From positions 849,655 through 913,654 of the forward strand of contig NMRA01000106.1 of NCBI GenBank assembly GCA_002633005.1: a DNA stretch of 64,000 nt. Direction: 5' to 3'. Origin of the DNA: Phoronis australis. Its lineage: Eukaryota; Animalia; Phoronida. The notes under the pieces are model-generated. The model was not told the origin of the DNA. It ran no database searches and was given only the letters and a program-made list of their open reading frames with translations. A program made the position numbers and the translations under genes. Positions 1-64,000 of the stretch are shown one piece after another; position 1 is the stretch's first letter, and every line of letters starts with the position of its first letter.

Positions 1-33
1 AATAATGTTTTGTGATTGGTTTATTTTCTTCAG

Positions 34-3000
34 TCTGTGTTACGAGAGGAAATTAAAGAGAAATTCAAGTATGAAGTGGATCGTTCATCGCCTAGCAACA
101 AGATACGAGAGTTCATGGATTGGTCGCGGGACATTATGAAGGACATTAAGATACAAAAGAAAATTTTATCGTATCGTCTTGCAAAATTCTTTGTCAGGCA
201 GTGGTAAGTATTATCCTAATCTAGAAGTCCACTTTTATTTAAGGAAATTTTGAGATGCACTTATTAAGTCTTTTGTACTTTTTGTCAAGTAGTGACATGT
301 TATACACATCAACTTCTTTATCTTAAGTATCTCTCACAACAGCTCAAACCAAGTAAACCTTCTTTGTGATGCAGTAAAAAGACTGAATATCAGATATCTT
401 TAGTGTGATTGGCTACTCTCATCTTACAATGCAATAAACATAAAACTTGTCAGCAGCATTTCGTGTGAGAGTAAAGTGGGTTCTTACATCCAAAATTATT
501 TATTTCATGACTCACAACAATCTAAAATGTGCATTCTTGGAGAGTTTCAAATCAGTTCCTAAATCTAAAAACTTATTTCACATCCACGCCTGTCAAAAAA
601 TGCTGTTTAACAGGTCATGAAAAACCTTCATCTCCTCTAGAATATCGTCATACAGGGATTGTGGGTGTCAAAGTTTGCTGTCAATCATTTGAGAGTTGTT
701 GTTTTCATGAAAGTTATGTTATTGTGTGGCGGGACATGCTGTCGCTTCTTAGCCTGAGTCACTATTCGTATTCTGTTTTCCGTTTTGACGTCTACTTTAA
801 GCTATTTGTTCGCTAGTCATTGATAGACAAATGCCCATGTAGGTTCTCTGGAAACCATGTGGCTTACGTCACTCTATTATCAGAGTTTGTGAAGTGTGGC
901 TGTATCATTGATAACAATATATAGTCTTATTATTTACTGATGGCTCATGTACCTGTGACAGTTTCAATGTGGGTTGTTGGCATGATGTCAGTATTGTACC
1001 GTTTAACAATTATGACACATGCATGGAAGAATCGAGCAACTTACTTTGAAGAAATTACAGTCTTTTGATTGAAGGACAGTGTTTGTTGACATTTTAAGAT
1101 CGATCATAAAAGACGTCCACTTCCTGTGTATTTCAGGTATATGTTTAACTTCCTGATGATCCTTCTCAGCATCGTCATTGCCATCACGATCGTCGCTGGA
1201 GTTCGGCAACCTGTCTACAATAATGGAACTATTAACTATGAAGTGTGAGTGGAAACCAGTTGAGCAGAAATTGTCTAAAACTCATTGTCTTACTTACTTA
1301 CATTTCATTAATTAAAAAATTTCATTTTTCGCAAAAATATCTTAAGTTAAGTATTCAGTTTTGCTTATGCAAAAGTTGAGTACAGCAAGATTTTTGTAAA
1401 AGTTTCACTTCTGTGTCTTTCGATGATTATGGTTGGCTACCTGAAATACTTGACAACGAATTTAAACAACTTGATTACATGATGCTGACGTGTATTGCTT
1501 AAATTTACCTTTTATCTGTTTTTAGTGCCACAGCACCTGTTTTTGCATGGACAGATCTACCCATCTTGCAGTACTGTTTGTTTGGACTGCACAATCTTCT
1601 GTCCTTCTTCATTCTGATTGGCTACTTCTTGTCCAATACGCCGAGCCCACCTAACTTTAAGGCCATCGGTGAATGGTTCAGGCAAGTACTCGGATACCAT
1701 TGGTGGAAATGAGATTTGCTGAAATTTCCTCTTTTTCTTCTTCAGTCTTAGATCTTTATTGAGATTGGGTGTCTTCATGGTGATTGGTCATAAGAGTTTT
1801 AGGTCAAAGGTCAAGATTGCTTAGCTTCTTGGTTGGAATTGTGGGAAATTTTGTGCTCTACAATGGATATGATGTGCCACGTCGAGTGCAGAACATAAAT
1901 TGTACGAGCCATTTTCACTGAATGCGTAATCAATCGAAACTTTGAAAACATTAACCCATTTCCTTTCGTTGATTATAGAAACTGCATGATTTAATGTGTT
2001 ACATGTAGATAAACCAATGATAGAATTATACTGTATGAGCTTTCACTTACAAGCCATGGTAGCCTCAAAGTAACAATGACTTCTTATGTTTTACAGAAAA
2101 AAATGTGGACCCAGCCGATCCCAAGGTGGGGCTAGTACAGACCAGGATGAAGTGGAACGCGAATCAAACTTACAAGTGAAGATCATCAGCTTCAAAACTT
2201 TCTATTATGTGGTAAGTGTTGTGTTGTGAATATTGCCCTGATCAGGTCCAGTTATTTTAATAATTAACAGATAGGACATGTGTTAATGGCGTCCATTCTC
2301 AAATCCCGATCTAATCGTCATGCAGATGAGGCGACTGCAGTGGAGGAGGAGGTTTACTGACTGACCTCTGCTCAGGTAGTACAGTCTTATTGGACGAAGA
2401 CTTTACAGACTGGTTTATCTTTTCTGTTTTCTTTCCAGGCAATTTTTGTTCTGTCCATCACTGGCACGATATGGTATGGTTACACTTTTGCCTTTCATCT
2501 CCTCCATTTAGCTGATAATAATCAGCTGCTTAGTCGGGTCATCAAAGCCATCACCAAGAATGGTATGTTTGTTTAATTCTAATTGAACATTTAAAGCAAG
2601 GTGCCATTATTTTTGAGTGATTGAAATTATTTGGTTGAAAATCTGTCTTTTTTGAAATCTGTTGTAAGTTGGTATAATTGGTGAACTTAAGAGAGAATAA
2701 TACAGCTTCTGTTCATTAAATGGTATTTAATCGTGTTTGGTAGTACTTTAAGCTTATGGTTAATTTTTTATCTGTAAGTAATGCAATTTTGTCAGATATT
2801 CAGTGGTGAACTGTGATGACATGCGGAGATTCAATTTCCATTTATTGAGTTTCTGGTATTTGTGCCTTGAATTGGGTTAGAAGACTTTGGCTTTGTCTTA
2901 AACTAACTCGCATAACTCATGAACATTGCAATTTTACTTTCTTCTTAGTGTTAATTGGATATCAAAACCGCAGCACGAGGCGCAATTGTGTTGGGCAGAT

Positions 3001-6000
3001 GCTTAAATTGTAAGATAAACTTTTGTGAGAATTATGAAGCTGGCAGTTCATGTGCTGTATTCTTTAATATTGCGTATTGGCAGCTATGTATTTCTTCCAA
3101 AGTATGTCAAAACACTTAGACCTATGGTTATATTTTCCTTCATTCTCAATGTCATTTGTAGGTTGGTCGCTCATTTGGGTTGGTGTTCTCATCCTCATCG
3201 TCCTTTATGTCTTCGCTCTGCTCAGTTTTGTCTTCTTCCGTGATCTGTATGTGTCCTCTAAAGGACTGTACTGCGAGACAATGTATCAATGTTATCTGAC
3301 TGTTGTACACCGCGGATTCATCATGGGGCCATTTGAGGTAAACCACAATCAAGTTAATAATGGAATTGTCTAAGATTAAACAACGTCACTGTATGACAAT
3401 ATTTCAATGATGTTAGTTATTGTTATAGTTATTCTTCTTACCTGATGGTTGATGTATTTTACCTCGACTTTAGAATTTCTGCATTGACCTTAGTCGTATT
3501 CTATTCTATATTCGTTGTTCTTGATAAATGTTTTATTGCAGTAGCCCATATGCCTTCTTGTTGAATATTCAGGCACTTCTAATGTAACTTTCATGTTATG
3601 TAATCTTTCTCTCCATCTTCTGTTCTAGTACTTCTCGGAAATCGAGGACGGCAAATCATTTGAGTGGCATGCACTCAAGGCTCTGTTTGATTTGGCCTTC
3701 TTTATCGTCATCACAACTATTGGTCTGAATGTCATCTTTGGTATCATTGTCGACACATTCTCTGAATTGAGAGACAGCAAGGTATTTATATTTGTTTAGG
3801 GTTAAATATGCTTTCTTTGAGAACCAGATATTCTCTAATCAGAAACAAATCAGGCTCACATAGTATACAGAGTAGAGGGTTGAAGAACTTTGGCCTCTTG
3901 AAGTTGATTTTTATTAGAATGACTTAAAACATTTGACAAGTGTTGAGGACATTAAATTCTGTGACATCATTATTAATGGTGTATTATTGCCTCGAACATA
4001 AACTATTCTGTTATTTTGTGCTGAATCAAGCATCACTTGTATCAGTTTTTACACAGTGTCAGAGAGGTATTTTATTTGTTATTCATAAAATGTTTGATTT
4101 ATTGATTTGCAATGAAAACAAATCAGATCTGTAGATATACAAAAACATCTCATGATAAGGCAATTGCCTTTTAGTGTGATCACTTACGAGTTGGAGGACC
4201 TTATATTACATAACATTTACCAGAGTAAAAATCGCCAGACTCCATGCTGTAACTGAGGGTTGTCTTGTTTTTACAGTGGCAGACGGACCAGGACATGGCT
4301 AACGTCTGCTTCATCTGTAGCAGAAGTAGCTATGACTTTGAACACCATGGAGAGGTGAGACCACAAGATTAATTGTATGAATATGTAAATTTGACAAGAT
4401 TAATTGTTATACAGAAACGTTTAAATGGACTCATTTAATTCAATTCCCACCAGTCATGACTGATCCCTACTCAAATTGATTACCTAAGTTGTTTCAGCAT
4501 ATTGTGGCAGAACAATAGAATAGATATCGATTAAAAACTGGTGCTAAACTCAAAAGTAAGTTGTGCATTGTAAGTTGAAAATAATCGTGAATTTTAGTTA
4601 AACTCTTATATAATGTTTCAATAGTTAATCTTCCTTGTTACACATGAGGTCTTCTGCCACAACACACTACTTGACAATACAAAGATTATGTATCTTCTTT
4701 TATCAGAAACTGGCAAGAACTTATCTAGATCTTTAAACTTCGTTTCAGTTCAAATTAGAGAAAATATGATTTTTGTGATCATTGATGTGTAACACTTGTT
4801 CACACGACATTATTATCCAGGGGTTTGAGCACCATGTAAAGAATGAACATAACCAGTGGGCGTATCTGTTCTTCTTCATACATCTGTCTGAGACACGTTC
4901 CAATGACTACAGTGCTTTGGAGCTTCATGTGGCTAATCTGGTAAGAACACAGATTACTTTAAGTCACGCATGTGACAATACAGTGTAAGCCAGAAGTATT
5001 CAGACAAAATGACTAGCAATTCCCCGACATAATGGACAGTTGAAAGCAAATTCATCGTTATAGTCTACACTCATGACTGAGAATGAAGGGGAAATAACGG
5101 AAAAGTTAGTAAGGTGGCTAAGCTATTCTGTCATTAGTATTTTGCCGTCCTAATTGGTATTACCAGTAGTTTTTGGCGTCACCAGAATTAGCCATCATGA
5201 CGGTAAAATGGTATTTTGTCTGATTACTTTTGTCCTGTACTGTAGTTCAAGCTGAAGTTGTAAACTTCATCATATGTAATTAGGAACAATAACTTGCTGT
5301 ATTTAAAAACCTTAACAAAATGGTTTCAGAGGTGGTGCTGTATCGAGCTTGAATAGTAAACATATTATCAAAATTGACCTATGTTGAGGAACGTTTTTAT
5401 TATGTTTTTATTTGTTTAATTTAATTGTTTAAATTTAGAGTGCAACAACTTACTGTTTAACCCTACATTTCCTGATAGCAGACAAACATAGACAGTGTAT
5501 AATGCAGCTTTAACTGACAAATTAAATTTAACTTGTTAAATGCATTTATCGTCATTATTTTGACNTCGCTAGGTCAGTTACTGTATCTATGTTCAGTAGA
5601 GAGTAGAGTTTTGTTCAGAAAGTATGAACGCAACGGAATAAAGACCGTGAACAATGAAAAGTGTCGTGCATTCAACAAATTCTGTATAACAGAAAACTTG
5701 CTCCCGAAGTACAGTCTGTATTTAAAAACCATAACAAAATGGTTTCAGAGGTGGTGCTGTATCCAGCTTGAATAGTAAACATACTATCAAAATTGACCTA
5801 TGTTGAGGAACGTTTTTTATTTCAAACTTGTTACGTTTTTATTTGTTTAATTTATGTTATTTGTTTAAATTTAGAGTGCAATTGTTTAAGCCTACATTGC
5901 CTGATAAGTACAGATGAATATAGACAGTGTATAATACAGCTTTAGCTGACAAAAAACCTTAACATCATGTTTGTGAAGAAGACTTAAAGTATGTAGTAAT

Positions 6001-7225
6001 TGGGTGCACCTCTGGTTTTGTTTAGTAAAATAGTGTATTACTGGTTTCTTTTCATTTGGTTGTTATAAATGCAAAGCTTTGGATCAGCTACAAAATATCC
6101 ATTACGAGTCTAACGTATGGTAGAAGAACTTTTACTTGCAAATGAACTGTTCCATGTTACCAAAATCCTCTTGAAGACAATTAGCAATCTGTTGGTTTGA
6201 AACACTGTATCAAAATTGCTAGGATCCTTAAGCACATGCCCAGCCCAATGTTAATCAATCGTTAATTCTCATTTCAGCTGGAGAAGACAAATTATGATTT
6301 CTTCCCACTGAACCGAGCTCTGAGTCTGCAGCAGACAGAAGACTCCAAAGAGCTCAAGCTGGAGACGCTGATGTATCAAGTGTCATATCTGGTCAACAAA
6401 ATGAAGGAGGATGTACGTACATTTGCAGGCTTTTTGAAAGAAAACTGAAAAATGACCCCTGCCAAAAGTTTGAAAATTTTGATATTGTGAAATTAAACTT
6501 AAGTAATGTGTTATTGCTAGTAAATGATATTGATATGGTCTGACTACTTGGTATGGACATGAAAATGTTGCCTTCACGGTCTGATTGAAACACAACAGTT
6601 TTATTATGTTAACAAGAGTCATGTCAAGAAGTTTTTTGATAGCCACAGTATCTGTCAGTATTTGATTGGACTTTTATGGGGTTCTGTACTCCAGCTTAGA
6701 TGCATAGAATTATATGCTGTACAGCATTACTTATATTTTGCTTGACAACAGTCACTTAAAGGGTCCCTATTACTTTTATCTGTAATTATTTTGATTTGTG
6801 AAAAGCTACCATACACTGAGGATTAATTGAAGTTTTTATCACACAGTTTCCGTGTTCGTGCAGAATACGTTGGATTTTTATTCCATACCATAATTTTTTT
6901 TTAATAGTACATTAATTTACCCAGAAATTAATATTTGTTGGCTAAGGTTAGGTGGCCCCATATAAATATCCTTACAATATAAATAACAATACATAAAATT
7001 GTTTACTTAATGTTTTAGGAAGCTGCAAGACAGCAAGAGATTGAAATCAGACGACAACAAGAATGGCTGAGTCAGCATCAGGACATTGTAACAAAAGAGC
7101 AGTCAAAACAACAGAGGGAGTCTGTAAAGCCTTCGTCCAATGTGTTTAATAAGACTGTGCTACCTGAGCAGACATCAGTCAGTAAACCTCCTCCACCACA
7201 GTCGCCTCATCTGCATGACGATTAG
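34..7225 (+). CDS. 3' part of an inositol 1,4,5-trisphosphate receptor-like (ITPR/RyR superfamily) Ca2+-release channel; 5' part lies upstream of the window
   Basis: 11 phase-compatible exons: 34-203, 1137-1244, 1526-1681, 2097-2211, 2439-2562, 3162-3337, 3629-3781, 4277-4354, 4821-4940, 6278-6412, 7019-7225 (TAG). Hallmark motifs: RVIKAITKNGWSL, pore helix CETMYQCYLTVVHRG, S6 GLNVIFGIIVDTFSELR, Zn site CFIC...FEHHVKNEHNQWAYLFF, DFFPLNRALSL. Confidence 0.9.
4981..5242. mobile_element. MITE, Tc1/mariner-like (TA|CAGT...ACTG|TA)
   Basis: About 30-bp imperfect TIRs (CAGTGTAAGCCAGAAGTATTCAGACAAAAT / ATTTTGTCTGATTACTTTTGTCCTGTACTG) with TA on both sides; related copy at 53337-53569. Confidence 0.7.
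5297..5952. repeat. About 230-bp intronic segment present twice (5297-5521, 5716-5952) around the single N at 5565; probable uncollapsed haplotypes
   Basis: Near-identical copies starting CTGTATTTAAAAACC on either side of a lone N. Confidence 0.65.
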
Positions 7226-8842
7226 ATCGGGGTTTGAGAATGGACGTTGTTAAAATAAACTGACGACCAATCAAGTAGTAATCTAGGATTACTGCTGTAA
7301 ATCATTCGAAGGGAACAGAAAAATGTCCGCGTGTTGGGATCAGTGAAGTTCGGTCCTATTTTAAAATAATTTTAATTTATGCCAGGTAGTATGGTGACCG
7401 TGTGTTTGTTCTGAAAAGGGATGGTGCCAGTGATGGGAGGTGACAGTTTTTCTCTTCATCTTCTTCAGGAATTGTGAAGTCGCGTTTGAATTTTCTGTTT
7501 ATACTGTACATTATTATCACTTACCGTAGCACCTCACTTTGGCATGAGCAAGTTGTGAATTCTGTGATATGTATATATTTTTTTATATTTCGCTTTTATG
7601 ATGATTATTAAGAGCTAGCAATTTTAATTAAATAATGTACTTAAGCCTGGTGCATTGGTTTTAACTTCAGTTTGTAGCCAAGTCACGATTGTGATTAAGT
7701 GATGAAGGGTCTCCATAGGAGACTTCCATTGCAAGTCTGTATCTGATTGGTTCTCCAGGTCAACTTCTGGCTTACAGACCAGTCATGTCGTGGCTTGTTG
7801 AGCTGTTGGAACAGGCAAATTGAATCAAGTGCAACCCTCATTGTTCTTTGATATGATTGTGTGTAGCAAAGCAATACATGTTGTTTTATTAGCATTTCTA
7901 ACATACTAAATGTTAGGATTGTGTGCTAACGTTGTATTTTTTTTGAGAAGTTAAACAACTGTAATTTATAACATATTTATACTGATTTTTTTTAATTCTA
8001 TCTTATTTACGTCAAATTGTACAAATGCTGTTGAGAAATTTTTTAAAATGTTTTGCTCAATTGGTCAAGACATGTAGTTTCCATTCAATCCCATAAGGAT
8101 GTGTTGTTACTTTGTTTTGGCTCATTTTGCCAAAATGTGCATGAATTCCAATCAAGTTAACTATTTATTGCACAACTGTTTCTATTTTAATTTTATGTTT
8201 CTGAAGCATTCCACTATTTGTATGGAAATTGTTGCTGTATAATTGCTTATTTTGCATTATGAGGAATTACTGGTTGTAAAAACTTCTCAGTTTCTTTTCC
8301 TGAAATATATGTTGAACTACAAAGAGGTCTTGTCAACTTAACTACGTTTTTCTAGATTGACTTAACAATAATTCCCTGTTTTGGTATGGTTTGATTTTTA
8401 ACAGACAAGTCCCAACCTTGTTAATTGGGATAATGAAAAACTTATAAGTGCCAACGCAAAAAGAAATAAGGAACATTTTTTTCAGAATTAAAAACTAAGC
8501 TGGACTGAATATCAGCAAAGAGTTAGTCGCACCAGAGAGGAAAGCTGTTGATCTGTCTTCCATCATAATTTATTGGAACTGGAATGCATACAATAAAACA
8601 ATCAAAAATAACGGTTATGTAGTGAATTGCATTTCACTAACAGAGAGATTCATATCTGGTGGGACACACTAACAGCAGTTAAACAACAGAGTGGGATCCA
8701 TTGATTTAAAGATATAAATGTCGAGAACATTACTATTCAGCAGATGGCAAACAATAGACGTCCTATATGGCAAAGCTTGAATTCTGAACGTAAATCTCCA
8801 GAAAATTAAATTCATGCTTTCAAACACGAATCAGAATTAGTT

Positions 8843-9049
8843 GGCAGAATAACAATACTGACTTTACTGTTCAGGACTTCAGCATTCACTCTGTGCAGAA
8901 AGAAGATTCACTGGTTGGGTTAGCCATGTGTTTGCTACCTGAGTAAGGCAGAATAACAATACTGACTTTACTGTTCAGGACTTCAGCATTCACTCTGTGC
9001 AGAAAGAAGATTCACTGGTTGGGTTAGCCATGTGTTTGCCACCTGAGTA
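8843..9049. repeat. Tandem duplication, about 104 bp x2
   Basis: GGCAGAATAACAATACTG...ACCTGAGTA repeated back to back with one visible mismatch. Confidence 0.9.
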
Positions 9050-10335
9050 TACATTTCTGTCGTCAGCTTATGGCTTATAGAATAATTATACTTTACTTTG
9101 GAAGGACACAAAATACACTACTTAATTTCCAAATATCAAAATTTCTATATTTTCTCATGAGCCTAGGTCATCTTTCACATTAACTGATGCCTGACATGAG
9201 ATCAGCTTGCCACCAATTAGAATGTTCATCAATAATAAAGCTACTAATACCAAATGGAAAAATCGTGTTTCTAGCAATAAATGGCACATCTCACCCTTCC
9301 GGTATCTCTGCAAACTAGAAGTCTTTTCCCAAGAAAACTAAAGATTACAATAAATAACAGTTATTTCGGGGAAATGGGTGAAAAAATGCATTACATTGAC
9401 TTCCTAAAACATACAGTCTAAAATAAAAACACCTTGCATGTCAATACTAACGCAAGAAGTTAGTTAAAATAGATGCAATTTGTATTACACCTTCATCAAA
9501 AATACTAGCAAACAGTGGACAATGCACACAGTGCAACACTGCTATGTAATCACATAAACTACCTAAATATTTTACAATTTACATTGTGCAAAATTGCATC
9601 ATAAAATTTACATAGAAATTACAGAAATTAATCTTAAAGGCATAATTAAAATCATTCCAAATGATGATTGATTGAGAGCCATCTCAAAGTTTTTTTAAAA
9701 CCTTTTAAGCCATAAAGCGTTGATAAACCCCCTTCAGTCGCAAAATAATTTGACACTTACACTTACACTTACGAAATTGTTCTACACTTTTTTCTTACTC
9801 AGAGATTTCTAGGCTTCCTTCAAACAAACTGGCATGCCACTGTGAGTCATTTTAGACGCTGAGCACAGCCTTACGCAATAACACAGTCCATTTTTCATCT
9901 AAGTAAGGTACAAATTAAGGCTAGAGTTTCATAGAAGCAAGAATACTGCTAAGGAATCTAGTGTGACCACACACTTTGCTTGCAATACACAGCGAAGTCC
10001 TGTGAGTTCTTGCTTTTCGTGCAATAAACCAGATCTATGGAACACAGGTCAGTTTTACAGCAGCAGGTGGTCTAAGTTTGGTTCTTTGATGGAACGCAGG
10101 CTTAAAGTAGCTTTAAATGTGTGTAAAAGAATGTCAAAGAGTACACAGGAATCTAAGGTCTTATCAAAACTAGGACAAAACTAAACTTGGCAAATCAACA
10201 GACATATACATGTACAAATACGATAACACAAAATCATGTACAAAAGAAAGGAAATATTATCATGATACACTGAAATGAGTCATTTATAACAAGAGGATGT
10301 CATTTTTGACAACGGTGACGATGCACGGGCCGTGC

Positions 10336-23159
<12,824 letters not shown>

Positions 23160-25869
23160 GTCTGGACTATAGGCACGCTCTGAAGTTTCACCCACACAAG
23201 ATGTCTGAGGAAGAAATTAAAATGAGACTTTGTTGATGAGCTTGTACACAAGTCTGGGAAAGTGTGATCAATAATAACTCATCAGACTACGAAACACGGA
23301 TGAGGAAGCACAAGACAAGTCATGTGACAGATATCACAAAATAAAATCAACGGCTCAGCTTCAACTAACTAGAAAAGCTTGACTTGAATGAGGATATTAG
23401 TTAAGACAGAAGTAGAGGTTCAGAGTGTCGCTATTGTTTGGGCAAAATGATGTCATGTTTTCAAGCTAACCACCTCCATTGCGTCGGAATTATGGCAACC
23501 CAAGCAGAAAGAGGCATATGAACCTTTTTGGCAGCAAAATTAAAAATTGTAAAGAGACCCAAGGCATTGACAGCATTCAAAAGTTTCAACCATGGTGTTT
23601 GGCCAAAACAATTCAATTAAAATTCTTAGTAAAATAATTTTAATAAAACATCTTTACTTTTATACAAAAATACCTGGTTGCTAAAATTTTCAAAGCTTTA
23701 CTGTGAGAGATCAAATTTTTGCTACATGATAGCTGGAGGCAATTACATACTTAGGAACGCTGGAGTAAAATTTTTATTAAAAAGAAGAAATGAAATTGAA
23801 CTTTTCTATCATATCGTGTCCAAATCAGAACAATTATTATCCGTACTTCCATTTTGATGATTATTCTGTGGAGAACGAAAAATGCTAAGCCAGGTACAAC
23901 GAGGTTTGAATTCATTTAATTTTGGTGCATTTACATTTACGACACATTTTAATGTAAAATATGTTTTTTCCTAGCCAGAGTGCCTACATCAGCAAACTTC
24001 AACAAACTTAAAGACTACTGCACCTGTGGAACACACTTGTACATATAACTTGCAAATAAATTATACTGAAGTTGGATTGAATGCCTTGAATATGCCAGAA
24101 AATGACAAATTAGACACAAAATGTATCATATTTGCACCTGCCTGAAGTTGATTTTTGACTGGGATGATATAATATCTTGTATATTACCATCAACTGGGTA
24201 AGTAGCCATTTTTGCAGTGAGTGCATCACTGCGAATGTCTAATTGAATGCAATTTGAGTCATATCAAAGTCGACATTGGGAATTTGCCAAAAGCAAACAC
24301 TAGACACTGTCAAGATCATTAGTGCCTGACACTTGGCCAGCAGGATCAGTAATCTTGTACCCAGTATATTTTGAAATGGAAAACACAAGTAGAGAGTGAT
24401 TGATGCAAAAAAATGACGTTTATTAAATTGTTTTTCATTTTAACAGGCAAGGTGACTGTCGGTTGATTCCCAAACTTTGCATGCACCCCGTGGGTTGTGA
24501 GTTCTACATGTTGATTTTAGTTAAATTTAATGACGAGGTGATGATGCCCAGGCAGAATGTAATTTCATGATCAATACGAATTTTACATGCATCGGTTCCT
24601 AGCTCTATTTTGATGGTAGTCTTCATACAGCTGGCTGGCTACTATTCATGGTACTGGTATCCTAACCACCAACAGTATAGAAACAGGTTATCACATCAGG
24701 AGAATTTCAATTGGTCAAAGATGTAAAACTCCAGAGTGGGAGAACTTTCTAGAGTAGGAGAATTTGATTTCACATACTTGAAAAAAAAATATTAAATGTC
24801 ACAAAAGAATAGACTTGGTCACTGGTGAATTTTGGATAAATCAAACAATTTTTAAAAGCTCTAGGAGGTTTGCTGTTGCTTGGTTTGATTGTAATTGCTA
24901 TGTTGAATGTCATATACAAGAGGTGGTGATTTACAGTAGTCATGTTATTTTTAGGGAACTACTGTACATAGCCTGTAATAAGAATGCTCACCCAATCTAC
25001 TTTTTGACTGATAAAACAGAGTATACTAAACACGATGTATGGAAAAAGTTGCTGGTTAACTATAGCTGCCAAAACTGCATTTATTTCCATTTCAGGGGTT
25101 TGTCCTGGATGTGCAAGTTGTAAGCCACCTGTATAATATATATCACTGAAATATTGTTGCTTTCACAAGTTTTCAAAATTTAAGCAAAAATGGGTAATAT
25201 TTTCTGTGTTATTATTTGCGGAAATTGGACAAAAGACGTTTTGTTCCCAAGGCGGAGGTGGCCAGGAACCAGCTGCCTGGATGATGATCCATGTAAGAGG
25301 ACCAAACTGATCCAAGCCACATAATGTTACCTCATACAGCCTCGGACATTTTTAGGAAGATTAGAGTTGGAAGAACTCAAAGACTTAATAAAATTTTATG
25401 CAAAATGTTCTATGACCAGGTCTGGACACTTGGTGGCACTCATCTGGCTAGTGGTAAATAGTTCATCTGGCTAGTGGTAATGTTGACTCTAATTTTACTT
25501 TATGATACTTAACATCCTGTGCAATAACAAATCAAGATAGAACCATTCAAATCTGACATAAAAATGTAGATATTTGTGGAGAGCTTTAACAGAATGGTTT
25601 TTAAAAATGTGTCCTTGTGCTGCGAATGATGTAATTGATTTTGCCTCCATCAGTATGTTGGTGCAAAACAAGCACAGACAGGCAAAACCACATGGGACCC
25701 AATAGTTTATGTCAAGCACATCAACCCCACCATGCACAAAGGTGTCAGGCACCCAGAATCAGGGCAATTTTAAACATGTACAAACCTAACAGACAATGTT
25801 TTGCCATTATTAAGAAATTTATACTGAGAAACAAAGAATTTTACTTAGAATGGGTGTAGTATCTGTAAC

Positions 25870-26027
25870 CAGGGGCGGATCCAGGATTTTGAGTTAAGGG
25901 GGGCCACGACAGAGTAGTAGCCAAGATTTTGCCCATCAGACATTCGCACCCTCGAATTGCCAAAGGTAATCTGGGAGAATTTTAGGAGGAGCATGGCCCC
26001 CTTGGCCCCCTTCTAAATCCGCCACTG
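25870..26027. mobile_element. Non-autonomous DNA transposon (CAGGGGCGGATCC...TAAATCCGCCACTG)
   Basis: Imperfect TIRs plus inner GGGGGGCC/GGCCCCC; flanks GTAAC/GTGAC. A degenerate relative lies at about 26454-26696. Confidence 0.65.
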
Positions 26028-26857
26028 GTGACCACACATAGAGATCATCAGCGAGGAAAATAATGCATTGTCCCTTACAAGACATGTTCTAGAATTAATG
26101 TCCGCATCTCATGGTGGCCCTTGGGAATTCTGGGAAAGAAAAACAATGTCATAAAAAGCATCAAGAGATAAATATGAATCATTTCATTCGTGAAGATTTT
26201 TGCCTTAATTTTATTTTTTAACCCTTGACCTTATTTCCACAGTATCAATTAAAGTCTCCAGGTTCATCTATGGGACCTCAAGTTTTTATCATACTAAGCT
26301 TTGGGAACCTAAAAAATGAACTTGAGCTTTGTCTGTTCACTTAGCACACGACCATGATTCGAACACATCACTATGAAGTATGAAATAAATTTGGCACTTA
26401 GAAGGAAAATTACAAAATTTAGGAGAAGTATTAACAGGATCATCCTTTCACCTCAGTGGAAGATTTAGGGTATCATGAATGAAAGGGTTCAACAATTTTC
26501 ATTTTGTGAACTGTGTCCCTCCCCCCCTTAATACACACACAAAAGTACCCGCCGCCCACTACTTGACTACTAGTGTTAGTCGCAACTTAGCCGGTGCCAA
26601 AAGTTATTTTTGTGTTATTTCTACTATTTAATTTTGTCGGCTACCAACAGAGGAGAGGGAACGAGTGCCCTGAGCCCTCCCTAAATCAGCTGCTGACCAT
26701 TATTGATAACTACACTACAACACCACACTTAAGCACGGCACGGTTTTAGACAATTGTTGTCAATACTGAATCATGAATTGAGAGTTGTCATTTTTGACAT
26801 TTGTGGGCTTTCGTCTCTCGAAATTCCATGACGGGACATCGTTTACTGAAAACTTAC

Positions 26858-27290
26858 CTTTTCACATAATTTCACACTAATCGCACAATATATACACTAC
26901 AAGCAAAGGCAAGAGATTCACTATCTCATCAGATAACTGTTAAGCGTTTACAATTGATTTGTTGCGAAAGTCGTTGGATCTTTAAACAAAGCAACAGCGA
27001 CACCTTTCTTCCTGGTGAAAAACAAAACGAGAATCTCGTTTACTCTTGATTTTCCAGAAGCACCCCCCAAACATTCTCGGAGTATATAAAGGCACATTGG
27101 CGCCACCTATGGTTAATTCGTTTTCATTTGACCTGGAAGCGAGAACGAAGAAAATTAGGTAGAACGAATTTCTACATTTTCTTGTAAAAACCCTCCTTAA
27201 AGAAGTACTTCTTATGTTTTAAGCACTGTTTAGTACCTCAACACAACTTTTATGAGACTTTATTATGTTGAAGTTCATTTTTATTTCAGA
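26858..27290. promoter_or_regulatory. Candidate bidirectional promoter / 5'-UTR exons of POLR2A (+) and the EYS-like gene (-)
   Basis: Minus-strand donor AAG|GTAAGT at about 26858; TATATAAA at 27083-27090; plus-strand donor AG|GTAGAA at about 27158 and acceptor ATTTCAG at about 27289 upstream of the POLR2A ATG. Confidence 0.45.
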
Positions 27291-27397
27291 TTCTCGTCTT
27301 CTAAGTTGTGGCTAAAACACGTCACGGGGAAGTAGTCTGCCCGCGTTATGAAGTGCTGATCCAGCAGAATTGTGGTGCTCCATAAAACGATATCAGC

Positions 27398-45050
<17,653 letters not shown>

Positions 45051-46000
45051 ACTCGTCTTGCTGGGTTGAGATCCTGAGAATCACTGACGAGTGCTTGCTG
45101 CAATAGCTGCGTCGATTTTCATCGATGTCGCAGAACTGACGAGTTGAATGAATGTGTGAAGACAGTCTCTGGCAGTCAGTAATAAATAGTCCAGTACACT
45201 GGATAATGTATGCGCACGTGTTATTATGAGGACATGTTTAACATGTTTAATCATTTAGTCGTGAATTGTGGTAAGAATGAACATTGTTATGTTATCTTCT
45301 CTTGTAAAAAAAAGAAAGTGACAGAGAGGTAATGAAGTGCAGTTTTATTCATGTTAATTTTTTCATGCGAGCATGTTTTATGAATACTGAAGATTGCTTT
45401 TAGTTAAGATAATGAAAGTCATTTTTTTCGACATGACCTTGAACAAAAAGGGAAAATATCATTAGTCGACACTTAAAGCAGTCGCTTGTTATCTATTTGA
45501 CATTATTCTGTTTAAACAAAACTGTATTTTGTCTAATTCCCTGCTTTCTACGGTAACGAATGTATTGCTGATTTTACATGTTGAGAAGCATAGGTTCAAG
45601 AATTCTAAACTTGTCAAGTTGAATGTTATGTGTACACTCAATTGGATGCAATTTAGTCATGGTCAAACAGCATTAACTGTGAGTGAATTTATTTTCTTTT
45701 GATCAAGTGCAGAATTGTTTTGAGTACACAATATGTTTAGTCATTGTATGTCTGAAGAAAAAATAAAAATGTAAATATATACTTGTGTTGTATTACTTAC
45801 GCCAACGCATATCTCTCCACTGATTGCCATAAAAATTTCTTTTAACTGATTACTAATTAAAAAGCTATTTTAATAATTTTTGAGAAAACGGATCAGTGCC
45901 ATAGCGCAATTAAGTTGATTCATTGTACAATATCACAAAAACTTGTCTTGGACCACTTACTGCACATAAAAAACTGATGCCTGCTTGTTCATATCGTATA

Positions 46001-46068
46001 AGAAGTGGTTCTGGGCTTGGGAGAATATGGCTAGAAGTGGTTCTGGGCTTGGGAGAATATGGCTAGAA
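46001..46068. repeat. 32-bp tandem duplication
   Basis: AGAAGTGGTTCTGGGCTTGGGAGAATATGGCT x2. Confidence 0.9.
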
Positions 46069-46947
46069 TATTGCTGCACAAAATGACCCACAGTAACGAG
46101 CTAACTTGTAGAGCCTAGTTTTCAGTAATAACACATCGTCGGTTCTTTTCAAAGCCCAGACATCGCCTCGTTTTACCAAAGAACAATACTCATTTCATCG
46201 TGTTAAGTGGTCTAAATATGTACGTAGTTCAAACAAAATGTTTTATTAAAAACAGGCCATCTCTAAACTCTTCATTAAGGTTATATGTACCATGAAAAAT
46301 TACATGAGACATCACACCTCACCTGTGATTCATTGAGGTATTAACTCAAACACAAATAAATAATTACAAAAATGGGGCTTTCACCAATCCCAGAAACTGA
46401 ACTATGGCTAGACTGAGCTGATGCCACAGAAATTTCAAATAAAACACGATTATGACAACAGTTCTAACTGTGATTGCCTTCCATGGAAGGAAAGCAGTGT
46501 GCCTTCACTGTCGTACTGAGTCTGGGTGTAGCAGGATGAGGAAGATCTTGCAAGAAAAAATACAAAATACCATTTTTCAATAATGCATAACTATTTTGAG
46601 CCCTAATATGAAGTACTGCATTACTGGTGCAGATCATGGATAATGAAAAAGAGGTTTGACGTTCATGTTAGATTTGTCAATTAAAGTAGAAAAAGCATCA
46701 CAGTACTCTTCTCATTCCATGTCTAAATAAACACCCAGGCTTTTTGTATTGAGAGTATAGCCATTTTCCAAGCTCCTCGGACTGCAATCAAACATTTTCT
46801 TGGAATGCTGTGTGATACACCAATGAGCACATAGCTACCATCATTAAATTACAGTAAACAAATTCCCCCAACTCAATGTTTGCATTGATCATAAGATTGC
46901 AAAGTCCTCAAAACGCCAATGCCATTTCATACATATGTCCGAGTTAT

Positions 46948-49900
46948 CTACATGCCGTTGTAAGCCGGTCCTTCTCCACCTTGTGGACACACCCAATTGA
47001 TGTTCTGGCTGGGGTCTTTAATGTCACATGTCTTACAGTGGATGCAGTTCTGTGCGTTGATCTGCAGCCGCATTCCACCGTCCTCCACTTCTACGTATTC
47101 ATACACGCCTGAAAACAAGAATGCATAGCCATTACATAATTAACGGATTAGCTTCATTCCCTGGCATGGTGGAGGCCACTAAACCAAAGGCAAAACAATG
47201 ACTGTGACCGTTAAGTGAATGGTACACAAATGCCAAGTGCCACTAAGCAACCATAAACCTCCCAGCTTCCGTCACATAAACATTTGTCTTTTGATTTAGA
47301 ATACTCACCACTACAAAATTGGTCTCAACATTTTCCACAGTCAAATTAGAAATTATTTCTTGGCATGAAACGAACTCTCAGTGTGCTATTGTTTGAGATC
47401 AGGTTCCATGAGTCGATTAGTCAAAGCAGATCATTTTTGTACAGAGCATAGTCTAAAGCTATATCAAACTGTCAATTCTTTGCAAACCCAGAAATGATTT
47501 CTCAATAAACAAGTAGTTTGAAAAAATAGAATATTAAAATTAACATGGGTTTATAGCTACAGCAAAAAAGAATATTGCAGCTGGAAACTAAAATCAAATA
47601 GGCAAGTCCAGAAATATCCTGCTTCATAATTACATTAAAATAAACAGATAGCATTACAACAGTCAACTTTCAAATATACCTAATAATGCAAGAGACACCA
47701 CATAATTTAATAAAACTCAAACTCAATAGGCAGAAATCAGTAAGAGTCTGATTTACATCATTTTAATTCAATGAATAAGGCAAACAATCACAGTGAATTA
47801 TGATGGTAAAAGACCTTCATTTAGTATTTTCTTTTATCCAAGAAGAAATTTAGCATATTCAGGTAGCAGCCTACTAATTGACCTGTATGACCACCATTGC
47901 TAATGTTATATTACCTGCTGGGCAAAACCTTTGTTCTGGGCCATCGTATATGGCAAGGTTGTTATTAACAGGAACATCATCGTTCTTCAGTGTGAGGTGG
48001 GCTGGTTGATCATGATCATGATTTGTGCCTGTTAGTGCCACGGACGACAATAAATCAAAGCTAATTTCACCATCAGGCTTGGGGTAGTCAATCGGTGTAC
48101 ATTCTGAAGCAGGCTTCAGCTTACTGGAGTCTAATTCTGAAAAAAAGGAAGATAGTGGCAAATTGATTCCACAAGCTGTAAGAGGCATTCCAGTCTACAT
48201 CCTGCAGTCTACAAGAAAGAATTGGCCTAAATTGAAACTCACAGGCTGACGTAATTCCTCAAGGTGTCCATCTCTAAGTACAATACTTACCACCGTGCTT
48301 CTCTAAGAGAAAGAAGTAACTTCAGATACAGTGTGATACCTCAGTGAAAGCATGATCAGAGTCAGTGTTACAGTCAAATTGTAAAAAGCTGTATAAGGAA
48401 TGCTATTAACTTAAATTCTCAGAACACTGCAATTTGTGGTTACATTTAGTTGCTGCTCTCTGTCCATGAACGCAAAATTTGGTAAAATTATTACCAAGCA
48501 TGGTCAGTGATTGTAAAGAGACAAAATCAGAGAGAATACCTTTGTGCCTTAATGTCCATGGTTCCTTTCCTCGTAAAAAGCAGTAGAATATTCCAGTATA
48601 AAGAAGTCCACCGTATAGCCCCAAAGGACTGTCGAAAGATGGACGAACGTTGCGAACCGACTTCAGCTCTTGCCACACCCAGCTGTTTTGCATATTTGTC
48701 GTGTAGATTTCAGGATTCAGGCCAACTAAAAGATTTTGAAAAAATTCAGTACGTGTAAAAACAAGCAAATGTTTTGAAATAATGACGATGACTCGCACAT
48801 TATTAAGGGTTTTGGACAGGAATTGATGCAAGTCACCAGTCACCAGTAGAACTAGCATAACTTTTCTCAAAAATAGATGGATGAATTTTGGGTGGTGTTT
48901 CGTACACCAAAGACAATCAAGACTATGTGCTTTGCTTGAAATGCATGGCGATATCGTAAATTTTCGCGAGTATTTTTGGGTCTATGAAAAGCAAGTTTGA
49001 CCCTAATGTCACAGCAACACACATATAATGTACACAGCATGTGGACAAATGTCATAGCACATGTTCAAACAATAGCTAAACAATACATTGCAATATAATG
49101 CTTATGGCAAGTATGTTCTAGTTAGCTCTATTTCCAAAGTTCCTTCATTATTTGTGTTCATTGATCATCGAAAAATATTATTGAAGTTGGTGCAACATAT
49201 CTTTTATTGAAAAAATGAGAAAGTAAAATTTCATATCATGTCCTAAATTGGTGAAAATTGACCGTGATCTCCAAAAAAGAAGACTAAGTTATTCACAACC
49301 CAAGAAATACAGCCAGAGCTTGGGTTGCTTTGTGGTTGTTTGTGTCGTTATTTATGGTGTAGTTTTTATAACCAAGCAGAAGCATACAGGACTTAAAAAA
49401 CCTTGCTTGTAAAGGGTGTTCATTTCATGAAAATAATTCCAAATGTCCTCTACCCTTATCTGGAAGTTGAGTAGTAAAGCACAAAGATAAAACGCTAATT
49501 TAAATGCACATAAAATGCCAGCACAAATTAAGTTTTAGAGGTAACATTAATAAACTTGACTATTATGTAGAGTGCACCTGAACTCACCAGNTTGGTGAAT
49601 TGTCAGCGTGCTTGTTGATTGTCTCATATACACTCTCAGCTCCCACAATGCCGCTCTTCATTGCATTGTGGGTACCTTTGATCTTGGGCACGTTCATGAA
49701 GCCAGGACTACAGCCTATTAGGCAGCCTCCAGGGAAGGTAAGTTTGGGTATAGACTGAAACACACAAAAGGATGACTAAATCTGAAGTCTGTAGCTTAAG
49801 GTAAGGGAGTACGCTGATATACTATAACAAATAGATTGAATCTACCTGAGGAAGCACCAAAGCCAAATGGTAGACAGTATAATTATCAAAACATCCAGTT

Positions 49901-52900
49901 TTAAAAGACTGTTGTGAGACAAGAATAAACAGCAGCACATGCTAAGTTAAGGTAGATTCACAACACGTTCCTCAAAGAGTGACTTCAACAGGGGAGGGAG
50001 TGACCCCCGGGATGTCACTGATATTAATTATTAACCTGGAAGCCTCCCTCATTCAGTGCTAACAGTGAAGGGAGTGACCCCCGGGATGTCACAGATATTA
50101 ATTACTAACCTGGAAGCCCCCCTCATTCAGTGCTCTGGCTCCATACGCTATCCTCTTGCCACCTCGCAACACTTTCTCCACAGACGGGTGGTGCTTGAAC
50201 TTCTGGAAGGTCTTGAATGGATTGAGGTAGGGATTGCTGTAGTCGAGGCCAACCTGATGTCAAAGGTCAAAGAGCATGAAAATGAAGGTCACAGCTGATT
50301 GGTCACATCAGATAACAAGTTAGCTTCTCACCATTGATTTCCACAGCAAAACCATTTAAGTATTAGAATTTTGAGGATAATCTAGTAAACAGGAATGTGC
50401 CATTGCCAACTAAAGAAAGAATATGAATTAAAGATATAAAAGGTGAATTTTGAGGATATAGATACTTTTAGCAAAGTAATCAATGCATTAATCTACTGAT
50501 TGTATTATAATTTCCATGAACAAGATTATGAGAAATTGTTGTGCAACCACAACATCATCTAAATTGTACAGAAATTTATAAAGTTAACGAAATTTCTAAT
50601 GTTCTTAGGCACATGTACAATCAGTTACTCAAAAGCATTTCATGAATCCAAAACACACATTAAAGTGCCTTGCTACATACCACCATGCCTATAGCAATGA
50701 GCGGCGCACCTTCACCTAAATGGTACAAGAAAGAGCCGGCGTATGTGTTCCTGTCCTGTGAACAAAGCATGCATGTTATGCATACATTCTGACAATAAAA
50801 TATAAAACAATACCGTAGAATACACAAGAACATGAAGTGTTCAAGAGACTCACAAAAGAACATCACAAAAATTAAATTACATGCCGCAATTAGACGACGA
50901 ATTGTCAAACATAAATTTTAATCTTACTGTCAAAAAAGTTCAAATGCTATACTTAATAATTCTAAAATTATCATAATGTTTTACTAAATCCTCTAATATG
51001 CTGAGGTTGGGGAACTTGAAAAACAATGTTTTTCAAATTTTTAAACTTCAAAATCAGAATAAACGAGCAATGTTGCTGATCTAGAAGAGTTAAGTCATTT
51101 GAGAAGAAAGTTGGCATTCCAACATCAGAAGATGATTGACAGTGACTTTAACCAACATAAAAAAAGAAATCAGTCCTCCATAAGTTTTGTTCCTCACCAC
51201 AGGCCATCCCACTGTGTGTTCCACTCTCCCTGGTTTGTGATTGGCTGGATCTATTTCCCATACTTCCTTGAAGCCAATACCGTAAGACTGTGGATCACAT
51301 TCGTCACGGAGATTGAACTGTGTGTAAAGCTGTTTGGCTAGGTGTCCATGGCAACCTTCAGAAAACATGGTGACTTTGGCATGTAGTTCCATTCCTCTCT
51401 CAAAAGTGTCCTGCAGAGAGATTAAACACGTGCTGAATATTAAAAGCCAGACAAACTTGTTCTTAACTCACATTTCAAGAAGCAAGTAAACATATATTTT
51501 CATCAAGCTAATAACTTCCACCAGCCATTTTGGTCTTCCACAGGCGATAGATAACTTCAACACACATAAAACCTTATCTGAGTCACACACCACGAAGACA
51601 ATTGCTAGACACATTTGGACAAATCTGGCTAGTGCGGTATGATTCTGCAATGTTGTACATCTTTTTGCAAAAGATTTACATAAAAAATGACAGTCATTTT
51701 CTAAATAAACTTGAAAATACAATTTCAAAACAAAGATAATTTCTACATACTGTTTTTAAACTATGTTGAATTTTTTATGTAATTTAGAAGTTGATATCAA
51801 TTTGTCTTGGCTCCATACACTAAAATTTGCTATATTCGCATAATATACTAAATTTACAGAACTAATGAAATGCAACTTTAAGACGAGAAAAAAAGCAAGC
51901 CTGAATCTCTTGGTTGGATAAAATAACGTCTGGTTGGTCTTTATTACTTAGCTTTATTTTACCTTAGGAGCTCCGTCTTTGTATATTCCCACATCATTTG
52001 TAGCAATCCCTTTCACACTGCCATCCTCATGGTACAAAACCTGAAAAACAAGCCACATGTATTTTATGAAACCATTTTTACTGGCCACCGAATCTACATA
52101 ATTCCAGATTTTAAAACATTTAAATTTTTGCCAGAGAAACATAATTCACCACTATGGATATAATCATTCAGCATGATTGTAATTTTGGTGATAACAGAAA
52201 AATAGAGCAAAGATTTGAATAATCACAATTTTTACATTAAATTGTATAATATGCATAATGAACAGAAAACAGTAAAGTTGTGTGACACTTCACATGAAGT
52301 AAAGTAACAATTTTAAAGTAACAGAAGATCATATTTCAACAGATCTTGGCGTATTAGTTACATAAAAATTTTGACACTGAGCCACGATATAAAATATGTC
52401 TCCAGTACCAGCCAGGATGTTTACCAATGTGGTACATTTGTGACCATAGCAGAAACACCGGCTTTATTTTTTCAATTTAAAGCTTCACAGAACTGAATTT
52501 AACTAAGCTTTGCTCACCTCAGCTGCCGCAGTGCCAGGGTAGACCTCTACACCTAAATTTTCTGCCTGCTCACCTAACCATCGAACTAAGTTCCCAAGGC
52601 GTACAATGAAGTTACCAGTGTTGTGCATTGGGAAAACTGGAATAAAGAAACAAAAAATTCTCAAGACAATCTACATGACCTAGAACTGAACTTAAGGTTG
52701 GAGAGGGACTAGGAATCAGTAATATGTCAATGATCTCAAGTTTGACAGTATTTTTGAAGATTTTGAAAAAGTAGCTTTACCCGTGTTCAGCACCACTTCA
52801 ACAAAGTCCCTAAACGACTAGGGAACCGAACACAGCGAGGCAATAAACAATAACTGCAATATGAATTACCAGCAACACGCCTCGCAAACGTAAGTCCGCA

Positions 52901-55900
52901 AATCAAATCATTGCACAATACAGTCTTCCATTTAACACAGTAGAGGTAACAGATCCTCTCGATGACTTAAACCATCATTGGACAACTTGCTCCAAACAGC
53001 AGAAGAGCACACTTGTGTTAAGTACGCTTAGTAACGAAAAGGTGTCTTGTCTGAAAGTGAACTTTTTGGTGACAAATATCAGACAAAATCTAAAACAAAT
53101 AGTGTAGAAACATGTTACACAAGACAAATTGTACTTACATGGCAAAATAGGAATATTTATCCTTCGTTTTTCTGTCAAGATTGAGAATACATCTTCAGTG
53201 ACTGGAGTGTGTAGTGGTGCCTGTGAAAGTAACACAAGATAACAAGGTGAGCACATCAGGAATAGTACAGAAGTGGCTTCTGCTTTTGCACAAAAACATT
53301 CTTATTTTGGTTCATAAAGTATAAACCTACCTAATACAGTACAAGCCAAAGGTATTCAGACAAAATGACTCAGAATTACCTGACATGACAGTTGGGTGGA
53401 AGCCGAATTCCTGGTAATAGAACTCATAGAAAGTCAGTAACGTGGATAAGCCACTCTGTAAATGGAATTTTATCACCCTTATAGTTATTACCTGTAATTT
53501 TTACAATTAGCAGAATTAGATGTCATAACAGGAATCTGTATTTTGTCTGATTACTTTTGTTTTGTACTGTAGGTGGCAGCACTATCAGGGCATCAAAATA
53601 TTGAATAGAGGTGACCCAGAAAATGAACCCATCAAACTTATAATTAATCCAACACTATTTTATTTATTGCGTTCAAATTTGGTAATTTAAATTTCATTCC
53701 ATGGGTGACCTTTCCCCAGTTTTAACCATGCAGCCAGTTTCCATCAAATTTTTGGTTCTTTCCAACAGAATTATAATTTAGAATTTAACACATTTTGTGG
53801 ATTTGGGTTTCGCGTCGCCCTCTATATGCTGTAACCACAATAACTATTTTCTCATGAACTTTTTGTGGGATTTAATCTCACCAACTTAGGATAAAAATAA
53901 TTGCAAAAAACTCCCTTTTTTCATTTGCGAAACTAGTGCTTTTAACATTGTTGTGATTATTCACATTTTTTCAACACATTATGTGATGGTAGTCATGGTG
54001 TAGAAATGGAACACGAGGCAGCATTAATTTGATGCCTCACGTCCTTCATGGAAAAACAAAGAAATTCCACTAGTCAACTATGCTGTGTCCCAGATTGGTG
54101 GGAATTTTTCATAATACTATTTTTCAAAATCATCAGATGGTGTCAACCTCCAAATACCCGCTGTCCCTCAGACATTCCCTGAAAACTTACACCTAATTCT
54201 TCGTAGTTGGGAAACAATTCCATTAAAGCTCGTGGTTCAATACAGGCTCCAGACATAGTGTGACCACCTGCAACAAAAATTAATTTCCAAGTTCAGAGCA
54301 AAATAAAGTTGAACAGCTCTTCAACATGTTTGGCTTTTTGAAATGGGTTTCTTGTTCCACATTTGAGATTTGAAAAGTTTTTACTTCCTAGAGAATTATT
54401 CTTTTAAAAAATGGTAATTAAAAAACAAGACTGAGTTATGATTAACTAAATTCTGGTAGAACTTTGTGCAGTTTTTACCACAATATAATTGAAAAGTAAA
54501 ATGCATTAAAATGTCCATACATAATAGGTCATTTCAATAACTTTTTCCAACATGTCAGTGCGTTGTATTTTTGCTCATTTCATTTACAACAGAATCATCA
54601 CCATCACTTTTATTTAAAACATCTGAATGTATCCAGAATTGGCAAAAATTCACCAAACACAGAAATAAGCATCACATTTCATTAAGAGTTTGTTGACATA
54701 TCTAGTGCTCATTGTTCACCTCACTTTACAAAAGGTGACACAAAAATTACAATACCCATCAACTCACCTATTTCTGATGCCTTTTCCACAACACACACTC
54801 TAAATTCATCATTGCCATCAGCATTGGCAAGTTGTTTCAGTCTACAGGCTGCCGACAGACCAGCAGGACCCCCACCCACAATGAGCACATCTACCTCATC
54901 TGACACTCTCTCCATGTCTACGTCTAAACAAAATGGAGCGATTCATTAATAGTGAGGGTAGGGCGAGTGGGTTGCAATGTGACTACAATAGTTAAATGCA
55001 ACAATTCACCGATAAACAGACCCAGTGAAATGAATCTTTCACACGAGGCTATGTGAGCCTGCATTTAAACAGAAAATGAAGATATTCATTAAGTAAACAC
55101 ATATCTACAGAAACTGAAGATTGTTGTTGTGTCCAAGTTCCACTTGTAATTTAAGACAGCTATAATTCTTAAGCCCGGTTACGAATGTATCGCCAATATA
55201 AAAACTAAAATTGACAAGGAAAATTTTACCTTTCCATCTTGGATCAGTGTCCCTGCTGACTATTGAGTAGTGTGTTGTTATCTTGGGTTGTGTTGACAGT
55301 TGACGACAACATCTCCACACAGACTTTGCACCTGAAATTTAACCATACAAGTAACATCACCAAAACAGGTTTCAACTAAAACTGGACATCGGTTAAAGGA
55401 TTAGCACATCTTTGCCTAACTTACTTACAATCTACATTGGTTGTTCAATTGGCTCAAAAACGACCATCAAGTCATGGAGTCCTCTTGCCATAGTCAAGTT
55501 ATCAGTCCTTTTGGACATTGCAAGTTAGTAATCCCTAGCACTAGGAACAAAACATTGTTCAGATTCAACATTTGGTGTGTCATTGACTGAATGTACACAA
55601 GAGCTGTTGCACTGAATGTAAAATATGGACATTCTCTAATTATTTCAAACAAAAAATTCCCAAAATTTTCATTTTTCAAAGACTGATTATCATTGTGAAA
55701 ATAATGAAAACTTTGCCAAATGTCGTTTTGGGGCATCTACACAGCACATAGCACACAGCACGCAACACACAGCACATGGCACACAGCACACAACACAAAT
55801 TATGCTGGTAATTATACAAAATGTTCTTAGTCTTTTCTTTTGAGGAAAAATTTTGACAAAATTGAATTTCACAAGTCATTAATAATAAATAAGTGAGGAA

Positions 55901-58529
55901 TTACCATATACTAATAGTGAGACCACAGGTCTTCATTCAAAGACAGGTCCCTAGTTATGTGCTACTCATAAAGTATGCAGTTTGAGAGTCCAGCAAATAT
56001 AATCTATTAAGGCAATGATAATAAGTTGATCTATATCATAAGTGACCCAAAAATTAATGTTTTATAAATTTTAAAGCAACTTCATTCGCTGGTAAACTTT
56101 GACATTTTGTTATATAAAATTAATTTCGATGACCTTGCATATAGTAATTTAAGCAAATATTAACATGTCTGACGAAAAATACCGTGGAGCTAAAAATGGC
56201 TGTCAGAGTGGGTTTACAAGTTATCAGCCACTCAAACTAGATCTTTTCAACATGATTAGAATTCCTGCATAAACTTTAGCCACTTGACACTAAACAATTC
56301 TCAGGTAGTTGTCTCACAGATAAGAGGTTCTGTGAATACTGGCAATGTTTCAGTCCTGACCTTCAATTAATTCCAAAATAACATTCTGGCCGTCAAACAG
56401 ACGGCTGCTGCGTAACCCCTTGCTTGGGAGTCCGAGTATTTTGCGCTTTGAAACGTACAGTTGTATATTTTAGCAAATAAAATCTTTTAATGTGTATGAC
56501 ATGTGACTTCCGTGTGTAACGCGGAGTTGTATATAGCTCTTCTAAATTACAAACACTGAACAGAGTGTCTTGTGGTCTAGAGGTTTAGAGTGAAGTTAAT
56601 TCGTAAATATTGAGAAAGCGGTCATCATTTCAAGCTTTTTTAAATTTTACCAACACTTTTTTAATTCTGACCAATCCCATCGGAACCCGTCCAAAATAAC
56701 ATCTTGGCCGTCCAACAGACAGCCACTGCGTAAACCCTTGCTTGGGAGTCTGATTATTTTACGCTTTGCAACGTACAGTTGTATATTTTAACGTATAAAA
56801 TCTTTTAATGTGTATGACATGTGACTTCCGTGTGTAACGCGGAGTCGTATAAAGCTCTTCTAAATTACAAACACTGAACAGAGTGTCTTGTGGTCTAGAG
56901 GTTTAGAGTGAAGTTAATTCGTTTTATGACCAAGGTACAATACCCGGTGTCAGAAGCAAAGTTTTTGTGTAACAAATTTGTAATGAATGAAACAAAAATT
57001 GTGAACTTGCTGAATCAAATAATCGTGGAGAGCGGAAAAAGGTTAGAAAATTCATAAACGTAGAGACCCAAATAAGNCCTGACCTTCAATTAATTCCAAA
57101 ATAACATTCTGGCCGTCAAACAGACGGCTGCTGCGTAACCCCTTGCTTGGGAGTCCAAGTATTTTGCGCTTTGAAACGTACAGTTGTATATTTTAGCAAA
57201 TAAAATCTTTTAATGTGTATGACATGTGACTTCCGTGTGTAACGTGGAGTTGTATATAGCTCTTATAAATTACAAAAACCGAACTGAGTGTCTCGTGGTC
57301 TAGAGGTTTAGAGCAAATTAACTTGGTCTTACGACCACGGTACGATACCCGGTGTCAGAAGCAAAGTTTTTGTGTAACAAATTTGTAATGAATGAAACAA
57401 AAATTGTGAACTTGCTGAATCAAATAATTGTGGAGAGTGGAAAAAGATTTGAAAATTAATAAACGTGGAGACCCAAATAAGTGTCGTATAGACCGGAAAA
57501 CGAGTCTGAAAAAATAATCGTAAAGATACGGCTATTTGGAACTCAAGAATAACTGTCTTTTCCATTTGACCTCAAGCAATGACTGTAATGGCTTTAAGTC
57601 TTCCATTTCACTCTAGCTAGGAAAAGTTAACAACACCAACAGCGCCCTCTATTTTCAAAAGGTATAGCGACAGCAATATATGACTTTGACAGTTTAGTCA
57701 ATGTGAGACATAATTTGCCAAAAGTTTCCATCATACGGCAGCCCTATTGAGTGACTACCATCTGTGCTAGCAGCGCAGGGCACGAGTCGGATATGATGGA
57801 CCTGATTTAGATAACCAGTTTTATCCACTAAATAACGGCCATTATTTAGTGATTGCCTGGTTCTCTAAGTCAGGGTCCATTATATCCGACTAGTGCCGCT
57901 GCGCTGGACTGGTTCAGACAGTAGTACTGTCTAGCCAAGAGGAGGCAGCACACACAGGGGACCCGTTTTACAAAACCAACCCGTGTATTTGTCTTCAGGC
58001 TTTATCCTATTGGAGGGCTCTGATGACACACAAGCATATTCTTTACTATATTATATACCTAAGAATTTCCTCTACACTGCACTACAGTCAGGTCAGTCAG
58101 GCCAGGGGTAGGGGAACTCTGGGACCCCTTACACCCTTACCATTGACCCAGACTAGAAGATAAATATACCCCGGTATCATACCGCTATACCGAGTATACC
58201 GGGTATGTAAACCAGCGCTACCTATATCCAATGATGCAAAGAAACAAACTACTTGAGTTACGTACAAATAAAACGATCTTCTGCAGTAGCCTTAATAGGC
58301 AGGGGACATCGGCAAGTACCACACCACTGACTGTTTACCCACTTAACCACTGACGAGAGTGAACACTGCTGAAGTCTTTACGTAATCATGTCAGTTGGCT
58401 ACAGTGACCACACTTGGCTCGTGTTACTGACATTAACCAGAATGTTGTTCGAGAAATCTGCTGACATTTGCCTCAAAAAAGAAATCTCTAATTTCAGTTT
58501 AACTTACCTGTCAATCTTCCGACAAACAT
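46948..58529 (-). CDS. ETFDH: Electron transfer flavoprotein-ubiquinone oxidoreductase, mitochondrial
   Basis: About 14 exons; first exon 58529-58508 (MFVGRLT), second 55331-55230 ([17 protein letters not shown]). FAD motif [26 protein letters not shown], 4Fe-4S ligands QRFCPAG...[16 protein letters not shown]-terminus [11 protein letters not shown] stray N at 49591 creates a false frameshift. Confidence 0.97.
53337..53569. mobile_element. MITE, same family as 4981-5242
   Basis: TA|CAGTACAAGCCAAAGGTATTCAGACAAAAT ... ATTTTGTCTGATTACTTTTGTTTTGTACTG|TA. Confidence 0.75.
55739..55797. repeat. Degenerate CACAG(CA)-type microsatellite
   Basis: ACAGCACATAGCACACAGCAC... periodicity. Confidence 0.7.
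56355..57482. repeat. Three copies of an about 240-bp segment (near 56355, 56690, 57078); copies across the N at 57077 are probably two haplotypes, one carrying a local tandem duplication
   Basis: Shared CCAAAATAACAT...GGTCTAGAGGTTTAGAG; 56927-57076 also recurs at about 57332-57482. Confidence 0.75.
57752..57927. mobile_element. Fold-back (palindromic) element in ETFDH intron 1
   Basis: About 48-bp arms CAGCGCAGGGCACGAGTCGGATATGATGGACCTGATTTAGATAACCAG / CTGGTTCTCTAAGTCAGGGTCCATTATATCCGACTAGTGCCGCTGCGCTG, with an inner stem CACTAAATAA/TTATTTAGTG. Confidence 0.65.
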
Positions 58530-58713
58530 TTTCGATCTCAATCACTGCCAGACCAGAACAAACTGGCTTGCTCCAGTGAAAAAGGTCCTCTCTCAGCAAA
58601 ACTAGGTCAACTTTAATGTCCACTTATGATAAACTTACGTCAGTCGATTCATTTTCACGAAAGACGTCGCTCTAGTCGGTTGGCGAAGCGCGTCAAGTAT
58701 CGCAAGACAAGAC
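58530..58713. promoter_or_regulatory. Compact bidirectional promoter between ETFDH and the Scm3/HJURP-like gene
   Basis: 184 bp between divergent ATGs; locally CpG-rich (GACGTCGC, GGCGAAGCGCG). Confidence 0.65.
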
Positions 58714-60744
58714 ATGGCGACTGCCATTGATTTCGAATCCATTATTCGCAATGCAAGAGTGGACAATGCTGTGAGATCTAGAACAAATTTTGCGTCGATT
58801 TTTGAAAAGGTATACAAGATTAAATCGTTTGAAATGCTCTAGTCAATGCCTAATTCTAATTTTATAATGTATCAACAGTGGAAACGGTGAATGTTCAGTG
58901 ACCAGTCTCACTCTACCTCTGTGGGCCTGTGGCTCACAGGCGCGTGCTCATGTCACGAGCGCGACAAACTTTTGTTACTATAGGCAAACAAATGATATTC
59001 ATTAGATTGTTTTTCACTCAAGCGGCTGCAGCCTGCAAGGTGAGTGTTGATTGACTCCTAGATTTTGCATGCGCCTGCTCCACTCGCTAGCTACATGTTT
59101 CACGTGACCGAGGTGACGAGCAGAACTATACCCGGGCTGTGGGAAATTTCGGGGATGTAACGGAGCTCAATAACGCAGTGCTACCAAGTTTTATTTTTGC
59201 GAGTCTTTTCACAGCTAGCTGACCGGTTACGTCATAACCCGCAGTATCGTACAAAGGCCTTGATAACTACATTTTGTCCGGCGGTCATGTTCAGTCCCCG
59301 GCGGTCCTGTTTTCTGGTGGGGCGGTCATGTTTTTATATGCGTCAGTCCCATTTTCTGGTGTGACGGTCCCATTTGATCCCCGGAGGTCCTGTTTTGGGT
59401 GAGTCAGTCCGATTTAGAGGACCGGCGGTCATGTTGTTTCTTACTTAGGCAATGACCATCGCCTCTGTTGGCCCGAACCAGAGGCGATGCAGACCCTATA
59501 GGCGCTCTGTACGCCGGAAGCTTTTCGGCGAATTATGCCTCGCACCGACTAAACCATCAAAGTCACGTTGTTATAAATACCTTTTGCGCATAGAGGAACA
59601 CCTTAGGAGGTTGTCGATGTGTTAAATAATTTAGCTTACTAAAAGAAGACTGTTGTTTTTAATGATCACTAATTTTGCGTCAGATTTTATCTTGCCACTT
59701 TTTTACCCACATCGGTTCAAAGTTGTATATTTAGTAATACCAAGGCTACCTCTGGCTCTGTCTTGGCGCTGCTTTCTGCCGGTCTGGAAGTTGAAACGTA
59801 ACACAGGCAGACGAATTTCACATCGACTGGTTACCATATAAGAAACATACATGTCTTTTATTTGAGTTAGTGTTGGTACCAGTGGCAGATACGAGGAACA
59901 GATAAACTCGTGGGCATGTGTTCTGAAATAGCCCATCCCCACCCCCGGTTGCCCCAATCAGTACCAATAGTCAATACCCCAATCTGTCCAACCTCCAGCA
60001 CCACCCCTAATTTACAATAAATTTGGCATTGATTTCTTTTGTTAATGTGGTCCTGTTAAATGCTGGTTTTGTAGTACTTTAAGGATTAAAAAGCTGCAAG
60101 GCAGATAATGGAAATTGATTGTTTGTGATGATTCAATATGCTCTTTATTACAGTATGATCGTGAATTTCCTGACAGCGACGAAATCAACTTAAGTGATTT
60201 TTCTATCGTTAAAGATCGAGGTATGTCTCATTGAACTGTTCTAAAATCATCATTTGTAAATGGCATCTGCTCATCTGCTCATTCCCCTGAACAACAATGA
60301 TTCCAATAGAACAACACAATTCCTGATAGACGTTGATACTATGGCACCATAGGCTATTGTACATGGACCGCCAACTCTGTATATTTTCAAGGGACGAAAT
60401 GTGTGATCTTACGCATAAGTCGTGATGTCATTATTCACTAGCGACACCTGGCAAAATTAGCAAGTTTTACTTCTGGCATGTGCTAATCATAGTCAGCTGT
60501 TGTGTGGTCATTTGCTAAAAGTACTCATGGTACCAACAGTTCTATTATTGGAAAACTCTGAGCAGCATTTCAATGCAGACATTTTTTTTTTCATTGTACT
60601 GGACAGTTAAGTAAATGCTAGAATTTTTCGTCTCAATACACTAATTAATATTTTGTTTTTATTAAATTAATTTTTATTATTACCTCAATTACATTGATTA
60701 TTATCACTGTTGTTGTTATTATTATTATTATTATATTATTATTA

Positions 60745-60775
<31 letters not shown>

Positions 60776-60844
60776 TAGGCCATTTGAAAAAGATCAAGAC
60801 TCAAAGTTTTGGTCACAGTCGACTTGCCGTGGAGAGAAGGAGAG
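58714..60844 (+). CDS. 5' exons of an Scm3/HJURP-family CENP-A (CenH3) chaperone; gene continues downstream
   Basis: GACATGGCG start; exons 58714-58809 (phase 0), 60154-60220 (phase 1), 60779-60844 splice GT-AG to MATAIDFESIIRNARVDNAVRSRTNFASIFEK|YDREFPDSDEINLSDFSIVKDR|GHLKKIKTQSFGHSRLAVERRR, matching the Scm3 pattern (F/W)xxI(F/I)xKY...D(E)(I/V)(D/N)L...IV.D.GH(L/I). Confidence 0.82.
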
Positions 60845-62209
60845 GTAGAGTCATGAGTTTACAGTTAAAATTTTATGTATAAAATGATGTGTCCAAGGTC
60901 ACTACAGCACTGCATAGTTATACGACCTCGAACTACGTGGTATCAATACAGCTGAATTTCTCTATGAGTTCTGAGGAATGTCCATGTCCTTCATATTGGA
61001 ATTATGGAGAGAAATTCAGACACAACTAGGTTGTTTAATGGCACTGCACTTAATTAAAACTTTGTTGCTCGGTCATCATTAAACATTTACTTAAAAAAAA
61101 TTTTGGAAATTTGTTTTTGTCAATATGCTTGATGCTGATATCATGTTCATGCACTTTTAATGTTTACAAAGGTTAGACAGACTCTATTCACATTTTGTTT
61201 TCATGAAACAACTGCAGTTAAAGTCTCAACGATTTTGAATAAAAATATTGCCCTTATTTGTTTTTCAGGGGGTTTGAACACTGTTGCAAATGCCCAAAAT
61301 TTCTTATTTAAAATGTTGTCGCATGGTAGCTATGGTACATAACTTGAACTTAAACAAATGCTCAAGTAACCAGTCCAAATATAGTAAACATACAGCACAA
61401 CAGTCATCAAACATACAGCACAACAGTCATCAAACATACAGCACAACAGTCATCAAACATACAGCACAACAGNNNNNNNNNNNNNNNNNNNNNNNNNNNN
61501 NNNNNNNNNNNNNNNNNNNNNNNNNNNNNNNNNNNNNNNNNNNNNNNNNNNNNNNNNNNNNNNNNNNNNNNNNNNNNNNNNNNNNNNNNNNNNNNNNNNN
61601 NNNNNNNNNNNNNNNNNNNNNNNNNNNNNNNNNNNNNNNNNNNNNNNNNNNNNNNNNNNNNNNNNNNNNNNNNNNNNNNNNNNNNNNNNNNNNNNNNNNN
61701 NNNNNNNNNNNNNNNNNNNNNNNNNNNNNNNNNNNNNNNNNNNNNNNNNNNNNNNNNNNNNNNNNNNNNNNNNNNNNNNNNNNNNNNNNNNNNNNNNNNN
61801 NNNNNNNNNNNNNNNNNNNNNNNNNNNNNNNNNNNNNNNNNNNNNNNNNNNNNNNNNNNNNNNNNNNNNNNNNNNNNNNNNNNNNNNNNNNNNNNNNNNN
61901 NACAACTAGTTCTTGTCTGTCAATCATCTAAGTTCTTAACAGGTCCTCCTGGAGGCAATTTGTTTGCAAGTGTTGGATTTTATATTTTAACCTATTAAAA
62001 ATAATTAAAAAATTATGGGTCATTGGTTGGAGAAATAAATGAAAAATATGGGCGGTGGGTACGAAATAAAAGTGCCTTCCCCCCCCTCCCATACAGATTT
62101 TGCTGGAACAGCCCTAATTAATATTTTGTTTTTACTAAATTAATTTTTATTATTAGCTCAATTACATTGATTATTATCACTGTTGTTGTTATTATTATTA
62201 TTATTATTA

Positions 62210-62246
<37 letters not shown>

Positions 62247-62950
62247 TAGGCCATTTGAAAAAGATCAAGACTCAAAGTTTTGGTCACAGTCGACTTGCCG
62301 TGGAGAGAAGGAGAGGTAGAGTCATGAGTTTACAGTTCAAATTTATGCATAAAATGATGTGCCCAAGGTCGCTTCAGCACTGTATAGTTATTCGACCTTG
62401 AACTACATAGTATCAATACAGCTGACTTTCTCTATGAGTTCTGAGGAATGTCCATGGCCTTCATATTGGAATTATGGAGGGAAATTCAGACACAACTAGG
62501 TTGTTTAATGGCACTGCACTTAATTAAAACTTTTTTGCTCAGTCATCATTAAACATTTACTTAAAAAAAATTTTGGGAAATTTGTTTTTGTCAATATGCT
62601 TGATGCTGATATCATGTTCATGCACTTTTAATGTTTACAAAGGTTAGACAGACTCTATTCACATTTTGTTTTCATGAAACAACTGCAGTTCAAGTCTCAA
62701 TGATTTTGAATAAAAATATTTGCTGAAATTGCCCTTATTTGTTTTTCAGGGGGTTTGAACACCGTTGCAAATGCCCAAAATTTCTTATTTAAAATGTTGT
62801 CACATGGTAGCTATGGTACATAACTTGAACTTATGCTCAAGTAACCAGTCCAAATATAGTAAACATACAGCACAACAGTCATCAAACATACAGCACAACA
62901 GTCATCAAACATACAGCACAACAGTCATCAAACTTATAGCACAGCAGTCA
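60641..62950. repeat. About 830-bp segment repeated on either side of the 61473-61901 gap (60641-61472 vs 62113-about 62950), including Scm3-like exon 3 (second copy 62250-62315); probable haplotype duplication
   Basis: Near-identical sequence; exon 3 is identical in both copies. Confidence 0.75.
60716..60776. repeat. (TAT)n microsatellite; second copy at about 62189-62246
   Basis: Read directly; abuts the exon-3 acceptor of the Scm3-like gene. Confidence 0.95.
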
Positions 62951-63057
62951 AACATACAACACAACAGTCAAACATACAACACAAGAGTCGTCAAACTTAC
63001 AGGCTCAACAGTCATCAAACATACAGCACAACAGTCATCAAACATGCAGCACAACAG
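62864..63057. repeat. 23-bp minisatellite CATACAGCACAACAGTCATCAAA (also 61389-61472 running into the gap, and one unit near 63537)
   Basis: Read directly. Confidence 0.9.
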
Positions 63058-63500
63058 ATAAAGTTTGAGTCTAATACTAGAAAAAAACTTACAAAAATTA
63101 GTGACGTTGCGTCCGCATTTCACGGACTTCAGCTTGGCTTGTGACGTTAGTGTTATTCTGGCTAATTGGTGGTGTTTTGACCAGATGGCGTGGCATTGAC
63201 GCCAGAACACCATCCCATACATGTGACAAATCGATTCTGTCCCTTTAACTAGGACAACGATGTTGTGACATCTGCATTTTAATGGACTGTTTCGTTTCAC
63301 CTAACTGTCAGCGCTGGGGATCCTTACACTGAACACCATAGACAACACATGATTTATTACCCTTGGGGGTCTTGTCCTTGACATTAACCAGTTAGCTGCG
63401 GAGAGAATTAAACGGTTTGTGGATGATAGAAATGTCAAACTGTTCAAAATGTCCTCTTGAGGCGGTCAGAAAGACCTGATAGACTCAAACTTTATCTGTT
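63053..63500. mobile_element. About 450-bp element with perfect 21-bp terminal inverted repeats
   Basis: AACAGATAAAGTTTGAGTCTA (63053-63073) and TAGACTCAAACTTTATCTGTT (63480-63500). Confidence 0.7.
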
Positions 63501-63785
63501 TTCTGAACTTGATGTCTCAAAATTGTCATGCTTTTATACAGCACAACAGTCATCAAACAAAGTAAACTGTTTCTCTGTCATGACAACTAATTCTGTTAAA
63601 TGCAAAAATAACTGGTAATATCCATTTTGGTGGTAACGTTGTAATTCCACAATGACTTAGCGGCCTTACTAACACTCCACCTCTGTTCCCGCTATTGTCG
63701 GTCATGAGGGAAGGATTTAGTGGAAAGTGTTGAAAATGTCATAGTGTTCTGAACATTGATCACATTAATGATTTTGGCCAAAGTA

Positions 63786-63997
63786 TCAGTACTAGTACAG
63801 ACTTCAAAATCGGCGCATATGTAAACAAAAGACATTTTATGAATCGACGTGTACCTGTGCAGACTGTTCTCCACCTGTGTTACCTGAGTGGAATATTGAG
63901 AACATTTGTCTTGGGAACGGTTTAGTGACAATAAACCGAAACGTCGATTAATTCAATGTCTTTGTTTACATAGGCGCTGATTTTGAACTTAGTACTG
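63786..63997. mobile_element. MITE-like element with about 60-bp imperfect inverted arms
   Basis: TTCAAAATCGGCGCATATGTAAACAAAAGACATT...AATCGACGT versus ACGTCGATT...AATGTCTTTGTTTACATAGGCGCTGATTTTGAA. Confidence 0.65.
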
Positions 63998-64000
63998 AAC

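Follow-up and report, generated by a model that had tools for sequence, protein, structure and literature searches.

An expressed, spliced gene head-to-head with ETFDH in Phoronis australis that likely encodes the N-terminus of an Scm3/HJURP-type CENP-A chaperone

The window in the present study, by which we mean the whole stretch of 64,000 nt (64 kb) of Phoronis australis DNA that was analyzed, carries a gene for electron transfer flavoprotein-ubiquinone oxidoreductase (ETFDH) on its minus strand and, starting head-to-head with it, three short plus-strand exons that a preliminary description had assigned to an Scm3/HJURP-type chaperone. The features of this part of the window are as follows.

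46951-58529, minus strand: ETFDH, approximately 14 coding exons, ATG at 58529, head-to-head with the candidate HJURP gene
58508..58713, no strand: putative bidirectional promoter shared by the first coding exon of ETFDH and the candidate HJURP gene, with the start codons separated by 185 nt
58714..58809, plus strand: coding exon 1, 96 nt, 32 codons from the ATG, GT donor with junction reads; predicted to form the long scm3 helix, with the Lys of KY as the last codon
58810..60153, plus strand: intron 1, 1344 nt, phase 0, GT..AG, skipped by 24 reads; separates K from Y and contains dispersed repeats
60154..60220, plus strand: exon 2, 67 nt, reads on both junctions; encodes the Tyr of KY, the acidic loop, and the part of the scm3 domain that is predicted to form beta-strand, Pfam PF10384
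60221..60778, plus strand: intron 2, 558 nt, phase 1, bypassed in 18 reads, which were seen as loose ends
60779..60844, plus strand: exon 3, 66 nt; finishes DxGxL and continues into a basic segment and FG (motifs by eye against published rows)
62250..62315, plus strand: second copy of exon 3, identical, within a duplicated block on the far side of the N gap at 61473-61901

The preliminary description had proposed three exons of 96, 67, and 66 nt with canonical splice sites that join in frame, and the coordinates, lengths, GT..AG sites, and phases (0, 1, and 1) were all confirmed, with a joined frame of 76 residues that is free of stops. The ATG of exon 1 at 58714 has a purine at -3 and a G at +4, and an in-frame stop lies upstream with no in-frame ATG between the two. 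The further proposal that the landmarks of Scm3 are present at the extreme N-terminus also held, as KY occupies residues 32-33, DxGxL occupies residues 53-57, and the acidic, short hydrophobic strand motif lies after KY, where exon 2 aligns to positions 23-46 of the PF10384 model and matches published rows by eye. KY and DxGxL arise solely when the exons are joined, the former across the first junction and the latter across the second, both of which are supported by RNA. The helix region is devoid of Pro and Gly over residues 1-33 and has hydrophobic residues 6, 3, and 2 places before the Lys of KY; its hydrophobic moment was not above that of shuffled sequences (p 0.12-0.55). The FG motif that follows DxGxL is common to many invertebrate rows.

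CpG o/e was 1.01 over 58500-59900 versus 0.49-0.54 in gene bodies, which, together with head-to-head starts 185 nt apart, suggests that 58508..58713 is likely a bidirectional promoter shared by ETFDH and the candidate gene. RNA reads from the opposite strand were found at 58500-58599. Introns 1 and 2 contain dispersed repeats (59000-59800 and 60300-60570) that draw many partial RNA reads on both strands at 90-95% identity, and these are likely to be remnants of transposons that other transcripts also contain.

RNA data from the same species comprised three runs of raw reads, 18-19% of each of which was scanned, and one run of contigs. The preliminary description had named the two junctions as a check on its model, and both were recovered. 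The junction 58809/60154 was spanned by 24 reads in three of the four runs (9, 4, and 11 reads from 7, 4, and 9 start points, respectively), and was absent from the contig run, in which none of the exons was covered. The first mate of these reads was always on the minus strand. In most stranded libraries, this orientation corresponds to RNA from the plus strand. The junction 60220/60779 was missing from the first junction listing, in which the (TTA)n repeat had been skipped, and was seen in 18 reads from two of the four runs (9 in each) as loose letters before 60777 that are those of window positions 60189-60218, the end of exon 2; this end was not seen in the third raw-read run (3 reads) or in the contig run. 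The (TTA)n microsatellite at 60717-60778 adjoins the acceptor of exon 3 at the place where a polypyrimidine tract is expected, and the reads show that this acceptor is used. Exon 3 itself was aligned by 27 reads, all of which were 99% or more alike. The three exons are thus the 5' part of a real, spliced, and expressed gene.

Past 60844, 7, 4, and 3 reads carried one common new sequence of 30 bases, the first 10 codons of which are open by eye, and we regard this sequence as exon 4. Read depth was 0 from 60850 onward and, taken together with the common new sequence, this indicates that the donor of exon 3 is in use; on the same depth, we rejected the reading in which exon 3 continues to a stop near 60880. 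A 16-nt piece of exon 4 was not found in the 64-kb window, in which the only two matches, at 3489 and 10773, each had three mismatches, and, therefore, exon 4 lies either beyond 64000 or inside the N gap at 61473-61901. Since the reads and the reading frame run on into exon 4, the 76 residues represent the N-terminus only. The scm3 domain is N-terminal in the predicted protein; animal members of the family carry it close to the N-terminus of a longer protein that is mostly disordered.

Reads cannot distinguish exon 3 at 60779-60844 from its copy at 62250-62315, which belongs to a duplicated block whose two copies agree at 797 of 823 aligned bases. They leave exon 3 for a new exon, and none enters a second exon 3. 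Duplicates of this kind flank four of the six runs of N across the window, one of them inside RPB1. This pattern and the absence of reads from exon 3 into exon 3 suggest that the second copy is likely an unmerged allele or assembly artefact, and a real tandem exon 3 was rejected on the same grounds. A tandem repeat of approximately 24 nt at 61384-61472 and 62860-63060 enters the N gap and probably caused the break in the assembly.

Regarding family membership, a search of exon 2 (22 aa) against Pfam returned PF10384 (Scm3) with an E-value of 0.0025 and 17.9 bits over model positions 23-45 of 53, and exon 2 with the next Gly matched Scm3 among 24,736 Pfam families with an E-value of 0.0004 and 20.5 bits. 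These scores are significant, yet under the curated cut-off of 24.3 bits, and they are based on single exons and on under half of the model length. Two further parts of the motifs, the His-Leu of DxGxL and the Lys that precedes the matched Tyr, are encoded on other exons and are outside the score of exon 2. The match begins at model position 23; positions 1-22 could be supplied by exon 1, which has 32 residues. Scm3 was the sole Pfam match of any of the three exons, exons 1 and 3 searched alone giving none. As decoys, 120 stop-free frames of 22 aa were taken at random from the window; none matched Scm3 and one matched any family at an E-value of 0.1 or lower. Searches with sequences were negative: exon 1 with 10 intronic codons gave four candidates in 5.8 billion proteins, none at an E-value of up to 10; exon 1 gave none at up to 0.001 in 1.84 billion representative proteins, and its best score in the ESM Atlas, 0.85, was weak and to unnamed short clusters; the exon 2 frame (41 aa) gave no candidate in the protein collection and, in sequence searches of the PDB, one irrelevant dockerin row at an E-value of 1.7 and nothing else.

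Orthologues of Scm3/HJURP were recently reported by Hollis et al. (2026, Sci Adv; PMC13322267) in echinoderms, amphioxus, molluscs, annelids, brachiopods, bryozoans, and flatworms, as well as in priapulids, arthropods, nematodes, cnidarians, placozoans, and sponges. The authors also tested function in zebrafish and C. elegans. The available text of that study defines the scm3 domain as a helix of approximately 25 residues, KY, and an acidic/hydrophobic strand, describes DXGXL as likely ancestral and relaxed in animals, and reports one strong match in most deuterostome genomes; in its table S1, as far as available, the domain is N-terminal in animals, and five lophotrochozoan phyla are represented. 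Three short motifs of the Phoronis peptide are absent from the entire data file of PMC13322267, and the main text has no mention of introns, exons, nemerteans, or phoronids.

We compared the peptide with five chosen ungapped rows of the available part of that data file, counting identities by hand. It was identical to the annelid Capitella ELT94853 at 17 of 29 positions, to XP_063402759 at 21 of 46, to the choanoflagellate XP_001747460 at 15 of 29, to the fungal (yeast) XP_455312 at 10 of 29, and to human HJURP at 6 of 28 over residues 29-56. The motifs of exons 1 and 3 align in register and free of gaps with the published invertebrate rows. The invertebrate orthologues shown in PMC13322267, including Capitella ELT94853, XP_063402759, and those of Biomphalaria, Lingula, and Priapulus, likewise have an N-terminal scm3 domain and share with the Phoronis peptide an Asn 7 places and a hydrophobic residue 6 places ahead of KY, the acidic strand, DxG, and a later FG. 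A difference is the Ser found in Phoronis ten residues before the Lys of KY, at a position that is large and hydrophobic in most of the displayed metazoan rows and Ala in Capitella.

The scm3 domain of human HJURP (PDB 3R45, as named in PMC13322267) shares the N-terminal position, KY, and a Phe-x-Asp loop after KY with the Phoronis peptide, but is without a clear DxGxL, which Phoronis retains in common with fungal and choanoflagellate Scm3 (PF10384). However, three residues past the conserved Leu of the strand, Gly is found in most fungal rows and Phe in the Phoronis peptide, the latter being hydrophobic as in most of the displayed invertebrate rows, and the domain of S. cerevisiae Scm3 is internal (92-141 of 223; PMC13322267). 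The suggestion in the preliminary description that the motif is closer to fungal Scm3 than to HJURP is borne out by the counts for the fungal and human rows; nevertheless, the nearest relatives are invertebrate HJURPs, so that a notably fungal-like character is not supported, and we rejected this resemblance as a special feature. Since the peptide is nearest to invertebrate HJURPs, its fungal-like appearance may be regarded as the ancestral state. Drosophila CAL1 was shown to be an orthologue of Scm3/HJURP (PMC13322267), and its helix is also antiparallel to CENP-A alpha2 (PMC7110144); in the available parts of these two papers, CAL1 lacks KY and has a helix in place of the three-stranded sheet of HJURP, whereas both KY and the strand motifs are canonical in the Phoronis peptide.

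Based on these results, the three exons are very likely the 5' part of a gene encoding the HJURP/Scm3 orthologue of the host, which is predicted to chaperone CENP-A. The helix of exon 1 (approximately residues 10-33) would pack antiparallel on helix alpha2 of CENP-A and block the surface for the (CENP-A-H4)2 tetramer, an arrangement and a block that are both described in the available text of PMC7110144. KY would contact the conserved glutamate of CENP-A alpha2 and the strands of exons 2 and 3 may read the L1 loop, as the corresponding KY and strand do in the part of PMC13322267 that is available. The protein is predicted to carry one soluble CENP-A-H4 dimer and to hand the dimer to DNA, in line with the single dimer carried and the deposition through a dimer intermediate in PMC4027189, as far as its text is available. 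Recruitment to the centromere, which proceeds through Mis18 and CENP-C in the accessible account of PMC13322267, may use Mis18 and/or CENP-C through the C-terminal part beyond the known 76 residues.

Two other readings of the gene need to be considered. It may indeed carry an scm3 domain and yet be a paralogue or derived copy that has lost CENP-A loading, for example, one that binds H3-H4 or acts as a decoy, in which case the functional HJURP would be encoded at another locus. The Ser at a usually hydrophobic position of the helix, as judged by eye, fits such a copy, as does the finding in the available text of PMC4027189 that yeast Scm3 also binds H3-H4 in vitro, and the gene is known from its N-terminal part, not from its C-terminal part. 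We consider this reading improbable because none of KY, the acidic strand, and DxGxL is disrupted, spliced reads were found in all three raw-read runs, and most deuterostome genomes have a single strong match, according to the accessible part of PMC13322267.

An even smaller chance attaches to an unrelated gene in which exon 2 resembles Scm3 fortuitously, for example, a small neighbour of ETFDH of the C4orf46 kind. C4orf46 and ETFDH are named together in the literature. We assume that the two are head-to-head in human. The sub-threshold Pfam score, the shortness of the sequence, and the failure of every sequence search to retrieve a homologue are all compatible with a chance resemblance; on the other hand, an E-value of 0.0004 against 24,736 families with 0 of 120 decoys matching argues against it, the gap-free register of the motifs in exons 1 and 3 with published invertebrate rows extends the likeness beyond exon 2, and families other than Scm3 matched none of the exons. 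We therefore retain the interpretation of the gene as the probable HJURP of the host.

In the preliminary description, the CENP-A loader of most invertebrates was considered to be unclear, with the reservation that recent remote-homology work may already cover this lineage. That the gene fills an open gap is not supported: orthologues across most animals are reported in the available text of PMC13322267, which already answers the question of the presence of Scm3/HJURP in invertebrates, and the Phoronis gene is a real but ordinary addition. What stands is a spliced and expressed gene with an N-terminal Scm3-type domain that, judging from its sequence, is likely the host HJURP. In a literature search on HJURP/Scm3 in mollusc, annelid, or lophotrochozoa, neither HJURP nor Scm3 was named among the matches listed. 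The gene adds one RNA-supported invertebrate HJURP that was missed by whole-ORF and exon-level homology searches, and its unusually canonical scm3 domain may be useful as an intermediate sequence in profile searches and in work on the co-evolution of CENP-A and HJURP in lophotrochozoans.

The exon layout may be of additional interest. We presume that human HJURP has a like layout. It is conceivable, although we regard it as rather unlikely, that the host belongs to a spiralian group without a listed HJURP and that a phase-0 intron cutting KY, followed by a short 3n+1 exon with the strand motif, is an ancient signature of the whole family. If so, the layout would provide a confirmation of orthology that does not depend on the rapidly evolving sequence, and HJURP could be found by it in unannotated genomes. 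The gap inside the scm3 domain of the coelacanth is 64 nt, which is also 3n+1, in the available text of PMC13322267, and no description of the exon/intron layout of HJURP was found in the literature as far as it was accessible.

ETFDH had no close match in the protein collection, the best being 84% on one exon. In a tree of 569 window positions, some of which are intronic read-through, with 43 named sequences chosen from the 120 matches listed, the window sequence fell into a clade of molluscs and annelids with a support of 0.99; its branch was long and its finer placement weak (0.68). The tree was drawn from sequences other than those of nemerteans, phoronids, brachiopods, and flatworms, and at least one cnidarian was misplaced. 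The placement thus supports no more than a probable lophotrochozoan affinity of the host.

Several other features were observed in the window. The gene at approximately 27900-45050 on the plus strand, which we take from its motifs to be RPB1 (the largest subunit of RNA polymerase II), has a heptad C-terminal repeat that is interrupted by an N gap, and position 7 is Lys in many of the distal repeats. A block at 36895-38858 that holds two of its exons recurs at 38860-40830, on the other side of a single N, with 95% identity, and the duplication is likely an unmerged allele. A frame at 3068-3373 on the plus strand is hydrophobic and, in our view, presumably resembles the pore region of a channel of the IP3 or ryanodine receptor type, with no supporting Pfam match. 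A 36-nt tandem repeat at 22081-22550 gives rise to a repetitive minus-strand frame of 181 aa, and an exon at 12928-13236 on the minus strand, part of a multi-exon gene, encodes EGF-like domains (Pfam PF00008, E-value 1.2e-09).
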